DNA of 64,000 bases from Escherichia coli (lineage in GTDB: Bacteria > Pseudomonadota > Gammaproteobacteria > Enterobacterales > Enterobacteriaceae): NCBI RefSeq assembly GCF_050920415.1, contig NZ_CP169309.1. One strand, given 5' to 3'. Of this stretch, positions 1 through 64,000 are shown piece by piece. Positions within the stretch are counted from its first letter, which is position 1, and each line of letters starts with the position of its first letter. Both the position numbers and the translations under genes were made by a program. The notes beneath the pieces are model-generated. The model saw only the letters and a list, made by a program, of their open reading frames with translations. It made no database searches and had not been told where the DNA came from.

Positions 1-302
1 AACACCCGGAAGTAAAAACTGTATCCTATGACAGTTATCAAAATGCCTTTATCGACCTGAAAAATGGTCGTATTGATGGGGTATTTGGTGACACAGCGGT
101 GGTTAATGAATGGCTGAAAACCAATCCACAGCTGGGCGTTGCAACAGAGAAAGTAACCGACCCGCAGTACTTCGGCACCGGTCTGGGCATCGCTGTACGT
201 CCGGATAATAAAGCCCTGCTGGAAAAACTGAATAACGCACTGGCAGCGATTAAAGCAGATGGTACGTATCAGAAAATCAATGACCAGTGGTTCCCGCAGT
301 AA
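1..302 (+). CDS. artJ: Arginine ABC transporter periplasmic binding protein, 3' portion (5' end lies before the window)
   Basis: Open frame runs from window edge to TAA at 300-302; C-terminal peptide ...KADGTYQKINDQWFPQ matches my memory of ArtJ; synteny with rlmC. Confidence 0.85.
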   Translation, partial: HPEVKTVSYDSYQNAFIDLKNGRIDGVFGDTAVVNEWLKTNPQLGVATEKVTDPQYFGTGLGIAVRPDNKALLEKLNNALAAIKADGTYQKINDQWFPQ

Positions 303-454
303 TCGGGACTGATGACAAAAGTAAGATTGCCTGATGCGCTACGCTTATCAGGCCTACATTTACCCTGCAATGCATTGATTTAGCAAGATTTTGCAGGCCG
401 GACAAGGCGCTCACGCCGCATCCGACATGAACAACGCGCACCTTATCAGCAATC

Positions 455-480
455 TGAAGCCGCAGCCGCGGCTTTTTTAT
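455..480 (+). terminator. Rho-independent terminator between convergent artJ and rlmC
   Basis: GC hairpin AAGCCGCAGCCGCGGCTT followed by TTTTTTAT. Confidence 0.5.
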
Positions 481-1604
481 TGCTTCACCAACAGTGTCAG
501 CACTTCATAGTGCGCGGTGTGCGGGAACATATCAAAAAGCTGTACCCGTTCAATACGATAACCTGACAGTTCGCGGATATCTTTGGCCATCGTTTGGGCG
601 TTACAGCTGGAGTAGATGATAAAACGCGGAGCCATCGTTGAAAGATAATCACACAGCGGTTTACCAATGCCGCGGCGCGGCGGGTTAACCAGCACCAGCT
701 CCGGCACCTCCCCCTGAGCGGTGGCAAACTGAGTGGAGTCCAGCGCCTGAAATTGTAAACGCGTTAAGCCCAGTTCAGCGGCTGACTGCTTTGCACAGGC
801 AATGGCCTCTGGCGCAATTTCGATCCCGGTTAACTGCATGTCAGGCGTCGCGCAGTGTAAACCAAAGCCCCCCACACCGCAGAACAGATCCCACATATGT
901 TTAACCGGCAGCTGTCGTACCCAGTCGCGCGCGGTGGCGTACAACTGGCTGGCGACCGCCGGATTAGTCTGGAAGAAACTTTGCGGACGGATCCACAGCG
1001 GTACGTCATTAAAACGCTCTGCCAGCGCCTGTTGTTCGGTCAGGTAGATCTCCGTCTCCCCTTCCATAATCGCCATATGTACCGGCTGAATGTTGACGGT
1101 AATAACTTTCAGCTGCGGCAGTTGTGCCTGTAACCACGGTAGCGCCTTACGCAGTTGTGCCAGCTTGGTTTCGGAACGCAGTACAAAGCGCAGCATCATG
1201 CCACCATCGCTCTGGCTTTCAGTCAGCAGAATGTATTTCAGTTCGCCACGCTTACGCGCCACATTGTAGGGGGTTAGCCCCGCACGGGCGATAAACGGTT
1301 TTAGCGCCGCAAAAACGGGCGCAAATGAGGCAGGATAAAGCGGGCAATCGCAAAGGTCTTCTGGTGTGCCGTCGCGATGCAGCATACCGAGCAGTGGTTT
1401 TTCAACGCTACCACTCACCACCATTTTGGCTTTATTACGAAACCCTTGCTCCGGGCCTGACACCGGCGCGCACCATTCCTCAACCGAAAAGTCGGCGAGC
1501 AGATTTTTAAGATCGGCGGTTTTAGCGGAGAGTTGCTCTGGAATCAGCTGCGTTATCCACTGACAGGAACGACAGCGACCCGCGTCGTAAAGTGCGCACT
1601 GCAT
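477..1604 (-). CDS. rlmC: 23S rRNA (uracil747-C5)-methyltransferase
   Basis: 375-aa ORF; N-terminal Cys cluster ([14 protein letters not shown]) and SAM-MTase motifs; recognised as RlmC/RumB. Confidence 0.93.
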
Positions 1605-1644
1605 ACATTGACCTTCACATCATCAGGGGCGACGATTATACACA

Positions 1645-2133
1645 TTATTGCAACTGGAAGAACCGCCGACTGGTCGAGGGAACGAACAGTAGCAACAGGA
1701 TGAGCATATCCGGCAACTTCTGCAGCATCAGACTATGGAAGATTTCACGTTTTGATTCACCGGGAATGCTGAACAGCTCCGGATAACCATACCCCAGCGA
1801 AGCCGCCCACAAATAACTGGCGGCCGTGATTTGTGTCAACAGATACAGCCAGCGCGCCCAGCGACGCCCTTTCACCAGTGAAAACGCACACCAGATCTCA
1901 ATGAAAACCAGCACCAGGCTGCTTAAAAAGACCAGTGTTAAACTCCAGGTTTGTACACTGCGATGAATGAACTCGCCAATACCGCGCACGCCCAGCGTAT
2001 TGAAAATCATCAGCACGTCGAGGCCACGGATCATAATAATGGCGAGCGCCGCCACCTGCACCAGCGCAGGCACATTCAGGCGAGCATGAGATGAAGATGT
2101 TTTCTTAAAAAATCCCAACGTTTCGTCTTCCAT
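1645..2133 (-). CDS. ybjO: Inner membrane protein YbjO
   Basis: 162-aa hydrophobic ORF matching recalled YbjO; synteny. Confidence 0.88.
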   Translation of the reverse strand: MEDETLGFFKKTSSSHARLNVPALVQVAALAIIMIRGLDVLMIFNTLGVRGIGEFIHRSVQTWSLTLVFLSSLVLVFIEIWCAFSLVKGRRWARWLYLLTQITAASYLWAASLGYGYPELFSIPGESKREIFHSLMLQKLPDMLILLLLFVPSTSRRFFQLQ

Positions 2134-2192
2134 GAAAACAATGCCGCGACATGCGCGGCATTATGTAGCCAGGTTGGCAAATTTTAGTGTCT

Positions 2193-3038
2193 TCAGCCAC
2201 GTCTTGCACGCTGGATGTCGCGTATCCGCTGTTTTTCTGCACGCGCCATCAGATACCAGGCGATAAATCCGACAATTCCGACCGCGCCGAGGATCAATGT
2301 TGCCAGGGCGTTGATTTCCGGATTCACCCCCATCCGCACGCTGGAGAAGACCAGCATCGGTAACGTGGTGGCTCCTGGCCCGGAAACAAAGCTGGCAATC
2401 ACCAGATCGTCGAGCGACAGAGTAAAAGCCAGTAACCAGCCAGAAATGATCGCGGGCATGATCATCGGTAGCGTAATGACGAAAAACACTTTCAGCGGCG
2501 TCGCACCGAGATCCATCGCTGCTTCTTCAATGGAACGGTCCAGCTCCCGCAGACGCGACGAAATAACGACTGCCACATAAGCCGTACAGAAAGTGACATG
2601 CGCCAGCCAGATGGTGAGCATGCCTCGCTCCGCAGGCCAGCCGATGGCATGTGCAAGTGCGACAAATAACAACAACAGCGACAAGCCCGTGATGACATCT
2701 GGCATCACCAGCGGCGCGGTGATCATAAAGGCAAAACCATTTGATCCGCGAAACCTGCCAAAGCGCACCAGCACGACCGCCGCAATCGTCCCGAGGATCG
2801 CCGCCGCCGTTGCCGCACAGGCAGCTATTGTCAGGCTTAAACCAACCGCGCTCATCATCGCGTCATCACGCAGTAATTCGCCATACCAGCGCGTTGACCA
2901 GCCCGCCCACACCGTCACCAGCTTCGAGCTGTTAAACGAATAGATAACCAGCATCAGCATTGGCGCGTAGAGAAAGGTGAAGCCCAACAGCAAAATCACA
3001 ATTCGCCAGGGCGAACGAACCACCGGTAAATTATTCAT
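2193..3038 (-). CDS. potI: Putrescine ABC transporter permease PotI
   Basis: ORF track gives 295 aa; internal start MNNLPVV gives the expected 281 aa and an ATGA overlap with the potH stop. Confidence 0.92.
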   Translation of the reverse strand: MNNLPVVRSPWRIVILLLGFTFLYAPMLMLVIYSFNSSKLVTVWAGWSTRWYGELLRDDAMMSAVGLSLTIAACAATAAAILGTIAAVVLVRFGRFRGSNGFAFMITAPLVMPDVITGLSLLLLFVALAHAIGWPAERGMLTIWLAHVTFCTAYVAVVISSRLRELDRSIEEAAMDLGATPLKVFFVITLPMIMPAIISGWLLAFTLSLDDLVIASFVSGPGATTLPMLVFSSVRMGVNPEINALATLILGAVGIVGFIAWYLMARAEKQRIRDIQRARRG

Positions 3039-3988
3039 CCGTGTTCTCCCACGCTTTTTTGCTGATGCTTGTGGAACCACATTATCGGCACAATTAGCAG
3101 CAACAACATGATGATCGCCACTGCCGAGGCCACCGGCCAGTCACGGTTGTTAAAGAACTCCTGCCACAGCACGCGTCCGATCATGATGCTATCCGGACCG
3201 CCGAGCAGCTCCGGGATTACAAACTCGCCCACAGCCGGGATAAACACCAGCATCGATCCGGCAATAATCCCGCCTTTGGTCAGCGGCACGATCACAGTAA
3301 AGAACGTTTTCAGCGGTCGTGCACCGAGATCCAGTGCCGCTTCCACCAGCGAATAATCAATACGAATCAACGCGGTATAAATCGGCAGCACCATAAACGG
3401 CACGTAGGCGTAAACAATGCCAATATAAACGGCCAGGTTGGTATGCAGAATGGTCAGCGGCTGGTCGATAACCCCCAGCCACAGCAGAAAATTATTCAGC
3501 ACGCCGTTATTTTTTAATATTCCCATCCAGGCATAAACGCGGATCAGAAACGAGGTCCACGACGGCAGGATCACCAGCAGCAATAAGATATTGCGGGTCG
3601 AAGGCTTACTGTGCGCCACCGCCCACGCCAGCGGATAGCCGATCAGTAAACAACAAATTGTCGAAATCGCCGCTACCTGTAACGACTGGAGATATGCATC
3701 GAAATAGAGCGGATCGTCAGTCAGTTGCAGGAAATTACCAAGATTGAGGGTGATGGAAAGTTGCCCGTCAGCCCACTCCATCAGTTCGGTATAAGGTGGA
3801 ATAGCGCGCGCCATCTCCGCCAGACTTATTTTAAAGACGATCAGAAATGGCAGCAGAAACAGCAAGATCAACCAGATATACGGCAACGCAATGACCAGTT
3901 TGCGCCCATGCTTCATTTGCAGCTGCGACAACCACAGCTTAAATCCGCCCGGCGGTTTCGACTGGGCAGCAGGTTCAAGTGTACTCAT
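3035..3988 (-). CDS. potH: Putrescine ABC transporter permease PotH
   Basis: 317-aa multi-TM ORF matching recalled PotH; operon context. Confidence 0.94.
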   Translation of the reverse strand: MSTLEPAAQSKPPGGFKLWLSQLQMKHGRKLVIALPYIWLILLFLLPFLIVFKISLAEMARAIPPYTELMEWADGQLSITLNLGNFLQLTDDPLYFDAYLQSLQVAAISTICCLLIGYPLAWAVAHSKPSTRNILLLLVILPSWTSFLIRVYAWMGILKNNGVLNNFLLWLGVIDQPLTILHTNLAVYIGIVYAYVPFMVLPIYTALIRIDYSLVEAALDLGARPLKTFFTVIVPLTKGGIIAGSMLVFIPAVGEFVIPELLGGPDSIMIGRVLWQEFFNNRDWPVASAVAIIMLLLLIVPIMWFHKHQQKSVGEHG

Positions 3989-3997
3989 CTTTGCTCC

Positions 3998-5131
3998 TTA
4001 AACCGTCAACACCACACAGCTGTCCACTTCCCAGCACAAACGCACTTCGTCGCCCCAGGTCGGTAACCCTTTGCGATAACGATGGGCGTTTTGTAGCTGG
4101 GCGCTAATCATCTGCCCGCTTTTTAGACGAACGTGATACACCGAAAGATCGCCGAGATAGGCAATGTGCATCACCTCCCCTACCGCGAAGTTACAACCAT
4201 TGGCGGGCGGCTCCTCGCAGAGCATGATTTTTTCCGGACGCAGCGCCACATGCACCGGCACGTTATCGACCACCGAAGCATCTACATCAACTTTCAGTGG
4301 ATGCACCAGCCCCGGCGAATAAAGCACCAGACCATCTTCCTGACGCTCTTTGAGTACACCTTCAAAGACGTTTACCGAACCGATAAATTCAGCGCTATAG
4401 CGGGTGGTCGGATGCTCGTAGATCTCTTCCGGCTCGCCAATCTGGACAAATTTCCCACGATTCATAATGGCGATACGCCCCGCCATGGTCATCGCCTCTT
4501 CCTGATCGTGGGTGACCATCACACAAGTCACACCAACGCGCTCCAGAATATCCACCACTTCAAGCTGCATCCGGTCACGCAATTTTTTATCCAGCGCGCC
4601 CATCGGCTCGTCGAGCAGTAATAGTTTTGGGCGCTTGGCAAGGCTTCGGGCCAGTGCCACACGCTGTCGCTGACCGCCGGAAAGCTGATGCGGTTTGCGT
4701 TTGGCGAACTCCTGCATATGCACCAGCCCAAGCATCTCATTGACCCGGCTGGCAATTTCTGCTTTCGGCAGCTTGTCCTGTTTCAGGCCAAAGGCGATGT
4801 TCTGCTCCACGGTCATATGCGGAAACAGCGCGTAAGACTGAAACATCATATTGATAGGGCGCAGGTAAGGCGGCACCTGTGATAAATCGACGCCATCGAG
4901 CATAATCTGCCCGGCAGAAGGTTGTTCGAAACCTGCCAGCATACGCAGCAGCGTGGACTTGCCACAGCCGGATGCGCCCAGCAGCGCGAAGATTTCGCCT
5001 TTATAGATGGTCAGGCTGACATCATCGACCGCATGCTGACCATCGTAAGATTTAGTCAGATTACGGATTTCTAATAGCGGCGTCAGCGCCTTACGGGTTT
5101 TCGCCTGGGGGCGAGGGATAGCGTCATTCAC
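3998..5131 (-). CDS. potG: Putrescine ABC transporter ATP-binding protein PotG (GTG start)
   Basis: Walker A GASGCGKST, LSGGQRQR signature; recalled 377-aa PotG begins at VNDAIPRPQ, which is GTG at 5129-5131; the 404-aa track ORF is an upstream extension. Confidence 0.92.
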   Translation of the reverse strand: MNDAIPRPQAKTRKALTPLLEIRNLTKSYDGQHAVDDVSLTIYKGEIFALLGASGCGKSTLLRMLAGFEQPSAGQIMLDGVDLSQVPPYLRPINMMFQSYALFPHMTVEQNIAFGLKQDKLPKAEIASRVNEMLGLVHMQEFAKRKPHQLSGGQRQRVALARSLAKRPKLLLLDEPMGALDKKLRDRMQLEVVDILERVGVTCVMVTHDQEEAMTMAGRIAIMNRGKFVQIGEPEEIYEHPTTRYSAEFIGSVNVFEGVLKERQEDGLVLYSPGLVHPLKVDVDASVVDNVPVHVALRPEKIMLCEEPPANGCNFAVGEVMHIAYLGDLSVYHVRLKSGQMISAQLQNAHRYRKGLPTWGDEVRLCWEVDSCVVLTV

Positions 5132-5225
5132 GGCTGCTCTCCGGCATTGAATGTGTGCAAGCGCACCCTGATGGTGCGAATTGCCGGCGGGTGTGGTGCG
5201 CCCGTCCGGCATCTACGGCTGCGGA

Positions 5226-6338
5226 TTATTTTCCGCTCTTCACTTTGGTCCACGCGCGGGTGCGCACACGGTCGATTTTCGGATCCTGCACTTTCAGAGT
5301 GAACAGCTTCGCACGGACATCCGCAGGCGGGTAAATACCGGGGTTATCACGCACTTCCGCGCTTACCAGCGGCGTAGCTTCTTTGTTCGCGTTGGCATAG
5401 AACACATGGTCAGAGATATGCGCTACGACATCCGGACGCAGCAGGTAATTCAGGAACTGATAAGCTTCGTCTTTATTTTTGGCATCCGCAGGCATGGCAA
5501 ATACATCAAAGAATGCCATCGCCCCTTCTTTCGGAATCGAGAACGAGACATTAACGCCATTCTTCGCTTCCTTCGCGCGGTTTGACGCCTGCCAGACATC
5601 GCCCGCCCAGCCAATAGCGACGCAGATATCGCCGTTTGCCAGGTCGTTAATGTATTGAGATGAATGGAAATAACGAATGTTCGGGCGCAGCTTTAACAGC
5701 AGATCGGTTGCCGGTCCGGTGTAATCATCTGCTTTAGTGCTGTTGGGATCTTTACCGAGATAATTCAGCACGGTAGCAAACACTTCTTCCGGTGCATCAA
5801 GGAAAGAGACGCCGCAGCTTTTCAGTTTTTCCAGATTTTCAGGTTTGAGGATCAAGTCCCAGCTATCGACGGGCGCGTTTTCGCCCAGCACCGCTTTAAC
5901 TTTATCGACGTTATAACCAATCCCGGTCGTCGCCCACATATAGGGCATAGCAAATTTATTGTCGGGATCGTGTTTGGCGACCAACTTCAGCAGTTCCGGG
6001 TCGAGATTCTTCCACTCCGGCAATTTGCTTTTATCCAGCGGCTGGAAAACTCCCGCAGTCAACTGGCGCTCCAGAAAGCTGGCAGATGGAACCACCAGGT
6101 CAAAGCCGGTGCTCCCTGCCATTAATTTGCCTTCCAGTACTTCGTTAGAGTCGAAAACATCGTAGACGACTTTAATACCGGTTTCTTTTTCAAAATTGGC
6201 CACCGTGTCCGGGGCGATATAATCAGACCAGTTATAAATGTGGAGTGTTTTTTGTTCAGCCGCGAGCGTGCCGACAGAGACGGCCATCAGAGCACCCGCA
6301 ACCAGACCCGATAGCCATTTTTTATTTAAGGCGGTCAT
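5226..6338 (-). CDS. potF: Putrescine-binding periplasmic protein PotF
   Basis: Internal start MTALNKKWLSG with signal peptide gives 370 aa; the track ORF has a 50-aa N-terminal extension. Confidence 0.94.
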   Translation of the reverse strand: MTALNKKWLSGLVAGALMAVSVGTLAAEQKTLHIYNWSDYIAPDTVANFEKETGIKVVYDVFDSNEVLEGKLMAGSTGFDLVVPSASFLERQLTAGVFQPLDKSKLPEWKNLDPELLKLVAKHDPDNKFAMPYMWATTGIGYNVDKVKAVLGENAPVDSWDLILKPENLEKLKSCGVSFLDAPEEVFATVLNYLGKDPNSTKADDYTGPATDLLLKLRPNIRYFHSSQYINDLANGDICVAIGWAGDVWQASNRAKEAKNGVNVSFSIPKEGAMAFFDVFAMPADAKNKDEAYQFLNYLLRPDVVAHISDHVFYANANKEATPLVSAEVRDNPGIYPPADVRAKLFTLKVQDPKIDRVRTRAWTKVKSGK

Positions 6339-6624
6339 ATCTCTTTCCTTCTGAAAGTTCGTTAACAAACGAACAAAAGTTGTCACACTGAAAGATATGC
6401 AATATTCGTGCATATTTTTTATCGGCTCGGTGTAAGAAAAGAGAACTCTCTCCCGGCCAGCACTGCTCGCTATATAAAAGCATCGCAAGAATAACTTTAG
6501 CCAGGGTTTGAGACTATAGCTCGGATTAAAAAACGGTATTTAACAAATTTTTATGCGTATTTGCTCTATGTGATAAAGCCAAATCGGCACAAGAGAAGTG
6601 AAATAATCTTTAAGAAAAGGTTAA

Positions 6625-6680
6625 AAACAGCAGATAATTTTGCAGCACGCAGTCACTGCGGCAGCGACTGCGTGCTCGAA
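6625..6680 (-). terminator. Putative terminator hairpin downstream of ybjN
   Basis: Near-perfect 16-bp inverted repeat AGCACGCAGTCACTGC / GCAGCGACTGCGTGCT at 6643-6676, followed on the minus strand by a T-rich stretch. Confidence 0.4.
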
Positions 6681-6688
6681 AGGAGTTA

Positions 6689-7165
6689 TCAGTGGAGGAA
6701 ATAGTTTTCGGTAACGTTGTTTTGCCCTTCATCGTCAGTCGGTAACAGCAGTTGATGGGCATTAGCTTCAAGAATGACCATCGAAATCTGCTCTTCGCTC
6801 TGACGCACGAACCATGCAAACTGCTCATAGGTTACGCCCTGCATAACGGATAAAGACTGGCAAACCACCAGCTTTGGCAGATTATCATCCTGCATATCAA
6901 GAAATGCTTTCACGGTCAGCGAACTGGCATTGATGGCTGATAAATCCGCCGCCAGCGGTAACACGGCTGAAGGTCGAACTTCCGCCATGGCAGAAAACAG
7001 GATCGTGTTATCGATCAGATCGATTTTGGCATCAAAGACACCGTCGAAATTCTGCATATGGGGCAGATGCAGAGCCTGACAGTTATCACATTCAAAAAAA
7101 CTCATCCCCAGGTCATCGAGCCATTGACGCAGCGTATCCAGACCAGGAACGACCAGCGATGTCAT
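6689..7165 (-). CDS. ybjN: YbjN, putative sensory transduction regulator
   Basis: Internal start MTSLVVPGLD gives 158 aa matching recalled YbjN. Confidence 0.9.
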   Translation of the reverse strand: MTSLVVPGLDTLRQWLDDLGMSFFECDNCQALHLPHMQNFDGVFDAKIDLIDNTILFSAMAEVRPSAVLPLAADLSAINASSLTVKAFLDMQDDNLPKLVVCQSLSVMQGVTYEQFAWFVRQSEEQISMVILEANAHQLLLPTDDEGQNNVTENYFLH

Positions 7166-7252
7166 AATTTTGTACAACCTCTTTCGATAAAAAGACCGGC
7201 ACAGCTTACGCAAAAAGCGCAGGCAAAACCATGATCAGTAATGTGATTGCGA

Positions 7253-8155
7253 CTAACCACCCGTTTTCAGGCAATATTCGGTCGTAGCGTGGCGTTCGAT
7301 CCAGCGGATCATTTTACCCGCGATGTCAATACCGGTGGTTTTTTCTATTCCTTCCAGCCCCGGCGACGCATTCACCTCCATCACCAATGGCCCGCGATTA
7401 GCACGCAGAATATCCACACCAGCAACGTCCAGCGCCATCGTTCGCGCGGCTTTTATCGCGATTTCACGCTCCTGTGGTGTGATACTGGCAACGCTTGCCG
7501 CGCCACCTCGATGCAAATTGGAACGAAAATCGCCCTCTTTCGCCCGCCGTTCAATCGCAGCGACCACTTCATCGCCAACAACCAGGCAGCGGATATCGCA
7601 CCCTTGCGCCTCTTTGATATATTCCTGCACCAGAATATGCGCGTTCAGACCGCGAAAGGCGTCAATCACGCTTTCCGCCGCCTGACGCGTCTCCGCCAGC
7701 ACGACACCAATTCCCTGCGTACCTTCAACCAGCTTAACCACCAGCGGCGCACCACCGACCATGTCGATTAAATCGCTGGTATCATCCGGCGAATGCGCAA
7801 TGCCCGTGACAGGCAGGTCGATGCCCTGACGCGCCAGCAGTTGCATCGAACGCAATTTGTCACGCGCCCGGGCAATGGCGACCGACTCATTGAGCGGATA
7901 GCTCCCCAGCATCTCGAACTGGCGCAGTGCCGCCGTCCCATAAAAGGTAATGGCGGTGCCAATACGCGGGATCACAGCGTCAAAATGGGGTAACTTGCGG
8001 CCTTTGTAGTGAATAGAAGACGCCGCAGGATTTATGTTCATGTAGCAAGAAAGCGGATCAAGAATTTCAACCAGGTGACCACGCTGTACAGCGGCTTCAC
8101 GCAGCCGCTTACACGAATAGAGCGTTCCATCCCGGGACAATATGGCAATTTTCAC
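7253..8155 (-). CDS. rimK: Ribosomal protein S6 glutamate ligase RimK (ATP-grasp)
   Basis: 300-aa ORF starting [10 protein letters not shown]; ATP-grasp motifs; matches recalled RimK. Confidence 0.95.
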
Positions 8156-8215
8156 CCTGCACCTCTCTGTCAGACCTGGTCAAAAGCCCGCGTATCATAC
8201 ATCGATGTGGCGGTT

Positions 8216-8938
8216 TTAGCGCGTCGCCCAACCCTGTTTGTGCAAATAATCCAGAATAAATGGGCGGCTTTCTTTAATGATTGTTCGGCGGATATGATCG
8301 CTCCAGGTATCCCTGCGATTATTGCTGCCACGGGTGAGGTAATATTCCGCCAGTTGTTCGTCATACTGCGCCAGTGCGTCTTTATCCAGCGGTTGATAGC
8401 TGTTTTCGTGCACCAAAATGGAAGCCGGTAAACGCGGCTTAAGATCTGGATTATCCGCAGGCCAGCCAAGGCACAGCCCAAACAGCGGCAGAACATGCTG
8501 CGGTAATTTCAGCAGTTCCGTCACCGCTTCAATATTATTGCGCAGGCCGCCGATATATACCCCGCCCAATCCCAGCGATTCCGCTGCGGTTAACGCATTC
8601 TGCGCCATCATTGCCGTATCAACGACACCGAGCAACAGTTGTTCCGCCAGGCCAAGTTGTGCATCCGGACAGATCTGTAAATGGCGGTTAAAGTCGGCAC
8701 AGAACACCCAAAACTCCGCCGCTTTCGCTACGTGTTTTTGCCCGCCGGTCAGCGTCACCAGTTCATCACGTAACGCTTTGTCGGTAATGCGAATAATGCT
8801 ACTGCACTGCAAAAAACTGGAACTGGACGTCGCACGGGCGCTGTTAATAATCGCCTCACGCTGCGCTTCGGAAATGGGTTCATCAGTGAAATGGCGAATG
8901 GAGCGATGGCCACAAATAAGTTCAATGGTTGGCGTCAT
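8216..8938 (-). CDS. nfsA: Oxygen-insensitive NADPH nitroreductase NfsA
   Basis: 240-aa ORF starting MTPTIELICGHRSIRHF matching recalled NfsA. Confidence 0.95.
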   Translation of the reverse strand: MTPTIELICGHRSIRHFTDEPISEAQREAIINSARATSSSSFLQCSSIIRITDKALRDELVTLTGGQKHVAKAAEFWVFCADFNRHLQICPDAQLGLAEQLLLGVVDTAMMAQNALTAAESLGLGGVYIGGLRNNIEAVTELLKLPQHVLPLFGLCLGWPADNPDLKPRLPASILVHENSYQPLDKDALAQYDEQLAEYYLTRGSNNRRDTWSDHIRRTIIKESRPFILDYLHKQGWATR

Positions 8939-9209
8939 TATCTTTTTCTCTTTCTGAACGTGAATATTGCGGTGGACGGTTCATCAGCTGTGGGGCAAGA
9001 CGTTTTGCCACCTGAAGAATAACCACCACCGCAGCGGGAAGCATGAGCAAAACACCGAGAAAAATCATCAGAATCTGCACCTCTGGCCGAGAAAATGGCT
9101 CAGGCAGCGACAGGGAGCCGCTTACCGACAGCAGCGCCACCGCCAGCAACATCATTCCGATAAATTCCAGTATCAACACGCTTTTAGGCAATTTACCGAT
9201 CGCGCGCAT
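8922..9209 (-). CDS. ybjC: Small membrane protein YbjC
   Basis: 95-aa ORF with TM segment; 17-nt overlap with nfsA start; matches recalled YbjC. Confidence 0.85.
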   Translation of the reverse strand: MRAIGKLPKSVLILEFIGMMLLAVALLSVSGSLSLPEPFSRPEVQILMIFLGVLLMLPAAVVVILQVAKRLAPQLMNRPPQYSRSEREKDNDANH

Positions 9210-9368
9210 ACGCTTCCCTCTGCAAAGTGAGCCTTCAGTCTAAAACTTTTCACTGTACTGTGTTTAACAGTTATAGCTTTTAGCAATTAATGCAACAGGT
9301 TAAACCTACTTTCAGCGAATACATTTTAGCGTGATCATTACAGGCATAAGTCTATGAGGAGAGAAACA

Positions 9369-9626
9369 ATGCAAACCGTTATTTTTGGTCGTCCGGGTTG
9401 CCCTTACTGTGTGCGCGCAAAAGATCTGGCTGAGAAGTTGAGCAATGAACGCGATGATTTTCAGTATCAGTATATAGATATTCGTGCGGAAGGGATCACT
9501 AAAGAAGATCTACAACAAAAGGCAGGTAAACCCGTAGAAACCGTGCCGCAGATTTTTGTCGATCAGCAACATATCGGCGGCTATACCGATTTTGCTGCAT
9601 GGGTGAAAGAGAATCTGGACGCCTGA
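9369..9626 (+). CDS. grxA: Glutaredoxin 1
   Basis: Start MQTVIFGRPGCPYC with CPYC active site; 85 aa; the track ORF is 5 codons longer. Confidence 0.94.
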   Translation: MQTVIFGRPGCPYCVRAKDLAEKLSNERDDFQYQYIDIRAEGITKEDLQQKAGKPVETVPQIFVDQQHIGGYTDFAAWVKENLDA

Positions 9627-9630
9627 GCGT

Positions 9631-9668
9631 CTGACAAGCCCTCGTGTTGAGGGCTTAATTAATTTTTT
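9631..9668. terminator. Bidirectional terminator between grxA and ybjM
   Basis: Hairpin AAGCCCTCGTGTTGAGGGCTT followed by AATTAATTTTTT. Confidence 0.5.
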
Positions 9669-10033
9669 CTGTGCTGTGATTTAAACAAACTGCTGATAAA
9701 TAAGAAACACAATGCCCCCAACGCACACCAGAACACCGCACTTAATAACCATGCCAGCTCTTGCCAGAATGAGCGCGTTGGTGAAAAAAACAGCCGCATT
9801 ATGAGCATCGAACAGGGTGCCGCCAGCATTGCGCCAAACAGAGGTTTCAGGACTTCTCTACGCTGTGAAAAGAAGCTGGCAACCGCTCCAGGAAGAATGA
9901 AAAACAGCAAACCAATTTCAGGATGCCCGGCAGCCCGAAAAGCGCCTTTCATGTGCGTCGCCAGAAAAAGGCACACCACAATGAAGAGGACAAAACAGCA
10001 GATTGCCCCCGCCCAACGTTGTTTATGTTTCAC
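9659..10033 (-). CDS. ybjM: Inner membrane protein YbjM
   Basis: 124-aa hydrophobic ORF; synteny and recalled sequence. Confidence 0.85.
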   Translation of the reverse strand: MKHKQRWAGAICCFVLFIVVCLFLATHMKGAFRAAGHPEIGLLFFILPGAVASFFSQRREVLKPLFGAMLAAPCSMLIMRLFFSPTRSFWQELAWLLSAVFWCALGALCFLFISSLFKSQHRKN

Positions 10034-10302
10034 TCGTTCCTCCTGACACTGCGTCTATCGAACACATTTTTCGCCAGTGTGGCGTTCAGTAAGATAAAGC
10101 CGCTTCGCATTCCATGCTAATATAGGCCAACGCAATTCATATAGCCGTTGATACCTAATGTGATTACACTAGTAAAATATATTGTTACTTTACTATCGTT
10201 TAGGTGCGCTGAATGAATCTGCGCCCTGAATTCTGGTAAAAAACATTATCGTAAATTACCATTTCTTTCAACAGCTTACTAGTAAACAAGAAGTTAGTCT
10301 CC

Positions 10303-11988
10303 GTGAATATAAACGTCGCCGAATTGTTAAATGGGAATTACATTCTGTTATTATTTGTGGTCCTCGCGCTTGGGCTATGTCTCGGAAAGTTACGACTTGG
10401 TTCGATCCAACTGGGTAATTCCATTGGCGTTTTAGTCGTATCGCTGTTATTAGGCCAACAACATTTCAGCATTAACACCGATGCGCTTAATCTTGGCTTT
10501 ATGCTGTTTATTTTCTGCGTCGGGGTCGAAGCCGGACCGAACTTTTTTTCCATTTTTTTTCGCGATGGGAAAAATTACCTAATGTTAGCACTGGTGATGG
10601 TTGGCAGTGCGCTGGTGATCGCCTTAGGGTTAGGTAAGCTGTTTGGCTGGGATATTGGCCTGACGGCCGGTATGTTAGCAGGCTCTATGACGTCAACACC
10701 GGTTTTGGTCGGTGCTGGCGATACACTGCGTCATTCCGGCATGGAAAGCAGGCAGCTCTCACTGGCACTGGATAATCTGAGCCTCGGGTATGCCTTAACC
10801 TATTTAATCGGTCTGGTGAGTTTGATTGTTGGTGCGCGTTACTTGCCGAAATTGCAGCATCAGGACTTACAGACCAGCGCCCAGCAAATCGCCCGCGAAC
10901 GTGGCCTGGACACAGATGCCAACCGTAAGGTTTATTTGCCGGTGATCCGCGCCTACCGCGTCGGCCCGGAGCTGGTGGCCTGGACCGATGGCAAAAATCT
11001 GCGTGAACTGGGTATTTATCGGCAAACCGGCTGTTACATTGAACGTATTCGGCGTAACGGGATTCTGGCAAATCCAGACGGTGATGCCGTACTACAAATG
11101 GGCGATGAAATAGCGTTGGTAGGCTATCCCGACGCCCACGCCCGACTCGATCCCAGTTTCCGTAATGGCAAAGAAGTTTTCGATCGTGACCTTCTCGACA
11201 TGCGTATCGTCACTGAAGAAGTGGTCGTTAAAAACCATAACGCTGTAGGCAAACGTCTCGCACAACTGAAGTTGACCGATCACGGTTGCTTCCTTAACCG
11301 CGTCATTCGTAGCCAGATTGAGATGCCGATTGATGACAACGTCGTGCTTAACAAAGGTGACGTTTTACAAGTCAGCGGCGATGCCCGTCGCGTAAAAACC
11401 ATCGCCGATCGCATCGGCTTTATCTCGATTCACAGCCAGGTCACTGACTTGCTGGCATTCTGCGCCTTCTTTGTTATTGGGCTGATGATCGGGATGATCA
11501 CCTTCCAGTTCAGCACATTCAGTTTCGGCATGGGGAACGCTGCCGGGTTGTTATTCGCCGGAATTATGCTGGGCTTTATGCGCGCTAACCACCCGACCTT
11601 CGGTTACATTCCGCAGGGTGCATTAAGCATGGTGAAGGAGTTCGGCTTGATGGTGTTTATGGCAGGCGTTGGTCTGAGCGCTGGTAGCGGTATTAATAAC
11701 GGCCTGGGCGCGATTGGCGGTCAGATGTTGATTGCCGGATTGATTGTCAGTCTGGTGCCAGTGGTTATCTGCTTCTTGTTCGGTGCTTATGTATTGCGAA
11801 TGAACCGCGCACTGTTGTTCGGCGCAATGATGGGCGCACGCACCTGCGCGCCGGCAATGGAGATCATCAGTGATACAGCTCGCAGTAATATCCCGGCGCT
11901 GGGCTATGCGGGCACTTACGCAATCGCCAACGTCCTGCTGACGCTGGCAGGGACACTCATCGTCATGGTATGGCCAGGATTAGGATAA
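10303..11988 (+). CDS. ybjL: Putative AAE-family transporter YbjL (GTG start)
   Basis: 561-aa [14 protein letters not shown]; duplicated membrane domains flanking TrkA-C-like regions; matches recalled YbjL. Confidence 0.93.
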
Positions 11989-12030
11989 AACTGAAGTTGC
12001 CCTGAAAATGAAATTTTTTTGCACAACCGC

Positions 12031-12060
12031 AGAACTTTTCCGCAGGGCATCAGTCTTAAT
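12031..12060 (+). promoter_or_regulatory. Sigma-E type promoter of rybB
   Basis: GAACTT (12032-12037), 16-bp spacer, TCTTA (12054-12058), about 7 nt before the RybB 5' end. Confidence 0.6.
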
Positions 12061-12064
12061 TAGT

Positions 12065-12143
12065 GCCACTGCTTTTCTTTGATGTCCCCATTTTGTGGAG
12101 CCCATCAACCCCGCCATTTTGGTTCAAGGTTGGTGGGTTTTTT
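12065..12143 (+). ncRNA. rybB: RybB small RNA (sigma-E dependent, Hfq-binding)
   Basis: GCCACTGCTTTTCTTTGATGTCCCCATTTTGTGGAGCCCATCAACCCCGCCATTTTGGTTCAAGGTTGGTGGGTTTTTT matches recalled RybB almost exactly, including the terminator hairpin and U-run; lies in the ybjL-rcdA intergenic region as in K-12. Confidence 0.85.
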
Positions 12144-12162
12144 GTTATCTAAAATTTATCTA

Positions 12163-12699
12163 CTACCCTGCAACCCTCTCAACCATCCTCAAAATCTCCT
12201 CGCGCGATAGCGGCTTACGGTCGGTGACAAAATGCAGCGTCATCCCCTCAATAAACGCATCAAGCGCGCGGGCGGTTCCGGGTTCAAACCATTGTTCGAG
12301 CGTTTGCTGACTGCGCTGCATCCAGTTTTGCATTACCGTTTTTAATAGCGGTTTTCGGCTAGCCAGCGCGTAGAGCTGGTACATCAGCTCCATGTTATCC
12401 GGCGTTGCAACCTGTGAGCTGTAGATCATATCGGTGATAGCCTGGCATGCGCCCGGAGCATCACTAACATCGCTAAAAAATGCCTGATATTGCCGGGACA
12501 TGATCTCAGTAAAACTGCTGAACGCCTCCAGCAACAACTCATCAATTCCTGAAAAATAGTAGGTCATCGACCCCAACGGTACCCCGGCAAGGGTAGCAAT
12601 TTTGCGGTGCGTAACGGCATGTATTCCGTAAAGTTTCACCGCCTCCAGCGTGGCCTGGATAATTTTTTCTCGCCGTTGCGGATCGTTAGCGCGACGCAT
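12163..12699 (-). CDS. rcdA: TetR-family transcriptional regulator RcdA (YbjK)
   Basis: Internal start [13 protein letters not shown] gives 178 aa; TetR HTH region; the track ORF is 10 codons longer. Confidence 0.9.
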
Positions 12700-12782
12700 G
12701 TCATTTCCTCTCTCTGCAATTGTGTACAAATGTACACAACCTTGCTAATGTTGTCTTCCCTCTTCTTATTTTGACGTGATCT

Positions 12783-13991
12783 ATGACCGTAAATTCTTCA
12801 CGTAATGCATTGAAACGCCGAACCTGGGCGCTGTTTATGTTCTTCTTTTTGCCGGGCCTGTTAATGGCGTCCTGGGCAACTCGTACACCTGCTATCCGCG
12901 ATATTCTTTCTGTTTCGATCGCTGAAATGGGCGGAGTCCTCTTTGGTCTGTCGATCGGTTCAATGAGCGGTATTCTCTGCTCGGCGTGGTTAGTGAAACG
13001 CTTTGGGACGCGTAATGTCATCCTGGTCACGATGTCCTGCGCATTGCTCGGGATGATGATATTAAGCCTGGCGCTCTGGCTGACATCGCCCGTGCTCTTT
13101 GCCGTTGGTCTCGGCGTCTTTGGGGCTAGTTTTGGTTCTGCAGAGGTGGCGATAAACGTTGAGGGTGCCGCCGTTGAGCGAGAAATGAATAAAACGGTTT
13201 TACCGATGATGCACGGTTTTTATAGCCTGGGCACGCTGGCAGGCGCTGGTGTCGGGATGGCACTGACGGCCTTTGGCGTTCCGGCAACGGTGCATATTTT
13301 ATTGGCGGCACTGGTAGGCATCGCGCCTATTTATATTGCTATTCAGGCAATACCTGACGGTACTGGCAAAAATGCTGCCGATGGCACGCAGCATGGCGAA
13401 AAAGGTGTACCTTTTTATCGCGATATCCAGTTGCTGCTGATTGGTGTCGTGGTTCTGGCGATGGCCTTTGCCGAAGGTTCTGCCAACGACTGGTTACCCT
13501 TATTAATGGTTGACGGTCACGGTTTTAGCCCCACTTCCGGCTCGCTGATTTATGCCGGTTTTACCCTGGGGATGACCGTTGGACGCTTCACCGGCGGTTG
13601 GTTCATCGACCGTTACAGTCGCGTTGCCGTGGTACGGACCAGTGCACTAATGGGAGCGTTGGGTATTGGGCTGATTATTTTTGTCGATAGCGCCTGGGTC
13701 GCTGGGGTCTCTGTTGTACTTTGGGGACTGGGTGCCTCGCTGGGCTTCCCACTGACCATTTCTGCCGCCAGCGATACCGGCCCCGATGCACCGACCCGCG
13801 TCAGCGTGGTAGCAACGACCGGTTATCTGGCTTTCCTCGTCGGGCCGCCGCTGCTGGGCTATCTCGGCGAACATTATGGATTACGTAGTGCAATGCTGGT
13901 TGTACTGGCGCTGGTTATTCTTGCGGCTATTGTCGCGAAAGCCGTCGCCAAACCCAATACCAAAACGCAGACGGCGATGGAGAATAGTTGA
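12783..13991 (+). CDS. ybjJ: MFS transporter YbjJ
   Basis: 402-aa 12-TM-like ORF; synteny and recalled sequence. Confidence 0.9.
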
Positions 13992-14806
13992 TGAGCATTA
14001 AATTAATTGCGGTAGACATGGATGGTACTTTCTTAAGCGATCAAAAAACCTATAACCGTGAGCGGTTTATGGCTCAGTATCAGCAGATGAAAGCACAAGG
14101 CATTCGCTTTGTGGTCGCCAGCGGGAATCAATATTATCAGTTGATCTCTTTCTTCCCTGAAATTGCTAATGAAATTGCCTTTGTGGCAGAAAACGGCGGT
14201 TGGGTTGTAAGCGAAGGCAAAGATGTTTTTAATGGCGAGCTGTCGAAGGATGCGTTTGCTACTGTGGTGGAACATTTACTGACGCGCCCAGAAGTGGAAA
14301 TTATTGCCTGCGGAAAAAATAGCGCCTATACCCTCAAAAAATATGACGATGCCATGAAAACGGTGGCGGAAATGTATTATCACCGTCTGGAATACGTCGA
14401 TAACTTTGATAATTTAGAAGATATCTTCTTTAAGTTTGGCCTGAATCTTTCCGATGAACTGATACCACAAGTGCAAAAAGCATTACATGAGACCATCGGC
14501 GATATTATGGTGCCGGTCCACACCGGCAACGGCAGCATCGATCTGATTATCCCCGGCGTACATAAAGCGAATGGCCTGCGCCAACTTCAGAAATTATGGG
14601 GAATAGACGACAGCGAAGTGGTGGTCTTCGGCGATGGTGGTAACGATATTGAGATGCTGCGTCAGGCAGGCTTTAGTTTTGCGATGGAAAATGCCGGCAG
14701 CGCGGTCGTCGCAGCGGCAAAATACCGGGCAGGCTCCAATAATCATGAAGGTGTACTGGATGTGATCGATAAAGTTCTTAAACACGAAGCGCCTTTTGAT
14801 CAATAA
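13991..14806 (+). CDS. ybjI: HAD-family (Cof-type) phosphatase YbjI
   Basis: Start [15 protein letters not shown] (DxDGT motif) overlapping the ybjJ stop; 271 aa. Confidence 0.9.
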   Translation: MSIKLIAVDMDGTFLSDQKTYNRERFMAQYQQMKAQGIRFVVASGNQYYQLISFFPEIANEIAFVAENGGWVVSEGKDVFNGELSKDAFATVVEHLLTRPEVEIIACGKNSAYTLKKYDDAMKTVAEMYYHRLEYVDNFDNLEDIFFKFGLNLSDELIPQVQKALHETIGDIMVPVHTGNGSIDLIIPGVHKANGLRQLQKLWGIDDSEVVVFGDGGNDIEMLRQAGFSFAMENAGSAVVAAAKYRAGSNNHEGVLDVIDKVLKHEAPFDQ

Positions 14807-14891
14807 AAACGGTAGCACGCCCGGCAACACAAAGCCTGAATGAAGGCTGCATAATTCGCAGAAATTAACCCGCTGCATTATTTCAGGCGAA

Positions 14892-15176
14892 ATGATTATG
14901 AGAAATTGTCTACTGTTGGGCGCGCTTTTAATGGGCTTTACTGGTGTGGCGATGGCGCAAAGTGTCACCGTCGATGTGCCGAGTGGATACAAAGTGGTTG
15001 TGGTCCCTGATTCAGTCAGCGTTCCACAAGCAGTCAGCGTCGCGACTGTGCCGCAAACCGTCTATGTGGCTCCTGCGCCAGCTCCGGCTTACCGCCCGCA
15101 TCCGTATGTTCGCCATCTTGCCAGCGTAGGTGAAGGGATGGTTATCGAACACCAGATTGATGACCATCACCATTAA
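14892..15176 (+). CDS. ybjH: Secreted small protein YbjH
   Basis: 94-aa ORF with signal peptide and C-terminal DDHHH; matches recalled YbjH. Confidence 0.85.
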   Translation: MIMRNCLLLGALLMGFTGVAMAQSVTVDVPSGYKVVVVPDSVSVPQAVSVATVPQTVYVAPAPAPAYRPHPYVRHLASVGEGMVIEHQIDDHHH

Positions 15177-15185
15177 TTTGAAAAT

Positions 15186-15218
15186 GCCTGATTGCTTTGC
15201 GCAATCAGGAATTTTTTT
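15186..15218 (+). terminator. Rho-independent terminator after ybjH (convergent with mdfA)
   Basis: Hairpin CCTGATTGCTTTGCGCAATCAGG followed by AATTTTTTT. Confidence 0.5.
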
Positions 15219-16449
15219 ACCCTTCGTGCGAATTTCCCATCTGTTTATCTTTTAAAAAGATAACCATCAGCAGCAGCCACAAAATCCCGTTGGCAAGGTT
15301 GAAGAGATTAAACAGGCCGTTGCCCCCATTCAGCCAGGCATGTTTGCTGATTTCAATACCGACGGTAAAAATAAGCATTTGCAACATTCCCATCGCCGCA
15401 GAAACCGTACCTTTACTCATATCGCTGGCAAACAGGGTCAATCGCACCAATCCCGCATTCGCCAGGCCAATACCGAAAGCATAAATACTTAACCCGGCGG
15501 TCATCCACAAATACGCGTGCGATGAGATAACCGTTGCCGCAGCAGCGACCAATAGGCCAATCATAATCGGCCAGCCGCCCATAATAATCAATGAACGTAC
15601 GGTGCGGCGCGAGGTCAGACGCGCTAGCAGCAAGTTACCCGCAATTAATGCCCCGAAAATAGGCACTTGCAGCAAGCCATATTCATAGCTACTCAACTGC
15701 TCGCCGGTAATGATGATAATCGGCGACTGGGCGATCCACGCCAGCAACGGCAGGCTAACAAATCCCAGCGCCAGTGCCCCTGCCACAAAGCGACCGTTCT
15801 TCAGCACCAGCTTATAGTCACGACCGAGTTCTTTCAGCGACAGTTTCTCGCCTATACGCGTGGCGGTTTCAGGCATGGCTCGTTGCAGACCGAAAAAGGA
15901 GATCGCTGCCAATGAGGCAAACAAGACGAACATCCCTTCCCAGGGCAGCACATGGATCCACGCCGCGCCCACCAGCGGACCAAGTAGCGGAGCAATCAGC
16001 GCCACGTTCGCCATCAGCGCGGTGATCTTGATACAAACCGCCTCTTCGAAGGACTCCTGAATTGCGGCGTAACCCACAGCGCCAATGAAACAGAGGCTTA
16101 TGCCCTGCAAGAAGCGCAACAGCGTGAATTGTTCAATGTTTTGCGCCAGTAATATCGCCAGACAAGTGATGATAAACCACACTACTCCCGCCAGCATCAC
16201 CGGACGGCGACCAATACGATCCGACAGTGGTCCCAGCAGCCACTGTAAAAACATCCCGCCCGCCAGATACGCGGTCATCGAAGTAGGAACCCAATCAATG
16301 CCCGCCTGATATTGTTCCACCACGGCCAACATACCGGGTTGAATCATATCGTTGCCGATATAGGTTGAAAATTCGTAAAGCACCAGACAGAGAGGGAAAA
16401 GTAACGCCTGACGTCCAAGCCTGGCACCGGAAGCTAATCTATTTTGCAT
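15217..16449 (-). CDS. mdfA: Multidrug efflux MFS transporter MdfA (Cmr)
   Basis: Internal start [14 protein letters not shown] gives 410 aa matching recalled MdfA. Confidence 0.94.
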
Positions 16450-16734
16450 GCAATTTCTTCGCCAATAATAATCGCGCAAAGTTTAATAAAAGCGCAGCTA
16501 ACGAGAAAGCGAATTTTGTAGCTGAAACTTCGGTTAAGCACATTCTTACATTATTGCGAGTATAGCTACGCTTTCTTTAAGTTTTATTTAACCTATGCTC
16601 GTTACAATCACCCACCGTAAACAGGGCCGCTTGAGGGAAATAAGACGATGCCGCTTTACCCAGTTTAACCTGCACTTTATTCTCAACGACTTGCCTGTAT
16701 TGGCTCCCTTTTAATCACTTTGCGTCGGGAAGTT

Positions 16735-17331
16735 ATGCTGGAAAATTTGAATCTCTCTCTATTCTCTCTTATTAACGCGACGCCAGACTCGGCTCCGTGG
16801 ATGATCTCGTTGGCGATTTTTATTGCTAAAGATTTGATTACCGTGGTGCCGCTGCTGGCCGCAGTACTTTGGTTGTGGGGGCTTACAGCACAACGGCAAC
16901 TGGTGATAAAAATCGCTATCGCGCTGGCGGTCAGCCTGTTAGTGTCCTGGACGATGGGGCATCTTTTCCCACACGACCGACCCTTTGTCGAGAATATCGG
17001 CTATAACTTCCTGCATCATGCGGCGGATGACTCATTCCCGAGCGATCATGGTACGGTAATTTTCACCTTTGCACTGGCATTTTTATGCTGGCATCGCCTG
17101 TGGTCCGGTTCCCTTTTAATGGTACTGGCTGTTGTCATTGCCTGGTCGCGCGTTTATCTTGGCGTGCACTGGCCGCTGGATATGCTCGGTGGATTGCTGG
17201 CAGGTATGATTGGCTGCCTTAGCGCTCAGATTATCTGGCAAGCGATAGGGCATAAACTCTATCAACGTCTGCAATCATGGTATCGCTTCTGTTTTGCATT
17301 ACCGATCCGCAAAGGCTGGGTGCGTGACTGA
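16735..17331 (+). CDS. ybjG: Undecaprenyl-diphosphate phosphatase YbjG (PAP2 family)
   Basis: Start MLENLNLSLFSL; PAP2 motifs PSDHG and SRVYLGVHW. Confidence 0.9.
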   Translation: MLENLNLSLFSLINATPDSAPWMISLAIFIAKDLITVVPLLAAVLWLWGLTAQRQLVIKIAIALAVSLLVSWTMGHLFPHDRPFVENIGYNFLHHAADDSFPSDHGTVIFTFALAFLCWHRLWSGSLLMVLAVVIAWSRVYLGVHWPLDMLGGLLAGMIGCLSAQIIWQAIGHKLYQRLQSWYRFCFALPIRKGWVRD

Positions 17332-17388
17332 TCTCTGCTAAAAAGTGTAGTATTGAGCGGCTCGCTTCAATAACTATTCAGAGGGATT

Positions 17389-18147
17389 ATGGAAACACGT
17401 CGCGAAGAGCGTATCGGGCAACTGCTGCAAGAATTAAAACGCAGCGATAAGTTACATCTTAAAGACGCCGCCGCCCTGCTTGGGGTTTCGGAGATGACGA
17501 TTCGTCGCGATCTGAACAACCACAGCGCCCCCGTCGTTTTGCTTGGCGGCTATATTGTTCTGGAACCGCGCAGCGCCAGCCATTACCTGTTAAGCGATCA
17601 AAAATCCCGTCTGGTAGAGGAAAAACGCCGGGCGGCAAAACTGGCTGCGACGCTGGTAGAACCCGATCAGACCCTCTTTTTTGACTGTGGCACCACCACA
17701 CCGTGGATTATTGAAGCGATTGATAATGAAATCCCTTTTACCGCCATTTGTTATTCGCTAAATACCTTTCTGGCACTGAAAGAGAAACCTCATTGCCGCG
17801 CGTTTCTTTGCGGTGGTGAATTTCACGCCAGCAACGCCATTTTCAAACCCATCGATTTTCAGCAAACGCTGAATAATTTTTGCCCGGATATCGCTTTTTA
17901 TTCCGCGGCGGGGGTGCATGTCAGTAAGGGCGCTACCTGTTTTAATCTTGAAGAGTTGCCGGTAAAACACTGGGCCATGTCGATGGCGCAAAAGCATGTG
18001 CTGGTTGTCGACCACAGTAAATTTGGCAAGGTGCGTCCGGCACGCATGGGTGACCTGAAACGCTTTGATATTGTGGTGAGCGATTGTTGCCCGGAAGATG
18101 AGTATGTGAAGTACGCGCAGACGCAGCGTATTAAGTTGATGTATTAA
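17389..18147 (+). CDS. deoR: Deoxyribose operon repressor DeoR
   Basis: 252-aa ORF METRREERIGQLLQ with HTH; matches recalled DeoR. Confidence 0.95.
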   Translation: METRREERIGQLLQELKRSDKLHLKDAAALLGVSEMTIRRDLNNHSAPVVLLGGYIVLEPRSASHYLLSDQKSRLVEEKRRAAKLAATLVEPDQTLFFDCGTTTPWIIEAIDNEIPFTAICYSLNTFLALKEKPHCRAFLCGGEFHASNAIFKPIDFQQTLNNFCPDIAFYSAAGVHVSKGATCFNLEELPVKHWAMSMAQKHVLVVDHSKFGKVRPARMGDLKRFDIVVSDCCPEDEYVKYAQTQRIKLMY

Positions 18148-18194
18148 TGATGCATAACCGGATGACGTTTCCACGCCATCCGGTTATCACAAAA

Positions 18195-19397
18195 TTATGA
18201 GAACCAGCTGCCGAACCACTGATGGAATTTCATCATCACGAAATCCCACATCCGACCAAAGAATCCACCCTCTTCCACATTTTCCATCACGATCAGCGGA
18301 CGCTGTTCAATGGATTTACCGTTAAGCTGGAAATCAATGGTGCCGACAACCTGACCTTTTTTCAGCGGTGCGGTAAGCTGCGGTTCCGTTAATGTATAAC
18401 TCGCTTTCAGGTTTTTCAGCTGCCCACGCGGTATGGTCACGGATCCCGCTTCGCCTGCCCCGAGATTCACTTCGCTCTTATCACCAAACCAGACGCGCTG
18501 AGTCACAAAGGTGGCATCAGGTTTAATTGGCGTCACGGTTTCAAAGAAGCGGAAACCCCAGGTCAATAATTTCTCAGACTCATTAAAACGGATACGGTCA
18601 GTTTTCGCCCCCAGCACTACGGAGATTAAACGCATATCGCCCTGGGTAGCCGAAGCAACCAGATTATATCCCGCGCCTGCCGTGGTTCCTGTCTTCATGC
18701 CATCAACATTCAGATTGCTGCTCCATAGCAGACGGTTACGGTTAGGCTGACGAATTTTGTTGAAGGTGAACTCTTTCTCTTTATGAATGGCGTACTCTTC
18801 TGGCACATCGTGGATCAATGCTTTACCCAGCAATGCCATATCGCGCGCGGTACTGAACTGCCCCGGCGCATCCAGACCGTGCACCGTCTGGAAGGTCGTG
18901 TTGGTCAGCCCCAGTTTTTTGGCATAACCATTCATCAAACCAATAAATGACTCCTGGCTCCCGGCAACGTAATCAGCCAGCGCAATACAGGCGTCATTAC
19001 CGGACTGGATAATCACGCCTTTGTTCAAGTCTGCCACCGAAACCTGATCGCCTGGTTTGAGGAACATTACCGACGAACCACGCAGTGCCGGGTTTCCCGT
19101 CGCCCAGGCATCTTTACCGACCGTCACCATATCGGTGAGTTTAATCTTATCGGCCTTAAGCGCCTGCCCAACCACATAGCTGGTCATGATTTTAGTCAGG
19201 CTCGCGGGGTCCAGTTTCTCATCCGCATTGCCTTCTGCCAGCACTTTACCGCTGGCGTAATCCATTAAAATCCATGCACGCGCATCCACGCTCGGCGCTT
19301 CAACGGTTTGTTCCGCCGCGAATGCCGTTGGGGCAAAAAGGAATAAAAATGCAGAACCCGCTGCAAGACCACGAAGGAGAGAGGAGTATTGCGTCAT
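18195..19397 (-). CDS. dacC: D-alanyl-D-alanine carboxypeptidase DacC (PBP6)
   Basis: Internal start [10 protein letters not shown] gives 400 aa; SxxK, SGN and KTG motifs. Confidence 0.94.
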
Positions 19398-19643
19398 AAA
19401 TGCCACCCGAGTATCCATTCAAAAAAAATACGTTATATCGCCGTATGATAAGTTCGGTGATTAATAACGCACACACAAACTTAAAGAAACCGTAAGTTGG
19501 TAAAGTTTTTAAAGTTTATGCAATATCCTGCCGCTTCGCTGCTTCTGCCGTCATTTTTTTGCCAGCTGTTGCTTAAAAGTTAACTTTACTTCACCATCAA
19601 AGTCCTGTTCAGCCTGTGGCTGCCTGTCGGAAAAGGGGTAAGT

Positions 19644-20270
19644 ATGATTACGCTGTGGGGTCGGAATAATTCAACCAACGTAAAAAAAGTATTGCTGACG
19701 CTCGAAGAACTGGAACTACCTTATGAGCAAATTCTCGCGGGCCGTGAGTTTGGGGTAAACCACGATGCTGATTTTCTGGCGATGAACCCTAACGGGCTGG
19801 TGCCGTTGTTGCGTGACGACGAAAGTGATCTCATCCTTTGGGAATCAAATGCCATTGTCCGCTATCTGGCGGCACAGTATGGGCAAAACCGCCTGTGGAT
19901 CGACTCACCGGCACGCCGTGCAGAAGCGGAAAAATGGATGGACTGGGCAAACCAGACGCTCAGTAATGCCCATCGCGGGATCCTGATGGGATTGGTCAGA
20001 ACCCCCCCCGAAGAGCGCGATCAGGCCGCCATTGATGCCAGTTGCAAAGAGTGCGACGCCCTGTTTGCCCTGCTCGATGCGGAACTGGCAAAAGTAAAAT
20101 GGTTCTCTGGCGACGAGTTTGGTGTGGGCGATATCGCCATCGCACCGTTCATCTACAATTTGTTTAATGTTGGCCTGACCTGGACACCGCGTCCAAATCT
20201 GCAACGCTGGTATCAGCAACTCACTGAACGCCCCGCAGTGCGCAAAGTGGTGATGATCCCCGTGAGCTAA
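19644..20270 (+). CDS. gstB: Glutathione S-transferase GstB (YliJ)
   Basis: 208-aa [16 protein letters not shown] matching recalled GstB. Confidence 0.93.
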
Positions 20271-21382
20271 TTGCGTGAACTAACTTTGAGTAATTCCCCA
20301 CTGGACTCGTCGGTGAGAACGTATAAATAACCGTCGGGTCCAGTGCGAACATCACGAATTCGTTGCCCTCTGTCCGTTAAAATACGGCCATCTTCTGTCA
20401 CTTCGTCGCCGTTGACGCTCATCACAATGACATCTTTATCTTTCAGAGCGCCAATAAATAATTTTTGCTGCCACTGGGGGAATTTGTCGCTGTTATAGAA
20501 GGTCATACCGCTCACGGCAGGCGAATCTTTCCAGTAAAAAACAGGTTGCTCAGTCCCGGTGACGATCTCCCCTTTCGCTTCCGGTATCTTAAATCCCGAA
20601 TAGTTGATTCCCCAGGTTGCCAGCGGCCAGCCGTAGTTTTTGCCTTTTTGCGGCATATTAATTTCATCACCACCGCGGGGGCCATGTTCATTTAGCCACA
20701 GTGCATTACTCCACGGATTCATCGCCATTCCTTGCGGGTTACGAATACCATAAGACCAGATCTCGGCGCGCGCACCGGATCTCCTGGCAAAAGGATTATC
20801 ATCCGGGATCTCGCCCTGGTCAGTAAGACGCACCAGTTTGCCCTGTAATTTATCCAGATCCTGCGCCGTCGGGCGCTGATTGTTTTCGCCCAGAGCAATA
20901 AAAAGATAACCTTTACCGTCGAATACCAGCCGCCCGCCAAAATGGTTGCCGGTAGACAGTTTTGGCATCTGGCGAAAGACGGTGCGGAAGTCGGTCACTT
21001 TTGAGAGATCATCACTTAAGCGGCCATAACCCACAGCAGTTCCGGCTTTGCCATCATCGCCAACTTCGGAATAACTTAACCAGATGCGGCGCGACTGGGC
21101 AAAATCAGGCGCTAAAACCACGTCCAGCAGACCGCCCTGCCCGTGCGCCCAAACGTCCGGCACTCCGGAAAGCGGCGCAGATAATCCTTTTCCTGCTTGC
21201 CAGTGACGCAACTCGCCGCCGCGCAGAGTGATTAACATACCGTGATTATCGGGTAAAAAGGCCAGCGCCCAAGGGTGATCGAGTTTGTCTTGCAGTACTT
21301 CGACATTTACCGTTGCAGGAGCTGCCCAGAGAGCAGAAGAAAGACAGATAAGGGGCACAAGGAAAAAGGATTGTCTCTGCAT
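20267..21382 (-). CDS. yliI: Soluble PQQ-dependent aldose sugar dehydrogenase YliI
   Basis: 371-aa ORF with signal peptide; matches recalled YliI; its stop overlaps the gstB stop on the opposite strand. Confidence 0.93.
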
Positions 21383-21454
21383 AACGCCTCCAGATTGACT
21401 CTGGCTTAAAGCGTAGTCAGTGGAGGAGATAACAAATTCATTTTTACAAAAACT

Positions 21455-21490
21455 TAAACATGAAGGGGGAGACGCTTTCTCCCCCTTAGT
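21455..21490 (-). terminator. Putative terminator downstream of bssR
   Basis: Hairpin AAGGGGGAGACGCTTTCTCCCCCTT with a T-rich tail on the minus strand. Confidence 0.45.
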
Positions 21491-21492
21491 TT

Positions 21493-21876
21493 TCAGGCCT
21501 TCTCAAGCATGGCGTGCTTCTGCAGGCTCTGGATACTCAGCGTTAAGCTCATCAGACAATTTTCAAGCTTATCGGCGTTGACGGTAATAACAGTCGGGCA
21601 ATCATGGTGCCCACTCATCAAACATACTGCGGCTGTCGCTAATGCTTCTTCAGCATGATGAAGAGCACTCCACTCTTCCTGATCCAGATGAAGATTCAAC
21701 CGCAGCGATTTATCGTGCAGTTCGCGATTCAGTTTAAAAAAGTTATCTCGTAGATGATTGCTTTCGCTGACGGACATGTATCCTTTTGCCTTCCTCAGTT
21801 GCACGTATGCAGCGAGGTCAACGCGTGCGTCGATCAACCGGTTCAGCAGATCGATTCGCTGTCTGTCAACGAACAT
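21493..21876 (-). CDS. bssR: Biofilm regulator BssR (YliH)
   Basis: Internal start MFVDRQRIDLL gives 127 aa matching recalled BssR. Confidence 0.9.
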   Translation of the reverse strand: MFVDRQRIDLLNRLIDARVDLAAYVQLRKAKGYMSVSESNHLRDNFFKLNRELHDKSLRLNLHLDQEEWSALHHAEEALATAAVCLMSGHHDCPTVITVNADKLENCLMSLTLSIQSLQKHAMLEKA

Positions 21877-22088
21877 ACTTCGATCCTCCTCTTTCCAGCC
21901 TTGTTGCAATTAAATAGTATGGCTATTTATTGAGCAAAATGCTGTCCAGGATCAATTCTTCACCCCGAATTAACAAAATTTACATTTCCTTCGCCTCCGC
22001 CAGCGAATGAGATTGCGATACAAATTTTATCCAGAACTCTGTAGAATCCCTGCCCTGACCTTTCCTGTAACTGAATATTTTTTAAGCT

Positions 22089-23414
22089 ATGAGCAAAGTA
22101 ACTCCCCAGCCGAAAATCGGCTTTGTTTCCCTTGGCTGTCCGAAAAACCTTGTCGATTCAGAGCGTATTCTCACCGAACTACGCACCGAAGGTTATGACG
22201 TGGTACCGAGCTATGACGATGCGGACATGGTGATCGTCAATACCTGCGGCTTTATTGACAGCGCGGTACAAGAATCACTGGAAGCCATTGGCGAAGCGTT
22301 GAATGAAAACGGCAAGGTCATTGTGACCGGTTGTCTGGGGGCGAAAGAAGATCAGATCCGCGAAGTCCACCCGAAAGTGCTGGAAATCACCGGGCCTCAT
22401 AGCTATGAGCAGGTTCTTGAGCACGTTCATCACTACGTACCAAAACCGAAACACAACCCGTTCCTGAGCCTGGTGCCAGAACAAGGTGTGAAACTGACGC
22501 CGCGTCATTATGCCTATCTGAAAATTTCTGAAGGCTGTAACCACCGCTGCACCTTCTGCATTATTCCGTCTATGCGCGGCGATCTGGTGAGCCGTCCGAT
22601 TGGCGAAGTGTTAAGTGAAGCGAAACGACTGGTTGATGCGGGCGTTAAAGAGATTCTGGTGATCTCGCAGGATACTTCCGCCTATGGCGTCGATGTTAAA
22701 CATCGTACTGGCTTCCACAACGGCGAGCCGGTAAAAACCAGCATGGTCAGCCTGTGTGAACAGTTATCGAAACTGGGGATCTGGACACGTCTGCACTACG
22801 TTTACCCTTATCCACACGTGGACGACGTCATCCCACTGATGGCGGAAGGCAAAATCCTGCCGTATCTGGATATCCCGTTGCAACACGCCAGCCCGCGCAT
22901 TCTCAAACTGATGAAGCGTCCGGGTTCTGTAGATCGCCAACTGGCGCGCATCAAACAGTGGCGCGAAATCTGCCCGGAACTGACCCTGCGCTCAACCTTT
23001 ATTGTCGGCTTCCCTGGCGAGACGGAAGAAGATTTCCAGATGCTACTCGATTTCCTGAAAGAAGCACGTCTGGATCGCGTTGGCTGCTTTAAGTACAGCC
23101 CGGTTGAAGGTGCAGACGCCAATGCCCTGCCTGACCAGGTTCCGGAAGAAGTGAAAGAAGAACGCTGGAACCGTTTCATGCAGCTGCAGCAGCAGATTTC
23201 CGCCGAGCGCCTGCAAGAGAAAGTGGGCCGTGAAATTCTGGTGATTATCGACGAAGTGGACGAAGAAGGCGCGATTGGTCGCAGCATGGCAGATGCACCG
23301 GAAATCGACGGTGCGGTTTATCTCAATGGTGAAACCAACGTTAAGCCGGGTGATATCCTGCGTGTGAAAGTCGAGCACGCCGATGAGTACGATTTGTGGG
23401 GTAGCCGGGTTTAA
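22089..23414 (+). CDS. rimO: Ribosomal protein S12 methylthiotransferase RimO (radical SAM)
   Basis: 441-aa ORF; radical-SAM CNHRCTFC motif; matches recalled RimO. Confidence 0.95.
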
Positions 23415-23420
23415 TTAATT

Positions 23421-23452
23421 CAGGCCGGGCAAAATCATTTGTCCGGCCTGCG
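23421..23452. terminator. Bidirectional terminator between rimO and dgcI
   Basis: Hairpin GGCCGGGCAAAATCATTTGTCCGGCC in the convergent intergenic region. Confidence 0.5.
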
Positions 23453-23460
23453 AATAAAGA

Positions 23461-24789
23461 TTACTGCCAGCTAATCTGCGCCCTGCCGTTTTTCTTACTC
23501 TTATACAGCCGCTCATCCGCCAGCATTTTCAAGCGTTCGACGGTAGTACATTCATTTGAATGCGCTACACCGATACTGGTGCTTAAATTAATGCTTCCCA
23601 CCTGGAAATGAACGATTTCTTTTAGAATCGATAGCAACTCCTCCAGCGTTCCGCCAGTATAAATCACCGCAAATTCGTCACCGCCGAAGCGGTAGACTTT
23701 ACCTTTATCTACCGGGATTTGTGATTTAAGGATTTTCACCACTTTCATCAACACTTCATCGCCCAGCAAATGACCGAAGGTGTCGTTAATGTTTTTGAAT
23801 TTATCGACATCAAAAAGACACAGATAGCCCCCTTTTTCCGGCAGGGCTTTTAAATCTTCATCAAAGGATTTTCTGCCCATTGCTTTGGTCAGGTCGTCCA
23901 GAAACGCCGAGTTATACATACTGTAGAGTTTTTTGACATCGGCAGCCGAGAAGAAAAGCCCACCGTCCAGGACGCGTTCAAAATGGTTATTAATAATGGC
24001 TTCTTTCTCCACAATGCCACGATTAATCACTCTGCGCACCAGATAAAGGCAGCTAGCACCCGATATCACTGCCACCAATGCAGCAAAGAAAATAATCAAC
24101 ATACATACCTGAAAATAAACGTCTTTTTTATACGAAAATACGTACAATCCGGTCGGCAAATAGGCGAAGTGCTCCATTGCTTCCGAAACGGTGAAGATGG
24201 CGTTTTTAGCATTATATTCATCACCGGTCACCGGTTTACCGTTCTTAAACAGAGAGAACATCAGGTTCTCGCTATCCATCGCCAGCGATTTTGACAGTAA
24301 AGAAAAACGCTCCAGACCAAGCAAAAATATCAGACTGCGATTGTGAGTTACCGGATAGAGGTAATAGACGAAGGTTTTACCGTCAAAAGAGATAAACCCT
24401 GTATTTTTGACATGTCGATACTTAACAACCTGCATAATATCTGCACAATAATTTTTCTCGAACTCCTTTACCTGAATACATTCGTCACTGGAAATCAGAT
24501 AAGGACCGACATCGTACAAATAAGAGGGTGAAACCGAGTCGGCGTAAGCTGTGCGCAAGCCAACCAACAGCTGTTCCTCCGTGGGATTTAGCGTGTTGAT
24601 GAGATCAATTGCCACGCTACGCCGATATTCAGCAATATTTGCCACCGCAAAAGCAGTATCAATAACGGACTGTTTCAGGCCATACACCCGTTCCTTTACC
24701 ATTTGAGTGTAGATCCCGCAGGCAACTGCTGAAATCATGATAAAAATCAGCAGACTGACTGTAAGTACGAACTTATTGATTCTGGACAT
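23461..24789 (-). CDS. dgcI: Diguanylate cyclase DgcI (YliF), membrane GGDEF protein
   Basis: 442-aa ORF with N-terminal TM and periplasmic domain and a C-terminal GGDEF motif (RFGGDEF). Confidence 0.9.
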
Positions 24790-24796
24790 ACGTAAA

Positions 24797-27145
24797 CTAC
24801 TCTTTTACTAATTTTCCACTTTTATCCCAGGCGGAGAATGGCATGGGTTTCTGGTACAGATACCCCTGAGCCTGAACACATCCTAATTTGATTAATTCGC
24901 GCGCAACGTCTTCGCTCTCTACGCCTTCCGCAATCACCGGGATCCGGTTATAGCGTGCCAGATCGAAAATAATGCGCACAATTTTCCCCGCAGTACCGAA
25001 AATATCGCCGGTAAATTGCGAGTCCACTTTTATACTGTCTGGATTAATTTCATAAAAACGTTTCAGGTTTGACAAACCGGTGCCAAAGTCATCAATCGAT
25101 ATCCGTACCCCTTGTTTACGCAGTTGTTCAATATTGAGATAAAAATGTTCATTAATTCGCTCGATCACAGTTTCAGTGATCTCAACACAGAGGCTGTTAG
25201 CCTTCAGGCTATTTTCTTTCATGATGGTGGTAAAACGCTCATGAAAGTGTGGTTCGTTTAACTGCCAGGGCGAAACATTAATATGCAGTAAGAAACCGTC
25301 CTTCAGCGACGCACGCTGACTAAAATGTCTGAATTCACCCATTGCCGTTTTAATAATCTGATAACCCAGCTCATTGATAAACCCGATATCTTCAGCAATG
25401 GTAATGAACTTCAGCGGTGAAATGATCCCCCGCTCCGCAGACACCCAACGGCACAACGCCTCCGCCCCCAGAATGGCGCGGGTGTTAATATCAACGATCG
25501 GTTGATAGACCAGGAATAGTTCGCCAATTTCCATTGCATGGCGAATATTACGCGCAATCCAAATATTCTCTTCTATTTCGTTGAGTTTCGCGTCATCACA
25601 GAAAATAAACTCTGAGAACATATGGTCACGGATACTGGAAATCGCCAGTTTCAGTTTTTCTGCGTAACTCCAGGCGTTTTCTCCCTTCAACGGTTCACAA
25701 ATGGCAGACTTATGGATGCGCAGATTGCGGTAGCCAAAGCTGCTGTCAAAATCGTTTATCATCGCTATTTTACGGGTAAATGTCTGTACATTTTCCCGGC
25801 ACAGAAGTAAATAGAGATCGGCATTAAATGTCACGATATCGCAGCATTGCGCATATTTCTCGGCAATTCGCTGACACAATTTCCTGACGATTTTATTGCG
25901 TTCATCAACACCAAACACCGCTTCCACGGCTTCCAGACCACACAGTTTGATGATCCCCACAGCCAGATACTGATTATTGTTGGACTCAATAATCGCCATA
26001 TTTTTAATAAAACCGCTTTCCTGATCGTAAGAGATCAGTGAGAGCAATTTATTTGACCGTTCAATTTCGGCATCTTTCATTTCCGCGATCGAATTTTTGA
26101 TGCTGATAATCTCTTTCGCATCGCCTTCGCGAATTTTCAGAGCCTCGATTTGATCCGTTGAGTCGGGCAAAAATGCCAGCGTATTAACCAGCTCGGTCAT
26201 TTCAGAAAATTGCCGACGGAACACACGAGTGGTCATTAAATAAACCACCAGCAATACGATAATAATGAAAGCAAACGGCAGATAAAAAAGTTTATCTGAT
26301 GCGTTCAATAAATTACCGCCAGGATAATAAAAATAGATTTCGAATAATGCGTTGTTTGGCACCACTGATGTTTTTTCGATATATTCAGTATCGACAGAAT
26401 CAATAATATTATAATTGCCTTCGCTATTATAAATAATCAGTTTTTCACGAGCGAGTTGATTCTTGGCAATGATCTCATGGCCTTGTTTCAAAAATAGAAC
26501 TTCATCATTAGCGCTGATTTGATCAAGATACTCGTTCAGATATCGCCAGTTTAAATCGACATGAATTTTATCCACCACTAACAAATCGTGATCTTTGCCG
26601 TTGATGCGTAGCGTAAAAGAGATACATTTTTTACCCGGACGATCAAAGCAATTGTATGCCGGATTCCAGCTGTTGTTAGAGTCATCTGAAGCCACAGACC
26701 ACGGTCGTTTCGATGGGTTAAAATCGGCAAAAATAACCCGCCCTGACTCGTCGACAAGCGGTCCATTTACTTGTTCCTGATGATAAACAGCGATTTTATC
26801 ATTTGCCCTCCGCGAAAAGAGATAATATTTATTATTATCAAGTACCAGTCCCACCGAGTCTAAAAATGGCATCATTTCCATTTTAAGGATCACAGCGCGT
26901 TGAATCTCCTCTGTATTTTTTAATAAATACAGTGAGTCCTTTAATGTCAGGGCCGAACGTTCAATATCTTTAAAGAAATAGCCAACGTTTTTCTGAATAA
27001 GTTCAAAGCGGCTATCGGCACGTTTTACCGCGCGTTCCGATACCAGTTGATAGTTAATGATGAAAAAAAGACCAATAAATGACAGCGCTGCCAATAAAAA
27101 TAAAATTATCAACCTTATTTTTATCTTTTCGTATAAACTCAGCAT
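24797..27145 (-). CDS. pdeI: c-di-GMP phosphodiesterase PdeI (YliE), membrane EAL protein
   Basis: 782-aa ORF with TM segments and a C-terminal EAL-type domain; synteny. Confidence 0.9.
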
Positions 27146-27320
27146 GTTAATACATTTAACAAAATAACTATCTGAACGCCGTGCCGCTGCAAAAATAGTC
27201 CCGCTGCGGCTTTTTAACCAAATTACCCGATTCTACAAAATCAGCAGAAAGTTACAACACTTGCTTTGGGTAATAATTTCCTGTGAGGTGATTACCCTTT
27301 CAAGCAATATTCAAACGTAA

Positions 27321-28232
27321 CTATCCTTTAATTTTCGGATCCAGCGCATCGCGTAAACCATCCCCCAGCAAATTGAACGCCAGTACGGTCAAAAAAATAG
27401 CCAGGGCCGGAAAAACAGCGACATGCGGCGCGATAACCATATCCGCTCGAGCCTCATTGAGCATCGCTCCCCACTCTGGTGTCGGCGGCTGCGCGCCGAG
27501 GCCGAGAAACGACAGGCTGGCCGCAGAGATAATCGAGGTACCAATGCGCATAGTGAAAAACACCACGATAGAAGAGACGGTCCCAGGCAGAATATGACGC
27601 AATAAAATGGTCATATCGCTGGCACCAATACTGCGTGCTGACTCAATAAAGGTTTGCTGTTTCAACACCAGCGTATTGCCGCGCACCAGTCGGGCAAACG
27701 CGGGGATGGAAAAAATGGCAACGGCGATAATCACGTTAGCGATGCCGCTTCCCAACACCGCAACAACAGCGATCGCCAGTAAAATACCCGGGAAGGCAAA
27801 CAGCACATCGCAAATGCGCATGATCAGCCGATCCCACCAGCCTTCATAATATCCCGCCAGCAAGCCCAGCAACGTCCCGATCGCCGCACCGATAAACACG
27901 GCAAACACGCCCGCCGCCAGCGAGATTTGCGCACCAACCAGGACACGACTGAAAATGTCGCGTCCCAGTGAATCGACGCCAAACCAGTGCTGCAAAGAAG
28001 GTCCGTTATTCAGATTGTCATAATCAAAATAATTTTCGGCGTCATAGGGAGCGATCCAGCGTGCAAAAATGGCCACCACAATCAATAAAATAACGAACAA
28101 TGCGGCGGTCATCGCCATATGCTGACGGCGAAATCGTCGCCAGAATTCATGCCACGGTGTACGTACCTGGTCAGGTTTAACCAATGGCATGGCGTTTAAC
28201 ACCGCCTGACGTCGCCAGTTAAATATTCGCAT
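27321..28232 (-). CDS. gsiD: Glutathione ABC transporter permease GsiD
   Basis: 303-aa permease ORF; operon with gsiABC. Confidence 0.93.
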
Positions 28233-28234
28233 CC

Positions 28235-29155
28235 TTACTTGTACCTGATAGCCGGGTTAATGGCGGCATAAAGCACATCCACCACTAAGTTGATAAGAAT
28301 AAATTCCAGCGAGAAAAGCAGAATTTCCGCCTGAATCACCGGGTAATCGCGCATTTCTACGGAGTCGACGAGTAAGCGTCCAAGTCCGGGCCAGTTGAAG
28401 ACTTTCTCCACCACAATGGAACCACCGAGTAAAAAGCCAAACTGTAAGCCCATCATGGTCACTACCGGGATCATCGCATTGCGTAACCCGTGTTTGAGGA
28501 TGACCCAGGTTTCGCTCACCCCTTTCGCCCTCGCGGTACGCATATAATCTTCGCTTAAAACGTCGACAAACGATGCGCGGGTAAAGCGCGCCATCACGGC
28601 TGCCACTGCCGCGCCGAGCGTCAGGGAGGGTAAAATGTAGTGCTGCCAACTGTCTGCACCTACGGTGGGTAACCAGCCAAGTTCAACTGAGAAAACCTGA
28701 ATCAACAGTATTCCTAACGCAAATGCCGGGAATGAAATCCCTGATACCGCGATAGTCATACTTAATCGATCCGGCCAACGGTTACGCCAGACAGCGGCGA
28801 TAATACCAGCCCCCATGCCGAACAGCACCGCCCAGGTCATACTGGTAATAGTCAACCATAGAGTAGGCATGAAGCGGCTGGCAATCTCATTGGCAACGGG
28901 ACGACGCGACACCATCGACAGGCCAAAATCGCCCTGTACGGCATTGGTGATATAGTGCCAGAACTGGTGATACAGTGGCTTATCCAACCCCAGTTGTTGA
29001 CGCACCAGCTCGATGACCTGCGCATCGGCTTCTGGTCCGGCAATCAATCGCGCTGGATCGCCGGGCAGCATATGAACAAACAAAAACACCAGCACTGAGA
29101 CAATAAACAGCGTTGGAATCAGTCCCAGTAAGCGTTTGATAACGTAATTAAGCAT
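28235..29155 (-). CDS. gsiC: Glutathione ABC transporter permease GsiC
   Basis: 306-aa permease ORF; operon context. Confidence 0.93.
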
Positions 29156-29172
29156 TCCACTCCCTGCGTTGC

Positions 29173-30711
29173 TTATTGCAAATCGGCGTCTTCAAAGCTG
29201 AAACCGGTGTCTGGCATGATCCAAAAACCAGTCAGGTTTTTACTGTGTGCCGACACCAGTTTTTCGACCACCAGCGGGATCCACGGCGACTCTTGCCAGA
29301 TAATATCCTGCGCCGCCTTATACAAGCGCGCCTTTTGCGCCGGATCGTTGGTTTTCAGCGCCTGGGCAAGCTCGTCATCCACCTGCTTATTGCTGTAAAA
29401 CGCAGTATTAAACAGCGTCGGCGGCCAGTTCTGCGAGGCGAACAGTGGCGATAGCGCCCAGTCAGCTTCACCAGTCGAGGCCGACCAGCCAGTGTAAAAC
29501 ATTCTCACGCCGCTCTCTTTCTGCCCTTTACCTTCAACTTCTGCCGCCCGCTGCCCGGCATCCATCGCCGTTACCTGGGCTTTAATCCCCACCTGCGCTA
29601 GCTGTTGCTGGGTAAATTGCAGCACTTTCTGTGCGGTACTGTGATTATGTGATGACCACAGCGTGGTACTGAAGCCGTTGGGATACCCCGCCTCTTTCAA
29701 TAGTTCACGCGCTTTCGCCGGATCGTAAGGCCACGGTTGATAACTTTGCGCGTAGGCAATACTCGGTGGCACCACACCAGTGGCAGGAACTGCATATCCC
29801 GCAAAGGCCACTTTCACCAGTGCCTGACGGTTGATGGCGTAATTCAGCGCCTCACGTACTTTTGGGTTATCGAATGGTTTCTGCGTCACGTTCATGCTGA
29901 TATAACGCTGCATAATCGACGGGCTGGCCATCAGCTCGATATTTTTGTTTTTCTCCAGTAGCGCCGCTTGTTCATAAGGGATGGGAAAAGCAAATTGCGC
30001 TTCACCGGTTTGCAGCATTGCCGCACGGGTGTTGTTATCCGCCACCGGACGCCAGGTTATGCTGTCCAGTTTGGGCAATCCTGGCTGCCAGTACCCCGCG
30101 AATTTTTTCACCTTCACAAAATCGGTCTGATTCCAGGTATCCAGTTCATACGGCCCGGTGCCAACCGGATGAAAACCAATCTCCTTGCCATATTTTTCCA
30201 GCGCTGCCGGTGAAATCATCGCGGTCGCCGGATGGGCAAGAATGTTAATAAACGCGGAGAACGGCTGTTTGAGGGTAATCTTTACCGTTGTCAGATCGAG
30301 CGCTTCCGTTTTCGCAATATTCTTATACAGGTTATAGCGTTTAAGATGATTCGCCGGATCGCTGGCCCGGTCGAGATTCGCTTTTACCGCCGCTGCGTTA
30401 AAGTCGGTGCCATCCTGGAATTTAATTCCTTCCCGCAATTTCACGGTGTAAGTGAGGCCGTCATCGGAAACGGTATAACTCTCCGCCAGCACGTTTTTCA
30501 GTTTCATCTCTTTATCGAGACCGAACAGCCCCTGGTAAAACGATTTCGCTACGGCCTGAGATAACGTGTCATTCGCATCATATGGATCGAGCGTGGTGAA
30601 GTTCGATCCTACCGCCACCACCACATCTTTGGCAGCGAATGCACAAGATGCCATCAACGCTGTCGCAATGCCCAGCGCCACTAACCCACTACGGTGTACA
30701 GCTCTTGCCAT
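29173..30711 (-). CDS. gsiB: Glutathione-binding periplasmic protein GsiB
   Basis: Internal start [26 protein letters not shown] (signal peptide) gives 512 aa; the 601-aa track ORF is an upstream extension. Confidence 0.93.
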
Positions 30712-30730
30712 TTTATTCTCCGCCTGAATG

Positions 30731-32602
30731 TTATCTACGCATGAATGCGTATTCTGATTGTGGTTGTGCGACGTAATGCCCCGGCCCGACGCATTGCAAC
30801 GAGACGGCTGCAACCTCTTCGCCACGCAGATGAATATTGCTGGGAAGATCGTCCGACAGCAGTACACGCTGCGGTCGTTGTCGGGACGGTTCAGCGACCG
30901 GAACTGCCGCCAGTAATTTACGCGTATAAGGATGCTGCGGATTTTCAAAGACCGCGCGCCGTGGACCAATTTCAACAATTTGCCCGAGATACATCACCGC
31001 CACACGATGACTAATCCGCTCTACAACGGCCATATCGTGGGAGATAAACAGATACGCAATGCCGAAATCACGCTGGAGATCGAGCAACAAGTTGATAATC
31101 TGCCCGCGAATAGAAACATCCAGCGCTGATACGGCTTCATCGGCAATAATCACTTTTGGATTCAATGCCAACGCGCGAGCAATGCAGATGCGCTGTCGCT
31201 GGCCACCGGAAAACTCATGCGGGTAACGCCACGCATGTTCAGGTAACAGACCCACGCGCTCCAGCAACCACGCAACGCGTGCAGCAGCTTCTTTACCTTG
31301 CAATAAACCGTGTACGCGCAACGGTTCGATAATCGAATCACCGATGGTCTGACGTGGGTCCAGCGAGGCGTAAGGATCCTGAAAAATAAACTGAATATCG
31401 CGGCGCAATGCCTGAAGTTTGCCGGGTGAAAGGGTATCGATTCGCTGACCGTTAAAGATAATTTCGCCGCCCTGCGATTCGACCAGGCGCAGCAACGCCC
31501 GCCCGGTAGTAGATTTACCGCTGCCAGACTCGCCCACCAGCGATAGCGTTTCGCCAGGCCAGAGATCAAAACTGACTTTCTCAACGGCATGCACTTCCCG
31601 CGTTACGCGATTCAACAAACCACTGCGCAAAGGGAAACGGGTAACCAGATTACGCACCCGTAAAACAGGTTCGCCATCCACCACCGTCTTCTGCTCGATG
31701 GGTGGTTCCTGTTTCACTGGATGTTCAAGCGATATGAGCGGGAAACGTCGGGGATAATCTCCCCCTTTCATCGCACCAAGCTGCGGGACAGCAGCTAACA
31801 GCGCACGGGTGTAAGGATGTTGTGGTGCATGAAAAATCTGTTTGACGCTACCCGTTTCCACCGCCTCGCCCTGATACATCACCAGTACCCGATCGGCAAT
31901 CTCTGCCACCACACCCATATCGTGAGTGATAAAGATAACGCCCATCGACATCTCTTTTTGCAATACTTTGATTAATTGCAGGATCTGCGCCTGAATAGTG
32001 ACATCCAGCGCGGTGGTTGGCTCATCGGCAATCAGCACCGCCGGGCGGCATGACAGTGCCATCGCAATCATCACTCGCTGGCGCATCCCGCCAGAGAGTT
32101 GATGCGGATAACGTGAAAGAATGGTTTGTGCCTCCGGAATGCGTACCTGATCCAGCATCCGCTTCGCCTCGACCATTGCTTCTTCACGACTGGCGTTTTG
32201 ATGCAGACGAATTGATTCGGCAATCTGTTCACCCACAGTAAATACCGGGTTCAGCGATGTCATCGGCTCCTGAAATATCATTGCCATATCCGCACCGCGC
32301 ACATGGCGCATTTGTGCAGCGCTCTGCTCGCTAAGTTCAATCACTTCGCGAGTGCGCCGCCGCAACAGCATTTGATCGCACTGCACTAAACCGCCCGCCT
32401 GTTCCAACAGGCGCATCAGTGCCAGCGCAGTCACTGACTTACCAGAGCCGGATTCGCCAACAATTGCCAGCGTCTCACCGCGTTGCAGGCTAAAAGAGAG
32501 ATTGCGGACCGCAGCTATTTTCTGCTGGTCCTGCCTAAAGGCAATATTCAGATTTTCAACCGCCAGCACATCACCGGCATCAAGTTCATCACTGTGTGGC
32601 AA
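30731..32602 (-). CDS. gsiA: Glutathione ABC transporter ATP-binding protein GsiA (TTG start)
   Basis: Two ABC cassettes (two Walker A GESGSGKS motifs); recalled 623-aa protein begins at [10 protein letters not shown], which is TTG at 32600-32602. Confidence 0.92.
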
Positions 32603-33554
32603 CGGTGTCCCCTTTTTCACGGTAGATACCGGTGGTTGGCGTATCGCCTGCGTAGCCCCAGGCGCGATACATTCCTTCGGTGTTAAACGGTAGCGCGACA
32701 TTCCCTTCATGGTCGATAGCGATTAAGCCACCGCTACCGCCAAGCGCAGGGAGTTTTTCCATTACTACCCGCTCGCAGGCTTCCGCGAGACTTAATCCGC
32801 CGTAATCCATTAACGCGGCGATGTCATATGCCGCCAGCGCGCGGATGAAGACTTCGCCCGTGCCGGTACATGAAACCGCCACACTGGCGTTATTGGCGTA
32901 GCATCCGGCGCCCACTAAGGGACTATCGCCAACTCGTCCGGGTAATTTATTGGTCATTCCGCCCGTGGACGTGGCTGCCGCCAGATTGCCGTCTAAATCC
33001 AACGCCACGGCACCCACGGTGCCCATTTTCTGTTTTTCATCCAGTGGCGCACCGCTATGGTCGAGGACCATTGCCCCTTCCTCGCGCGCTGCCAGGAGTT
33101 GTTCATAGCGCAAAGGCGTGGAGAAAATCTCCGGCGAGACGCGCTCCATGCCATGAGCAAATGCAAAATTTTCTGCCCCTTCGCCAATCATCATCACATA
33201 CGGGCTTTGCTCCATCACCAGCCGGGCAGCAAGAACCGGATTACGCAGATGACTCACGCCCGCCACCGCACCGGCTTTCAGGGTGTTACCATCCATCACA
33301 CAGGCGTCGAGTTCATGCGTTTCATCTCGCGTAAAGACTGCGCCAATTCCGGCGTTAAACAGTGGACACTCTTCCAGTAGACGCACCGTTTCCGTCACCA
33401 CATCCAGCGCACTTTCGCCCGCTTCCAGCATTTTCTGCCCGGTTTCAACAATGGCAGACAACGCCTCAATGTAGCGTAATTCCTGTTGCAGACTCATCTG
33501 CGCGCGGCTAATTGCACCTGCGCCGCCATGAATTGCAATGACTGCTTTGCCCAT
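32589..33554 (-). CDS. iaaA: Isoaspartyl peptidase / L-asparaginase IaaA (Ntn hydrolase)
   Basis: 321-aa [18 protein letters not shown]; matches recalled IaaA; 3' end overlaps the gsiA start. Confidence 0.93.
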
Positions 33555-33757
33555 AGTATTCGTCCATTAAGGGTGGCTCGCCACTTTTGCTATAAATATC
33601 AGAATTTTTATGAATTACTCATTCAATTTTTGAATATAGAAAGATGGATATGGCATGTAAAGGCAGGAGCCAGCGCTACGCCCGAGGTGGCATACAGTCT
33701 GTGGCGTTTTTCTGACATAATAGGCAAATTCGATTTTGCCTCCGCAGGAGTGTTTTC

Positions 33758-34993
33758 ATGGAATTTACCACCGGATTGATGTCGCTCGACACCGCGCTTA
33801 ATGAGATGCTTTCTCGCGTTACCCCACTGACCGCCCAGGAAACGCTGCCACTGGTACAGTGTTTTGGTCGTATTCTGGCGAGCGATGTCGTTTCGCCACT
33901 GGATGTCCCGGGGTTTGATAACTCCGCTATGGACGGCTACGCGGTGCGTTTAGCCGATATTGCCTCCGGGCAACCGCTGCCCATTGCCGGTAAATCCTTT
34001 GCCGGTCAGCCGTATCATGGTGAATGGCCTGCGGGCACCTGCATTCGTATTATGACCGGCGCACCGGTACCGGAAGGCTGTGAAGCTGTGGTCATGCAGG
34101 AACAGACAGAACAGACTGACGCTGGCGTGCGTTTTACCGCTGAAGTGCGTAGCGGACAAAATATTCGCCGTCGCGGTGAAGATATTTCTGCGGGTGCGGT
34201 TGTTTTTCCAGTAGGTACTCGCCTGACTACCGCAGAGCTGCCAGTAATTGCTTCACTGGGGATTGCCGAAGTTCCGGTGATTCGTAAAGTGCGTGTAGCG
34301 CTGTTTTCTACCGGTGATGAACTCCAGTTGCCAGGCCAGCCGCTGGGCGACGGCCAAATCTACGATACCAACCGTCTCGCCGTACACCTGATGTTAGAAC
34401 AGCTGGGATGCGAGGTAATCAACTTAGGGATTATCCGCGACGATCCCCATGCCCTGCGCGCCGCTTTTATTGAAGCCGATAGCCAGGCAGATGTGGTGAT
34501 CAGTTCCGGCGGTGTTTCAGTGGGTGAAGCGGATTACACCAAAACCATTCTTGAAGAGCTTGGGGAGATCGCCTTCTGGAAGCTGGCGATTAAACCAGGT
34601 AAACCGTTCGCGTTCGGTAAACTCAGCAATAGCTGGTTCTGCGGCCTGCCGGGCAACCCGGTTTCAGCAACGCTGACCTTCTATCAACTGGTACAGCCTT
34701 TGCTGGCAAAACTAAGCGGCAATACCGCCAGCGGCCTGCCCGCGCGCCAGCGTGTGCGCACGGCATCGCCTCTGAAGAAATCGCCAGGACGCCTTGATTT
34801 CCAGCGCGGCGTGCTGCAACGCAACGCCGATGGCGAACTGGAAGTGACGACCACCGGACATCAGGGTTCACATATATTTAGCTCCTTTAGCCTCGGCAAC
34901 TGCTTTATCGTACTGGAGCGCGAGCGCGGCAATGTAGAAGCGGGCGAATGGGTGGAAGTAGAACCATTTAACGCGTTGTTCGGAGGCCTGTAA
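33758..34993 (+). CDS. moeA: Molybdopterin molybdenumtransferase MoeA
   Basis: 411-aa [21 protein letters not shown] matching recalled MoeA. Confidence 0.95.
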
Positions 34994-35742
34994 TGGCAGA
35001 ACTCAGCGATCAGGAGATGCTGCGCTACAACCGGCAAATCATTCTGCGTGGTTTTGATTTTGACGGTCAGGAAGCATTAAAAGATTCTCGCGTGCTGGTC
35101 GTCGGGCTGGGTGGGCTCGGCTGCGCGGCCTCGCAATATCTGGCAAGCGCCGGTGTCGGCAACCTGACGCTGCTCGACTTCGACGCGGTTTCGCTTTCAA
35201 ATCTGCAACGCCAGACACTGCATAGTGATGCCACGGTCGGGCAACCGAAGGTGGAATCCGCCCGAGATGCACTGGCGCGGATCAATCCACATATCGCGAT
35301 TACGCCGGTAAATGCGTTGCTTGATGACGCGGAGCTTGCTGCGTTGATTGCTGAACACAATCTGGTGCTCGACTGCACGGATAACGTTGCGGTACGTAAT
35401 CAATTGAACGCTGGCTGTTTTGCCGCAAAGGTGCCGCTGGTTTCCGGGGCGGCAATTCGTATGGAAGGGCAAATCACGGTCTTCACTTATCAGGACGGCG
35501 AACCGTGCTACCGCTGCCTTAGCCGTTTGTTTGGCGAGAACGCGCTAACCTGCGTAGAAGCAGGCGTGATGGCACCGTTGATCGGGGTGATTGGTTCGTT
35601 GCAGGCAATGGAAGCGATCAAACTGCTGGCAGGTTATGGCAAACCTGCCAACGGAAAAATCGTGATGTACGATGCGATGACTTGCCAGTTTCGCGAAATG
35701 AAACTGATGCGTAATCCGGGGTGCGAGGTGTGCGGGCAGTAA
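34993..35742 (+). CDS. moeB: Molybdopterin-synthase adenylyltransferase MoeB
   Basis: 249-aa ORF; start ATG overlaps the moeA TAA; ThiF/MoeB GxGxxG and CxxC motifs. Confidence 0.95.
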   Translation: MAELSDQEMLRYNRQIILRGFDFDGQEALKDSRVLVVGLGGLGCAASQYLASAGVGNLTLLDFDAVSLSNLQRQTLHSDATVGQPKVESARDALARINPHIAITPVNALLDDAELAALIAEHNLVLDCTDNVAVRNQLNAGCFAAKVPLVSGAAIRMEGQITVFTYQDGEPCYRCLSRLFGENALTCVEAGVMAPLIGVIGSLQAMEAIKLLAGYGKPANGKIVMYDAMTCQFREMKLMRNPGCEVCGQ

Positions 35743-35749
35743 TTGCCAG

Positions 35750-35840
35750 CCCCAGGCCTGATAAGTCGCGACAAGCGTCGCATCAGGCATTTGCTCCAGA
35801 CGCCAGATGCGGCGTGAACGCCTTATCTGGCCTACGGTTC
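35750..35840. repeat. REP/BIME-type extragenic palindromes
   Basis: AGGCCTGATAAG...GCATCAGGCA and GCCAGATGCGGCGTGAACGCCTTATCTGGCCTAC between moeB and fsaA. Confidence 0.6.
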
Positions 35841-35919
35841 GGGCGCAGATTTCCAGGCGCGGCAAGCCTTGGTGCACTCCACCACTCATCAGCAATTGAT
35901 GAGGATGCAGAACGTCCTG

Positions 35920-36582
35920 TTAAATCGACGTTCTGCCAAAAGCTCCCTGCCAGTCCTGCTCAAACTTCGCCACGGCGGCATCAACTGCCGGATAGCTAAT
36001 CATCTGCTGCGCCACATCCAGTGGCAGCGTGATTGATTCACATCCTGCCAGTAAGCAATCCAGCGCCTGACGCGGGGTTTTGAAACTCGCGGCTAACACT
36101 TTCGCCTGCGGCGCATGCATTTTCAATAACTGGTGCAAATCGGTCACAGTTTGAATACCGCTACCGCCCTGAGCATCAATTCGGTTGACGTAAGGCGCAA
36201 CGTACTCCGCACCTGCCAGCGCCGACAGCAGCCCTTGTGCCGCGCCATATACCGCGGTTCCCAGCGTCGGAATACCTTCTGCTTTTAACATTTTAATAGC
36301 AGCCAGCCCCTCGGCAGTCACCGGAACTTTCACCACGATATCTGCAATAATAGAACGCAGTTGACGTGCATCATTCACCATCCCTTCGGCAGTGGTAGCC
36401 ATTACCTGGGCAAACAGACGCCCCTGACCGCCCATCGCTTCGTGAAGCTCCGGAAGTACAACGTCCAGCGGTTTTTTACCCGCGGCGATAATGCTTGGGT
36501 TAGTAGTCACACCCGCCAGCGGAAAAATACGTGACAGTGTCTTCACCGCAACAACGTCTGAAGTATCCAGATACAGTTCCAT
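35920..36582 (-). CDS. fsaA: Fructose-6-phosphate aldolase 1
   Basis: Internal start [13 protein letters not shown] gives 220 aa matching recalled FsaA. Confidence 0.93.
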
Positions 36583-36712
36583 AACCATCCTCAAAATGTA
36601 CTTTTTGTCTGAATGTAGACTATCACGGGAAAACTCTCTGAACAGTTGACGCACATCAATCTAACTTTCATTCGAAAGTATTTTAATGTTTGAACGAAAC
36701 AGAGAGGCAACT

Positions 36713-37612
36713 ATGATTTTCAATATTCAGCGCTACTCGACCCATGACGGCCCCGGTATCCGCACGGTCGTTTTTCTTAAAGGCTGTTCACTGGGCTGCC
36801 GCTGGTGTCAGAATCCGGAAAGCCGCGCCCGCACGCAGGATCTGCTGTATGACGCACGTCTGTGCCTGGAAGGCTGCGAGCTGTGCGCTAAGGCCGCGCC
36901 GGAAGCGATTGAGCGCGCGCTGAATGGTTTGCTTATTCATCGGGAAAAGTTAACCCCGGAGCATCTGACGGCGTTAACCGACTGCTGCCCGACACAGGCG
37001 TTAACCGTGTGTGGTGAAGTGAAAAGCGTTGAGGAGATCATGGCGACCGTTCTGCGCGACAAACCGTTTTACGATCGCAGCGGCGGCGGCTTAACGCTTT
37101 CCGGTGGTGAGCCGTTTATGCAGCCGGAAATGGCGATGGGGCTACTGCAAACCAGCCACGAAGCCGGTATTCATACTGCGGTAGAAACCTGTCTGCATGT
37201 GCCGTGGAAATACATCGCCCCTTCTCTGCCGTATATCGATCTGTTTCTTGCCGATTTAAAACACGTTGCCGACGTGCCGTTTAAACAGTGGACCGACGGT
37301 AACGCCGCCAGAGTGCTGGATAACCTGAAAAAACTCGCAGCGGCGGGGAAAAAAATCATCATCCGCGTGCCGTTGATTCAGGGCTTTAATGCCGATGAAA
37401 CCTCTGTGAAAGCCATTACTGATTTTGCCGCCGACGAGCTGCACGTCGGCGAAATTCATTTCCTGCCCTACCACACGCTGGGCATCAACAAATATCACTT
37501 ACTTAATCTGCCCTATGACGCCCCGGAAAAACCGCTTGATGCGCCAGAACTGCTCGACTTTGCCCTGCAGTATGCCTGCCAGAAAGGGTTAACCGCGACC
37601 TTACGAGGATAA
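36713..37612 (+). CDS. ybiY: Glycyl-radical enzyme activating protein YbiY (PflA-like radical SAM)
   Basis: Start [32 protein letters not shown]; Cys-rich ferredoxin-like insert. Confidence 0.9.
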
Positions 37613-37617
37613 CAACC

Positions 37618-40050
37618 ATGACCACACTGAAACTGGACACGCTCAGCGACCGCATTAAAGCGCACAAAAATGCGCTGGTGAATATTGTGAAACCGCCGGT
37701 CTGTACCGAGCGCGCGCAGCACTATACCGAGATGTATCAACAACATCTCGATAAGCCGATCCCGGTACGTCGCGCTCTGGCGCTGGCCCATCACCTGGCG
37801 AATCGCACTATTTGGATCAAGCACGATGAGTTGATCATCGGCAACCAGGCAAGCGAAGTTCGCGCCGCGCCGATCTTCCCGGAATATACCGTCTCCTGGA
37901 TCGAAAAAGAGATTGATGATCTGGCGGATCGTCCGGGTGCAGGTTTTGCGGTGAGCGAAGAGAACAAACGCGTTCTGCATGAAGTGTGCCCGTGGTGGCG
38001 CGGTCAGACCGTACAGGATCGCTGCTATGGCATGTTTACCGATGAGCAAAAAGGCCTGCTGGCGACCGGTATCATTAAAGCGGAAGGTAATATGACCTCC
38101 GGCGATGCGCACCTGGCGGTGAATTTCCCGCTACTGCTGGAAAAAGGGCTTGATGGTCTGCGTGAGAAAGTGGCGGAACGTCGCTCGCGCATCAATCTGA
38201 CGGTACTGGCAGATCTGCACGGCGAGCAGTTCCTGAAAGCGATTGATATCGTGCTGGTGGCGGTCAGTGAACATATTGAACGTTTCGCTGCCCTGGCGCG
38301 TGAAATGGCCGCTACCGAACCCCGCGAAAGCCGTCGCGATGAACTGCTGGCGATGGCCGAAAACTGCGACCTTATCGCCCACCAGCCGCCGCAGACTTTC
38401 TGGCAGGCGCTGCAACTGTGCTACTTCATCCAGTTGATTTTGCAGATCGAATCCAACGGACACTCGGTATCGTTTGGTCGTATGGACCAGTATCTCTACC
38501 CGTACTATCGCCGCGACGTTGAACTGAACCAGACGCTGGATCGCGAACACGCCATCGAGATGCTACATAGCTGCTGGCTGAAACTGCTGGAAGTGAACAA
38601 GATCCGCTCCGGCTCGCACTCAAAAGCCTCTGCGGGAAGTCCGCTGTATCAGAACGTCACCATTGGCGGGCAAAATCTGGTTGATGGTCAGCCGATGGAC
38701 GCGGTGAATCCACTCTCTTACGCAATCCTCGAATCCTGCGGTCGCCTGCGTTCCACTCAGCCTAACCTCAGCGTGCGCTACCACGCGGGAATGAGTAACG
38801 ATTTCCTCGATGCCTGCGTACAGGTGATCCGCTGCGGCTTCGGGATGCCGGCGTTCAACAACGACGAAATCGTCATCCCGGAATTTATTAAACTCGGTAT
38901 TGAACCGCAGGACGCTTACGACTACGCAGCGATTGGTTGTATCGAAACCGCTGTCGGCGGTAAATGGGGCTATCGCTGCACCGGCATGAGCTTTATCAAC
39001 TTCGCCCGCGTGATGCTGGCGGCGCTGGAAGGCGGTCGTGATGCCACCAGCGGCAAAGTGTTCCTGCCACAAGAAAAAGCGTTGTCAGCGGGTAACTTCA
39101 ACAACTTCGATGAAGTAATGGACGCGTGGGATACGCAAATCCGTTACTACACTCGCAAATCAATCGAAATCGAATATGTCGTCGACACCATGCTGGAAGA
39201 GAACGTGCACGATATTCTCTGCTCGGCGCTGGTGGATGACTGTATTGAGCGAGCGAAAAGCATTAAACAAGGCGGCGCGAAGTATGACTGGGTTTCTGGC
39301 CTGCAGGTCGGCATTGCTAACCTCGGCAACAGCCTGGCGGCAGTGAAGAAACTGGTGTTTGAACAGGGCGCGATTGGTCAGCAACAACTGGCTGCCGCAC
39401 TGGCGGATGACTTCGATGGCCTGACTCATGAGCAACTGCGTCAGCGGCTGATTAACGGTGCGCCGAAGTACGGCAACGACGATGATACCGTCGATACGCT
39501 GCTGGCTCGCGCTTATCAGACCTATATCGACGAACTGAAACAGTACCATAACCCACGCTACGGTCGTGGTCCGGTTGGCGGCAACTATTACGCGGGTACG
39601 TCGTCTATCTCCGCTAACGTACCGTTTGGCGCGCAGACTATGGCAACACCGGACGGGCGTAAAGCCCACACCCCGCTGGCAGAAGGCGCAAGCCCGGCTT
39701 CCGGTACTGATCATCTTGGCCCTACTGCGGTCATTGGCTCGGTGGGTAAACTGCCTACGGCAGCGATTCTCGGCGGCGTGTTGCTCAACCAGAAACTGAA
39801 TCCAGCAACACTGGAGAACGAATCTGACAAGCAGAAACTGATGATCCTGCTGCGCACCTTCTTCGAGGTGCATAAAGGCTGGCATATTCAGTACAACATC
39901 GTTTCCCGCGAAACGCTGCTGGAAGCGAAAAAACATCCGGATCAGTACCGCGATCTGGTAGTGCGTGTCGCGGGCTATTCCGCCTTCTTCACCGCGCTCT
40001 CTCCAGACGCACAGGACGATATCATCGCCCGTACTGAACATATGCTGTAA
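37618..40050 (+). CDS. ybiW: Glycyl radical enzyme YbiW (pyruvate formate-lyase homolog)
   Basis: 810-aa ORF; C-terminal glycyl radical motif RVAGYSAFF. Confidence 0.93.
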
Positions 40051-40195
40051 TCTCCTTCGCCCGGCGGCGTCGTCGCCGGGCCAAATCATTCACATCATCA
40101 ATTCCGCTCTCACTTTCATTCGAAATATAATTTGTGCTCTGCGTCACATTGTTATTACACTGTTACGGTTTCATTTTCGAGCCAGGAGCACACCT

Positions 40196-41011
40196 ATGAG
40201 CGTAAAAGTTATCGTCACAGACATGGACGGTACTTTTCTTAACGACGCCAAAACGTACAACCAACCACGTTTTATGGCGCAGTATCAGGAACTTAAAAAG
40301 CGCGGCATTGAGTTCGTTGTCGCCAGCGGTAATCAGTATTACCAGCTTATTTCGTTCTTTCCTGAGCTAAAGGATGAGATCTCTTTTGTCGCAGAAAACG
40401 GCGCATTGGTTTACGAACATGGCAAGCAGTTGTTCCACGGCGAATTAACCCGACATGAATCGCGGATTGTTATTGGCGAATTGCTAAAAGATAAGCAACT
40501 CAATTTTGTCGCCTGCGGTCTGCAAAGTGCATATGTCAGCGAAAATGCCCCCGAAGCATTTGTCGCACTGATGGCAAAACACTACCATCGCCTGAAACCT
40601 GTAAAAGATTATCAGGAGATTGACGATGTGCTGTTTAAATTTTCGCTCAACCTGCCAGATGAGCAGATCCCCTTGGTCGTCGACAAACTGCACGTTGCGC
40701 TCGACGGCATTATGAAGCCGGTTACCAGTGGTTTTGGCTTTATCGACCTGATTATTCCTGGCCTGCATAAAGCGAATGGTATTTCGCGGTTACTGAAACG
40801 CTGGGATCTGTCACCGCAAAATGTGGTAGCGATTGGCGACAGCGGTAACGATGCGGAGATGCTGAAAATGGCGCGTTATTCCTTTGCGATGGGCAATGCT
40901 GCGGAAAACATTAAACAAATCTCCCGTTACGCTACCGATGATAATAATCATCAAGGCGCGCTGAATGTGATTCAGGCGGTGCTGGATAACACCGCTCCTT
41001 TCAATAAGTAA
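40196..41011 (+). CDS. ybiV: HAD-family sugar phosphatase YbiV
   Basis: Internal start [15 protein letters not shown] gives 271 aa; the 348-aa track ORF begins in the upstream intergenic region. Confidence 0.9.
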
Positions 41012-41162
41012 CCTTTTCCCGGCCGGAGCAATCGTTCCGGCATCTCTCTTTTTTGCTCACTTTGTGCACTTACTCAAGATTTTCATCTTGCGTTAACTTA
41101 TTTTTAACTTAAAGTATCAATCATAACTATTTTTACTTTCGAACGAAAGCTGTGAGGTTGAT

Positions 41163-42422
41163 ATGACTTTTACCTATGAGACACTGCCAACAGATGCGAA
41201 AACGGCTATCCGTAAGATGAAAGCGGAGCTGCGACAACAGATCGGCGATGTACAACAGGTCTTCGATAAACTCTCTGCAAAAATCGAAGCACGTGTAGCA
41301 GAAATAGACGCCCTCAAAGGGCAAGGATTACCGGTTTGGCCGGAAGTCCCATATAGCGACGTTGCAGCAGGTACAGTGAGTGAAGCCACGCGCAATGAAA
41401 TTAAACGTCGCGGCTGTGCAGTAATTAAAGGCCATTTCCCCCGCGAACAGGCACTGGCATGGGATCGCGCAATGCTTGACTATCTTGATGCCAATCATTT
41501 TGATGATGTTTATAAAGGTCCCGGCGACAGCTTCTTTGGATCGCTGGAGGCATCTCGTCCTGAAATCTACCCTATTTACTGGTCGCAGGCACAAATGCAG
41601 GCGCGACAAAGTGACAATATGGCGGCGGTGCAATCTTTCCTTAACCGCCTGTGGAAGTCTGAAAGCAACGGCAGGCAGTGGTTTGATCCCGATATTAGCG
41701 TGATCTATCCGGACAGGATCCGCCGCCGCCCACCAGGCACGACGTCTAAAGGTCTGGGTGCACACACTGATTCTGGGGCGCTGGAACGTTGGTTATTACC
41801 CGCTTATCAGCGTGTTTTTGCCCATGTTTTCAACGGTAATGTCGACGATTACGATCCGTGGGATGCTGCATACCGTACTGATGTTGAAGAGTACACGGTG
41901 GATAACACCACAAAATGTTCGGTGTTCCGCACTTTTCAAGGCTGGACGGCGCTTTCCGATATGTTACCAGGACAGGGATTATTGCATGTGGTGCCAATCC
42001 CGGAAGCGATGGCGTATGTTTTATTGCGCCCACTGCTGGATGACGTACCGGACGATGAGTTGTGTGGGGTCGCTCCTGGCAAAGTTCTGCCCATTTCAGA
42101 GAAATGGCATCCACTACTGATTAAAGCACTCACTTCCATTCCAGCTATTACAGCGGGGGATTCCGTCTGGTGGCACTGCGACGTGATCCACTCCGTCGCA
42201 CCGGTAAATAATCAACAAGGCTGGGGGAACGTGATGTATATCCCTGCCGCGCCGATGTGTGAGAAAAACCGGGCTTATGCGCATAACGTCAGGAAAGCAC
42301 TGGAAAAAGGGGCATCACCGGGCGATTTCCCTCGAGAAGATTATGAAACAAACTGGGATGGCCGATTTACGCTGGATGATCTGAACATTCACGGTAAGCG
42401 CGCGCTGGGCATGGATGTTTGA
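41163..42422 (+). CDS. ybiU: DUF1479-family protein YbiU
   Basis: 419-aa ORF; synteny and recalled similarity. Confidence 0.88.
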   Translation: MTFTYETLPTDAKTAIRKMKAELRQQIGDVQQVFDKLSAKIEARVAEIDALKGQGLPVWPEVPYSDVAAGTVSEATRNEIKRRGCAVIKGHFPREQALAWDRAMLDYLDANHFDDVYKGPGDSFFGSLEASRPEIYPIYWSQAQMQARQSDNMAAVQSFLNRLWKSESNGRQWFDPDISVIYPDRIRRRPPGTTSKGLGAHTDSGALERWLLPAYQRVFAHVFNGNVDDYDPWDAAYRTDVEEYTVDNTTKCSVFRTFQGWTALSDMLPGQGLLHVVPIPEAMAYVLLRPLLDDVPDDELCGVAPGKVLPISEKWHPLLIKALTSIPAITAGDSVWWHCDVIHSVAPVNNQQGWGNVMYIPAAPMCEKNRAYAHNVRKALEKGASPGDFPREDYETNWDGRFTLDDLNIHGKRALGMDV

Positions 42423-42509
42423 GAGGTGATGGATTAGTAGAAGTGAATTGATGTGAGGTTAAGAAAGCAGGTTCGGTGTTGCTCAGATTGCTGACAAAGT
42501 GCGCTTTGT

Positions 42510-42615
42510 TCATGCCGGATGCGGCGTGACCGTCTTATCCGACCTACAAAATCATGCAAATTCAATATATTGCGATACACTGTCAGGCCTGATAAGCGTA
42601 GCGCATCAGGCAATT
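42510..42615. repeat. REP/BIME-type extragenic palindromes
   Basis: GCCGGATGCGGCGTGACCGTCTTATCCGACCTAC and AGGCCTGATAAGCGTAGCGCATCAGGCA between ybiU and ybiT. Confidence 0.6.
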
Positions 42616-42671
42616 TTGCATTTGTCATCAGTTTCAGTAGCCCTGGCCATATCAGGGCTACTGATAATAAC

Positions 42672-44264
42672 TTACTCGATCCCTTTACTACGCAGGTAAT
42701 CTTCGTAATTACCGCTAAAGTCGATCACGCGTTCCGGGGTGATTTCCAGAATTCGGGTCGCCAGGGAGCTTACAAACTCACGGTCGTGAGAAACAAAGAT
42801 CAGCGTGCCCTGATACAGTTCCAGCGCCATGTTCAGCGACTCAATGGATTCCATATCCAGGTGGTTGGTCGGTTCGTCCATGATCAGAATATTCGGCTTC
42901 TGCATCATTAACTTACCAAACAGCATCCGCCCTTTTTCTCCACCGGAAAGCACTTTCGCTGGCTTTTTGATGTCGTCCTGGCTGAACAGCAAACGACCGA
43001 GAATGCTGCGTACCGCCTGCTCGTCATCGCCTTCCTGCTTCCACTGACTCATCCATTCGAATACGGTCAGATCATTTTCGAACTCATATTCGTGGTCCTG
43101 GGCGTAGTAACCAATGCGCGCGTTTTCAGACCATTTTACGGTGCCGCTGTCCGGTTGCAGATCGCCCACCAGCGTTTTCAGCAGCGTTGATTTACCGACG
43201 CCGTTGGTACCCAGTACCGCCAGTTTTTCACCCACTTCCAGCAGCAGGTTGAGATTTTTAAACAGGGGACCGTTATCAAACCCTTTGGTCAGATCTTCCA
43301 CTTCCAGCGCGTTACGGAACAGTTTCTTATCCTGTTCAAAACGGATGAACGGGTTCTGACGGCTGGAGGCTTTCACCTCTTCAAGTTTGATTTTATCAAT
43401 CTGGCGTGCGCGCGAAGTTGCCTGGCGAGATTTCGAGGCGTTGGCACTAAAGCGGCTAACGAAAGATTGCAACTCAGCAATCTGCGCTTTCTTCTTGGCG
43501 TTATCAGCCAGCAGACGTTCACGCGCCTGAGTCGCCGCCGTCATGTACTCATCGTAGTTGCCCGGATAAACGCGCAGTTCACCGTAATCCAGATCCGCCA
43601 TGTGGGTACAAACCATGTTAAGGAAGTGACGGTCGTGCGAGATGATGATCATGGTGCTGTCACGCTCGTTCAGCACCTGTTCCAGCCAACGAATGGTGTC
43701 GATGTCGAGGTTGTTGGTCGGTTCGTCGAGCAGGAGAATGTCCGGATCAGCAAACAGCGCCTGCGCCAGCAGCACACGCAGCTTCCAGCCAGGAGCAACT
43801 TCACTCATCGGGCCGTAGTGCTGTTCCACTGGAATTCCCACGCCAAGCAACAGTTCACCAGCGCGAGCTTCCGCAGAGTAACCGTCCATTTCGCCGTATT
43901 TCACTTCCAGATCGGCCACTTTATAGCCGTCTTCTTCACTCATTTCCGGCAAAGCATAGATGCGGTCGCGCTCCTGCTTCACTTCCCACAACTCTTTATG
44001 CCCCATGATCACCGTATCCAGCACGGTGAACTCTTCAAAGGCAAACTGATCCTGACGCAATTTACCAATGCGCTCGTTGGGATCGAGGGAAACGTTACCC
44101 AGCGTCGGCTCTAAGTCGCCGCCAAGGATCTTCATAAAGGTGGATTTACCACTACCGTTCGCGCCAATCAGGCCGTAACGGTTGCCGCCGCCAAACTTGA
44201 CGGAAATGTTTTCAAACAACGGCTTACTGCCGAACTGCATGGTGACGTTACTGGAAACTAACAC
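42672..44264 (-). CDS. ybiT: ABC-F family ATPase YbiT
   Basis: 530-aa ORF with two ABC cassettes (GANGSGKST and GTNGVGKST) and no TM domain. Confidence 0.93.
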
Positions 44265-44482
44265 AGGCGTATCCTGAAAAGAGATATGACAAACCGCGTA
44301 TTATGCCATAAGTCTGAAAGAAGATCCCGTCCCCCGCTTAAGGTCTACACTCTTCCCAAAGGCAAAAAATGTGATTTCGTACACATCTGATTTCACTGTG
44401 AGCTGGAATGAACTTATAATGCGCTTCCAATACTCTAATATTCTCAACCCAATGGCCTGCCAGGCACAAAATCTCGCTTAAC

Positions 44483-45403
44483 ATGAATATGAAATTGAAA
44501 ACATTATTCGCAGCGGCCTTCGCTGTTGTCGGCTTTTGCAGTACCGCCTCTGCGGTAACTTATCCTCTGCCAACCGACGGGAGTCGCCTGGTTGGTCAGA
44601 ATCAGGTGATCACCATTCCTGAAGGTAACACTCAGCCGCTGGAGTATTTTGCCGCCGAGTACCAGATGGGTCTTTCCAACATGATGGAAGCTAACCCGGG
44701 TGTGGATACCTTCCTGCCGAAAGGCGGTACTGTACTGAACATTCCGCAGCAGCTGATCCTGCCGGATACCGTTCATGAAGGCATTGTCATTAACAGCGCA
44801 GAGATGCGTCTCTATTACTATCCGAAAGGCAGCAACACCGTTATCGTGCTGCCCATCGGCATTGGTCAGTTAGGCAAAGACACGCCTATCAACTGGACCA
44901 CCAAAGTTGAGCGTAAAAAAGCAGGCCCTACCTGGACGCCGACCGCCAAAATGCACGCAGAGTACCGCGCTGCGGGCGAACCGCTTCCGGCTGTCGTTCC
45001 GGCAGGTCCGGATAACCCGATGGGGCTGTATGCACTCTACATCGGTCGCCTGTACGCTATCCATGGCACCAACGCCAACTTCGGTATCGGCCTGCGTGTA
45101 AGTCATGGTTGTGTGCGTCTGCGTAACGAAGACATCAAATTCCTGTTCGAGAAAGTGCCGGTCGGTACTCGCGTACAGTTTATTGATGAGCCGGTAAAAG
45201 CGACCACCGAGCCTGACGGCAGCCGTTATATTGAAGTCCATAACCCGCTGTCTACCACCGAAGCCCAGTTTGAAGGTCAGGAAATTGTGCCAATTACCCT
45301 GACCAAGAGCGTGCAGACAGTAACTGGTCAGCCTGATGTGGATCAGGTCGTGCTGGATGAAGCGATCAAAAATCGTTCCGGGATGCCGGTTCGTCTGAAT
45401 TAA
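44483..45403 (+). CDS. ldtB: L,D-transpeptidase LdtB (YbiS)
   Basis: 306-aa ORF with signal peptide and catalytic SHGCVRL motif. Confidence 0.93.
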
Positions 45404-45421
45404 TCTTCAAAACTTAAATTA

Positions 45422-45451
45422 AAAGGCGGACTCATAATCCGCCTTTTTTAT
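45422..45451 (+). terminator. Rho-independent terminator after ldtB
   Basis: Hairpin AAAGGCGGACTCATAATCCGCCTTT followed by TTTATTT. Confidence 0.55.
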
Positions 45452-45461
45452 TTGCCAGCAC

Positions 45462-46580
45462 CTAGCTGGCCGGGAACATAACTAACAAAACGTATCCCAC
45501 CAGCGCCGCCCACAACAGCATCGGTATTGAATAGAGATGGAAACGCCACCAGATACGGCGATCGTTTGCCATCCGTAACGCAATCAAATTTGCCAGCGAT
45601 CCGGGTAATAAACCAAAGCCACCCACGTTTACCGCCCATGCCAGTAATAAAGACGGTGGCACATAATTGAGCAGCAAAATCGTGCTCGGCACGTTACTGA
45701 TCACCTGCGATAAACCAATTGCCGTTAACCATAATCCGGGTTCGGATAAATGGCTCACATTGCTCAACACGCCCTGCAAAGCTGGCAGTTGGGTCAGCAA
45801 ATGGACGTCGATAAACATCGCCATAAATACCAGCAGCAGAGTCCAGTCCACGCTGATCACCACGCGACGAGCCAGCAGCGCAAAGCCCGCCGCTACAATC
45901 ACCAGTCCCCACAGCTCTTGTTTTAACTCCAGCGCCGTCAGAAAGACGATATACAGCCCCAGACAACTCCACACCAGCCGCGGTTTCCACTCAGGTGTTT
46001 GCGCCCCCGTATGATATTGCAGCGCCTTTCCAGGGAAACAACACCAGCACAGTAGCAGGAGTGTCAGCATCATTGCGCCAGCCAGCGGTGCCATTTGGGC
46101 AATAAACCCGGCAAACGAAAGACCAGAACGACCCCAGATAAGAATATTTTGCGGGTTGCCAATCGGCGTCAGTAGCGAACCCGCATTGACTGCCAGCGCC
46201 TCAAAAATAATCAGTCGATTAACCGGGATCTCACACAGTCTTTTTAGTGTGATTGTCAGCGGAACAACAATAAACAGCGCGACATCGTTGGTCAGAAATG
46301 TTGAAAGCAACGCCGCCGCCAGCACCATAAACATTGCCAGCCGACGCTCAGTAGCAAAGCGGCGCACCATTTTGCGCCCCAGCACATCAAAATAACCGCT
46401 TAACTCCACACCTTTGGTCAGCAGCATCAGGCCACTGAGGGTGATGATAGTGTGCCAGTCGATAGCAGCAAGCCAGGATTTCGGTGCAAAGGGAACGAAA
46501 AAACTTAATCCGATGCCAACAAGAATTAATAACTGAAAAAAGCGATCGCCTTGTAGCGTGCGTAAAAAAGGCAGGCTCAT
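45462..46580 (-). CDS. ybiR: Putative anion permease YbiR (ArsB/NhaD superfamily)
   Basis: 372-aa multi-TM ORF; ATGA overlap with the mntR stop. Confidence 0.9.
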
Positions 46581-47044
46581 TTGGCACCGTGTTTCTGGGT
46601 AAACAAACGAAAGGCATCCAGCGTCTCTTCACTGACATGGTGCTCCATGCCTTCCGCGTCGCGACGAGCGATTTCCGGGCTGACGCCCAACACCAACAAG
46701 AAATTTTCGACTATCTGATGTCGCTCGCGGCTTTCCTGCGCCAGTTTCTCTCCTTCTGCCGTTAAAAACACGCCACGCCAGGGGATCATTTCAATCAGCC
46801 CCATGGTTGCCAGTCGTTTGAGCATTTTAGCCACCGTCGGTTGCGAAACGCCCAGACGAGCAGCCATGTCCACCTGACGAGCTTCCCCCACTTCCCTGAT
46901 CAAGTCAGAAATCAGCTCAACGTAATCATCAATAAGCTCGCGCCGGTGTGCCTCTCTGACCTGGCGGAACCCTTCAACGTGCTCTTCCACATTCACTAAC
47001 TGCGTCACTTTTTTTGCTGTTGGCGTACCTGCGCGACGACTCAT
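46577..47044 (-). CDS. mntR: Manganese-responsive transcriptional regulator MntR (DtxR family)
   Basis: 155-aa [25 protein letters not shown] matching recalled MntR. Confidence 0.95.
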
Positions 47045-47409
47045 TGTGCTTCCTCATTATGGTGACGCATACATAGCGTTCTCATTTCGTGCGCACATTG
47101 TAAACCAGAGTTGCGAAGGTACAAAAAATTAACGTTTTAGCAATAGCTATATAATATAGCTTTGGACCCCAATAAAAACCAAATGAAAACAATTAATTAT
47201 GAAAGAAATATCATTGTAATGTCGCAAGAATGTCGCAGAATTTTGAATTTTACATCAAACAGAAATCTTACATAAGTCGTCGAAAAGGAAAACTACCAAT
47301 ATCTTTTCGGTGTTTCCTTTCCCCAAATGGAATTTTTCCTGTTATGCTAATATTCGTTTTAAGGTGTTGATAACTAACATTACACAAAGCAATTAGAACG
47401 GATACTAAC

Positions 47410-48984
47410 ATGGCTAAAAACGCAAAAAACGAGAAACCAAAAAAGTTAGCTTATAGAATAAAAAGTATTAATATTGAAAAATTAAAAGGTATAAATAACT
47501 GCCCTATTTCCTTCCCAGCAGACAGGTCTGTAACTGCTATAATGGGAATTAATGGTTCAGGTAAATCAACAATATTGCACGCTCTATCATGTGTTTTCAA
47601 ACCCAAAGAAAAATCATCCCAAGAAAATAATAGATTTTCTGACTTCTTTACCCCTCACAATGAAAATAACTGGCAAGATAGTAAATTCTCAGTAAAATTT
47701 CGAGCGGGAGAGATAAAAAACAATGGTAATAAAGTCTTTTTTGAAGAAATAGATAATGAAGAAAAGAAAGATATTGTTTATGGCAAGGATAAAAGGTGGA
47801 AACCAGTTTACGCAAGAAGACTTGAAAGAGAATCTATATATATAGGATTACAAAATCTTGCAACGTTAGCTGACAATACAGGAGCATCAAGATACTCAGA
47901 ATATGAAAGAGTAGATATTTATGATAAAGATATAAAGAATCAAATGATATTAGCTCTGAATAAAATCTTAGATGCAGATTACAACGATTTGTTTGAATGC
48001 CGCACCATTAAGGGAAACAAAAAATTCATAGGCATGGTTAAAAACGGCATTGAGTATACAGAACATACTATGGGTGCTGGAGAAAAGAGAGTCTTTGAGA
48101 TAGTTAAAAATGTTTATAATGGAAAGTTAATGCCCAATGGTTTTCTAATCATTGATGAAATAGATGTTTTGCTACATGAAAGAGCTTTTCATGAATTAAT
48201 TAATTTTCTTATCGAAGAAAGCAAGTCTATGTGTTTTGAGGTTGTTTTCACAACACATAGAGAATCCATAATAAAGTTTAAAAATCAAATCAATATAGTA
48301 AGTATATGGAACATAGGGAATGGAATAGAGGCTTATCCCGGCGTTTCTGCGGATGCTCTTCGACAGATATCCAATGTAGAACCTGATATGGTCAATGTGT
48401 TTGTAGAAGACAACTTAGCAAAAACAGCACTAAATATTTTAGTTGAAAGTGAAGGTATGAATGAACAAGTTGATATCTCGCTTTTTGGTTCGGCTGAGAA
48501 TTCAGCTGTAATTTTGTCAGGACTTAAATTAACTGGCAAACGAATTGATACAAGCCTGGCAATTTTAGACGGTGATTACTATATTACCCTCCCTGAAAAG
48601 ACCAAAATGGTTGATAGAGTGTTATCTGGAACAGATAAAAAAGTAGAAAAAAAAGAAGTCTTATCAAGAATATTCCAATTCAATTTAGATGTGACTGACG
48701 TCAAAGGCTCTCCAGAAAAAAACCATCGTGATTGGTTTGAATCTATAGACGAAAACAATATTTCGGAAAATGATAAGACAATGTTTCTTAACCTGAAAAA
48801 ACATTCTACAAGTATTGGTGCTTTAACTGATTATCATGAATATTATCCAGAGTTAGCTCGAAGGTCAAAATTAGATAATATTGAGTACAAAGTTTTGAAT
48901 TATATTAGTAAGTATAGTAATAAATGGGATTTTTACATAAATGATATTAGAAATGAAATAAAAAAAGCAATTGCAGCGATCTAA
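47410..48984 (+). CDS. ABC-type ATPase fused to a TOPRIM-like domain; class-1 OLD-family-like nuclease, candidate anti-phage defence protein
   Basis: 524-aa ORF in AT-rich DNA. Walker A GINGSGKST (aa 46-54), signature-like MGAGEKR (221-227), Walker B FLIIDEID (245-252), H-loop TTHR (281-284), then a TOPRIM-like Glu (FVEDN, E333) and DxD (LDGDY, 387-389). Own terminator downstream. Confidence 0.6.
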   Translation: MAKNAKNEKPKKLAYRIKSINIEKLKGINNCPISFPADRSVTAIMGINGSGKSTILHALSCVFKPKEKSSQENNRFSDFFTPHNENNWQDSKFSVKFRAGEIKNNGNKVFFEEIDNEEKKDIVYGKDKRWKPVYARRLERESIYIGLQNLATLADNTGASRYSEYERVDIYDKDIKNQMILALNKILDADYNDLFECRTIKGNKKFIGMVKNGIEYTEHTMGAGEKRVFEIVKNVYNGKLMPNGFLIIDEIDVLLHERAFHELINFLIEESKSMCFEVVFTTHRESIIKFKNQINIVSIWNIGNGIEAYPGVSADALRQISNVEPDMVNVFVEDNLAKTALNILVESEGMNEQVDISLFGSAENSAVILSGLKLTGKRIDTSLAILDGDYYITLPEKTKMVDRVLSGTDKKVEKKEVLSRIFQFNLDVTDVKGSPEKNHRDWFESIDENNISENDKTMFLNLKKHSTSIGALTDYHEYYPELARRSKLDNIEYKVLNYISKYSNKWDFYINDIRNEIKKAIAAI

Positions 48985-48991
48985 ACCTCAT

Positions 48992-49021
48992 AAAAGGCGT
49001 AATTTATACGCCTTTTTTTAA
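48992..49021 (+). terminator. Rho-independent terminator after the OLD-like gene
   Basis: Hairpin AAAAGGCGTAATTTATACGCCTTTT followed by a T-run, 8 nt after the stop. Confidence 0.55.
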
Positions 49022-49181
49022 GGTTTAAATTATAGTTGCTAATTTCTACTCTTTGTTCCCTCTGTTCGTGCACGTTTCAGGTAGTAAGCTCTCCATCGAA
49101 CCATAGAGATTGAACGCTTTGATTTTTTTTTACATACTGTCTGAAGCTCATTTACTAAGTATTGATAGTCAGGATGACAAC

Positions 49182-49808
49182 ATGACCTCCTACGATGAAC
49201 TTAAAGAATGCATCCGCCTTGAAGTCATTGGCCATGACAAATCCTTTTCATGGCGTAAAGCGTTACTTCGTACCCGACGCAACCAGAAGAAGCACTTCCT
49301 GTTCTGGTGGCGTATCGCTTCATGGCTCTATGGCCAGAATAGTAAGTTCAAAAAGCGCATTGCCCGCAGAATTGAAAACCGCCTCAAGTACCTGCATAGC
49401 GTTGATATTTCGCTGTCATGCAAAATCGGCAAGGGTTTAAACATTGCTCATCTGAACGGTATTGTCATTACTGACAATTGCGTGATTGGTGATTTCGCCG
49501 ACCTGAAGCAAGGCATCACCATAGGGTTACGCACCGACAGTGCCGACGCGATGATAGTCATTGGTGATCATGTTGATATTGGCTGTAATTCGTCCATTCT
49601 GGGCGGCAAGGTTACGATCGGAAACAATGTCACCATTGGGGCGCATTCACTGGTACTTCAGAACATCCCCAGCGACACCGTTTATAAAAACAAGATCACG
49701 CCGGTGTATACATCCAAACTACCGCAGCAGGAATATCAGGAAAATCGGCCTTTTGTCACTGGCAAGGCGATAAAAGAAGCGTCCCGTTCCGCAGAAGCGG
49801 TGCTGTAA
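49182..49808 (+). CDS. Hexapeptide-repeat (left-handed beta-helix) acetyltransferase, CysE/WcaB-like
   Basis: Start MTSYDELKE preceded by AGGATG; the 232-aa track start at 49110 has no RBS. N-terminal helical region (RIASWLY...RIARRIENRLKYLHSVDI) then hexapeptide repeats IGKGLNIAH-GIVITDNCVIGD-ITIG-IVIGDHVDIG-VTIGNNVTIGAHSLVL. Confidence 0.6.
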   Translation: MTSYDELKECIRLEVIGHDKSFSWRKALLRTRRNQKKHFLFWWRIASWLYGQNSKFKKRIARRIENRLKYLHSVDISLSCKIGKGLNIAHLNGIVITDNCVIGDFADLKQGITIGLRTDSADAMIVIGDHVDIGCNSSILGGKVTIGNNVTIGAHSLVLQNIPSDTVYKNKITPVYTSKLPQQEYQENRPFVTGKAIKEASRSAEAVL

Positions 49809-50186
49809 TTTCGCTGAACAAATTTCAGTTATGAAGATTGCATAAATTTACGTGCAGCCCGCGCCAGCTCTTACAAGCGGGCTAATCTCTATAATGTCTG
49901 GCTTATCTCCCAACGATCCACGAACACCGCCTAAAATATAATTTTCCCTTTATTATCTGTGCGTTATGATTTTACACCGATCCTTAACAGATCCTCTTTA
50001 CTGAAAAAAATGAAATTTCTTTCAATCATTTCAGTTCCTGTTCTCCGCAAAGCCGCCAGTAATGGTGCGGTCTGGCGCTCTGGTTTGTAGAAAAATAAAA
50101 CTGAAAAAATTTCCAGATCCAGAAACCGCAGGCGGGTGCGGTGTAGCGCCGTTTTTGTCTGCGAAAGATTTATTTTGTCGGCGCAT

Positions 50187-50230
50187 CGCAGCGCCAGCGC
50201 AGCGCCAGCGCAGCGCCAGCGCAGCGCCAT
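50187..50230. repeat. Four tandem copies of an 11-bp unit CGCAGCGCCAG
   Basis: Direct reading: cgcagcgccag x3 then cgcagcgccat, in the non-coding gap between the acetyltransferase and the tail operon. Confidence 0.8.
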
Positions 50231-50315
50231 GCGCACGATCTTTTATGTGTGTTGCGTTGGGTTAATTTGTTGCCTGAAGTGCTGAGGGCGCGTTCTGCTG
50301 CGTCTGAGGAAGGGT

Positions 50316-50342
50316 ATGAAAAAGCCCGCATTATGCGGGCGT
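50316..50342 (-). terminator. Rho-independent terminator at the end of the tail operon
   Basis: On the minus strand, hairpin GCCCGCATAATGCGGGC followed by TTTTTC, 10 nt after the stop of the 567-aa gene. Confidence 0.5.
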
Positions 50343-50352
50343 GTTGTCATGG

Positions 50353-52056
50353 TCAGGCAATTATATTCTGGTACTTGCTCCGGGTCTGCCCTGCTTTCGT
50401 CGCCGTCTGTACGAACGCGTCAGCATTGGTTGGCGTCCCAACAGTGGGGTGTGAATGGTTCGCGCATTGCTGCGCCAGCTCTGCCAGTAAATCAATGGTA
50501 TCCAGCATCATGGTCAGGGCGTTGATACTCTCGCTGCCAATATGGACAGTTGCCCCCATGACCTGCTGACCGCCAGCGGCCACTGATTTACGCAGTGCGG
50601 CAATCTTCTCTGTCAGGCTTTCGCCAACCTCCACGGCTACAGCACCGCCCACTTTAGTGGACTGCTGTCCTGCTATGTCCGTTTCTTCGTTTCCTTCAAT
50701 ACTGGCCAGCCTGTTTCCTTTCACCGCCTGGCTATAATCACCGGCGCTTACCTGCTGGATGGCTCCGGCCAGCAGTGTGGCGGTTCCCAGTACCGTGGTT
50801 TTATCCGTGGCTTTCACCGTGGTTTCACGGCTGACCAGTTCGCGCTGTTCCGTATCGGCTTTTACGGTTCGCGCCATCGATGTTTCGCTGATGGTCTGAT
50901 CGGTCTGCCTTACCCAGTCGCCCGCCTGAGTCACCCTCTGGGATACTTCTTCCCGCTGCTGCTGCAACTGTTCACCGGGTTTAACGTCCGGCAGACTGGT
51001 GCCATCCGGTAGCGTCTGCCTGATAAAAGGTTTATCCGGTCTGCCTCCCGTGAATGCAACCTCAACCAGCGTCCCTTCTGGCGGAAACTGAAACATACCT
51101 GAATCATTCCCGGCCATTGGTACCGGCAGCGGCACCGCTGAATAAACAGGCGTCTGATTGTCCGGGTTTCCGTCTGCGTCAAGCAGCTGCACGTCCACGG
51201 CGTAACGTGGCCGGAAGGGATCGGCAAAGTTACCGCTTTTTACCGGCTCTGAATGCGCCACAACTCTGGCCATCTTTGGCAAATGAAGCCCGGATGCCAG
51301 TTCCGGGTAATGGCTTTCAATCTGCCGTTGCGCCGGTGTTTTCTGCAAAGGTTTACCCGTTGCGCGGTTTCTCGGCGTCCATGTGATCGCCATCGCGTCA
51401 TTAGTCAGGTGAACTTTAGTCACGCGTTCACCGTTCATCTCCACCCCTGGCCGCATAGTCTGGATCACTGGTAATGTCACAGAGTTACCGCCAGCAGCCC
51501 CCTGGCTGAACTCTGACGGGATTTCTACGGGGCGACCGGCAAATAATGACTTTTCTGCGCCGCCGACGTAAAGCGAACCATCAGGCAACTGGTACCAGAT
51601 GTAATCCTGGATACTGAACGCCCTTCCCAGATTGTTCAGCAACTGATAACCAGTACCGTTATGGGTAAAATGTGGGATGGGGGTATCGCTGTACTGTGCA
51701 TCAGGCACACTGACCGTGATCCCGCTGTTTTCTTCCAGCCAGCTGGCAACCTCGCGTAAAGTTGGATGTTGAAATGAGCACGGCCACATCCTTTCAAATA
51801 CACCTGCCAGCTCACGAATGAACAGACGCTGAAAACCGTTTTCAGCGGGCTGCGATCGCTCCACATACCCCGTAAACCAGCGCAAAAGCAGATCGGTATA
51901 CCCCACATCCAGCCGCACCAGTTTTCCGGTGTAATCGGTTGTTGTCTCTGCGGTGATGAAGCCCCGGCCGCAGCTGTTCAGCTCCAGTACCAGGCTGGCA
52001 TCCACCAGGTGAACTTCATCAGTTGAAAGGTAAAGGCGTTTTACTGGTTTCATCAT
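50353..52056 (-). CDS. Phage tail hub/spike-like protein (gpV/VgrG-type OB-fold candidate)
   Basis: 567-aa ORF, last gene of the tail operon; internal segment GTLVEVAFTGGRPDKPFIRQTLPDG resembles the G-x-V-x-V-x-F-x-G-D-x-D-x-P-x-I motif of gpV/gp5/VgrG spikes; Ala/Gly/Thr-rich C-terminal region. Confidence 0.4.
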   Translation of the reverse strand: MMKPVKRLYLSTDEVHLVDASLVLELNSCGRGFITAETTTDYTGKLVRLDVGYTDLLLRWFTGYVERSQPAENGFQRLFIRELAGVFERMWPCSFQHPTLREVASWLEENSGITVSVPDAQYSDTPIPHFTHNGTGYQLLNNLGRAFSIQDYIWYQLPDGSLYVGGAEKSLFAGRPVEIPSEFSQGAAGGNSVTLPVIQTMRPGVEMNGERVTKVHLTNDAMAITWTPRNRATGKPLQKTPAQRQIESHYPELASGLHLPKMARVVAHSEPVKSGNFADPFRPRYAVDVQLLDADGNPDNQTPVYSAVPLPVPMAGNDSGMFQFPPEGTLVEVAFTGGRPDKPFIRQTLPDGTSLPDVKPGEQLQQQREEVSQRVTQAGDWVRQTDQTISETSMARTVKADTEQRELVSRETTVKATDKTTVLGTATLLAGAIQQVSAGDYSQAVKGNRLASIEGNEETDIAGQQSTKVGGAVAVEVGESLTEKIAALRKSVAAGGQQVMGATVHIGSESINALTMMLDTIDLLAELAQQCANHSHPTVGTPTNADAFVQTATKAGQTRSKYQNIIA

Positions 52057-52601
52057 TAACCCAAAGCATCATTGACGGGCTTCAGCACCTTGCGTTCAAA
52101 CCACGTCAGTTTTTCTTCATCTTCTCCGGCAGACTGGCCACCGGACTGTCCCGCACTGCCGGTAGTCTGTTTTTTTGCGGTCGTCTTACCTGTTGCCCTG
52201 GCCTCTCGCTTTTCCTGCACGCTGATATGTTCCGCCAGTGTGAATGTCACCAGCCAGGCCATTTTCCCGTCCTGCTGGGGTGCATCCAGCATTCCGCTGA
52301 ACGTTGCTTCACGAAAATTAACAGCACGGGCAACTTCATGCGCCACGCGGTACTTCTGACGATTACCACTGGCATCGGTAGCACTGGCCAGCTCAAAAAT
52401 ACGCTTCAGTATTTCAGGCTGTTTAAAAGGTATTTCACCGCTGATCCGCAGTTCCTTTCCCTTTGCTCCCTGCTCTGATTTTGTTGTGGCGCTGGTCTGG
52501 CCGGACTGATCTTTATCCTGAAATTGCTGTGAAACAGTCACCCGCATGTTTTTCAGCTGGATGGCCTCGCCATTAAGCGCCAGTGTCGGGATCGAAGTCA
52601 T
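52056..52601 (-). CDS. Phage protein of unknown function within the tail operon
   Basis: 181-aa ORF translationally coupled to neighbours; no recognisable motif; Lys/Gln/Gly-rich C-terminus. Confidence 0.35.
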   Translation of the reverse strand: MTSIPTLALNGEAIQLKNMRVTVSQQFQDKDQSGQTSATTKSEQGAKGKELRISGEIPFKQPEILKRIFELASATDASGNRQKYRVAHEVARAVNFREATFSGMLDAPQQDGKMAWLVTFTLAEHISVQEKREARATGKTTAKKQTTGSAGQSGGQSAGEDEEKLTWFERKVLKPVNDALG

Positions 52602-53298
52602 GAATCATTCCCTTTATTCCATCAAGATTATCGCCAACCAGCATCATGGCAGCGGTGTAAACGGCAGACTGCTGCGGAATGTCCTTCACCAGTTCCAGTA
52701 ACGTGGTGCCGGTGTCTCCGCTGGCAGTAAAAACCCACACTCTGGCACTCTTTCCCTGTAAATCATTCAGGCCGCTGGCTACATCACTGATAAGCTGGTC
52801 ACGCAGCTGCGTGAACTCGCCCAGCTGTTTTTTCAGCCCTTCGATATCAAACCCGGCATCCGCCGCCTTTTGTGCCTGGCTGATTGCCGTAGCAGATAAA
52901 GCTGCCCTGCTGGTTGGTACAGACAGCGGAATGGACGCAGGTAACGCTGCGGCGGTTTTCGCAGGGATCTGCATCTTTTCAATAGCCAGCGCTGCGGCGG
53001 ATTGCGCCAGTCGTTTGACCTGCGTGAATGCCGGGGCGGGGAAAATCCCGACCAGGTTATTCAGGCTGGCCATAAAGTTTTCCTGTGTCTGTCCGGTGAC
53101 CATCATAATCACCACGTCCGCATTCCCCCCAGTTCCGGCCAGGCGTTCAGCAAGATAGCGAACGGCATTAACCGGGCTGAGATATGCCCCGTTCGCAGTC
53201 TGCTGTCCCAGCCCATAAATCCACGGATGCGCAGGAACGATCGAACAGTTCAGCGCAGCAACAGAATCCGTGAAGGCCAGACGTGCTTCACGCCACAT
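52573..53298 (-). CDS. Phage protein of unknown function within the tail operon
   Basis: ORF 52573-53334; start chosen at MWREARL to minimise overlap with tfa; no recognisable motif. Confidence 0.3.
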   Translation of the reverse strand: MWREARLAFTDSVAALNCSIVPAHPWIYGLGQQTANGAYLSPVNAVRYLAERLAGTGGNADVVIMMVTGQTQENFMASLNNLVGIFPAPAFTQVKRLAQSAAALAIEKMQIPAKTAAALPASIPLSVPTSRAALSATAISQAQKAADAGFDIEGLKKQLGEFTQLRDQLISDVASGLNDLQGKSARVWVFTASGDTGTTLLELVKDIPQQSAVYTAAMMLVGDNLDGIKGMIHDFDPDTGA

Positions 53299-53875
53299 TT
53301 CCAGGCACCTCCGGCCACACAATTTCCGGCGCATCTTCCGGTTGAATACGGTTCAGTAAAACGCGGTATTTTTTCCAGGCGGTAAGCAGCAGTGCTTCTT
53401 CTTCAGTCGCCATGTCTAAATCAACGGCATCCTGCAATGTGGCAATGGCGTCATTGGCCTGTTTAAGCAGTCTTTTCTTTTCGGCGTCTGCCTCGCTGAC
53501 TAATGCAATTCGCATGGCCTCCGCATCATCCACCCACGCCTTACCATTCCATTTTTGCCAGGCATTAGCCGGTGCAGACGTGGTTGTCCCTTCCGGGTAA
53601 GCGCCTGGCTCGGTGATCACCAGTTCATTACCGTTTTCTGTATCAAACACCACCTCACCACGATGATCCTCACGGGAAATCCATCTTTGCTTCTCTGAAT
53701 CAAAAATTGCCACAAACCCCGCTTTGATTACCGGTGGTTTTATTGTGGTGCAGTTAGCTGGTAGTCCGGTATGCGCAGGTATAAAAGCGTCACCCGAACC
53801 AATAAATTCATTCGTGTCGGAACGCAGGTTATAAACAGTAACTATTTGATCGGTTTCACTCATTTTAAAAGTCAT
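53288..53875 (-). CDS. Tail fiber assembly protein (Tfa family)
   Basis: 195 aa; close resemblance to recalled E. coli TfaE/TfaQ-type proteins (NEFIGSGDAFIPAHTGLPAN ... KWNGKAWV ... LLTAWKKYRVLLNRIQPEDAPEIVWPEVP). Confidence 0.8.
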   Translation of the reverse strand: MTFKMSETDQIVTVYNLRSDTNEFIGSGDAFIPAHTGLPANCTTIKPPVIKAGFVAIFDSEKQRWISREDHRGEVVFDTENGNELVITEPGAYPEGTTTSAPANAWQKWNGKAWVDDAEAMRIALVSEADAEKKRLLKQANDAIATLQDAVDLDMATEEEALLLTAWKKYRVLLNRIQPEDAPEIVWPEVPGNVA

Positions 53876-55449
53876 TATGCGAGTCTCACTATGTAGTTAA
53901 ATGCAATATTCTTAACGGTCGTTTCTGCGTTGCCCGACGCGGCGACGGTAATGGTGTGGCTATGTGCGCCAATTGCCACGGTATGAGAGTGAGCGCCAAT
54001 ACCTACGGTGTGATTATGTGCACCAATGGCTACGGTGTGCGCGTGGTTTCCCGCCGAACTGGTGGCGGCTCGCCCCTGATCGCTACGTGGTACCCCCCAG
54101 TCACTACCACCTGATTGCACGTTCCCGCCATAACCAATGGTGTGCGTATGCGCTCCCGTGGTATTTGTCGTTTTCGTGCCATAGTCAAACGTGCTCGCCG
54201 TTTTAGTACCGTAATCAAAGGACGATGTTGGTTTTGTCCCCAGATCGGTACTGGATGCACTGGCTGTGTGGTCATGAGATTTATTGCCATCATCTTCATA
54301 GGAGAGAACTGCGCGACCGTCTGGCTTTCCTTTGATTGTCTGGCGGCGCATGTCAGTAATAACACCCGATGGATACGCAGCAGCCAGCAAAGGATATGCC
54401 GCCGTATTAAAAGACTGCCCCTGCATAATTGCCCATCCAGTAGGTGGGATATCCGTTGGCCATGGAAGCGGCACACCAACCGGCAGAACATCACTGCGAC
54501 TTAAAACGGCCAGTTCACCCAGATCCAGACTTTTTCTTGCTTTTACTTTGTCGTTAACATCAGCAAGGTTTGCATCCTTACGCAAAAAATCGCTGCTGGC
54601 CTGCTGTTCTCCCAGGCTACCTTTTGGCCTTAAATCCGTGATGTTGCCATCCGCATCAATGCTGGCCACAGCAAACACATAATGCTGAACCCCGTTCTGA
54701 ACGTAATCAGCAAGATTTGCAGCCACCGTGATTTTGCTCTGCACATTCCAGACACTGGTCAGCGTCCCTGTCCAGCACACATCCAGCCAGACTTTTACCG
54801 GCTTTGTCGTTACCGTAATATTCTGATTCGCAGCCAGTGACGCACGAAGTCCAGCCACATACCCCGTGCCTTTCGTGACAAAAAACTGATTTCCGGTTTT
54901 GGCTACCAGATACCCGTTACCAAAAAACGCCGCCGCGCCATAAATATCCATATTTTCCAGGCGCTGGCGCTCATCCATTCCGGCCATACGCGCTGTAAAA
55001 TCAATCTGCCATGTTTCAGCGGGTGTATTAATCCCGGTTTCCGTTTGTGCGCCGTTGTACTCCATCAGAAACGAGCGGGTCAGCACGTTCCCCTGTTGAC
55101 CTTCTTTTGTTTTCAGTTTCTGCTGTGATGGTGCATGGACAATCATTGCCAGAGTACCGCTGGCCTTATTGAGCAGACCGATCCAGTTAAAACTGAAATC
55201 ACCCACATCTGCGCCCAGCACTACGGAATAAACCACCCCGTTTTCATTCACCACACCGGTGCGGGTAACAGATTGCCGGTGAACAATCTGTGCTGTCGGG
55301 GGCAACGCTTCATTGCGGTCAACAGGTGTATCCGGGTTTAAATCCGGCACACTGGCAAAAACAAATTCATCCAGTAGTACCGGTTCACCCGTTGCGCCCT
55401 GCTGTGCTTTCCAGTTTTCAAACGCCAGTGTGATGGCTGTCTGTGACAT
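53875..55449 (-). CDS. Side tail fiber protein
   Basis: 524 aa; C-terminal HxH repeats [49 protein letters not shown] typical of Stf-family fibers; immediately upstream of tfa. Confidence 0.8.
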
Positions 55450-55459
55450 AAAAACCTCC

Positions 55460-56053
55460 TTACAAACTCGCGCTGAATGTTGCGCTGCGGGCTTCCGTCC
55501 CTGCTAACGTCGCCGGGTAAACCACATATTCCCCCTGATCCCACCCAGCCCTGATAACCAGGCTTTCAGACGTGATCACCTCAAACTGATAACGGCGGCA
55601 TGTTCGCCCGTACTGGCGGATTATCTGGATCAGCAGCTGCGTGTTGTCTGCAATCTGGCTGTCTGTAACCCGAACCAGAATCACATCCCAGTCGATATCC
55701 GGTTGCCGTTCTAACAGCTCCACATAACCAATTCCCAGCCGTTCAAAGATATTGATAAACCCCTCTACTGAACCGGCATCCCGCGCATTCACGAAGGCAA
55801 AAGCCACGCGTTTGCGGAACAGGGTCAACGGTTCACCATCAAAGCGGGTGATATCCCGGTCATAAGCCAGCAGATTCAGTAATGCCGGTGTACACGTCAG
55901 CGGATCAAACTGGTTCATTGGCCAGGTAACCCAGCCGTAAACCTCAGCCCAGAACCGCCGCGCCGCTTTCAGCAATTTCCCCGGTTCACCTTTATTCATC
56001 CAGGAAGGCAAGACCATCCCGGCCAGCTTTTTCATGAACTCATTCATTCTCAA
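55460..56053 (-). CDS. Tail protein, YmfQ/gpI-like (DUF2313-type)
   Basis: 197 aa between the baseplate J-like gene and the fiber, as for e14 ymfQ; family assignment is from memory only. Confidence 0.55.

Positions 56054-64000: not shown

Follow-up and report, generated by a model that had tools for sequence, protein, structure and literature searches.

A divergent HEC-04/IbfA family ATPase-Toprim gene as probable anti-phage cargo near the attL site of an ESSI-2-like prophage in Escherichia coli

In the window, the 64,000-nucleotide stretch of Escherichia coli DNA that was analyzed, an ABC-ATPase/Toprim fusion gene (47410..48984, + strand) belongs to the accessory cargo of an ESSI-2-like prophage and lies at its attachment-site end. 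Judged from its sequence, the encoded 524-aa protein belongs, as a divergent member, to the HEC-04/IbfA family, whose role in anti-phage defense has been tested before. The gene probably represents a single-protein anti-phage system of this family that is carried by a P2-family prophage. Since HEC-04/IbfA has published defense phenotypes, the gene is less novel than was first judged. Since the protein shares only 25–32% identity with its two tested relatives, the phage range and even the substrate may differ. A poorly annotated "AAA family ATPase" is now assigned to a defense family that has been validated by experiment.

The ORF listing of the window gives the gene as a 524-aa ORF with an ATG start. 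All motifs quoted in the preliminary description were located by a script check of their positions: GINGSGKST at residues 46–54, which is the Walker A motif with K52 (47545-47571, + strand), MGAGEKR at residues 221–227, FLIIDEID at residues 245–252, TTHR at residues 281–284, FVEDN at residues 331–335 including E333, and LDGDY at residues 386–390 including D387 and D389. The spacing from E333 to D387 is 54 residues. The gene and its quoted motifs are confirmed as genuine, and the motifs are beyond chance because residues within them are invariant in an alignment of 77 homologues with identity down to 27%. Invariant positions in the ATPase head are K52, M221/A223/G224/E225, D249/E250 and H283, followed by E333/D334 and D387/G388/D389. 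The composition is also as it had been described. With 16 G+C in its first 60 nt and a GC content of 0.315 overall (31.5%), the gene is far more AT-rich than its flanks at about 52% (ybiT-mntR at 0.517, the prophage on the right-hand side at 0.531). It has its own intrinsic terminator (48992..49019, + strand), composed of a hairpin at 48992-49016 and seven U residues. On folding, the hairpin and U-run gave −19.7 kcal/mol (z = −7.4), and none of 200 shuffled sequences was as stable.

The first 300 residues (47410..48309, + strand) form an intact ABC/SMC-type ATPase head that is fused to the Toprim module. In addition to Walker A, the signature MGAGE, the Walker B pair D249-E250 and the H-loop H283 are all present. 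Pfam SMC_N matches residues 17–294 (E = 2.1e-14) and matches to AAA_15 and AAA_21 were also obtained, in agreement with the amino terminal ABC ATPase that had been proposed. The full-length AF2 model (pLDDT = 86.6) presents a β-rich insert between Walker A and the signature with a single helix of 15 residues (173–187). A Foldseek search with this model was dominated by the heads of Rad50, SMC and PtuA; Ts OLD ranked second and the retron Eco8 effector (9lpa_B) fifth. As a result of this swamping by ATPase heads, residues 296–524 were modeled separately.

A predicted OLD-type Toprim core and a conserved helical domain follow the ATPase head in the same protein, an arrangement supported by the models. 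The core (residues about 326–395; 48385..48594, + strand) consists of strand-helix repeats in the AF2 model, with the putative metal-binding residue E333 encoded at 48406-48408 (+ strand) and D387-G388-D389 at 48568-48576 (+ strand). The carboxy terminal helical domain (residues 396–524; 48595..48981, + strand) was modeled with a pLDDT of 94–97 and has conserved residues at G407, P435-E436, H476 and W506. The separate model of residues 296–524 (pLDDT = 88.7) best matched the catalytic C-terminal regions of OLD nucleases, then AriB and GajA. It aligned over about 211 columns with the C-terminal regions of Class 2 OLD proteins, which are composed of a Toprim and a helical domain (PMC7049728), at moderate TM-scores of 0.42–0.49. 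The Pfam check for TOPRIM and DUF4435 that the preliminary description had suggested was negative: no match to TOPRIM, OLD-like_TOPRIM (PF20469) or DUF4435 was found in Pfam for the full protein or for 23 C-termini of the family. Likewise, searches with the protein, a family profile and a C-terminal profile gave no PDB sequence match to the C-terminus, the only matches being to the ATPase head. Since these Pfam and PDB sequence searches were negative, the Toprim assignment rests on motifs and predicted structure, and the domain was detected solely by defense-specific profiles and structure prediction. The 130-aa tail had been described as lacking a known motif. While this holds for Pfam and the PDB, the AF2 model shows a helical domain that, with the Toprim core, resembles Class 2 OLD.

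The predicted active site may be considered in terms of two metals. The Toprim ligands for metal A (E333, D387 and D389) are present and invariant. For metal B, the ligands in OLD nucleases of Class 1 are an acidic residue at Glu+4 and an S/T-x-E motif about 47–51 residues past the DxD. In the present protein, residue 337 is an alanine, D334 is invariant, and S434-P435-E436, 47 residues past D389, is a candidate second metal site. The spacing from D389 to E436 equals that from D433 to E480 in Ts OLD (PMC7049728). The residues pinpointed for mutation are K52, E333, D387, D389, and perhaps E436 and H476.

Of the 77 matching PADLOC families, HEC-04 scored best (E = 3.1e-33, 113 bits), with residues 9–410 aligned to profile positions 17–394 of 494. 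The runner-up was the retron ATPase-Toprim_I-B model (E = 1.3e-20, residues 19–464). PHROG 3940 matched residues 16–500 (E = 3.6e-47). HEC-04 is Hma-embedded candidate 4 from E. coli MOD1-EC5853 (WP_044502283.1), in which K62, E319 and D375/D377 are needed for defense against coliphages (Payne et al., bioRxiv 10.1101/2024.01.29.577857). A BLASTP comparison with this tested protein gave 25% identity over 379 aa (E = 4e-21). In the pairwise alignment, the Walker A lysine, the Toprim glutamate and the DxD residues correspond one for one (K52/K62, E333/E319, D387/D375, D389/D377). While HEC-04 is the best PADLOC match, identity is 25% only and the profile omits the last 110 residues of the 524-aa protein. 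Furthermore, the tested gene, with a length of 1473 nt (about 490 aa), lies inside an Hma system, whereas the present one is found at a prophage end.

The second tested relative, IbfA, is a two-domain ATPase-Toprim protein of 518 aa from IncI1/IncF plasmids (R64, pUA1135) that PADLOC assigns to HEC-04 (PMC12111858). The comparison was made with a 518-aa protein on the IncF plasmid pVE-T9_2 (IncFIA/IncFIC) that adjoins a ProQ/FinO gene, fitting the published description of IbfA (PMC12111858). The two proteins share the two-domain architecture, a similar length, and 32% identity over 415 aa (residues 17–426). They differ in location, IbfA being encoded on a plasmid beside the ProQ/FinO gene, and in the C-terminal 100 aa, which were unaligned in BLASTP. 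IbfA interferes with P22-like and other phages in an abortive manner; altered phage transcription was reported rather than demonstrated nuclease action, and ATP depletion was argued against (PMC12111858). The proposed phenotype is deregulated phage early transcription (PMC12111858).

By analogy with the tested relatives, the ATPase head may serve as both sensor and switch. Infection would bring about an ATP-dependent rearrangement that frees the Toprim site, which would then cleave nucleic acid by metal-ion catalysis. Such cleavage would keep the phage from multiplying while sacrificing the infected cell, amounting to abortive infection. With respect to substrate, a guess leans slightly toward DNA nicking or degradation; cleavage of tRNA or RNA is guessed to be clearly less likely, with something else making up the remainder.

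The prophage is ESSI-2-like, belongs to the P2 family, and is integrated between mntR and mntS. From a blastn comparison, homology to the K-12 chromosome stops at 47160, where the attL core TATAATATAGC (47150..47160) ends. In the closest genome (L018), the same 11-bp core is found at 17462-17472, where it adjoins the integrase gene and mntS. The ATPase-Toprim gene starts 250 bp from the attL core and lies inside the prophage. Thus, while the gene was correctly described as prophage cargo, it is not positioned between the prophage and host DNA. The intervening prophage-end leader (47161..47409, + strand), defined by reading the sequence, contains ATGTCGC repeats at 47219-47225 and 47230-47236 that resemble integrase arm sites, and the same doublet is found at the integrase end in the closest genome. 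A promoter scan of 47161-47409 did no better than on shuffled sequence and gave no convincing σ70 promoter. The neighbors of the ATPase-Toprim gene are mntR, an acetyltransferase gene and the tail genes. The inner edge of the cargo slot is marked by the first conserved prophage gene, a baseplate gene (50353..52056, − strand; phrog_2258, E = 5.6e-276), and the region 50300-62000 is 96.9% identical to Escherichia phage ESSI2_ev129. Deposited ESSI2-like records begin about 180 bp before 50300, which leaves about 230 bp between their start and the baseplate gene, and they therefore omit the cargo slot. A tblastn search of deposited phage genomes found no close homologue, the matches being 24–26% identical and confined to the ATPase half.

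Among the alternatives, the preliminary description had favored a class-1 OLD-like nuclease. The ATPase-Toprim architecture on which this was based is upheld, but the family is HEC-04/IbfA and matches to Old are confined to the ATPase head. If the protein were a true Class 1 OLD orthologous to P2 Old, an inactive oligomer would open on aberrant or replicating DNA and cleave tRNA. Like P2 Old and other Class 1 members (Ts OLD 6P74, Vc OLD), the gene has a single-gene ATPase-Toprim architecture, no helicase or retron partner and a place in prophage cargo, and abortive defense is proposed for it too. However, the best-matching stretch of the PADLOC Old model covers residues 15–72 only (E = 2.5e-11, as opposed to 3e-33 for HEC-04). 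With hhalign, only the part from the signature to the H-loop aligned between the family and P2 Old (family-profile columns 213–306, probability 91%), and there was no C-terminal alignment. Ts OLD has a four-helix dimerization domain inserted in its ATPase fold and is without a C-terminal helical domain (PMC7049728), whereas the predicted structure of the present head has no such insert and the model has the extra helical domain. The gene is also found at the attachment-site end rather than at the P2 old/tin locus. Orthology with P2 Old was rejected on the basis of the hhalign coverage, and this reading is considered improbable. From Class 2 OLD and GajA (Bp OLD 6NK8, Xcc OLD 6NJV) the protein differs in its ATPase insert and in a C-terminus with no detectable sequence similarity to theirs. 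Gabija was rejected, as it had been at the outset: the ORF list for the cargo slot (47161-50352) contains no UvrD/PcrA/Rep-like helicase of the gajB type, and PADLOC GajA profiles match residues 17–120 only. There is very little chance that the protein is a fused PARIS system (AriA-AriB; Class 4 OLD) or an orphaned retron type I-B effector (Class 3 OLD), triggered or restrained as those are. The retron effector profile does match over nearly the full length, and the Eco8 effector is among the top Foldseek matches. Nevertheless, no reverse transcriptase ORF is adjacent to the gene, no retron RNA (msr/msd) was identified by Rfam in 44000-53000 at E values up to 1, and the DUF4435 expected for PARIS was not matched. 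HEC-04 outscores the retron effector model by 12 orders of magnitude and AriA by more than 20; membership in either group was therefore rejected. An unlikely reading, though one of some weight, places the protein in a functionally distinct OLD-like lineage in which a β-rich ABC head with no dimerization insert is joined to a Class-2-like Toprim-helical module. Once triggered, such a protein might cut tRNA instead of DNA, in the manner of AriB and, as is now reported, of P2 OLD. In the lysogen, the gene might be transcribed from the manganese-regulated mntS promoter of the host. Transcription of this kind would be possible because the att core is the −10 element of that promoter, the upstream part of which stays at attL facing the gene.

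Two further alternatives bear on the anti-phage role itself and on its single-gene nature. Since the ATPase head resembles Rad50, SMC and RecF, the protein might be a DNA-repair or recombination ATPase-nuclease (RecF/SbcC/Rad50-like) for the prophage's own use. This is a very improbable role: most related prophages are without the gene and have other cargo in the slot, homologues adjoin defense genes in other genomes, and the tested relatives give phage resistance. A partnership with the adjacent acetyltransferase, which might modify a target or hold the nuclease in check, had also been entertained and now retains only the slightest likelihood. The hexapeptide-repeat, serine-O-acetyltransferase-like gene (49182..49808, + strand) matches NCBIfam EpsC/CysE models below their curated cut-offs and phrog_2154 with an E value of 1.4e-55. 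The two genes lie side by side in the variable cargo slot and share a strand, and both belong to phage-borne families (PHROGs 3940 and 2154). Against this, a strong terminator stands between them, their GC contents differ (0.315 and 0.477), and PADLOC finds no match for the acetyltransferase. Each also occurs alone. At least ten E. coli genomes have the acetyltransferase gene in the slot without the ATPase-Toprim gene, in one case alongside a reverse transcriptase, and homologues of the ATPase-Toprim protein at 90%, 85% and 84% identity and in a 51%-identical clade are without the acetyltransferase. The two-gene reading is largely refuted by this missing co-occurrence. The acetyltransferase was rejected as a partner and is regarded as separate cargo. 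The ATPase-Toprim gene stands alone with no need of a conserved neighbor, as in the single-gene option originally entertained.

The surroundings of the homologues extend beyond E. coli. The 85%-identical Enterobacter homologue occupies the same slot, while the 84%-identical Kosakonia homologue is found in a P4-like satellite and, on another contig, beside Gabija and a KAP NTPase. In the Klebsiella clade at 51% identity, the gene shares an island with VapBC and a KAP NTPase. Across Enterobacterales, the HEC-04/IbfA family is thus carried by P2-family prophages, P4-like satellites and conjugative plasmids. The cargo at the attachment-site end of ESSI-2-like prophages varies between strains. Besides the ATPase-Toprim gene, this slot houses a 345-aa hypothetical protein, a DUF6338 trio, a reverse transcriptase and the recurrent acetyltransferase, all of them candidate defense genes.

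The ATPase-Toprim gene (47410-48984, plus strand, ATG start) encodes a 524-aa protein that is a divergent new member of a family with published defence phenotypes. The preliminary description had read it as an OLD-like fusion of an ABC ATPase with a Toprim nuclease core; this interpretation holds, and most of the structural and profile comparisons suggested there came out in its favour. A scripted position check located all of the motifs it had quoted: Walker A GINGSGKST (residues 46-54, with K52), signature MGAGEKR (221-227), Walker B FLIIDEID (245-252), H-loop TTHR (281-284), FVEDN (331-335, with E333) and LDGDY (386-390, with D387 and D389). The best PADLOC model was HEC-04 (E 3.1e-33, residues 9-410), followed by the retron type I-B ATPase-Toprim effector model (1.3e-20, residues 19-464); the Old, GajA, AriA and PtuA models matched only parts of the ATPase head.

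HEC-04 is a tested anti-phage protein that is toxic on induction and whose K62A and E319A/D375A/D377A mutants lose defence (Payne et al., bioRxiv 10.1101/2024.01.29.577857). Against residues 1-399 of the tested HEC-04 protein (Table S2 of Payne et al.), the query is 25% identical over 379 residues (E 4e-21), and its K52, E333 and D387/D389 align on the residues essential for HEC-04 defence. A HEC-04 homologue of IncI1 plasmids, the 518-aa IbfA, adjoins a ProQ/FinO gene and causes an abortive-type interference with P22-like phage (PMC12111858); the query is 32% identical over 415 residues to a 518-aa plasmid protein matching IbfA. The query also matches PHROG 3940, which has no assigned function (residues 16-500, 3.6e-47). 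In an exhaustive search, 153 clusters (50% identity) scored E 1e-30 or lower; among the 150 cluster matches listed, most cover most of the query length. Klebsiella, Enterobacter, Salmonella, Proteus and IncF plasmids commonly carry members of a clade at 51-52% identity. In a subclade of approximately 810-aa homologues (among the matches listed, P0080, P0089, P0090, P0097, P0112, P0115 and about ten more; locus L019, 2472-4919), an N-terminal Pfam DNA_methylase domain (C5 cytosine methyltransferase) is fused to the ATPase-Toprim body. On visual inspection, an IGG resembling motif I is retained in P0097 but no PCQ catalytic motif is seen; thus the methylase-like domain may not be an active methylase but a module for DNA binding or sensing.

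The ATPase half matches Pfam SMC_N (2.1e-14, residues 17-294) as well as AAA_15, AAA_23 and AAA_21, and a sequence search of the PDB identified the heads of PtuA, Ts OLD, AriA, SMC and Rad50. A full-length AlphaFold model (pLDDT 86.6) matched Rad50, Ts OLD (rank 2, 574 columns), retron effectors and PtuA. Residues K52, M221/A223/G224/E225, D249/E250 and H283 are invariant in 77 homologues with identities down to 27%. While Ts OLD carries a four-helix dimerisation insert (PMC7049728), the stretch between Walker A and the signature in the query is predicted to be mainly beta strand with one short helix.

For the C-terminal half, neither the query nor any of 23 family members matched TOPRIM, OLD-like_TOPRIM or DUF4435 in the proposed Pfam comparison. 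A C-terminal profile matched no PDB sequence, and the P2 Old C-terminus did not align with this half of the query. Conserved positions are V332-E333-D334, G360, N364, D387-G388-D389, G407, P435, H476 and W506, and E436, beside P435, is kept in at least 90% of sequences. Modeled separately, residues 296-524 fold into four strand-helix units and then a helical bundle (pLDDT 88.7, pTM 0.80). A Foldseek search of this model against the PDB placed OLD proteins on top: the Xcc OLD C-terminal region (6njv, E 4e-4, 211 columns), two chains of Bp OLD (6nk8, E 6e-3) and Ts OLD (6p74, E 0.05), with all other targets above 0.06. A second comparison listed PH0156 (2p62) at 9.2, Bp OLD at 8.6, Ts OLD at 8.3, AriB at 7.2 and GajA at 6.1. 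The motifs and the predicted structure together support a Toprim domain.

The metal A ligands of Ts OLD are E377, D431 and D433, and its metal B ligands are D381, S478 and E480 (PMC7049728). E333, D387 and D389 of the query fit the metal A ligands. S434-P435-E436 lies 47 residues past D389, a spacing identical to that from D433 to E480 in Ts OLD. Position E333+4 is alanine in the query, and the invariant D334 may stand in for the acidic E+4 ligand. The tail, previously described as lacking any recognised motif, is a helical domain of the kind that Class 2 OLD C-terminal regions carry beside their Toprim core; it is absent from Class 1 Ts OLD (PMC7049728).

The analysis establishes an intact ABC ATPase together with an OLD-type Toprim metal site and a conserved C-terminal helical domain, all encoded by one self-standing gene in a cargo position of a mobile element. 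By analogy with HEC-04, IbfA and better-studied ABC-Toprim systems, the ATPase head would detect a cue of infection; binding or hydrolysis of ATP would then rearrange the assembly and switch on the Toprim site, and cleavage of nucleic acid would abort the infection. DNA is the target of GajA and of the V. cholerae Class 1 OLD (PMC12392090). AriB cleaves tRNA, as does P2 OLD according to a 2026 preprint. For the query, DNA is the somewhat favored substrate, and tRNA or other RNA is a tentative candidate.

The neighboring acetyltransferase (49182-49808) is a hexapeptide-repeat, serine-O-acetyltransferase-like protein of phrog_2154 (no assigned function) that matches the EpsC, CysE and WcaB models below their cut-offs. 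It had been suggested that the two adjacent genes might act together as a two-gene system; the terminator, base composition and separate occurrence of the genes speak against this. The strong terminator between them, already proposed from the sequence, is a hairpin at 48992-49016 with a U-run 3' of the stop codon (-19.7 kcal/mol, z = -7.4 against shuffles), although a simple terminator scan did not pick it up. The acetyltransferase has a GC content of 47.7% compared to 31.5% for the ATPase-Toprim gene, which, as described, is AT-rich from its start (16 G+C in the first 60 nt) and relative to its flanks (ybiT-mntR on the left, 51.7%; prophage on the right, 53.1%). At least ten E. coli genomes carry the acetyltransferase in the slot without the ATPase gene. 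Conversely, the acetyltransferase is missing beside an Enterobacter homologue in the same mntR-prophage slot (85% identity), a metagenome contig homologue that directly adjoins the baseplate gene (90%) and a Kosakonia homologue (84%); the Klebsiella clade resides in an island that also contains VapBC and a KAP NTPase. The Kosakonia gene is found in a P4-like satellite, downstream of the P4-like genes Phage_ASH, DUF5375 and D5_N primase, and, in another contig, beside GajA/GajB and a KAP NTPase (loci L020, 1-6575, and L021, 160-6575). Thus the same gene moves among the ends of P2-family prophages, P4-like satellites and defence islands. The ATPase-Toprim gene stands by itself as a unit that travels between mobile-element hotspots. 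The acetyltransferase itself recurs in the slot with differing partners or alone, with lysogenic conversion or defence as candidate roles.

To the left of the ATPase-Toprim gene are E. coli ybiT-ldtB-ybiR-mntR, and K-12 homology ends at 47160, 3 bases before the annotated 5' end of rybA/mntS. The same arrangement was found in only one complete E. coli genome, NZ_OZ547246.1 (95.6% identity), where a P2-family prophage of approximately 31.8 kb extends from the junction to an integrase adjoining mntS. Since the 11-bp TATAATATAGC occurs at both prophage junctions (window 47150-47160; 17462-17472 of L018, the integrase/mntS junction in that genome) and ATGTCGC doublets lie just within both ends, 47150-47160 is the attL core. 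The gene is therefore near the prophage-chromosome junction, as had been proposed, but begins 250 bp inside the prophage. On its right side, the tail and baseplate genes share 96.9% identity with Escherichia phage ESSI2_ev129.

The interval from the att core to the baseplate gene (47161-50352) is a variable cargo slot at the prophage end in ESSI-2-like prophages, since related prophages hold different genes there: the ATPase with the acetyltransferase (1 of 5426 complete genomes), a reverse-transcriptase gene with the acetyltransferase (254-aa reverse-transcriptase-domain protein, L002 8453-9217), the acetyltransferase alone, a DUF6338 protein with two small hypothetical proteins (L004 5351-6833), or a single 345-aa hypothetical protein (L005 5381-6418). 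The reverse transcriptase, DUF6338 set and 345-aa protein are candidates for further defence genes. Conserved sequence restarts at approximately 50000-50179 and then from 50313 onward.

Within the att core TATAATATAGC lies the TATAAT that, in K-12, precedes the annotated rybA/mntS 5' end by 8 nt. At attL (47127-47166), the lysogen keeps the upstream portion of the mntS promoter (regulated by Mn/MntR), which faces the prophage and the ATPase-Toprim gene 247 nt downstream, with no predicted terminator between them; at attR (L018 17440-17480), mntS is left with the core and phage-derived upstream sequence only. Judging from this layout, read-through from the host promoter into the defence gene is possible, as is altered mntS regulation in the lysogen. 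Between ldtB and ybiR, 45386-45449 (plus strand) gave a sub-threshold Rfam match to the Salmonella sRNA STnc40 (33.2 bits against a gathering score of 45, E 0.008). At 50187-50235, 4.4 tandem copies of the 11-bp CGCAGCGCCAG (97% matches) occupy the site where the closest relatives (L001 15349-15681, L009 7646-7978) have a 110-aa hypothetical gene that the window lacks; the same interval measures 569 bp in L001 compared to 139 bp in the window.

What the first reader, a model, noticed from the sequence alone, without database searches (positions are those of the whole stretch)
49182..49808. CysE/WcaB-like hexapeptide acetyltransferase as second cargo gene next to the OLD-like gene
A hexapeptide acetyltransferase is an unusual neighbour for an OLD-like nuclease. 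Either it is an independent lysogenic-conversion moron (for example O-acetylation of a surface polysaccharide that could alter phage receptors), or it is a functional partner of the ATPase-nuclease in a two-gene system I cannot name. Composition differs from the ATPase gene (less AT-rich) and a terminator separates them, suggesting separate acquisition or separate transcription.
Basis: partly seen in the sequence, partly recalled or inferred. Interest (0 to 1): 0.55.

Follow-up and report, generated by a model that had tools for sequence, protein, structure and literature searches.

The report
Stand-alone prophage acetyltransferase cargo gene
The gene is a real, intact hexapeptide-repeat acetyltransferase carried as an independent cargo gene at the end of a P2-family prophage; it is not a partner of the neighbouring defence ATPase and is not a true serine acetyltransferase, and it is an ordinary kind of prophage accessory gene whose acceptor is still unknown.

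Summary
Observation confirmed. Window 49182-49808 (+) encodes an intact 208-aa left-handed beta-helix (LbH) acetyltransferase under purifying selection. An intrinsic terminator separates it from the upstream ATPase gene, and the GC contents differ (47.7% vs 31.5%).

The two genes lie in a variable cargo slot between the left attachment junction (~47163, next to mntR) and the tail/baseplate genes of a Quadragintavirus-type (Peduoviridae) prophage.

The "two-gene system" reading is not supported.
- The acetyltransferase occurs without the ATPase in dozens of related prophages and in phages ESSI2_ev015 and ev129.
- The ATPase occurs without the acetyltransferase in Enterobacter (same slot) and Klebsiella.
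- The ATPase belongs to HEC-04/IbfA, a single-gene ABC-ATPase-TOPRIM defence shown experimentally to work alone.

The acetyltransferase is PHROG 2154 (function unknown).
- It keeps the CysE catalytic Asp/His dyad.
- It lacks the serine-binding residues and the full N-terminal domain.
- It scores below every NCBIfam cut-off, so "serine acetyltransferase" is an over-annotation.
- Relatives sit beside tail-fibre genes in P1-, P2- and Mu-like phages. The one more distant cellular relative with a clear context lies in an Acinetobacter capsule locus.

Most likely it is a cytoplasmic O-acetyltransferase of a surface-polysaccharide precursor, that is, lysogenic conversion or receptor masking. That step is inferred. 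Interest is low to moderate.

The parts
47161..47164 (.). Left prophage/chromosome junction (attL side). Homology to the E. coli K-12 mntR-rybA/mntS intergenic region ends here.
   Evidence: blastn against MG1655: the match ends at window 47160, which is the 5' end of rybA in K-12. All related lysogens share 47000-47163 at 99-100% and then diverge.
47410..48984 (+). Neighbouring cargo gene: a 524-aa ABC-ATPase-TOPRIM protein, HEC-04/IbfA-like (OLD-like in the broad sense). It is an independent single-gene defence candidate and not part of the acetyltransferase unit.
   Evidence: PADLOC HEC-04 3e-33 and ATPase-Toprim_I-B 1e-20. Pfam SMC_N/AAA_15. Walker A K52, E333, D387xD389. GC 31.5%. The 85% homolog sits in the same slot in Enterobacter without the acetyltransferase.
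48992..49020 (+). Intrinsic terminator after the ATPase gene: a 10-bp stem, 5-nt loop and U-run.
   Evidence: RNA fold -19.7 kcal/mol, z = -6.77, 0 of 200 shuffles as stable. Sequence read.
49110..49138 (+). Candidate own promoter of the acetyltransferase (TTGAAC, 17 nt, CATACT; 8 of 12 matches). It is weak and inferred.
   Evidence: Read from the sequence. Conserved in OZ547246 and in phage ev015, which lacks the ATPase. Below the threshold of the scan.
49171..49174 (+). Shine-Dalgarno AGGA, 7 nt before the ATG.
   Evidence: GTCAGGATGAC is conserved in all six upstream contexts.
49182..49808 (+). LbH (hexapeptide-repeat) acetyltransferase gene, 208 aa plus stop. PHROG 2154.
49182..49394 (+). 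N-terminal four-helix domain (aa 1-71). It matches only the last part of the CysE N-terminal domain (FWWRIA corresponds to CysE YRIGHWLW).
   Evidence: AF2 helices 4-16, 24-32, 35-50 and 55-71, pLDDT above 90. Alignment with CysE.
49395..49691 (+). Left-handed beta-helix catalytic domain (aa 72 to about 170) with dyad Asp75 (nt 49404-49406) and His90 (nt 49449-49451).
   Evidence: AF2 strands. D75/H90 align with CysE D143/H158.
49707..49805 (+). Disordered C-terminal extension (aa 176-208). It is absent from most homologs and is not under protein-level constraint.
   Evidence: pLDDT 46-63. Nd 16.5 vs Sd 1.5 against the P0002 allele. Homologs of 176-190 aa end before it.
49617..49808 (+). 3' segment shared at 85-88% nucleotide identity with a second, divergent allele type. 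This places a recombination breakpoint inside the gene.
   Evidence: the protein cores are only 49% identical.
50324..50340 (-). Terminator of the convergent late (tail/baseplate) operon. It marks the inner end of the cargo slot.
   Evidence: Terminator scan. The baseplate gene 50353-52056 (-) matches PHROG 2258 at 5.6e-276.

Best explanation
The gene is a self-contained prophage moron. It sits in the variable cargo slot between the attachment site and the end of the tail operon of a Quadragintavirus-type (P2-family) prophage. It is read from its own weak promoter, convergent with the late genes. It encodes a soluble, presumably trimeric, acetyl-CoA-dependent LbH O-acetyltransferase that uses an Asp75/His90 general-base dyad like CysE.

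Its acceptor is not L-serine. The most likely acceptor is a sugar hydroxyl of a cytoplasmic surface-polysaccharide precursor (an Und-PP-linked O-antigen, capsule or colanic-acid-type unit, or lipid A-core before flipping), as for WcaB, WbbJ and the prophage enzyme NeuO. The lysogen's surface would then be altered, giving serotype conversion and masking of phage receptors.

It works independently of the adjacent HEC-04/IbfA-like ATPase-TOPRIM defence gene, which is a separately acquired module in the same hotspot.

Shown: gene reality, fold, retained dyad, loss of the serine-binding residues, independence from the ATPase, and the hotspot architecture. Inferred: the sugar acceptor, expression in the lysogen, and the phenotypic consequence.
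For: **Independence from the ATPase**
- The 89%-identical allele P0002 was seen in 24 contigs read (73 index blocks), directly next to mntR with no ATPase.
- The 95% allele P0001 lies in the same phage family at another integration site, with no ATPase.
- Phage ESSI2_ev015 (95.7%) carries the gene right after int/attP, with no ATPase in the record. Phage ev129 also holds the gene (93.3%); its neighbourhood was not inspected, but the ATPase is absent from all but one complete E. coli genome.
- AP031375 has a reverse-transcriptase gene in place of the ATPase.
- The 85% ATPase homolog sits in the same slot in Enterobacter without the acetyltransferase (24 contigs).
- The 51% ATPase homolog sits in a Klebsiella island (485 index blocks) without it.
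- The ATPase is in 1 of 5,426 complete E. coli genomes.
- HEC-04 and IbfA act as single genes.
- The two modules have separate borders, a terminator between them and a 16-point GC difference.

**Enzyme**
- Hexapep/LbH fold.
- D75/H90 equal CysE D143/H158.
- 52 of 62 homologs keep an acid/amide + His pair.
- Core dN/dS is 0.10.
- No transmembrane segment: maximum Kyte-Doolittle 19-mer 1.07.

**Not a serine acetyltransferase**
- The CysE serine-binding positions D92, D157, R192 and H193 are absent, Ala, Ala and Met.
- Scores are below the cut-offs: cysE 82.5 < 210.65, EpsC 89 < 150, WcaB 66 < 195.

**Sugar acceptor or surface role (indirect)**
- The best family-level resemblances are EPS and colanic-acid acetyltransferases.
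- Of three cellular relatives examined (30-41% identity), only the Acinetobacter one has a clear polysaccharide context: a capsule locus among glycosyltransferases, Wza and the initiating transferase. The Staphylococcus copy lies about 4 kb from capsule-type genes and next to a PGA_cap gene, which is ambiguous.
- Phage relatives lie 3'-to-3' with tail-fibre or tail-fibre-assembly genes in phiNP, yong2, 613R2, the P1-like JL22, a P1-like plasmid contig and a 48-kb phage-plasmid. In S. thermophilus phages the gene follows the antireceptor gene.
- There is precedent for a prophage-borne LbH O-acetyltransferase in NeuO of CUS-3 (PMC3046976).
- Acetyltransferases are encoded by 5-30% of Klebsiella prophages per K-locus, and two were among that study's strongest GWAS predictors of K-locus (KL30, KL111) (PMC13123978).
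Against: - No acceptor was identified and no experiment exists for any PHROG 2154 member. The P1-like plasmid literature calls the gene's presence unexplained.
- Within this phage family the same acetyltransferase allele travels with different tail-fibre types (524-aa Collar type and 682-aa Gp53-like type). Strict receptor/tail-fibre co-specificity is therefore not evident here.
- Adjacency to tail genes may only reflect that operon ends are favoured moron insertion sites.
- The slot also holds candidate defence genes, so an intracellular defence or counter-defence role is not excluded.
- Ten of 62 homologs have replaced both dyad residues. Some family members may therefore use another mechanism or be non-catalytic.
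- The Limnobaculum relative (41% identity) sits in a context with no polysaccharide genes.
- The promoter is weak and only inferred (8 of 12 matches).
Confidence: 0.5

Rival explanations
1. The acetyltransferase and the ATPase-TOPRIM protein form a two-gene defence system. For example, the acetyltransferase acts as effector, modifier or antitoxin of the nuclease.
For: They are adjacent, on the same strand and 197 bp apart in the window, in OZ547246 and in GCA_902844105. The ATPase-bearing E. coli genome also has the acetyltransferase.
Against: - Each gene is found repeatedly without the other.
- A strong terminator lies between them.
- GC contents are 31.5% and 47.7%.
- The recombination modules are separate.
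- HEC-04 and IbfA confer defence as single genes.
- PADLOC has no model that matches the acetyltransferase.
Confidence: 0.03
2. It is a stand-alone intracellular anti-phage or counter-defence enzyme. It would acetylate a phage or host protein, a nucleotide signal or a small molecule rather than a surface sugar, and it occupies the slot because the slot is a defence hotspot.
For: In other lysogens the same slot holds an HEC-04-like ATPase, a reverse-transcriptase gene, DUF4760, DUF6338 and other single unknown genes. PHROG 2154 has no assigned function. The family is widespread in temperate phages and phage-plasmids.
Against: - No hit to any of 5,027 PADLOC models.
- The closest characterised families are polysaccharide and serine O-acetyltransferases.
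- The one cellular relative with a clear context is in a capsule locus.
- No LbH enzyme is known to me as a defence effector (own knowledge).
Confidence: 0.15
3. It is a genuine serine O-acetyltransferase (a CysE isozyme), that is, an auxiliary metabolic gene that boosts cysteine synthesis. This is what RefSeq and GenBank annotate.
For: Database names. The best PDB sequence and fold matches are CysE. The catalytic dyad is retained.
Against: - The four serine/cysteine-binding residues of CysE are not conserved.
- About 100 residues of the N-terminal SATase_N domain are missing, and there is no PF06426 hit.
- The TIGR01172 score is 82.5 against a cut-off of 210.65.
- The C-terminus ends ...AVL rather than the CysK-binding ...GDGI.
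Confidence: 0.04
4. It is a xenobiotic or antibiotic acetyltransferase (Vat/CatB-type), or another small-molecule detoxifying LbH enzyme.
For: The size (about 210 aa) and the LbH fold fit the class. Prophages and phage-plasmids sometimes carry resistance genes (blaCTX-M on JL22).
Against: No Vat, CatB or streptogramin model appears among the 25 best of 29 NCBIfam hits. Galactoside and maltose acetyltransferase models score only E 2e-4 to 3e-3 over about 45 residues. The N-terminal helical domain is of the CysE/WcaB type.
Confidence: 0.05

Closest known systems
PHROG 2154 (uncharacterised phage LbH proteins, usually annotated 'serine acetyltransferase'). Examples: ESSI2_ev015 gp40, phiNP sat (ORF4), JL22 sacF, Hafnia phage yong2 QXN68746.
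   Same: The match is full length (E 1.4e-55, residues 4-175 on profile 6-177/185). Identity is 95.7% to ev015 gp40. The members share a short helical N-domain plus LbH and a location at the end of the tail module of temperate phages.
   Different: Nothing essential differs. This copy has a 30-residue disordered C-terminal extension and, unusually, an ATPase gene inserted upstream. No member of the family has a tested function.
NeuO, the polysialic-acid O-acetyltransferase of prophage CUS-3 in E. coli K1.
   Same: It is a prophage-borne, soluble, trimeric LbH O-acetyltransferase with a catalytic His that modifies a surface polysaccharide of the lysogen (PMC3046976). This is the proposed functional analogy.
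   Different: NeuO belongs to the NodL/LacA/OatWY branch, with a catalytic His/Trp pair and an N-terminal phase-variable heptad repeat. The present protein is of the CysE/WcaB branch, has an Asp/His dyad, and shows no 5' repeat tract (one search covers only 49700-50400, but none is visible in the sequence read). Direct sequence comparison with NeuO was not run.
WcaB (colanic acid) and EpsC-type EPS O-acetyltransferases.
   Same: These are the best family-level resemblances after CysE. They share the short N-terminal helices plus LbH, the Glu/Asp + His dyad, and the lack of the CysE serine-binding residues.
   Different: Identity to E. coli WcaB is only 31%. Scores are far below the equivalog cut-offs (66 < 195 and 89 < 150). 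The gene is not in a polysaccharide gene cluster.
CysE serine O-acetyltransferase.
   Same: Same LbH core, the last N-domain helices and the catalytic Asp143/His158 equivalents. It is the best PDB match by sequence and by fold.
   Different: It lacks about 100 N-terminal residues, all four substrate-binding residues and the CysK-binding C-terminus. The score is below the cut-off.
Att-proximal and tail-adjacent lysogenic-conversion genes of temperate phages (P22 gtrABC, Sf6 oac, D3 O-acetylase).
   Same: Same position logic, a cargo gene between the attachment site and the tail or tailspike genes, and the same proposed outcome, modification of the O-antigen or receptor (own knowledge; the general statement is, PMC12373910).
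   Different: Those acetylases are integral-membrane acyltransferase-3 proteins that act outside the cytoplasm. This one is a soluble LbH enzyme with no transmembrane segment, so it must act on a cytoplasmic precursor.

Membership tests
LbH / hexapeptide-repeat acyltransferase superfamily | [quoted passage not shown] | tested here: met
   Pfam Hexapep 7e-4. The AF2 model, pLDDT 88.8, has regular short strands at 73-146. All 50 Foldseek hits listed are CysE-type LbH serine acetyltransferases.
LbH / hexapeptide-repeat acyltransferase superfamily | Catalytic histidine in the loop facing the acceptor site | tested here: met
   His90 aligns with CysE His158, and Asp75 with Asp143.
LbH / hexapeptide-repeat acyltransferase superfamily | Homotrimer with acetyl-CoA bound at subunit interfaces | not testable with these tools
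   Only a monomer model was made. No multimer or ligand prediction was available.
CysE serine O-acetyltransferase (TIGR01172 / PRK11132) | Score above the curated equivalog cut-off | tested here: not met
   82.5 bits against 210.65, and 61.3 against 397.
CysE serine O-acetyltransferase (TIGR01172 / PRK11132) | Full N-terminal alpha-helical SATase_N domain (about 140 aa) | tested here: not met
   No PF06426 hit. Only 71 residues precede the LbH, and they align with CysE from about residue 105.
CysE serine O-acetyltransferase (TIGR01172 / PRK11132) | L-serine/L-cysteine binding residues Asp92, Asp157, Arg192, His193 (E. coli numbering; the roles are from my knowledge of the CysE structures) | tested here: not met
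   The aligned positions are gap, Ala89, Ala123 and Met124.
CysE serine O-acetyltransferase (TIGR01172 / PRK11132) | C-terminal tail ending in Ile that docks into CysK | tested here: not met
   The protein ends ...SAEAVL, whereas CysE ends ...YGDGI.
WcaB colanic-acid acetyltransferase (TIGR04016) | Score above the cut-off and location in the wca cluster | tested here: not met
   65.9 bits against 194.65. 31% identity to K-12 WcaB. The gene is in a prophage, not in wca.
EpsC-type EPS acetyltransferase (NF041874) | Score above the cut-off | tested here: not met
   89.1 bits against 150.
PHROG 2154 | Full-length match to the family profile | tested here: met
   E 1.4e-55, 188.7 bits, residues 4-175 on profile 6-177 of 185.
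Two-gene system with the HEC-04/OLD-like ATPase | Conserved co-occurrence and co-transcription of the two genes across genomes | tested here: not met
   Each gene is found without the other in many genomes. A terminator lies between them. HEC-04 and IbfA work as single genes.
Known anti-phage defence proteins (PADLOC-DB 2.0) | Match to any defence-protein model | tested here: not met
   0 families at E <= 0.01.
Prophage lysogenic-conversion O-acetyltransferase (functional class, e.g. NeuO) | Encoded on a prophage, outside the structural and replication modules, as an autonomous transcription unit | tested here: met
   The slot lies between attL and the late-operon terminator. The gene is convergent with the tail genes and has its own RBS and candidate promoter.
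Prophage lysogenic-conversion O-acetyltransferase (functional class, e.g. NeuO) | Demonstrated acetylation of a surface polysaccharide of the lysogen | not testable with these tools
   This needs chemistry (NMR/MS of LPS, capsule and ECA) on strains with and without the gene.

The most novel reading that the evidence does not exclude
PHROG 2154 may be a widespread, uncharacterised class of tail-module-linked LbH enzymes of temperate Enterobacterales phages and phage-plasmids (P1-, P2- and Mu-like). They are systematically mis-annotated as serine acetyltransferases. On this reading they mask the phage's own receptor class, or otherwise exclude competing phages, by acetylating an envelope precursor not so far known to be phage-modified, such as LPS core or ECA. 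One subclade has swapped the Asp/His dyad for Thr/Tyr and would use a different chemistry.
Probability: 0.2. Interest if true: 0.5.

Novelty: new member of a known kind. Interest (0 to 1): 0.25.

Why it matters
**Practical value**
- It corrects an annotation. "Serine O-acetyltransferase" is propagated through RefSeq and GenBank for this phage family, and the label fails every defining test.
- It shows that the gene pair is a chance juxtaposition in a modular prophage cargo hotspot. Screens for new defence systems should not score it as a two-gene system.

**Biological value.** If the enzyme acetylates an envelope polysaccharide, it would be another case of prophage-driven serotype or receptor conversion in E. 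coli. That bears on phage host range, serotyping and vaccine antigens. The concept is already established (NeuO, Oac, the Klebsiella prophage acetyltransferases), so the gain is incremental.

Tried and rejected
- **BFVD structure search.** Foldseek against viral predicted structures gave no useful neighbour (best TM 0.29).
- **Consensus scans.** The terminator scan missed the ATPase terminator, and the promoter scan found nothing above chance (12 found, 10.5 expected). The terminator was confirmed by folding instead.
- **Pfam on the ATPase.** It sees only the ATPase half. TOPRIM is supported only by the PADLOC profiles and by motifs read from the sequence.
- **Literature.** Searches for a characterised phage "serine acetyltransferase" found only genome descriptions that call it a fitness factor or unexplained.
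- **CysK-binding decoy idea.** I considered that the disordered C-terminal tail might mimic the CysE tail. I rejected this because there is no terminal Ile and the tail is not conserved at the protein level.
- **Upstream TTG start at 49110.** I considered a 232-aa product and rejected it, because homology to other alleles starts at 49168.
- **Not run.** The 1.84-billion-protein representative search was skipped, since it carries no annotation or context and could not decide the acceptor. No allele-versus-serotype association test was made.
Full report
**Setting**

The window is E. coli chromosome. ybiT, ldtB, ybiR and mntR occupy 42672-47044. Homology to K-12 stops at about 47160-47163, exactly at the 5' end of rybA/mntS in MG1655.

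From there a prophage begins. Its tail and baseplate genes run on the minus strand from 50353 (PHROG 2258 baseplate, E 5.6e-276). The prophage is collinear with Escherichia phage ESSI2_ev015 (NC_049395; Peduoviridae, genus Quadragintavirus). In that record the order is integrase, attP region, "serine acetyltransferase", three small ORFs, baseplate. The finding therefore lies in the cargo slot between the attachment site and the end of the late operon of a P2-family temperate phage.

**Checking the observation**

The ORF is real.
- ATG 49182 to stop 49808 gives 208 aa, preceded by AGGA.
- Seven alleles from different genomes are all 627 nt without internal stops.
- Pairwise dN/dS is 0.07-0.29, and 0.10 for codons 1-175.
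- The upstream TTG at 49110 is not the start. Alleles in other contexts share sequence only from 49168 onward.

It is a hexapeptide/LbH protein.
- Pfam Hexapep, E 7e-4.
- NCBIfam EpsC 2.6e-25, cysE 3.4e-23, WcaB 2.8e-18.
- PDB sequence hits are all serine acetyltransferases.
- The AlphaFold2 model (pLDDT 88.8) has four N-terminal helices, an LbH, and a disordered tail from about residue 180.
- The Foldseek neighbours are CysE structures.
- There is no transmembrane segment.

- GC is 31.5% for the ATPase and 47.7% for the acetyltransferase, against 51.7% for flanking host genes.
- The ATPase gene is followed by a strong hairpin plus U-run at 48992-49020 (-19.7 kcal/mol, z = -6.8).

**Are the two genes partners?**

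No.

In 5,426 complete E. coli genomes the ATPase gene occurs once, in OZ547246. A full-length acetyltransferase copy occurs twice. One is in OZ547246 with the ATPase. The other is in AP031375, where a reverse-transcriptase-domain gene on the other strand takes the ATPase's place.

Acetyltransferase without ATPase:
- The 89%-identical allele P0002 is recorded in 73 index blocks. In all 24 contigs read it sits directly beside mntR with no ATPase, followed by a DUF4760 gene.
- The 95% allele P0001 lies in the same phage family integrated at a different site, beside ybjL, again alone.
- Phage ev015 carries it alone. Phage ev129 also carries the gene; its neighbourhood was not inspected.

ATPase without acetyltransferase:
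- The 85%-identical ATPase P0124 occupies the same mntR-proximal slot of the related prophage in the Enterobacter cloacae complex (24 contigs).
- The 51% homolog P0157 is in a Klebsiella pneumoniae island with no LbH gene nearby (485 blocks).

Pairwise blastn shows separate module borders. The ATPase module is 47164 to about 49076. The acetyltransferase module runs from 49077 (ev015 type) or 49168 (P0002 type) to 49871/49941. Co-occurrence was seen only in the window, OZ547246 and GCA_902844105.

The ATPase's best model is PADLOC HEC-04 (3e-33), then ATPase-Toprim_I-B. It has Walker A K52 and TOPRIM E333/D387xD389. HEC-04 is a single ABC-ATPase-TOPRIM protein that defends E. coli by itself, with its Walker A and metal-site mutants inactive (bioRxiv 10.1101/2024.01.29.577857). 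The plasmid gene ibfA is its homolog (PMC12111858). The ATPase therefore needs no partner.

**The slot is a cargo hotspot**

Related prophages at the same junction show many contents:
- a divergent LbH allele alone;
- LbH plus DUF4760;
- DUF6338 plus two small ORFs;
- single unknown genes of 345 or 411 aa;
- the ATPase alone.

The LbH gene is the most frequent occupant seen, but it too is replaceable.

Two LbH allele types share their last ~190 nt at 85-88%, although their protein cores are only 49% identical. The C-terminal 33 codons show 16.5 non-synonymous against 1.5 synonymous differences and are disordered in the model. Recombination therefore cuts inside the gene, and the tail is not a constrained part of the enzyme.

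**What the enzyme is and is not**

In an alignment with E. coli CysE and WcaB, Asp75 and His90 fall on the CysE catalytic dyad Asp143/His158. The CysE positions that hold L-serine or L-cysteine (Asp92, Asp157, Arg192, His193; roles from the published CysE structures, my knowledge) are a gap, Ala89, Ala123 and Met124.

Further points against CysE membership:
- About 100 residues of the CysE N-domain are missing, and there is no SATase_N hit.
- The C-terminus is not the CysK-docking ...GDGI.
- Every NCBIfam score is well below its cut-off.

The database name "serine O-acetyltransferase" is thus a resemblance, not a membership. WcaB and EpsC membership fail as well.

The protein does belong, over its full length, to PHROG 2154 (E 1.4e-55), a phage family with no assigned function.

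**Clues to the acceptor**

All of these are indirect.
1. The closest characterised families apart from CysE are exopolysaccharide and colanic-acid O-acetyltransferases.
2. Three cellular relatives were examined (30-41% identity). An Acinetobacter gene is embedded in a capsule locus between glycosyltransferases, with Wza, a UDP-sugar dehydrogenase and the initiating transferase nearby. A Staphylococcus relative lies about 4 kb from capsule-type genes, which is ambiguous. A Limnobaculum relative has an uninformative context.
3. Phage relatives are placed 3'-to-3' with tail-fibre-assembly and tail-fibre genes in Citrobacter phage phiNP, Hafnia phage yong2, vB_EcoM-613R2, the P1-like JL22, a P1-like plasmid contig and a 48-kb phage-plasmid. 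In S. thermophilus 987-group phages the gene directly follows the antireceptor gene.
4. There are precedents. NeuO of prophage CUS-3 is a soluble LbH O-acetyltransferase that modifies the K1 capsule (PMC3046976). In Klebsiella, 5-30% of prophages per K-locus encode acetyltransferases, and two were among the strongest GWAS predictors of K-locus (PMC13123978).

Because the protein is soluble and cytoplasmic, it would have to act on a nucleotide-sugar, an Und-PP-linked unit or lipid A-core before export. WcaB and WbbJ do this. The membrane acyltransferase-3 enzymes Oac and OafA do not (own knowledge).

**Caveats**

- No member of the family has been tested. Papers that mention it call it a "fitness" gene or say its presence is unexplained.
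- In this phage family one LbH allele travels with two different tail-fibre types. Tail-fibre linkage may therefore just reflect that operon ends are preferred moron sites.
- Ten of 62 homologs, among them the abundant P1-like copy and the Acinetobacter K-locus gene, have replaced both dyad residues together (Thr/Lys/Ile/Val + Tyr). The chemistry may therefore differ within the family. The window protein has the canonical pair.
- An intracellular defence or counter-defence role cannot be excluded, given the company the gene keeps. PADLOC has no matching model.

**Verdict**

The gene is a new member of a known kind, a prophage-borne LbH O-acetyltransferase cargo gene. Its database name is wrong and its acceptor is unknown.

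Interest is low to moderate (0.25). The more novel reading, a general tail-linked receptor-masking enzyme family, has a probability of about 0.2.

Noticed in passing
window 50187-50235: A tandem 11-mer (CGCAGCGCCAG, 4.4 copies, 97% matches) lies in the non-coding stretch between the acetyltransferase and the baseplate gene. It falls inside a mechanical 90-aa ORF (49964-50236, minus strand) that has no PHROG hit. This stretch differs between otherwise related prophages: homology to OZ547246 stops at 50179.
   Followed up: no
homologs P0021-P0023, P0027-P0030, P0033, P0041, P0065; L008:4989-5531 (Hafnia phage yong2): A subclade of the LbH family has lost both catalytic-dyad residues together (Asp/Glu to Thr/Lys/Ile/Val and His to Tyr). 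It accounts for 10 of 62 aligned homologs. It includes the P1-like phage-plasmid copy with 783 member sequences and an Acinetobacter capsule-locus gene. This suggests an alternative catalytic mechanism or pseudoenzymes.
   Followed up: partly
window 49617-49808: The last ~190 nt of the gene are shared at 85-88% nucleotide identity with a second LbH allele type whose protein core is only 49% identical. The final 33 codons evolve with Nd far above Sd and are predicted disordered. This points to an intragenic recombination breakpoint and an unconstrained tail.
   Followed up: partly
L002 (AP031375) 8353-9117, minus strand: In the same slot, at the position of the ATPase, another E. coli carries a 254-aa reverse-transcriptase-domain gene next to the same acetyltransferase. 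It sits beside a decayed P2-like prophage with truncated portal and replication genes. It may be a retron, Abi or DRT-type defence gene; it was not analysed.
   Followed up: no
L009-L016 about 6764-7432 (minus strand); L005 6251-7733; L043 2781-3818; L044 2850-4085: Other occupants of the same prophage slot are a 222-aa DUF4760 protein, DUF6338 plus two small ORFs, and single unknown genes of 345 and 411 aa. The att-proximal end of Quadragintavirus-type prophages behaves as a cargo or defence hotspot that could be mined.
   Followed up: no
window 47410-48984: The ATPase neighbour has Walker A K52 and TOPRIM motifs E333 and D387xD389, with spacing close to the published HEC-04 residues E319/D375/D377. 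Its nucleotide sequence is found in only 1 of 5,426 complete E. coli genomes, and a 79% nucleotide-identity copy sits in the same prophage slot in Enterobacter.
   Followed up: partly
window 47045-47163 and the MG1655 mntR-rybA intergenic region: The prophage is inserted immediately upstream of the 5' end of the rybA/mntS transcript. It therefore separates mntS from the shared MntR-regulated intergenic region. A possible effect on mntS regulation was not examined, and the right junction lies outside the window.
   Followed up: no

Follow-up and report, generated by a model that had tools for sequence, protein, structure and literature searches.

An 11-bp tandem array beside the inferred cos site of an ESSI-2-like prophage: a likely case of recent repeat expansion

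Cos-adjacent DNA in P2-like phages and in the prophage carrying the array

In phage P2 variable cargo genes are followed by cos, by a GC-rich leader of ∼140–175 bp and by the terminator of a leftward late operon. A 55-bp cos core of P2 and P4 has been described (Ziermann and Calendar 1990, as cited in PMC5694545); in the sequences compared here the P2–P4 identity block consists of 29 bp on the left, the 19-nt cohesive end and 7 bp on the right. Accessory or defence genes are known to accumulate in slots adjacent to cos, both in P2-like phages and in P4 satellites (Rousset et al. 2022, PMC9122126). In P2 the ori annotation falls within gene A, and the gene of the origin-nicking protein is far from cos, as it also is in annotated relatives. 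In phage lambda, cosB is made of terminase small-subunit R sites and an IHF site, beside cosN. Our search of the literature on tandem repeats at the cos sites of P2-like phages gave nothing of relevance, and no array such as the one described below is present in P2, Wphi, 186, PsP3 or P4, the five members of the P2 family in our comparison.

The array is located in a 64-kb stretch of DNA from Escherichia coli, to which we refer as the window. As judged by sequence similarity, the host element of the array is an ESSI-2-like prophage (Peduoviridae, Quadragintavirus-type; P2-like), integrated beside mntR. BLAST searches against phage records led to the ESSI-2 group of Peduoviridae (Cronobacter phage ESSI-2 and Escherichia phages ESSI2_ev129, ev015 and ev040). 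The order of elements is the one given above for P2, from cargo genes through cos and leader to terminator, while the neighbours are different: the ESSI-2-like cos adjoins the tail-spike operon and an int/att-proximal cargo slot, the P2 cos adjoins the portal gene Q and the old/tin slot. The main features of this part of the prophage are as follows.

47106–47163, no strand: left prophage/host junction beside mntR, approximate; sequence is host-like up to ∼47158–47163, and a near-identical metagenome contig starts at 47106
47410–48984, plus strand: ABC/OLD-like ATPase cargo gene (Pfam SMC_N/AAA_15/AAA_21; PADLOC HEC-04, 3e-33)
49110–49808, plus strand: hexapeptide (serine-acetyltransferase-like) acyltransferase cargo gene, convergent on the array from the left
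50324–50340, minus strand: intrinsic terminator of the tail/spike operon, GCCCGCATAATGCGGGC then TTTTTC, kept in relatives
50353–52056, minus strand: baseplate central spike gene, last of the tail operon, convergent on the array (weak Pfam matches: Phage_base_V, gp5_C)

The mntR gene occupies positions 46577–47044 and the prophage starts shortly beyond it, at ∼47106–47163, a point at which E. coli K-12 has the mntS region. Searches for attP in ev129, ev015 and ESSI-2 with the mntR-side junction of the window gave no match, which indicates a different integration module in those phages. On the host side the chromosome is ∼96% identical to E. coli over ybiT-ldtB-ybiR-mntR (about 96.15% to three E. 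coli genomes in 42587–47158, from ybiT to mntR); given this level of sequence identity, the chromosome may be that of a divergent Escherichia lineage and not of typical E. coli.

Cargo varies across E. coli prophages in the slot that extends from the mntR-side prophage end to cos; other prophages at the mntR site carry in it genes for reverse transcriptase, AIPR, PIN/STAS (plus ATP-binding) or DUF6338 proteins. We consider the ABC/OLD-like ATPase gene found in this slot of the window a candidate defence gene. The arrangement resembles the hotspots of Rousset et al. (2022, PMC9122126) in that an OLD/ABC-like ATPase gene and an acetyltransferase gene adjoin cos; it differs from them in that the array is on the structural-gene side of cos, outside the variable cargo, and from the P2/P4 hotspot in that the ESSI-2-like cos adjoins the int/att side. 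The placement of cos thus explains the position of the cargo genes, as a cos-adjacent hotspot of the kind known in P2 and P4.

Beyond the spike gene, genes for baseplate, tail-fibre-assembly and tail-fibre proteins follow on the same strand. The array itself is in an intergenic region of 544 bp between the convergent gene ends at 49808 and 50353. A first-pass annotation of this DNA had called the region a spacer of a cargo island; this was inaccurate, as the DNA in question is the phage cos region.

Placement of the cos site

Matches to phages of the ESSI-2 group were located at the ends of linear records. The ESSI-2 record has the same 15 nt, GCGGGTGCGGTGTAG, at its start and at its end, corresponding to window positions 50132–50146; the P2 record follows the same convention for its 19-nt cohesive ends. 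The phage sequence of ev129 and ev015 halts at window position 50134/50139 at one record end and resumes at 50143 at the opposite one, with Nextera adapters abutting it at both. Multiple alignment with P2 and P4 placed GGCGGGTGCGGTGTAGCGC on the P2/P4 cohesive end GGCGAGGCGGGGAAAGCAC. Local alignment of the window cos region directly to P2 gave nothing convincing, and MAFFT with several family members was needed to align the two; a second alignment, with the four-unit allele included, was distorted by the insertion and was excluded as homology evidence. Taken together, the ESSI-2 record ends, the ev129 and ev015 ends and the P2/P4 alignment identify the 544-bp intergenic region as the phage cos region. 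The cohesive end homologous to GGCGAGGCGGGGAAAGCAC and situated at virion DNA ends, as characteristic of P2-family cos, is at 50131–50149 and not at the array.

As to the records themselves, a Nextera/Tn5 mosaic-end adapter was left in RefSeq entries NC_049394 (ESSI2_ev129, our locus L004; positions 1–44 and 30879–30927) and NC_049395 (ESSI2_ev015, L005; positions 1–48), and the last annotated CDS of ev129 (30741–30926) extends into it. The adapters abut physical DNA ends, and as such they aided the placement of cos.

The features around cos and the array are listed below.

49981–50183, no strand: conserved cos-region block, common to ESSI-2-like phages of E. coli, Salmonella, Cronobacter and Yersinia, ending at the left edge of the array
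∼50102–50156, no strand: equivalent of the 55-bp P2/P4 cos core, from the P2–P4 identity block
50131–50149, plus strand: inferred cos cohesive-end site GGCGGGTGCGGTGTAGCGC, homologue of P2 GGCGAGGCGGGGAAAGCAC with 11 of 19 bases identical
50181–50186, no strand: left arm GCGCAT of an inverted repeat bracketing the array, pairing with ATGCGC at 50229–50234 (sequence and DNA folds)
50187–50230, no strand: 11-bp tandem array, three units of CGCAGCGCCAG and one of CGCAGCGCCAT
50187–50208 or an equivalent register: the extra two units (22 bp), missing in all relatives compared
50229–50234, no strand: right arm ATGCGC of the inverted repeat, overlapping the last unit of the array (sequence and DNA folds)
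50237–50240, no strand: GATC; counted from cos base 1, it is at +84 in 42 of 44 relatives and, owing to the 22-bp expansion, at +106 in the window

The array begins 38 bp rightward of the cohesive end and 31 bp beyond the equivalent of the 55-bp core. It is therefore not within the core common to P2 and P4; cos is on one side of it and the terminator of the convergent tail-spike gene on the other.

That cos can be located in ESSI-2-like (Quadragintavirus/Seongnamvirus) prophages, with the int-proximal cargo slot on one side and the tail-spike operon on the other, is a by-product that we regard as more useful than the array. It delimits ∼200 bp of conserved cos DNA in which GATC sites are fixed, a candidate for packaging functions. 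Conservation is high in the ∼150 bp to the left of the cohesive end (49981–50131) across phages of Escherichia, Cronobacter and Yersinia; this block contains two copies of ACTGAAAAAA, an inverted repeat ACTGAAA...TTTCAGT and a CCAG...CTGGCG dyad; these elements probably are the main terminase-recognition sequences of the ESSI-2-like group. The sequence GATC is found at window positions 49979, 49990, 50116 and 50237, and its distances from cos (−153/−142, −15 and +84) are fixed in 40–42 of 44 ESSI-2-like loci despite varying neighbours. Dam-like methylases are encoded by ESSI-2-group phages. By analogy, the combination of fixed GATC sites and such methylases may reflect methylation-sensitive use of cos; the pac site of P1 is a precedent for use of a packaging site in this manner.

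The array and its copy number in relatives

Direct reading of the window at 50187–50230 gives CGCAGCGCCAG three times and then CGCAGCGCCAT. The terminal base of the fourth unit is T, and the array has 3.9 copies; the repeat first described as a perfect fourfold array is real, but only three of the units are perfect, the fourth matching at 10 of 11 bases. For 50187–50235 Tandem Repeats Finder (TRF) reported a period of 11, 4.4 copies, 97% matches and a score of 89, which makes it one of the two top-scoring arrays across the window. An alternative parse is a series of CAGCG pentamers with spacing alternating between 5 and 6 bp. The 11-mer (with at most one mismatch) occurs eight times in the window, four of these in the array itself, against 1.83 expected; as none of 100 shuffled controls reached eight occurrences, the array is far beyond chance. 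The flanks are AT-rich locally (gatttattttgtc / gatcttttatgtgtg), as had been stated earlier. With the bracketing arms GCGCAT and ATGCGC included, both single strands fold into long hairpins (DNA folds of −24.7 kcal/mol, z = −2.75, and −28.8 kcal/mol, z = −3.34, relative to shuffled sequences).

The units follow each other head to tail without spacers, as is characteristic of a variable-number tandem repeat (VNTR). A CRISPR array can be ruled out, in agreement with the first reading of the sequence: CRISPR repeats are 24–48 bp long and separated by unique spacers of comparable length, while the units here are 11 bp and contiguous.

Related loci were collected from several sources. Scanning IMG/VR with a cos-flank pattern gave 40 loci; complete E. 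coli genomes gave three loci with the same right-flank type, and phage records three more. Genome and metagenome collections scanned with a left-flank pattern gave one locus each, both with two units. Among these ∼50 loci we observed at most two imperfect units each, the extra 22 bp being present in the window only. Two units were seen in nine independent sequences with the E. coli-type flank (L001, L002, L004, L005, L010, L033, L049, L050 and L051), and ∼40 more diverged ESSI-2-like loci are unexpanded and of the same length. The units are CGTCGCGCCAA/CGCAGCGCCAT in Combat13F7, CGCTGCGCCAG/CGCAGCGCCAT in EH09-18-41, 160-11H1, ev129, ev015 and a Citrobacter MAG, and CGCAGCGCCAG/CGCAGCGCCAT in L010 and L050, while L033 has a CGCTGCACCAG variant; similarity between the two units is graded among the unexpanded relatives (8/11, 9/11 and 10/11). 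Locus L002 (E. coli 160-11H1, positions 6001–7681) is a deleted prophage remnant in which the cos region is fused to truncated portal and replication-endonuclease genes; the two-unit repeat and the cos flank persist in it.

The most informative relative is the metagenome contig L050. Over window positions 47106–54796 (7.7 kb) it differs from the window by one substitution (52163 T/C) and by the 22-bp indel at the array, where it has two units in place of four. A whole-unit difference in copy number between close relatives, as expected of a VNTR, is thus present, and the near-identity over 7.7 kb makes the array by far the fastest-changing site. Alleles with at least three units were found neither in IMG/VR (2.9 million contigs) nor among 5,426 complete E. 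coli genomes. Given an otherwise near-identical sequence with two units and no three-unit alleles, the expansion to four units is recent and lineage-specific. The slipped-strand mispairing suggested earlier gains support from the same pair of sequences. Invariance of copy number across strains, an observation that had been named as one to refute the first reading, is nearly what we found, since ∼50 relatives have the two-unit length and the window alone differs.

Regarding the non-coding nature of the array, our observations agree with the first-pass annotation. The array is located between convergent gene ends and is overlapped by small ORFs only, unsupported and non-conserved. As 22 mod 3 equals 1, a 22-bp change in copy number would frameshift any ORF across the array, and such a change does separate the window from its near-identical relative. 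A recombination scar, which had been considered as well, is not what the comparison indicates: similarity to many prophages falls off exactly at the array, but diverged relatives are colinear without indels and have CAGCG and GATC at fixed positions, which points to divergence and not to a scar. In a search of Rfam 15 with a permissive E-value, only BTH_s1 overlapped the array, at chance level (17.5 bits against a gathering threshold of 74; E = 0.98), and the RNAalifold consensus of 20 diverse relatives was essentially unstructured (−2.4 kcal/mol), with no supported pair in the repeat region; on these two results we rejected a conserved structured RNA.

Origin of the array and alternative explanations

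We think it likely that the array is a recently expanded, minisatellite-like VNTR, a product of slippage and probably neutral, in the leader next to the cos of a P2-like prophage. As a tandem-repeat expansion it is ordinary, and there is neither a gene nor a promoter for it to switch. The ancestral state would be the one present in every relative examined, a GC-rich quasi-palindrome, 22 bp long, that comprises two imperfect units of 11 bp (CGTCGCGCCAA/CGCAGCGCCAT or CGCTGCGCCAG/CGCAGCGCCAT) and is bracketed by GCGCAT...ATGCGC, i.e. GCGCAT-CGCTGCG-CCAG-CGCAGCG-CC-ATGCGC. A T-to-A change, as seen in L010 and L050, would have made the two units identical over 21 bp, and replication misalignment, probably hairpin-aided, would then have added two units (+22 bp) in the lineage of the window. 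Hairpins in single strands promote replication misalignment, and those predicted for the array could have acted in this way.

The array shares with slippage-type VNTRs of bacteria and phages its identical head-to-tail units, the difference in copy number between near-identical genomes, the hairpin-forming single strands and an apparent origin from an imperfect proto-repeat. From classical contingency loci it differs in having one variant allele, in its location outside coding and promoter sequence and in the lack of an evident switch function. With a single expanded allele known, recurrent hypermutability is not implied.

The leader DNA in which the expansion occurred, from cos to the tail-spike operon terminator, appears dispensable and looks untranscribed. 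In a prophage related to 186, retrons reportedly replace DNA between cos and a terminator (title of Dodd and Egan 1996, as listed in PMC5694545), which by analogy suggests that this stretch tolerates change. We would thus expect little or no phenotypic effect of the extra 22 bp. On the other hand, the fixed cos-to-GATC spacing (42 of 44 loci) and the fixed CAGCG amid heavy substitution hint that the stretch is not wholly free of constraint, and the insertion might be non-neutral. The array matters little by itself; as a case of tandem-repeat birth it is clean, since the steps from quasi-palindrome through perfect two-unit repeat to four-unit array have intermediates preserved in relatives. It could also act as a length marker of the prophage lineage.

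In a rival explanation the GC-rich DNA to the right of cos would be a cosB-like accessory packaging element, with CAGCG/CGCCAG as a recognition motif after an AT-rich bend. The expansion, which takes CAGCG from three copies to seven and adds two helical turns, would then alter packaging initiation or end protection. In every ESSI-2-like group the distance of a CAGCG from cos is indeed constant while neighbouring bases vary; P2 and Wphi have two copies of CAGCG, at +53 and +61, and positions 60–79 of P2 match the Salmonella-type sequence at +64–83 in 16 of 20 bases. An AT-rich run at ∼+38 to +52 followed by a GC-rich stretch is common to all family members including P4, and in P2, as in the ESSI-2-like group, the AT-rich run and a CAGCG-containing stretch are found at +40 to +80. 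The interval from cos to the GATC at +84 is without indels in the 42 loci mentioned, and an insertion of 22 bp, being close to two helical turns, would keep the helical phase. In lambda cosB, too, short motifs recur alongside an AT-rich, bend-like element, no more than ∼100 bp from the nick and at the structural-gene end; the 5–11-bp GC-rich units are, however, unlike the lambda R sites, so the likeness is one of analogy with binding putative. Less compatible with the proposal is P4: although packaged by the P2 terminase, it has just 7 bp in common with P2 on the right-hand side of the cohesive end. The E. coli-type flank is strongly diverged from the P2/Salmonella-type sequence, automatic cross-genus alignment was unstable in the stretch right of cos, and indels are rare throughout the intergenic region, which makes their absence weak evidence. 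We regard this putative role of the array in protein recognition and packaging as unlikely. Somewhat less likely still is the broader proposal that the whole stretch (AT-rich bend, CAGCG-containing GC-rich DNA and fixed GATC) serves P2-family phages as a so far unrecognised accessory element for packaging or end protection. If that were true, the window would present a natural allele with seven CAGCG against three and with spacing longer by two helical turns, and with changed efficiency of packaging or ejection; four positionally conserved GATC sites and the phage Dam-like methylases would then suggest methylation-controlled use of cos, as for P1 pac.

Transcription termination gives another possible role, and one to which we assign a similarly low probability. 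The quasi-palindrome and TCTTTTAT would form a plus-strand intrinsic terminator that blocks read-through from the cargo genes over cos into antisense of the tail operon, with the expansion merely making the stem longer. The cargo genes are transcribed towards it, and a terminator scan of the plus strand flagged GCGCAGCGCCATGCGC followed by ACGATCTTTT; two-unit alleles of the E. coli type have a 13-bp GC stem ending beside a T-run, and a still more stable fold was obtained for the window allele (95-nt RNA segment, −39.6 kcal/mol). The T-run, however, is short and interrupted, a terminator-like hairpin already overlaps cos (50138–50152) and another strong hairpin is at 50324–50340. Selection for termination should have kept the hairpin via compensatory changes across relatives, whereas we saw no family-wide covariation or consensus structure in the RNAalifold analysis described above, and hairpins are different or missing in Salmonella, Cronobacter and AHB29-type relatives. 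The roles offered by the first-pass annotation, a contingency locus altering promoter spacing or an array of protein-binding iterons, are least credible of all. The difference in copy number between near-identical genomes is what such a locus would produce; all other relatives, however, are uniform in length, just two lengths exist among ∼50 loci where a contingency locus should have many, and the array is neither in an ORF nor between promoter or operator elements. Scanning for sigma-70-like promoters gave none overlapping or flanking the array, and the genes on both sides end there and do not start. Iterons are expected as several 17–22-bp direct repeats beside DnaA boxes, an AT-rich unwinding element or an initiator gene, while the units here are 11 bp with no replication gene adjacent; in annotated relatives ori is distant and the replication-nicking gene is ∼20 kb off. 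Finally, the extra 22 bp could be an assembly or sequencing artefact of the source genome, given that the four-unit allele is unique, being absent as well from the one locus that each of the genome and metagenome scans gave. The insertion adds perfect units, exactly 22 bp and in register, and an array of 44 bp is shorter than ordinary reads and assembly k-mers, from which neither collapse nor inflation would be expected; we find an artefact very improbable. Slippage expansion of a two-unit proto-repeat is the explanation that we prefer.

Several further features of the window are worth recording. Chi (GCTGGTGG) occurs 15 times in 47 kb of host DNA (1–47100), with 12 of the 15 sites on the minus strand, and is absent from 17 kb of prophage (47100–64000). 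End protection by a Chi-like sequence was considered and rejected: the minus strand of the array reads GCTGGCGC, which differs from Chi at two of eight positions, and the phage part of the window has no true Chi.

Inside the tail-fibre-assembly gene a sub-threshold match to Rfam family IS009 was seen at 53334–53532 on the minus strand (42 bits against a gathering threshold of 117; E = 3e-7), which probably reflects homology with the prophage tfa-type sequence that founded the family. A second tandem repeat, of 27 bp (53953–54039; 3.2 copies, 71% matches, TRF score 90), is in the tail-fibre gene 53875–55449 on the minus strand, near its C-terminal end, and probably encodes a 9-residue fibre repeat.

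Follow-up and report, generated by a model that had tools for sequence, protein, structure and literature searches.

The window, by which is meant the whole 64,000-nt stretch of Escherichia coli contig NZ_CP169309.1 that was analyzed, contains a prophage whose tape measure gene is followed directly by a W-like gene, and three genes stand behind the tail fiber assembly gene tfa. The question was where this phage encodes its baseplate hub and spike, and what the three distal genes specify. The analysis indicated that the prophage is ESSI-2-like and that the three genes, which end the late tail operon, very probably specify the central, inner region of its baseplate.

Organization of the late tail operon

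The prophage is ESSI-2-like (Quadragintavirus, HP1 subgroup of the Peduoviridae), with 96-98% nucleotide identity to the ESSI2_ev phages and 98% between Escherichia phage ESSI2_ev015 (Peduoviridae) and the window region. The late tail operon lies on the minus strand and leads from the tape measure gene through the W-like, J-like, I-like and fiber genes to tfa, followed by the three genes and a terminator (Table 1); the order given in the initial annotation was borne out by the ORFs. The upstream part (53288-59514) was labeled by means of ORFs, PHROGs and the annotations of ESSI2_ev015 and HP1. The sole PHROG match of the W-like gene is a group of unknown function, and the gene is named W-like because of the DUF2590 annotation and the HHpred link between HP1 orf28 and gpW. 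The absence of a hub or spike gene between the tape measure gene and W, claimed earlier, was confirmed at the junction, where the two genes overlap and no ORF intervenes.

Table 1. Coordinates of the late tail genes, their protein domains and the terminator in the window.
Feature	Position	Strand	Basis or remark
Tape measure gene	57547-59514	-	ORF and PHROGs
W-like gene (DUF2590)	57221-57550	-	ORF and ESSI2_ev015 annotation
J-like gene	56040-57224	-	ORF and PHROGs
I-like gene	55460-56047	-	ORF and PHROGs
Fiber gene	53875-55449	-	ORF and PHROGs
tfa	53288-53875	-	ORF and PHROGs
241-aa protein gene (HP1 orf33 family, PHROG 1677)	52573-53298	-	
181-aa protein gene (HP1 orf34 family, Pfam PF25759)	52056-52601	-	
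Tube domain of 181-aa protein, residues 7-138	52188-52583	-	AF2
C-terminal amphipathic helix of 181-aa protein, residues 167-180	52062-52103	-	AF2 secondary structure, pLDDT
567-aa protein gene (HP1 orf35 / K139 orf39 homologue)	50353-52056	-	
Hub domain of 567-aa protein, residues 1-232 (gp27 / P2 gpD / Mu gp44 fold)	51361-52056	-	
Spike OB-fold domain, about residues 258-350	51007-51285	-	
Beta-helical needle region, about residues 363-510	50527-50970	-	
C-terminal helix / HxH loop / helix, residues 513-567	50356-50520	-	
HxH motif H534-S-H536, putative metal-binding apex	50449-50457	-	
Intrinsic terminator, GCCCGCATAATGCGGGC then TTTTT	50340-50324	-	closes late tail operon

The three genes form one operon with the upstream tail genes, as seen from overlapping codons, a Shine-Dalgarno sequence and the terminator at the end. 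The overlaps measure 11 nt (tfa/241-aa gene), 29 nt (241-aa/181-aa genes) and 1 nt (181-aa/567-aa genes), and the strong terminator lies 13 nt past the 567-aa stop codon; in K139, a terminator is annotated at the equivalent position after orf39. The initially reported sizes were right for the 567-aa and 181-aa proteins, but the first protein has 241 rather than 253 residues. The 253-aa version is the longest ORF, from ATG 53334 within tfa. Translation almost certainly starts at ATG 53298, because GGAGG is found 8 nt upstream, ESSI2_ev015 is annotated with the same start and full-length homologues begin MWRE...; position 53298, where the initial annotation ended the block, agrees with this start.

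Gene order across HP1-type phages

The order had been called non-canonical, which holds relative to P2, Mu and T4 but not within the HP1-subgroup Peduoviridae, where it is normal. From sheath to orf35, the ORFs of the window match HP1 gene for gene (orf23-orf35 region), and comparison with HP1 and ESSI2_ev015 showed the tail order of the subgroup, sheath-tube-lysis cassette-chaperone-TMP-W-J-I-fiber-tfa-orf33-orf34-orf35, at the genome end. In the synteny comparison with P2-like clusters proposed earlier, the same distal order was shared by HP1, K139, phiO18P, SI7, YenM_324, ESSI-2, F108 and P05B. The block equivalent to the three genes is orf33-orf34-orf35 in HP1 (UniProt P51737, P51738, P51739), orf37-39 in K139 and gp03-gp01 in ESSI2_ev015, and is also found in phiO18P, F108, SI7, YenM_324 and ESSI-2. 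Identity of the HP1 proteins to those of the window is 42% for orf35, about 40% for orf34 and 23% for orf33. There is no essential difference between the HP1-type block and that of the window; fiber and tfa alleles differ, and the length of the beta-helix varies among members. In comparison with P2, the HP1 subgroup retains U and D as terminal genes adjoining the genome end, with the W-J-I-H-G block between the tape measure gene and U, and with V fused to the end of D.

The three genes very probably belong to the inner baseplate of an HP1/ESSI-2-type P2-like prophage that is already known, and their architecture has been described before: fusion of the gpD and gpV homologues in HP1 (orf35) is listed in Table S1 of PMC10612066. 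Homologue diversity was drawn from 17 individually retrieved phage records. A related-locus search with a 3-sequence orf34 alignment yielded relatives at 83-99% identity only, searches with the 567-aa protein (single sequence or profile) returned only relatives at 63-98% identity, and a literature search found no paper on vB_YenM_324. HP1-type P2-like prophages occur commonly in Enterobacteriaceae, Vibrio, Aeromonas, Pasteurellaceae and Pseudomonas, and the tail module of the window is their standard one. The significance of the locus lies mostly in annotation, and the finding is otherwise an ordinary one.

The 567-aa protein is a fused hub and spike

The initial annotation had proposed that the terminal gene may encode a fused hub-spike. 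By fold and by sequence, the 567-aa protein is a single-chain baseplate hub and central spike with VgrG-like architecture. Its N-terminal domain adopts the gp27/gpD-type hub fold. The OB-fold motif noticed earlier was recovered as Pfam Phage_base_V (PF04717) at residues 309-345 (E 3.3e-4), placing the OB-fold after the hub in one chain. Further downstream, residues 413-508 matched the beta-helix of T4 gp5 in a phmmer search (E 5e-7), and Pfam Gp5_trimer_C matched in the needle region (E 0.002). The AF2 monomer model of the beta-helix region was poor (pLDDT 33-73), as expected of an intertwined trimer modeled as a monomer.

At the C-terminus, H534 and H536 were invariant in 9 sequences, and in a set of 37 they were retained by at least 90%. 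The C-terminus of P2 gpV bears HTHKH, and spike apex domains are described as marked out by an HxH histidine cage (bioRxiv 10.1101/2023.02.25.529910), which binds Fe in those of the P2 gpV type. In the 567-aa protein, AF2 placed the HxH loop between two helices, in contrast to the gpV apex, and the apex was poorly modeled.

In 9 related phages, natural gene fission has split hub and spike into two ORFs, the break falling at residues ~232-240 of the window protein. The same hub and spike can therefore be one gene or two among close relatives, which bears on the evolution of contractile tails.

The domain plan of a gp27-like hub, a gp5-like OB-fold and a beta-helix is shared with T6SS VgrG and with Afp8 and PVC8 of eCIS. 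Whole-chain fold alignments to VgrG and PVC8 covered 330-410 residues, whereas sequence identity to VgrG, Afp8 and PVC8 was only 12-15%. The hub of the phage protein is shorter (about 230 aa, compared with 361 residues in the N-terminal VgrG fragment c3393, PDB 2p5z) and its tip carries the HxH motif, whereas VgrG has a PAAR-capped blunt end and belongs to a secretion system. NCBIfam VgrG models TIGR01646 and TIGR03361 scored 16.4 and 15.1 bits, far below their cut-offs of 121.8 and 186.35, and no NCBIfam family was found for 5 of 6 tail proteins. In function the 567-aa protein would be VgrG-like, yet it lies outside the T6SS family.

In P2 and Mu, the corresponding proteins come from two separate genes each (gpD and gpV; gp44 and gp45), and in P2 V precedes W. 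The hub of the 567-aa protein has 232 residues and P2 gpD 387. No sequence-level match to the P2/Mu proteins was obtained with Pfam Phage_GPD or phmmer: the gpD family (PF05954) did not match the 567-aa protein even at E <= 10, and phmmer searches with P2 gpX, gpU, gpD and gpV were null against all ORFs from three sources, the prophage at 50-64 kb of the window, a 23-kb portion of ESSI2_ev015 and the tail region of HP1. Kinship with P2 gpD is at the fold level only. By analogy, a trimer of the 567-aa protein would plug the tube and pierce the outer membrane upon sheath contraction. The label fused hub-spike is firmer than the generic "baseplate protein" of the databases.

The 181-aa protein as a candidate centerpiece

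In Pfam, the 181-aa protein matched only PF25759, HP1_ORF34 baseplate complex protein (E 2.2e-54, residues 6-181 against 2-176 of 180 model positions). AF2 predicted a tube domain with a beta-rich core and one helix (pLDDT 94-97), close in size to the Tube domain of the Milano centerpiece, residues 1-127 (PMC10811340). This domain is followed by a disordered G/S/Q/K-rich linker (residues 140-162) and a C-terminal helix, at which the orf34 family consensus keeps L..FE..VLK..DD.LG.

The closest fold matches were "ripcord", baseplate centerpiece and tube initiator proteins, including pyocin PA0626, and the gene encoding this tube-fold domain adjoins the hub gene. We therefore propose that the 181-aa protein may be a minimal baseplate centerpiece, tube initiator or "ripcord", forming a ring between hub and tube. 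Most likely, it would assemble as a hexameric ring atop the hub trimer and nucleate tube polymerization, in parallel with P2 gpU, pyocin PA0626 and the Mu gp43 N-domain. Through its flexible C-terminal tail and helix, the protein probably extends to the wedge, to which the helix is a possible tether. In comparison with the centerpiece family (pyocin R2 PA0626, P2 gpU, Pa193 gp38 and gp39, Milano gp25, Mu gp43 N-domain and XM1 gp11), the 181-aa protein is without a helical or LysM domain and has just the disordered linker and terminal helix.

The earlier suggestion that the proteins encoded between tfa and the terminal gene could be gpU-like held for the 181-aa protein in its tube fold, but not in its sequence. 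Pfam PF06995 of P2 gpU did not match it, and an hhalign comparison of the orf34 family with P2 gpU was null (probability 0.1%). Single-sequence and profile searches with the 181-aa and 241-aa proteins gave nothing significant among PDB chains. The likely kinship with gpU is one of fold; gpU homology was called "uncertain" in PMC10612066, and the gpU-like protein went undetected in ACA1 virions. The tube fold is common to many tail proteins, such as tube, Hcp and distal tail proteins.

Features of the 241-aa protein

The 241-aa protein matched PHROG 1677 (E 1.4e-75), whose function is unknown, and nothing in Pfam. The orf33 family is small, amounting to 108 clusters (50% identity) among 1.84 billion proteins. 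AF2 predicted an alpha/beta domain into which a long helical hairpin of about 55 residues is inserted (pLDDT 90-98), and a fold search of the PDB returned no convincing relative. Foldseek of a 241+181 model against AFDB50 returned almost only the two families themselves, named "uncharacterized", with no functional clue to orf33.

An orf33 HMM detected the family in 11 of 17 related loci and not in PV94, yong1, C5a, SMHB1, 1.202.O or F4_PE002. Since it is missing from these six relatives, the 241-aa protein cannot be a core component. It is probably a lineage-variable accessory virion protein, and most likely a peripheral partner of the centerpiece or the wedge. An HMM search over six-frame ORFs found no orf33 fused into the fiber gene of phages without orf33. 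Nor did orf33 go along with the C-terminal helix of orf34, as K139 and ACA2 carry orf33 without the helix, and PV94 and yong1 the helix without orf33.

Alternative roles of the three genes

The three genes could instead be a separate non-structural module of morons, lysogenic conversion genes or DNA-binding proteins. They stand at the end of the prophage, a common site of morons, orf34 homologues are labeled "nucleoid DNA-binding protein" or "adenine glycosylase" in some phage records, and AFDB uses names such as "DNA-binding protein". The folds, however, are those of a hub-spike and a tube, and the phage is otherwise without a hub, spike or tube initiator. The genes share the tail operon, with overlapping codons and a single terminator, and their GC content is phage-like. 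The position of the block is conserved across the subgroup, only orf33 being lost in some members, and gpD-like, gpV-like and orf33-like proteins were found in ACA1 virions by mass spectrometry (PMC10612066). A non-structural module is accordingly highly improbable for the block, and for the 567-aa and 181-aa proteins, where the initial annotation had named such a module as its refutation, it is already effectively refuted. Tube-fold centerpiece/initiator is a more fitting label for the 181-aa protein than the database names.

The 241-aa protein may have a structural, a fiber-associated or an accessory role. The LysM "glue" of contractile baseplates, named BW4, is P2 gpX, pyocin PA0627 or T4 gp53. 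It is possible, though rather unlikely, that the 241-aa protein stands in for this missing glue, for the wedge-joining helical domain of larger centerpieces, or for both, binding the 181-aa ring and keeping the six wedges joined until triggering. No LysM or gpX homologue was found among the three proteins (Pfam) or three small phage ORFs (PHROGs), and phmmer with gpX gave no match in the prophage portion of the window, in 23 kb of ESSI2_ev015 or in the HP1 tail region. The 241-aa gene overlaps and directly precedes the tube-domain gene, and its product has the helical hairpin, as the Milano and pyocin centerpieces have a helical glue domain. The AFDB protein G1V233 (495 aa) aligned over 456 columns of a model of the fused 241-aa and 181-aa proteins, suggestive of a natural orf33-orf34 fusion. 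The orf33-like protein gave a weak signal in ACA1 virions (2 spectra; PMC10612066 Table S2), a low count like that of other baseplate proteins. Against such a role, the six relatives without orf33 have an orf34 homologue that is no larger, the domain order would run opposite to that of known centerpieces, no fold similarity among solved baseplate proteins ranked over the tube-type matches, and AF2 did not dock the 241-aa and 181-aa parts confidently (pTM 0.56). An equally doubtful alternative is a fiber module, in which the 241-aa protein would be a fiber-to-baseplate adaptor, a second fiber assembly factor or a host-range accessory not associated with the hub. Its gene directly follows fiber and tfa, the start overlapping the tfa stop, a tfa, chaperone or small tail-fiber gene separates fiber from orf33 in most surveyed carriers, and the fiber gene directly abuts the orf34 homologue in PV94, yong1, C5a and 1.202.O, which have no orf33; the presence of orf33 is patchy, as is typical of fiber modules. 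However, P05B has orf33 but no tfa gene, and in ACA2 orf33 follows a diversity-generating retroelement cassette rather than tfa. The family can be aligned from Haemophilus to Pseudomonas phages and tracks the tail module, whereas fibers are mosaic, and no similarity to known fiber chaperones was found in PHROGs or Pfam.

A somewhat less likely proposal, made here tentatively, is that the orf33 family is a previously unrecognized baseplate component. It would replace the glue (BW4), or the helical domain by which a tube-domain centerpiece is joined to the wedges, with a protein that is neither LysM-containing nor homologous; some HP1-subgroup lineages would do without it, and in at least one genome it would be naturally fused to the tube-domain protein.

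The distal tail genes form a conserved module of HP1-type phages

The three genes downstream of tfa, the tail fibre assembly gene, share 11, 29 and 1 nt with the adjacent genes, and the operon terminator lies 13 nt past the last stop codon, indicating that a single late operon ends with them. The initial annotation had placed no hub or spike gene between the tape measure (TMP) and W-like genes, and this was borne out because these two genes overlap.

Four Escherichia phages of the ESSI2_ev series (Peduoviridae, Quadragintavirus) matched the 3-kb block at 96-98% identity, and Cronobacter phage ESSI-2 matched it at 74%. The tail region of the window is collinear, gene for gene, with the annotated tails of ESSI2_ev015 and Haemophilus phage HP1, where orf23-orf35 encode sheath, tube, hol, lys, Rz, chaperone and TMP followed by W (orf28), J (orf29), I (orf30), fibre (orf31), tfa (orf32), orf33, orf34 and orf35. 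The distal order, from the fibre region to the terminal block, is shared with K139, phiO18P, F108, SI7, YenM_324, ESSI-2 and P05B. What was described at first as a non-canonical gene order is therefore canonical for the HP1 subgroup of P2-like phages, and the feature represents an already described HP1-type tail module in an established phage genus. As in P2, the tail genes finish with the U-like and D-like genes, next to the genome end; unlike in P2, the W-J-I-H-G block is placed between T and U, and V is relocated to the C-terminus of D. The lysis cassette is embedded in the tail operon, with the tube gene on one side and the tail chaperone/TMP genes on the other, and HP1 is arranged likewise.

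Features of the tail operon, the 181-aa protein and the prophage border (window coordinates unless residues are stated)
Feature	Position	Strand	Remark
Sheath	61536-62663	minus	
Tube	61084-61539	minus	
Holin/M15 endolysin/Rz cassette	60106-61074	minus	
Holin-like	60772-61074	minus	
Peptidase M15-type endolysin	60444-60902	minus	
Rz-like	60106-60444	minus	
Tape measure	57547-59514	minus	label backed by PHROGs
W-like (DUF2590)	57221-57550	minus	PHROGs family without assigned function
J-like	56040-57224	minus	label backed by PHROGs
I-like	55460-56047	minus	label backed by PHROGs
Fibre	53875-55449	minus	label backed by PHROGs
tfa	53288-53875	minus	label backed by PHROGs
241-aa gene	52573-53298	minus	PHROG 1677, no assigned function
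181-aa gene	52056-52601	minus	PHROGs family without assigned function
567-aa gene	50353-52056	minus	PHROGs 'baseplate protein' (phrog_2258, E 5.6e-276)
Terminator	50340-50324		strong, intrinsic
GCGCTG-type tandem array	50187-50232	shown on minus	gcgctggcgctgcgctggcgctgcgctggcgctgcg
Low-GC islet	46000-50000		38-42% vs about 52% GC
Islet ORFs	47410-48984, 49110-49808	plus	AAA-family ATPase and serine O-acetyltransferase-like gene
181-aa core	residues 7-138		beta-rich, one helix, pLDDT about 95
181-aa disordered stretch	residues 140-162		G/S/Q/K-rich
181-aa terminal helix	residues 167-180		conserved

The 567-aa protein is a fused hub-spike

In the 567-aa protein, Pfam matches were found to the OB-fold (Phage_base_V; residues 309-345, E 3.3e-4) and Gp5_trimer_C (residues 440-486, E 0.002), together with a match to the T4 gp5 beta-helix (residues 413-508, E 5e-7); VgrG matches were weak. 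The structure predicted from a 37-sequence alignment (identity range 28-92%) had a mean pLDDT of 72, with 85-94 for residues 1-230, intermediate values in the OB region and a poorly modelled beta-helix, as expected when a putative intertwined trimer is modelled as a monomer. Hub and spike are separate ORFs in nine relatives (phi3, ACA2, UFJF_PfPro, PV94, yong1, C5a, SMHB1, 1.202.O and F4_PE002), in which a hub ORF of ~230 aa overlaps a spike ORF of 223-323 aa and the break corresponds to residues 232-240 of the window protein. The hub-spike fusion suggested initially was thus confirmed, with the split ORFs and an HxH motif as added support. This motif (H534, H536) lies close to the C-terminus and is invariant or nearly so in aligned homologues; P2 gpV ends in HTHKH. 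An HxH histidine cage holding an Fe ion has been described as the one trait common to all spike apex domains (bioRxiv 10.1101/2023.02.25.529910), and by analogy H534 and H536 may bind metal. In the predicted model the motif sits in a loop between two helices, not in a gpV-like apex.

The fusion is not new: it was pointed out in PMC10612066 (Viruses 2023), where HHpred matched the N- and C-terminal halves of HP1 orf35 to P2 gpD (hub) and gpV (spike) (Table S1) and gpD-like and gpV-like proteins were both detected in ACA1 virions (Table S2). The first observation was real and its main interpretation right; this analysis confirms it at fold level, gives the 181-aa protein a better label, corrects the start of the 241-aa gene and identifies that gene as a variable accessory without a known fold relative.

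The hub ORF is left without annotation in phi3 and C5a, and the phi3 annotation also omits the orf33 homologue. At the spike end of the Vibrio phages PV94, yong1, 1.202.O and F4_PE002, a Cys-rich motif (e.g. GKGVCTGATVCPFTGGGH) replaces HxH, and the spike gene is followed by an extra 65-aa gene (record coordinates 4998-5195, 4897-5094, 4940-5137 and 4937-5134, respectively) not homologous to the C-terminus of the 567-aa protein. The Cys-rich end and this gene may constitute an alternative spike tip.

The 181-aa protein resembles a minimal centerpiece

The 181-aa protein belongs to Pfam PF25759, 'Bacteriophage HP1 ORF34 baseplate complex protein' (E 2.2e-54), and no solved relative was detectable by sequence. 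It was modelled with the 241-aa protein as a single chain with a 30-residue Gly/Ser linker, using a block-diagonal alignment of 12 paired rows (phages) and 83 unpaired rows, the latter verified to lie on the correct half; the mean pLDDT was 83.5. In the centerpiece class, the tube-fold ring between hub and tube, an N-terminal Tube domain of ~127 residues carries the tube on to the hub; next come a helical domain that joins the wedges and, in some members, a LysM domain (PMC10811340). From its model, the 181-aa protein looks like a minimal centerpiece in which the Tube domain is followed by a tether and a single helix. The earlier suggestion of a gpU-like protein, the tube-initiator class of P2, holds for the tube fold; placement in the sequence family of P2 gpU found no support in Pfam or family hhalign, and the homology of orf34 to P2 gpU has been termed uncertain (PMC10612066).

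The labels 'nucleoid DNA-binding protein', 'adenine glycosylase' and 'tail-collar fiber protein' carried by 181-aa homologues (NC_030940 (phi3), NC_070917, NC_027368, NC_047775, NC_048066 and NC_049477) are at odds with the predicted fold and are probably annotation errors.

The 241-aa protein is a variable accessory

The ORF first sized at 253 aa begins inside tfa. The real start is almost certainly the ATG at 53298, which has a GGAGG Shine-Dalgarno 8 nt upstream and agrees with the ESSI2_ev015 annotation and full-length homologues. No Pfam family and no known fold relative were found for the 241-aa protein, and phmmer, run exhaustively on 1.84 billion cluster representatives, gave only 108 clusters, with lengths of about 240 aa or, with an N-terminal extension, about 290-300 aa. 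With a family HMM it was present in 11 of 17 related phage loci and absent from PV94, yong1, C5a, SMHB1, 1.202.O and F4_PE002; a homologue hidden in the fibre genes of these six was sought by HMM and none was there. Judged by this distribution, the protein is not a core part.

Two roles were weighed. A centerpiece or wedge partner is possible, though on balance doubtful. AFDB G1V233 (495 aa), which aligns with both halves of the 452-residue fusion model (456 columns, 26% identity), hints at a natural orf33-orf34 fusion, and the ACA1 homologue gp46 was present in virions at a level like that of other baseplate proteins (2 spectra vs 1-2 for gpW, gpJ and gpV; PMC10612066). AF2 gave no confident docking of the 241-aa and 181-aa halves (pTM 0.56). 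Searches of the HP1 tail region, 23 kb of ESSI2_ev015 and the prophage portion of the window for a LysM glue protein (P2 gpX, PA0627, T4 gp53) gave none. An accessory of the fibre module is an equally tentative reading of this patchily distributed protein.

In ACA2, a Pseudoalteromonas phage, the antireceptor gene and the orf33 homologue are separated by an inserted diversity-generating retroelement (accessory variability determinant and reverse transcriptase; record 1490-3105; PMC10612066), which marks the site directly upstream of orf33 as a hot spot for host-range cargo. A0A1Q9BT60 (AFDB), a 64% identical fragment of 315 aa assigned to Symbiodinium microadriaticum, probably stems from bacterial or prophage DNA contaminating a dinoflagellate assembly and has two overlapping genes merged into one.

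Proposed assembly and prophage surroundings

By analogy with solved systems, a trimer of the 567-aa protein would form hub and needle, and a hexamer of the 181-aa protein would sit on the pseudo-hexameric hub and initiate polymerisation of the tube around the tape measure. Six wedges, built of the W, J and I proteins, would surround this ring, possibly clamped by the 181-aa C-terminal helix and, where present, the 241-aa protein. Fibre binding would then open the wedge ring, and sheath contraction would drive tube, ring and hub-spike through the outer membrane.

The short GCGCTG-type array lies between the operon terminator and the end of E. coli chromosome similarity (mntR-ybiR side, about 50180) and could belong to the attachment region or the prophage end. 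The low-GC islet, flanked by ybiR/mntR and the prophage, is possibly a variable insert of defence or cargo genes next to the integration site: the 4.4-kb islet query was covered by at least 80% in only one of 5426 complete E. coli genomes, and other genomes carry different content at this position, e.g. a reverse-transcriptase gene.

What the first reader, a model, noticed from the sequence alone, without database searches (positions are those of the whole stretch)
53900..54400. Repeat motifs in the tail fiber C-terminal region (host-range determinant)
The fiber carries short internal repeats ([19 protein letters not shown] and [24 protein letters not shown]) before a C-terminus resembling E. 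coli Stf-family fibers. Such repeat-containing distal domains are the receptor-binding part, so this element probably targets E. coli-like surface structures.
Basis: partly seen in the sequence, partly recalled or inferred. Interest (0 to 1): 0.25.

Follow-up and report, generated by a model that had tools for sequence, protein, structure and literature searches.

The report
T4/lambda-type tail-fibre tip on prophage
The repeats are real and lie in the receptor-binding tip of a P2-like prophage tail fibre that is a well-known module shared with phage T4 gp37 and lambda/Rac Stf; the repeats are its conserved metal-binding scaffold, and the short variable loop between them most likely sets host range, so the finding is ordinary.

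Summary
Both repeats are confirmed. [19 protein letters not shown] is aa 409-427 (54169-54225) and [24 protein letters not shown] is aa 476-499 (53953-54024) of a 524-aa tail fibre on the minus strand (53875-55449). A lambda-Tfa-type chaperone gene follows it (53288-53875). The element is an ESSI-2-like Peduoviridae prophage.

The last 204 residues match the crystallised T4 gp37 tip (2XGF, E=7e-67, 59% identity).

The role assigned to the repeats needs correcting:
- The six HxH motifs align with six of T4's seven iron-binding HxH sites and are conserved in diverse relatives.
- The FDYGTKT units (outgoing strand) and the GAHxHTVxI units (returning strand) are paired rungs of one hairpin needle. 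Their lengths co-vary in 129 of 130 family representatives.
- Among prophage orthologues that are 89-99% identical, variation is concentrated at aa 437-466, the equivalent of the gp37 head. There DNA identity falls to 28-43%.

ESSI2_ev239, whose tip is identical, was isolated as plaques on rough laboratory E. coli. The family has already been described (Magaziner & Salmond 2022). Verdict: already known, low interest.

The parts
53875..55449 (-). Tail fibre gene, 524 aa
   Evidence: ORF. Pfam PF12571 and PF07484. PHROG tail-fibre families. 99% identical to the ESSI2_ev239 tail fibre protein.
54976..55443 (-). N-terminal domain (aa 3-158), Phage_tail_fib N-terminal; presumed baseplate anchor
   Evidence: PF12571, E=4e-32. 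The N-terminal ~290 aa are shared with ~650-aa fibres that are aligned only over the N-terminal ~56% of the query.
54490..54975 (-). Shaft (aa 159-320), specific to this prophage lineage
   Evidence: Conserved among ESSI-2-like fibres. No match to T4, lambda or StfR.
54280..54489 (-). Collar/knob domain (aa 321-390), equivalent to T4 gp37 811-881
   Evidence: PF07484 Collar at aa 325-369. Alignment to 2XGF. Residue mapping.
54142..54279 (-). Outgoing (descending) strand of the needle (aa 391-436), with HDH392 and HTH434
   Evidence: Aligns to T4 gp37 882-931. The His are invariant in 42 homologues.
54169..54225 (-). Tandem FDYGTKT repeat (aa 409-427; two 10-aa units)
   Evidence: Lambda Stf also has two copies; T4 and StfR have one.
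54052..54141 (-). Hypervariable tip/head loop (aa 437-466), the predicted receptor-contact cassette
   Evidence: Equivalent to T4 gp37 932-965. Column conservation is 0.27-0.31 here against 0.8-0.99 elsewhere. DNA identity to orthologues falls to 28-43%.
53944..54051 (-). Returning (ascending) strand repeat array: four 9-aa G-x-H-x-H-T-[VI]-x-[IV] units (aa 467-502), with HxH at 469, 478, 487 and 496
   Evidence: They align with T4 HxH 966, 980, 989 and 998.
53878..53943 (-). Conserved C-terminal segment (aa 503-524) ending [11 protein letters not shown]
   Evidence: The [11 protein letters not shown] ending is identical in T4 gp37, StfR and lambda orf-314.
53288..53875 (-). Tail fibre assembly protein (Tfa), 195 aa
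   Evidence: PF02413 Caudo_TAP, E=2e-35. 54% identical to lambda Tfa and TfaR, 27% to T4 gp38. 97-99% identical across orthologues with four head types.

Best explanation
Window 53900-54400 encodes most of the distal receptor-binding module of the tail fibre of an ESSI-2-like (Peduoviridae) prophage. The module is the collar-needle-head tip known from T4 gp37 and lambda/Rac Stf, fused to a lineage-specific N-terminal anchor and shaft.

By homology with the gp37 crystal structure, three chains leave the collar, run out as a strand, form a small head, and run back. This gives a six-stranded needle whose axis is pinned by metal ions, each held by HxH motifs from the three chains.

The 10-aa FDYGTKT units are on the outgoing strand and the 9-aa GAHxHTVxI units are on the returning strand. 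They are added or lost in pairs, which sets needle length and the number of metal sites. Here that number is six, against seven in T4 and eight HxH motifs in lambda.

Specificity lies in the roughly 30-aa loop between the repeats (aa 437-466), which is exchanged as a cassette among otherwise near-identical fibres. The downstream Tfa folds and trimerises the conserved scaffold.

Shown here: the homology, the motif alignment, the paired length classes, cassette-like variation at the head position, and an invariant chaperone. Inferred: trimer formation, metal binding, receptor contact by the loop, and which receptor is used (an outer-membrane protein or LPS core exposed on rough E. coli).
For: - Match to the solved T4 gp37 tip: 2XGF, E=7e-67, over aa 321-524.
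- blastp: 59% identity to T4 gp37 814-1026, 60% to StfR 905-1120, 52% to lambda orf-314.
- Collar domain PF07484.
- HxH at 392, 434, 469, 478, 487 and 496 align with T4 HxH at 883, 929, 966, 980, 989 and 998. T4 H929/H931 are iron ligands and seven irons line the needle (PMC6957217).
- Hairpin topology of the gp37 needle (PMC9603124).
- The His of five of the six HxH motifs are invariant in 42 homologues, and the 469/471 pair is widely conserved.
- Paired stem lengths: the outgoing and returning HxH spans fall into the classes (32,18), (42,27), (46,32), (52,36) and (56,41). The difference is 14-16 in 129 of 130 representatives, Spearman 0.999.
- Variation is concentrated at aa 437-466, with DNA identity of 28-43% there against about 95% in the flanks.
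- A related head cassette is present in the unrelated 46-kb phage Chlobot.
- Tfa is 97-99% identical across four head types.
- ESSI2_ev239 and ESSI2_ev129 carry the same head and form plaques on rough E. coli (PMC6969025).
- The family is described, with divergence at the same place, in PMC9659904.
Against: - No structure or metal content was obtained for this protein. The AlphaFold2 monomer model was unusable (mean pLDDT 50.9).
- One T4 metal site (HTH 915) has no counterpart here.
- The receptor is unknown. Relatives use different ones: OmpC and LPS for T4, LPS core GlcII for PhiNP.
- The sequences used for the length-coupling statistic are related, so the correlation overstates independent support.
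Confidence: 0.9

Rival explanations
1. The repeats themselves are the receptor-binding, host-range-determining elements.
For: They lie in the distal domain that binds receptor in T4 and lambda relatives. Copy number differs between family members.
Against: The repeats are unchanged in orthologues that carry four different head loops and are highly conserved in 23 homologues. In T4 the equivalent His are buried iron ligands, while the residues affecting LPS/OmpC use map to tip residues 932-959.
Confidence: 0.07
2. The repeats are recent DNA-level tandem duplications that act as a slippage or contingency locus, varying fibre length within a population.
For: Tandem Repeats Finder detects a 27-nt period array. 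The family shows discrete copy-number classes.
Against: Units are only 52-67% identical at the DNA level although conserved as protein. Copy number is the same in all seven close orthologues. A change in one strand alone would break the hairpin register, and almost no such forms are seen.
Confidence: 0.03
3. The fibre belongs to a defective prophage or tailocin-like remnant, so it mediates killing or nothing rather than infection.
For: Only the tail, baseplate and fibre part of the element (about 50144-64000) is inside the window, so the head, replication and integration genes could not be checked.
Against: All tail-module ORFs seen are intact and 96-97% identical to plaque-forming ESSI2_ev phages (PMC6969025). 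The tip architecture and mechanism would be the same in either case.
Confidence: 0.12

Closest known systems
T4 gp37 long-tail-fibre receptor-binding tip (PDB 2XGF)
   Same: 59% identity over the last ~204 aa. Shared features are the collar, the HxH metal-site motifs, the hypervariable head position, and the identical [11 protein letters not shown] ending.
   Different: - The carrier here is a 524-aa P2-like fibre, not a 1026-aa T-even distal half-fibre.
- It has six HxH rather than seven: a second FDYGTKT unit replaces the HTH-915 unit, and the returning strand is 5 aa shorter.
- The head loop is unrelated.
- The chaperone is lambda-Tfa-like (54%) rather than gp38-like (27%).
Lambda Stf (orf-401/orf-314) with Tfa, and Rac prophage StfR/TfaR
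   Same: 52-60% identity across the tip, with a Tfa gene 54% identical immediately downstream. Lambda Stf also has the duplicated FDYGTK unit.
   Different: Lambda has eight HxH and a longer head gap (48 against 35). The N-terminal parts are unrelated: side fibre of a siphovirus against baseplate fibre of a myovirus.
T4- and lambda-based RBP family of Magaziner & Salmond 2022 (PhiNP ORF6; PMC9659904)
   Same: A ~215-aa tip shared across more than 200 phages, including P2-like temperate myoviruses. Divergence is confined to the gp37 932-965 region and a Tfa-type partner is present.
   Different: PhiNP ORF6 is 282 aa and uses LPS GlcII. The head here is a different cassette and its receptor is untested.
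Tail fibres of Escherichia phages ESSI2_ev239 and ESSI2_ev129
   Same: 98-99% identical over the full length, with an identical head cassette and the same gene order.
   Different: Essentially none. ESSI2_ev015 and ESSI2_ev040 differ mainly by a replaced head cassette.
e14 StfE remnant
   Same: Collar region and C-terminal NIAFNYIVR motif, 31% identity.
   Different: It is a 178-aa pseudogene fragment that aligns poorly over the HxH stem region, so it is a weak comparator.

Membership tests
gp37/Stf-type receptor-binding tip (collar-needle-head) | Significant sequence similarity over the terminal ~205-215 aa to the crystallised gp37 tip | tested here: met
   phmmer against PDB: 2XGF, E=7e-67, aa 321-524. 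blastp 59% identity.
gp37/Stf-type receptor-binding tip (collar-needle-head) | Phage tail collar domain preceding the needle | tested here: met
   PF07484, 33.1 bits against a cut-off of 24, aa 325-369.
gp37/Stf-type receptor-binding tip (collar-needle-head) | HxH motifs at the positions of the gp37 iron ligands on both strands of the needle | tested here: met
   Six of T4's seven HxH are aligned. The His of five motifs are invariant in 42 homologues; 469/471 are widely conserved. The unit at T4 915 is absent.
gp37/Stf-type receptor-binding tip (collar-needle-head) | Actual metal binding and an intertwined trimeric fold | not testable with these tools
   The AlphaFold2 monomer gave mean pLDDT 50.9. 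No multimer or metal modelling was available.
gp37/Stf-type receptor-binding tip (collar-needle-head) | Hypervariable segment at the gp37 932-965 position flanked by conserved stem | tested here: met
   Conservation 0.27-0.31 at aa 436-465 against 0.8-0.99 elsewhere. Cassette replacement at the DNA level.
gp37/Stf-type receptor-binding tip (collar-needle-head) | Conserved C-terminal [11 protein letters not shown] ending | tested here: met
   Identical in T4 gp37, StfR and lambda orf-314.
gp37/Stf-type receptor-binding tip (collar-needle-head) | Cognate Tfa/gp38-type chaperone gene immediately downstream | tested here: met
   PF02413, E=2e-35. 54% identity to lambda Tfa and TfaR, 27% to T4 gp38.
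gp37/Stf-type receptor-binding tip (collar-needle-head) | Binds a cell-surface receptor and determines host range | not testable with these tools
   Indirect only: ESSI2_ev239 and ESSI2_ev129, with the same tip, form plaques on rough E. coli K-12 or C (PMC6969025).
P2-type 'phage tail-collar fibre' (Peduoviridae baseplate fibre) | N-terminal Phage_tail_fib domain, and a position after the baseplate J and I-like genes | tested here: met
   PF12571, E=4e-32. Upstream genes are PF09684 Tail_P2_I and PF04865 Baseplate_J. Synteny with Evevirus ev239.
Pfam PF03335 Phage_fiber repeat | Score at or above the curated gathering threshold | tested here: not met
   16.9 bits against a cut-off of 20; the best stretch is aa 429-439 ([11 protein letters not shown]). 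Some close relatives carry a precomputed PF03335 hit.

The most novel reading that the evidence does not exclude
The needle of this fibre family is built from paired rungs. Each rung is one ~10-aa unit on the outgoing strand (FDYGTKT-type or HxH-type) matched with one 9-aa GAHxHTVxI unit on the returning strand. Evolution therefore changes needle length and metal-site number only in discrete, co-ordinated steps (5, 6, 7 or 8 HxH). The conserved rungs would also serve as homology arms for swapping the ~30-aa head cassette between unrelated phages. The particular head found here ([28 protein letters not shown]) could recognise a receptor not yet assigned to this family.
Probability: 0.4. Interest if true: 0.25.

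Novelty: already known. Interest (0 to 1): 0.1.

Why it matters
It matters little beyond correct annotation. The region can be labelled as a gp37/Stf-type receptor-binding tip with its Tfa chaperone. The likely specificity determinant can be narrowed to aa 437-466 (window 54052-54141) rather than the repeats.

For host-range engineering, the conserved repeat blocks mark natural junctions for swapping head cassettes. The invariant Tfa suggests that one chaperone serves several heads.

The paired length classes of the two strands give a simple rule for designing chimeric needles.

Tried and rejected
- AlphaFold2 on the full-length monomer with a 42-sequence alignment gave mean pLDDT 50.9 and pTM 0.29, with the whole tip below 50. 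I did not run a fold search on it, because the intertwined, metal-dependent trimer cannot be modelled as a monomer.
- NCBIfam gave no hit for the fibre, the Tfa or the next gene.
- Pfam PF03335 was below threshold.
- The primary structure paper (Bartual et al. 2010) is not held in the library. Structural facts were taken from PMC6957217 and PMC9603124 instead.
- A search for 'His box' recombination papers found no paper using that term. The idea that HxH units act as recombination arms therefore rests on my memory of Tétart et al. 1998 and on the cassette boundaries.
- I tested the three ORFs that overlap the region, two antisense and one out of frame on the minus strand; none has a Pfam match.
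- I rejected recent DNA slippage as the origin of the repeats.
- No tRNA is present in the window that could mark the attachment site.

Full report
**1. The observation**

Window 53900-54400 lies inside a 524-aa ORF on the minus strand, 53875-55449, and encodes aa 350-517 of it.
- [19 protein letters not shown] is aa 409-427 (54169-54225).
- [24 protein letters not shown] is aa 476-499 (53953-54024).
- The protein has six HxH motifs, at 392, 434, 469, 478, 487 and 496. They hold 12 of its 15 histidines.

The repeats are not chance:
- No shuffle out of 20,000 reached six HxH.
- An exact 7-aa repeat occurred in 37 of 50,000 shuffles.
- Tandem Repeats Finder reports a 27-nt period with 3.2 copies at 53953-54039.

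Units are only 52-67% identical as DNA (19/30, and 14-18/27) although conserved as protein. They are therefore old repeats maintained by selection on the protein, not recent slippage products. The three ORFs that overlap the region (two antisense, one out of frame on the minus strand) have no Pfam match.

**2. What the gene is and where it sits**

Pfam gives the Phage_tail_fib N-terminal domain (aa 3-158, E=4e-32) and the Phage Tail Collar domain (aa 325-369). PHROGs gives tail-fibre families.

The neighbouring genes fit a myovirus tail module:
- The next gene downstream (53288-53875) is a Caudo_TAP tail fibre assembly protein.
- Upstream are a P2 gpI-like tail protein and a Baseplate_J protein.
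- Further downstream are an HP1 ORF34-like baseplate protein and a spike/hub protein.

Window ~50144-64000 is 96-97% identical to Escherichia phages ESSI2_ev129, ev015 and ev040. The fibre-tfa segment is 98% identical to ESSI2_ev239. All are Peduoviridae (Evevirus or Quadragintavirus). The prophage sits next to chromosomal mntR-ybiR-ldtB, which is about 95% identical to E. coli.

**3. The tip is the gp37/Stf module**

A search of solved structures gives the T4 gp37 receptor-binding tip (2XGF) at E=7e-67 over aa 321-524. Pairwise blastp results:

| Comparison | Identity | Region |
|---|---|---|
| Fibre vs T4 gp37 | 59% | 814-1026 |
| Fibre vs Rac StfR | 60% | 905-1120 |
| Fibre vs lambda Stf orf-314 | 52% | 273 aligned positions |
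| Fibre vs e14 StfE remnant | 31% | collar and C-terminus |
| Fibre vs StfP | ~26% | weak, short match (E=8e-4) |
| Tfa vs lambda Tfa and TfaR | 54% | full length |
| Tfa vs T4 gp38 | 27% | most of the length |

T4 gp37, StfR, lambda Stf and this fibre all end in [11 protein letters not shown].

It is established that the T4 gp37 C-terminus and gp38 are of lambda-like origin (PMC3157838). A "T4- and lambda-based RBP family" of more than 200 phages has been described. It includes the P2-like Citrobacter prophage PhiNP, and its members diverge only at gp37 932-965 (PMC9659904).

The module is widespread:
- tblastn finds it in 595 phage records.
- An exhaustive search finds 1504 clusters at 50% identity with E<=1e-3, and 231 with E<=1e-30.
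- Among the best 150 hits, the carrier proteins range from 214 to 1599 aa.

**4. What the repeats do**

In T4 each chain leaves the knob, runs to the tip, and returns, so both termini lie at the knob (PMC9603124). Seven iron atoms line the needle, and H929/H931 are ligands (PMC6957217).

T4 has exactly seven HxH motifs, at 883, 915, 929, 966, 980, 989 and 998. Those of this fibre align with six of them, all except 915. At the 915 position this fibre has its second FDYGTKT unit, and its returning strand is 5 aa shorter than T4's. Lambda has one extra FDYGTK unit going out, one extra GAHQHPV unit coming back, and eight HxH in total.

I measured two spans in each protein: from the first to the last outgoing HxH (D), and from the first to the last returning HxH (A). 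Results:
- In 110 homologues the values fell into a small set of (D,A) pairs.
- In 130 representatives of 50%-identity clusters they fell into the classes (32,18), (42,27), (46,32), (52,36) and (55-56,41).
- D-A was 14-16 in 129 of the 130, with Spearman 0.999.
- This fibre belongs to the (42,27) class with six HxH.

The sequences are related, so the correlation overstates independent support. The discreteness and near absence of unpaired forms are still clear.

The histidines of five of the six HxH motifs are invariant across 42 diverse homologues.

**5. Where specificity lies**

Seven orthologues that are 89-99% identical overall carry four unrelated sequences at aa 437-466, while both repeat blocks are unchanged.
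- Across 23 homologues, column conservation is 0.27-0.31 at aa 436-465 and 0.8-0.99 elsewhere. At least nine head types occur.
- At the DNA level, identity to ESSI2_ev015, ESSI2_ev040 and two E. coli prophages falls from about 95% to 28-43% in the windows covering aa 436-468. This is cassette replacement, not gradual drift.
- The segment maps to T4 gp37 932-965. In T4, mutations in tip residues 932-959 affect LPS and OmpC use.
- The same head occurs only in ESSI2_ev239 and ESSI2_ev129. A related head (tip 74% identical) sits on the long fibre of the unrelated 46-kb phage Chlobot.
- Tfa stays 97-99% identical across all four head types. It must therefore recognise the conserved scaffold rather than the head.

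Literature indicates that gp38 is not in T4 virions, while the Ur-lambda and Mu Tfa proteins are in theirs (PMC9608196). Which applies here is unknown.

**6. Target**

The four ESSI2_ev phages were isolated from infant faecal viromes as plaques on rough laboratory E. coli: a K-12 hsdR derivative or strain C. They infected few natural isolates (PMC6969025).

ESSI2_ev239 has a 204-aa tip identical to the one in the window. A receptor exposed on strains lacking O-antigen (LPS core or a porin) is the best inference. It is not shown.

**7. Verdict**

This is a known protein in a known, structurally characterised family. A protein reported at 100% identity is already in NCBI (P0001). I rate novelty as already known and interest as low.

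The only mildly new point is the paired-rung length rule, and it may already be implicit in the structural literature.

**8. What did not work**
- The AlphaFold2 monomer model was unusable (pLDDT 50.9).
- NCBIfam gave no hits.
- Bartual et al. 2010 is not held in the library.
- No 'His box' paper was found.

Noticed in passing
window 47410-49808 (+): Two genes lie between chromosomal mntR and the left end of the prophage. The first is a 524-aa ABC/SMC-type ATPase whose best PADLOC match is the candidate defence protein HEC-04 (3e-33), followed by ATPase-Toprim, AbiLi, PtuA, Old and GajA. The second is a hexapeptide acetyltransferase-like gene with no PADLOC match. Other E. coli strains carrying this prophage have different genes here, for example a reverse transcriptase. 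It looks like a variable defence-cargo hotspot.
   Followed up: partly
window ~50144; flanks 44000-50144: The left prophage boundary lies next to mntR-ybiR-ldtB. The chromosomal flank is only about 95% identical to E. coli genomes, and the NCBI name shown for the identical-fibre cluster is Citrobacter amalonaticus. Mathieu et al. suggested that ESSI2-type phages come from E. albertii or Citrobacter. The host may be a divergent Escherichia lineage. No tRNA is present in the window.
   Followed up: partly
window 50353-53334 (-): Three genes lie after tfa, at the very end of the prophage: a 253-aa protein of unknown function (phrog_1677; it overlaps the tfa 3' end), an HP1 ORF34-like baseplate protein, and a 567-aa spike/hub protein with gp5 C-terminal repeats. 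This is an HP1/ESSI-2-type gene order rather than a P2-type order.
   Followed up: no
homologues P0028-P0119: The same ~290-aa N-terminal anchor is also found on ~650-aa fibres (Salmonella, Citrobacter, Enterobacter) that carry PF03406 repeats and still end in FNYIVRLA. The mosaic joint therefore lies near aa 291-295, and longer tip variants exist on the same chassis.
   Followed up: partly
L012 (phage Chlobot, PP925838.1) 1-3333: An unrelated 46-kb temperate E. coli phage carries a long tail fibre (over 900 aa; the CDS runs past the fetched stretch). Its tip is 74% identical to this one and has a related head cassette. This is an example of cross-lineage exchange of the tip plus Tfa.
   Followed up: partly
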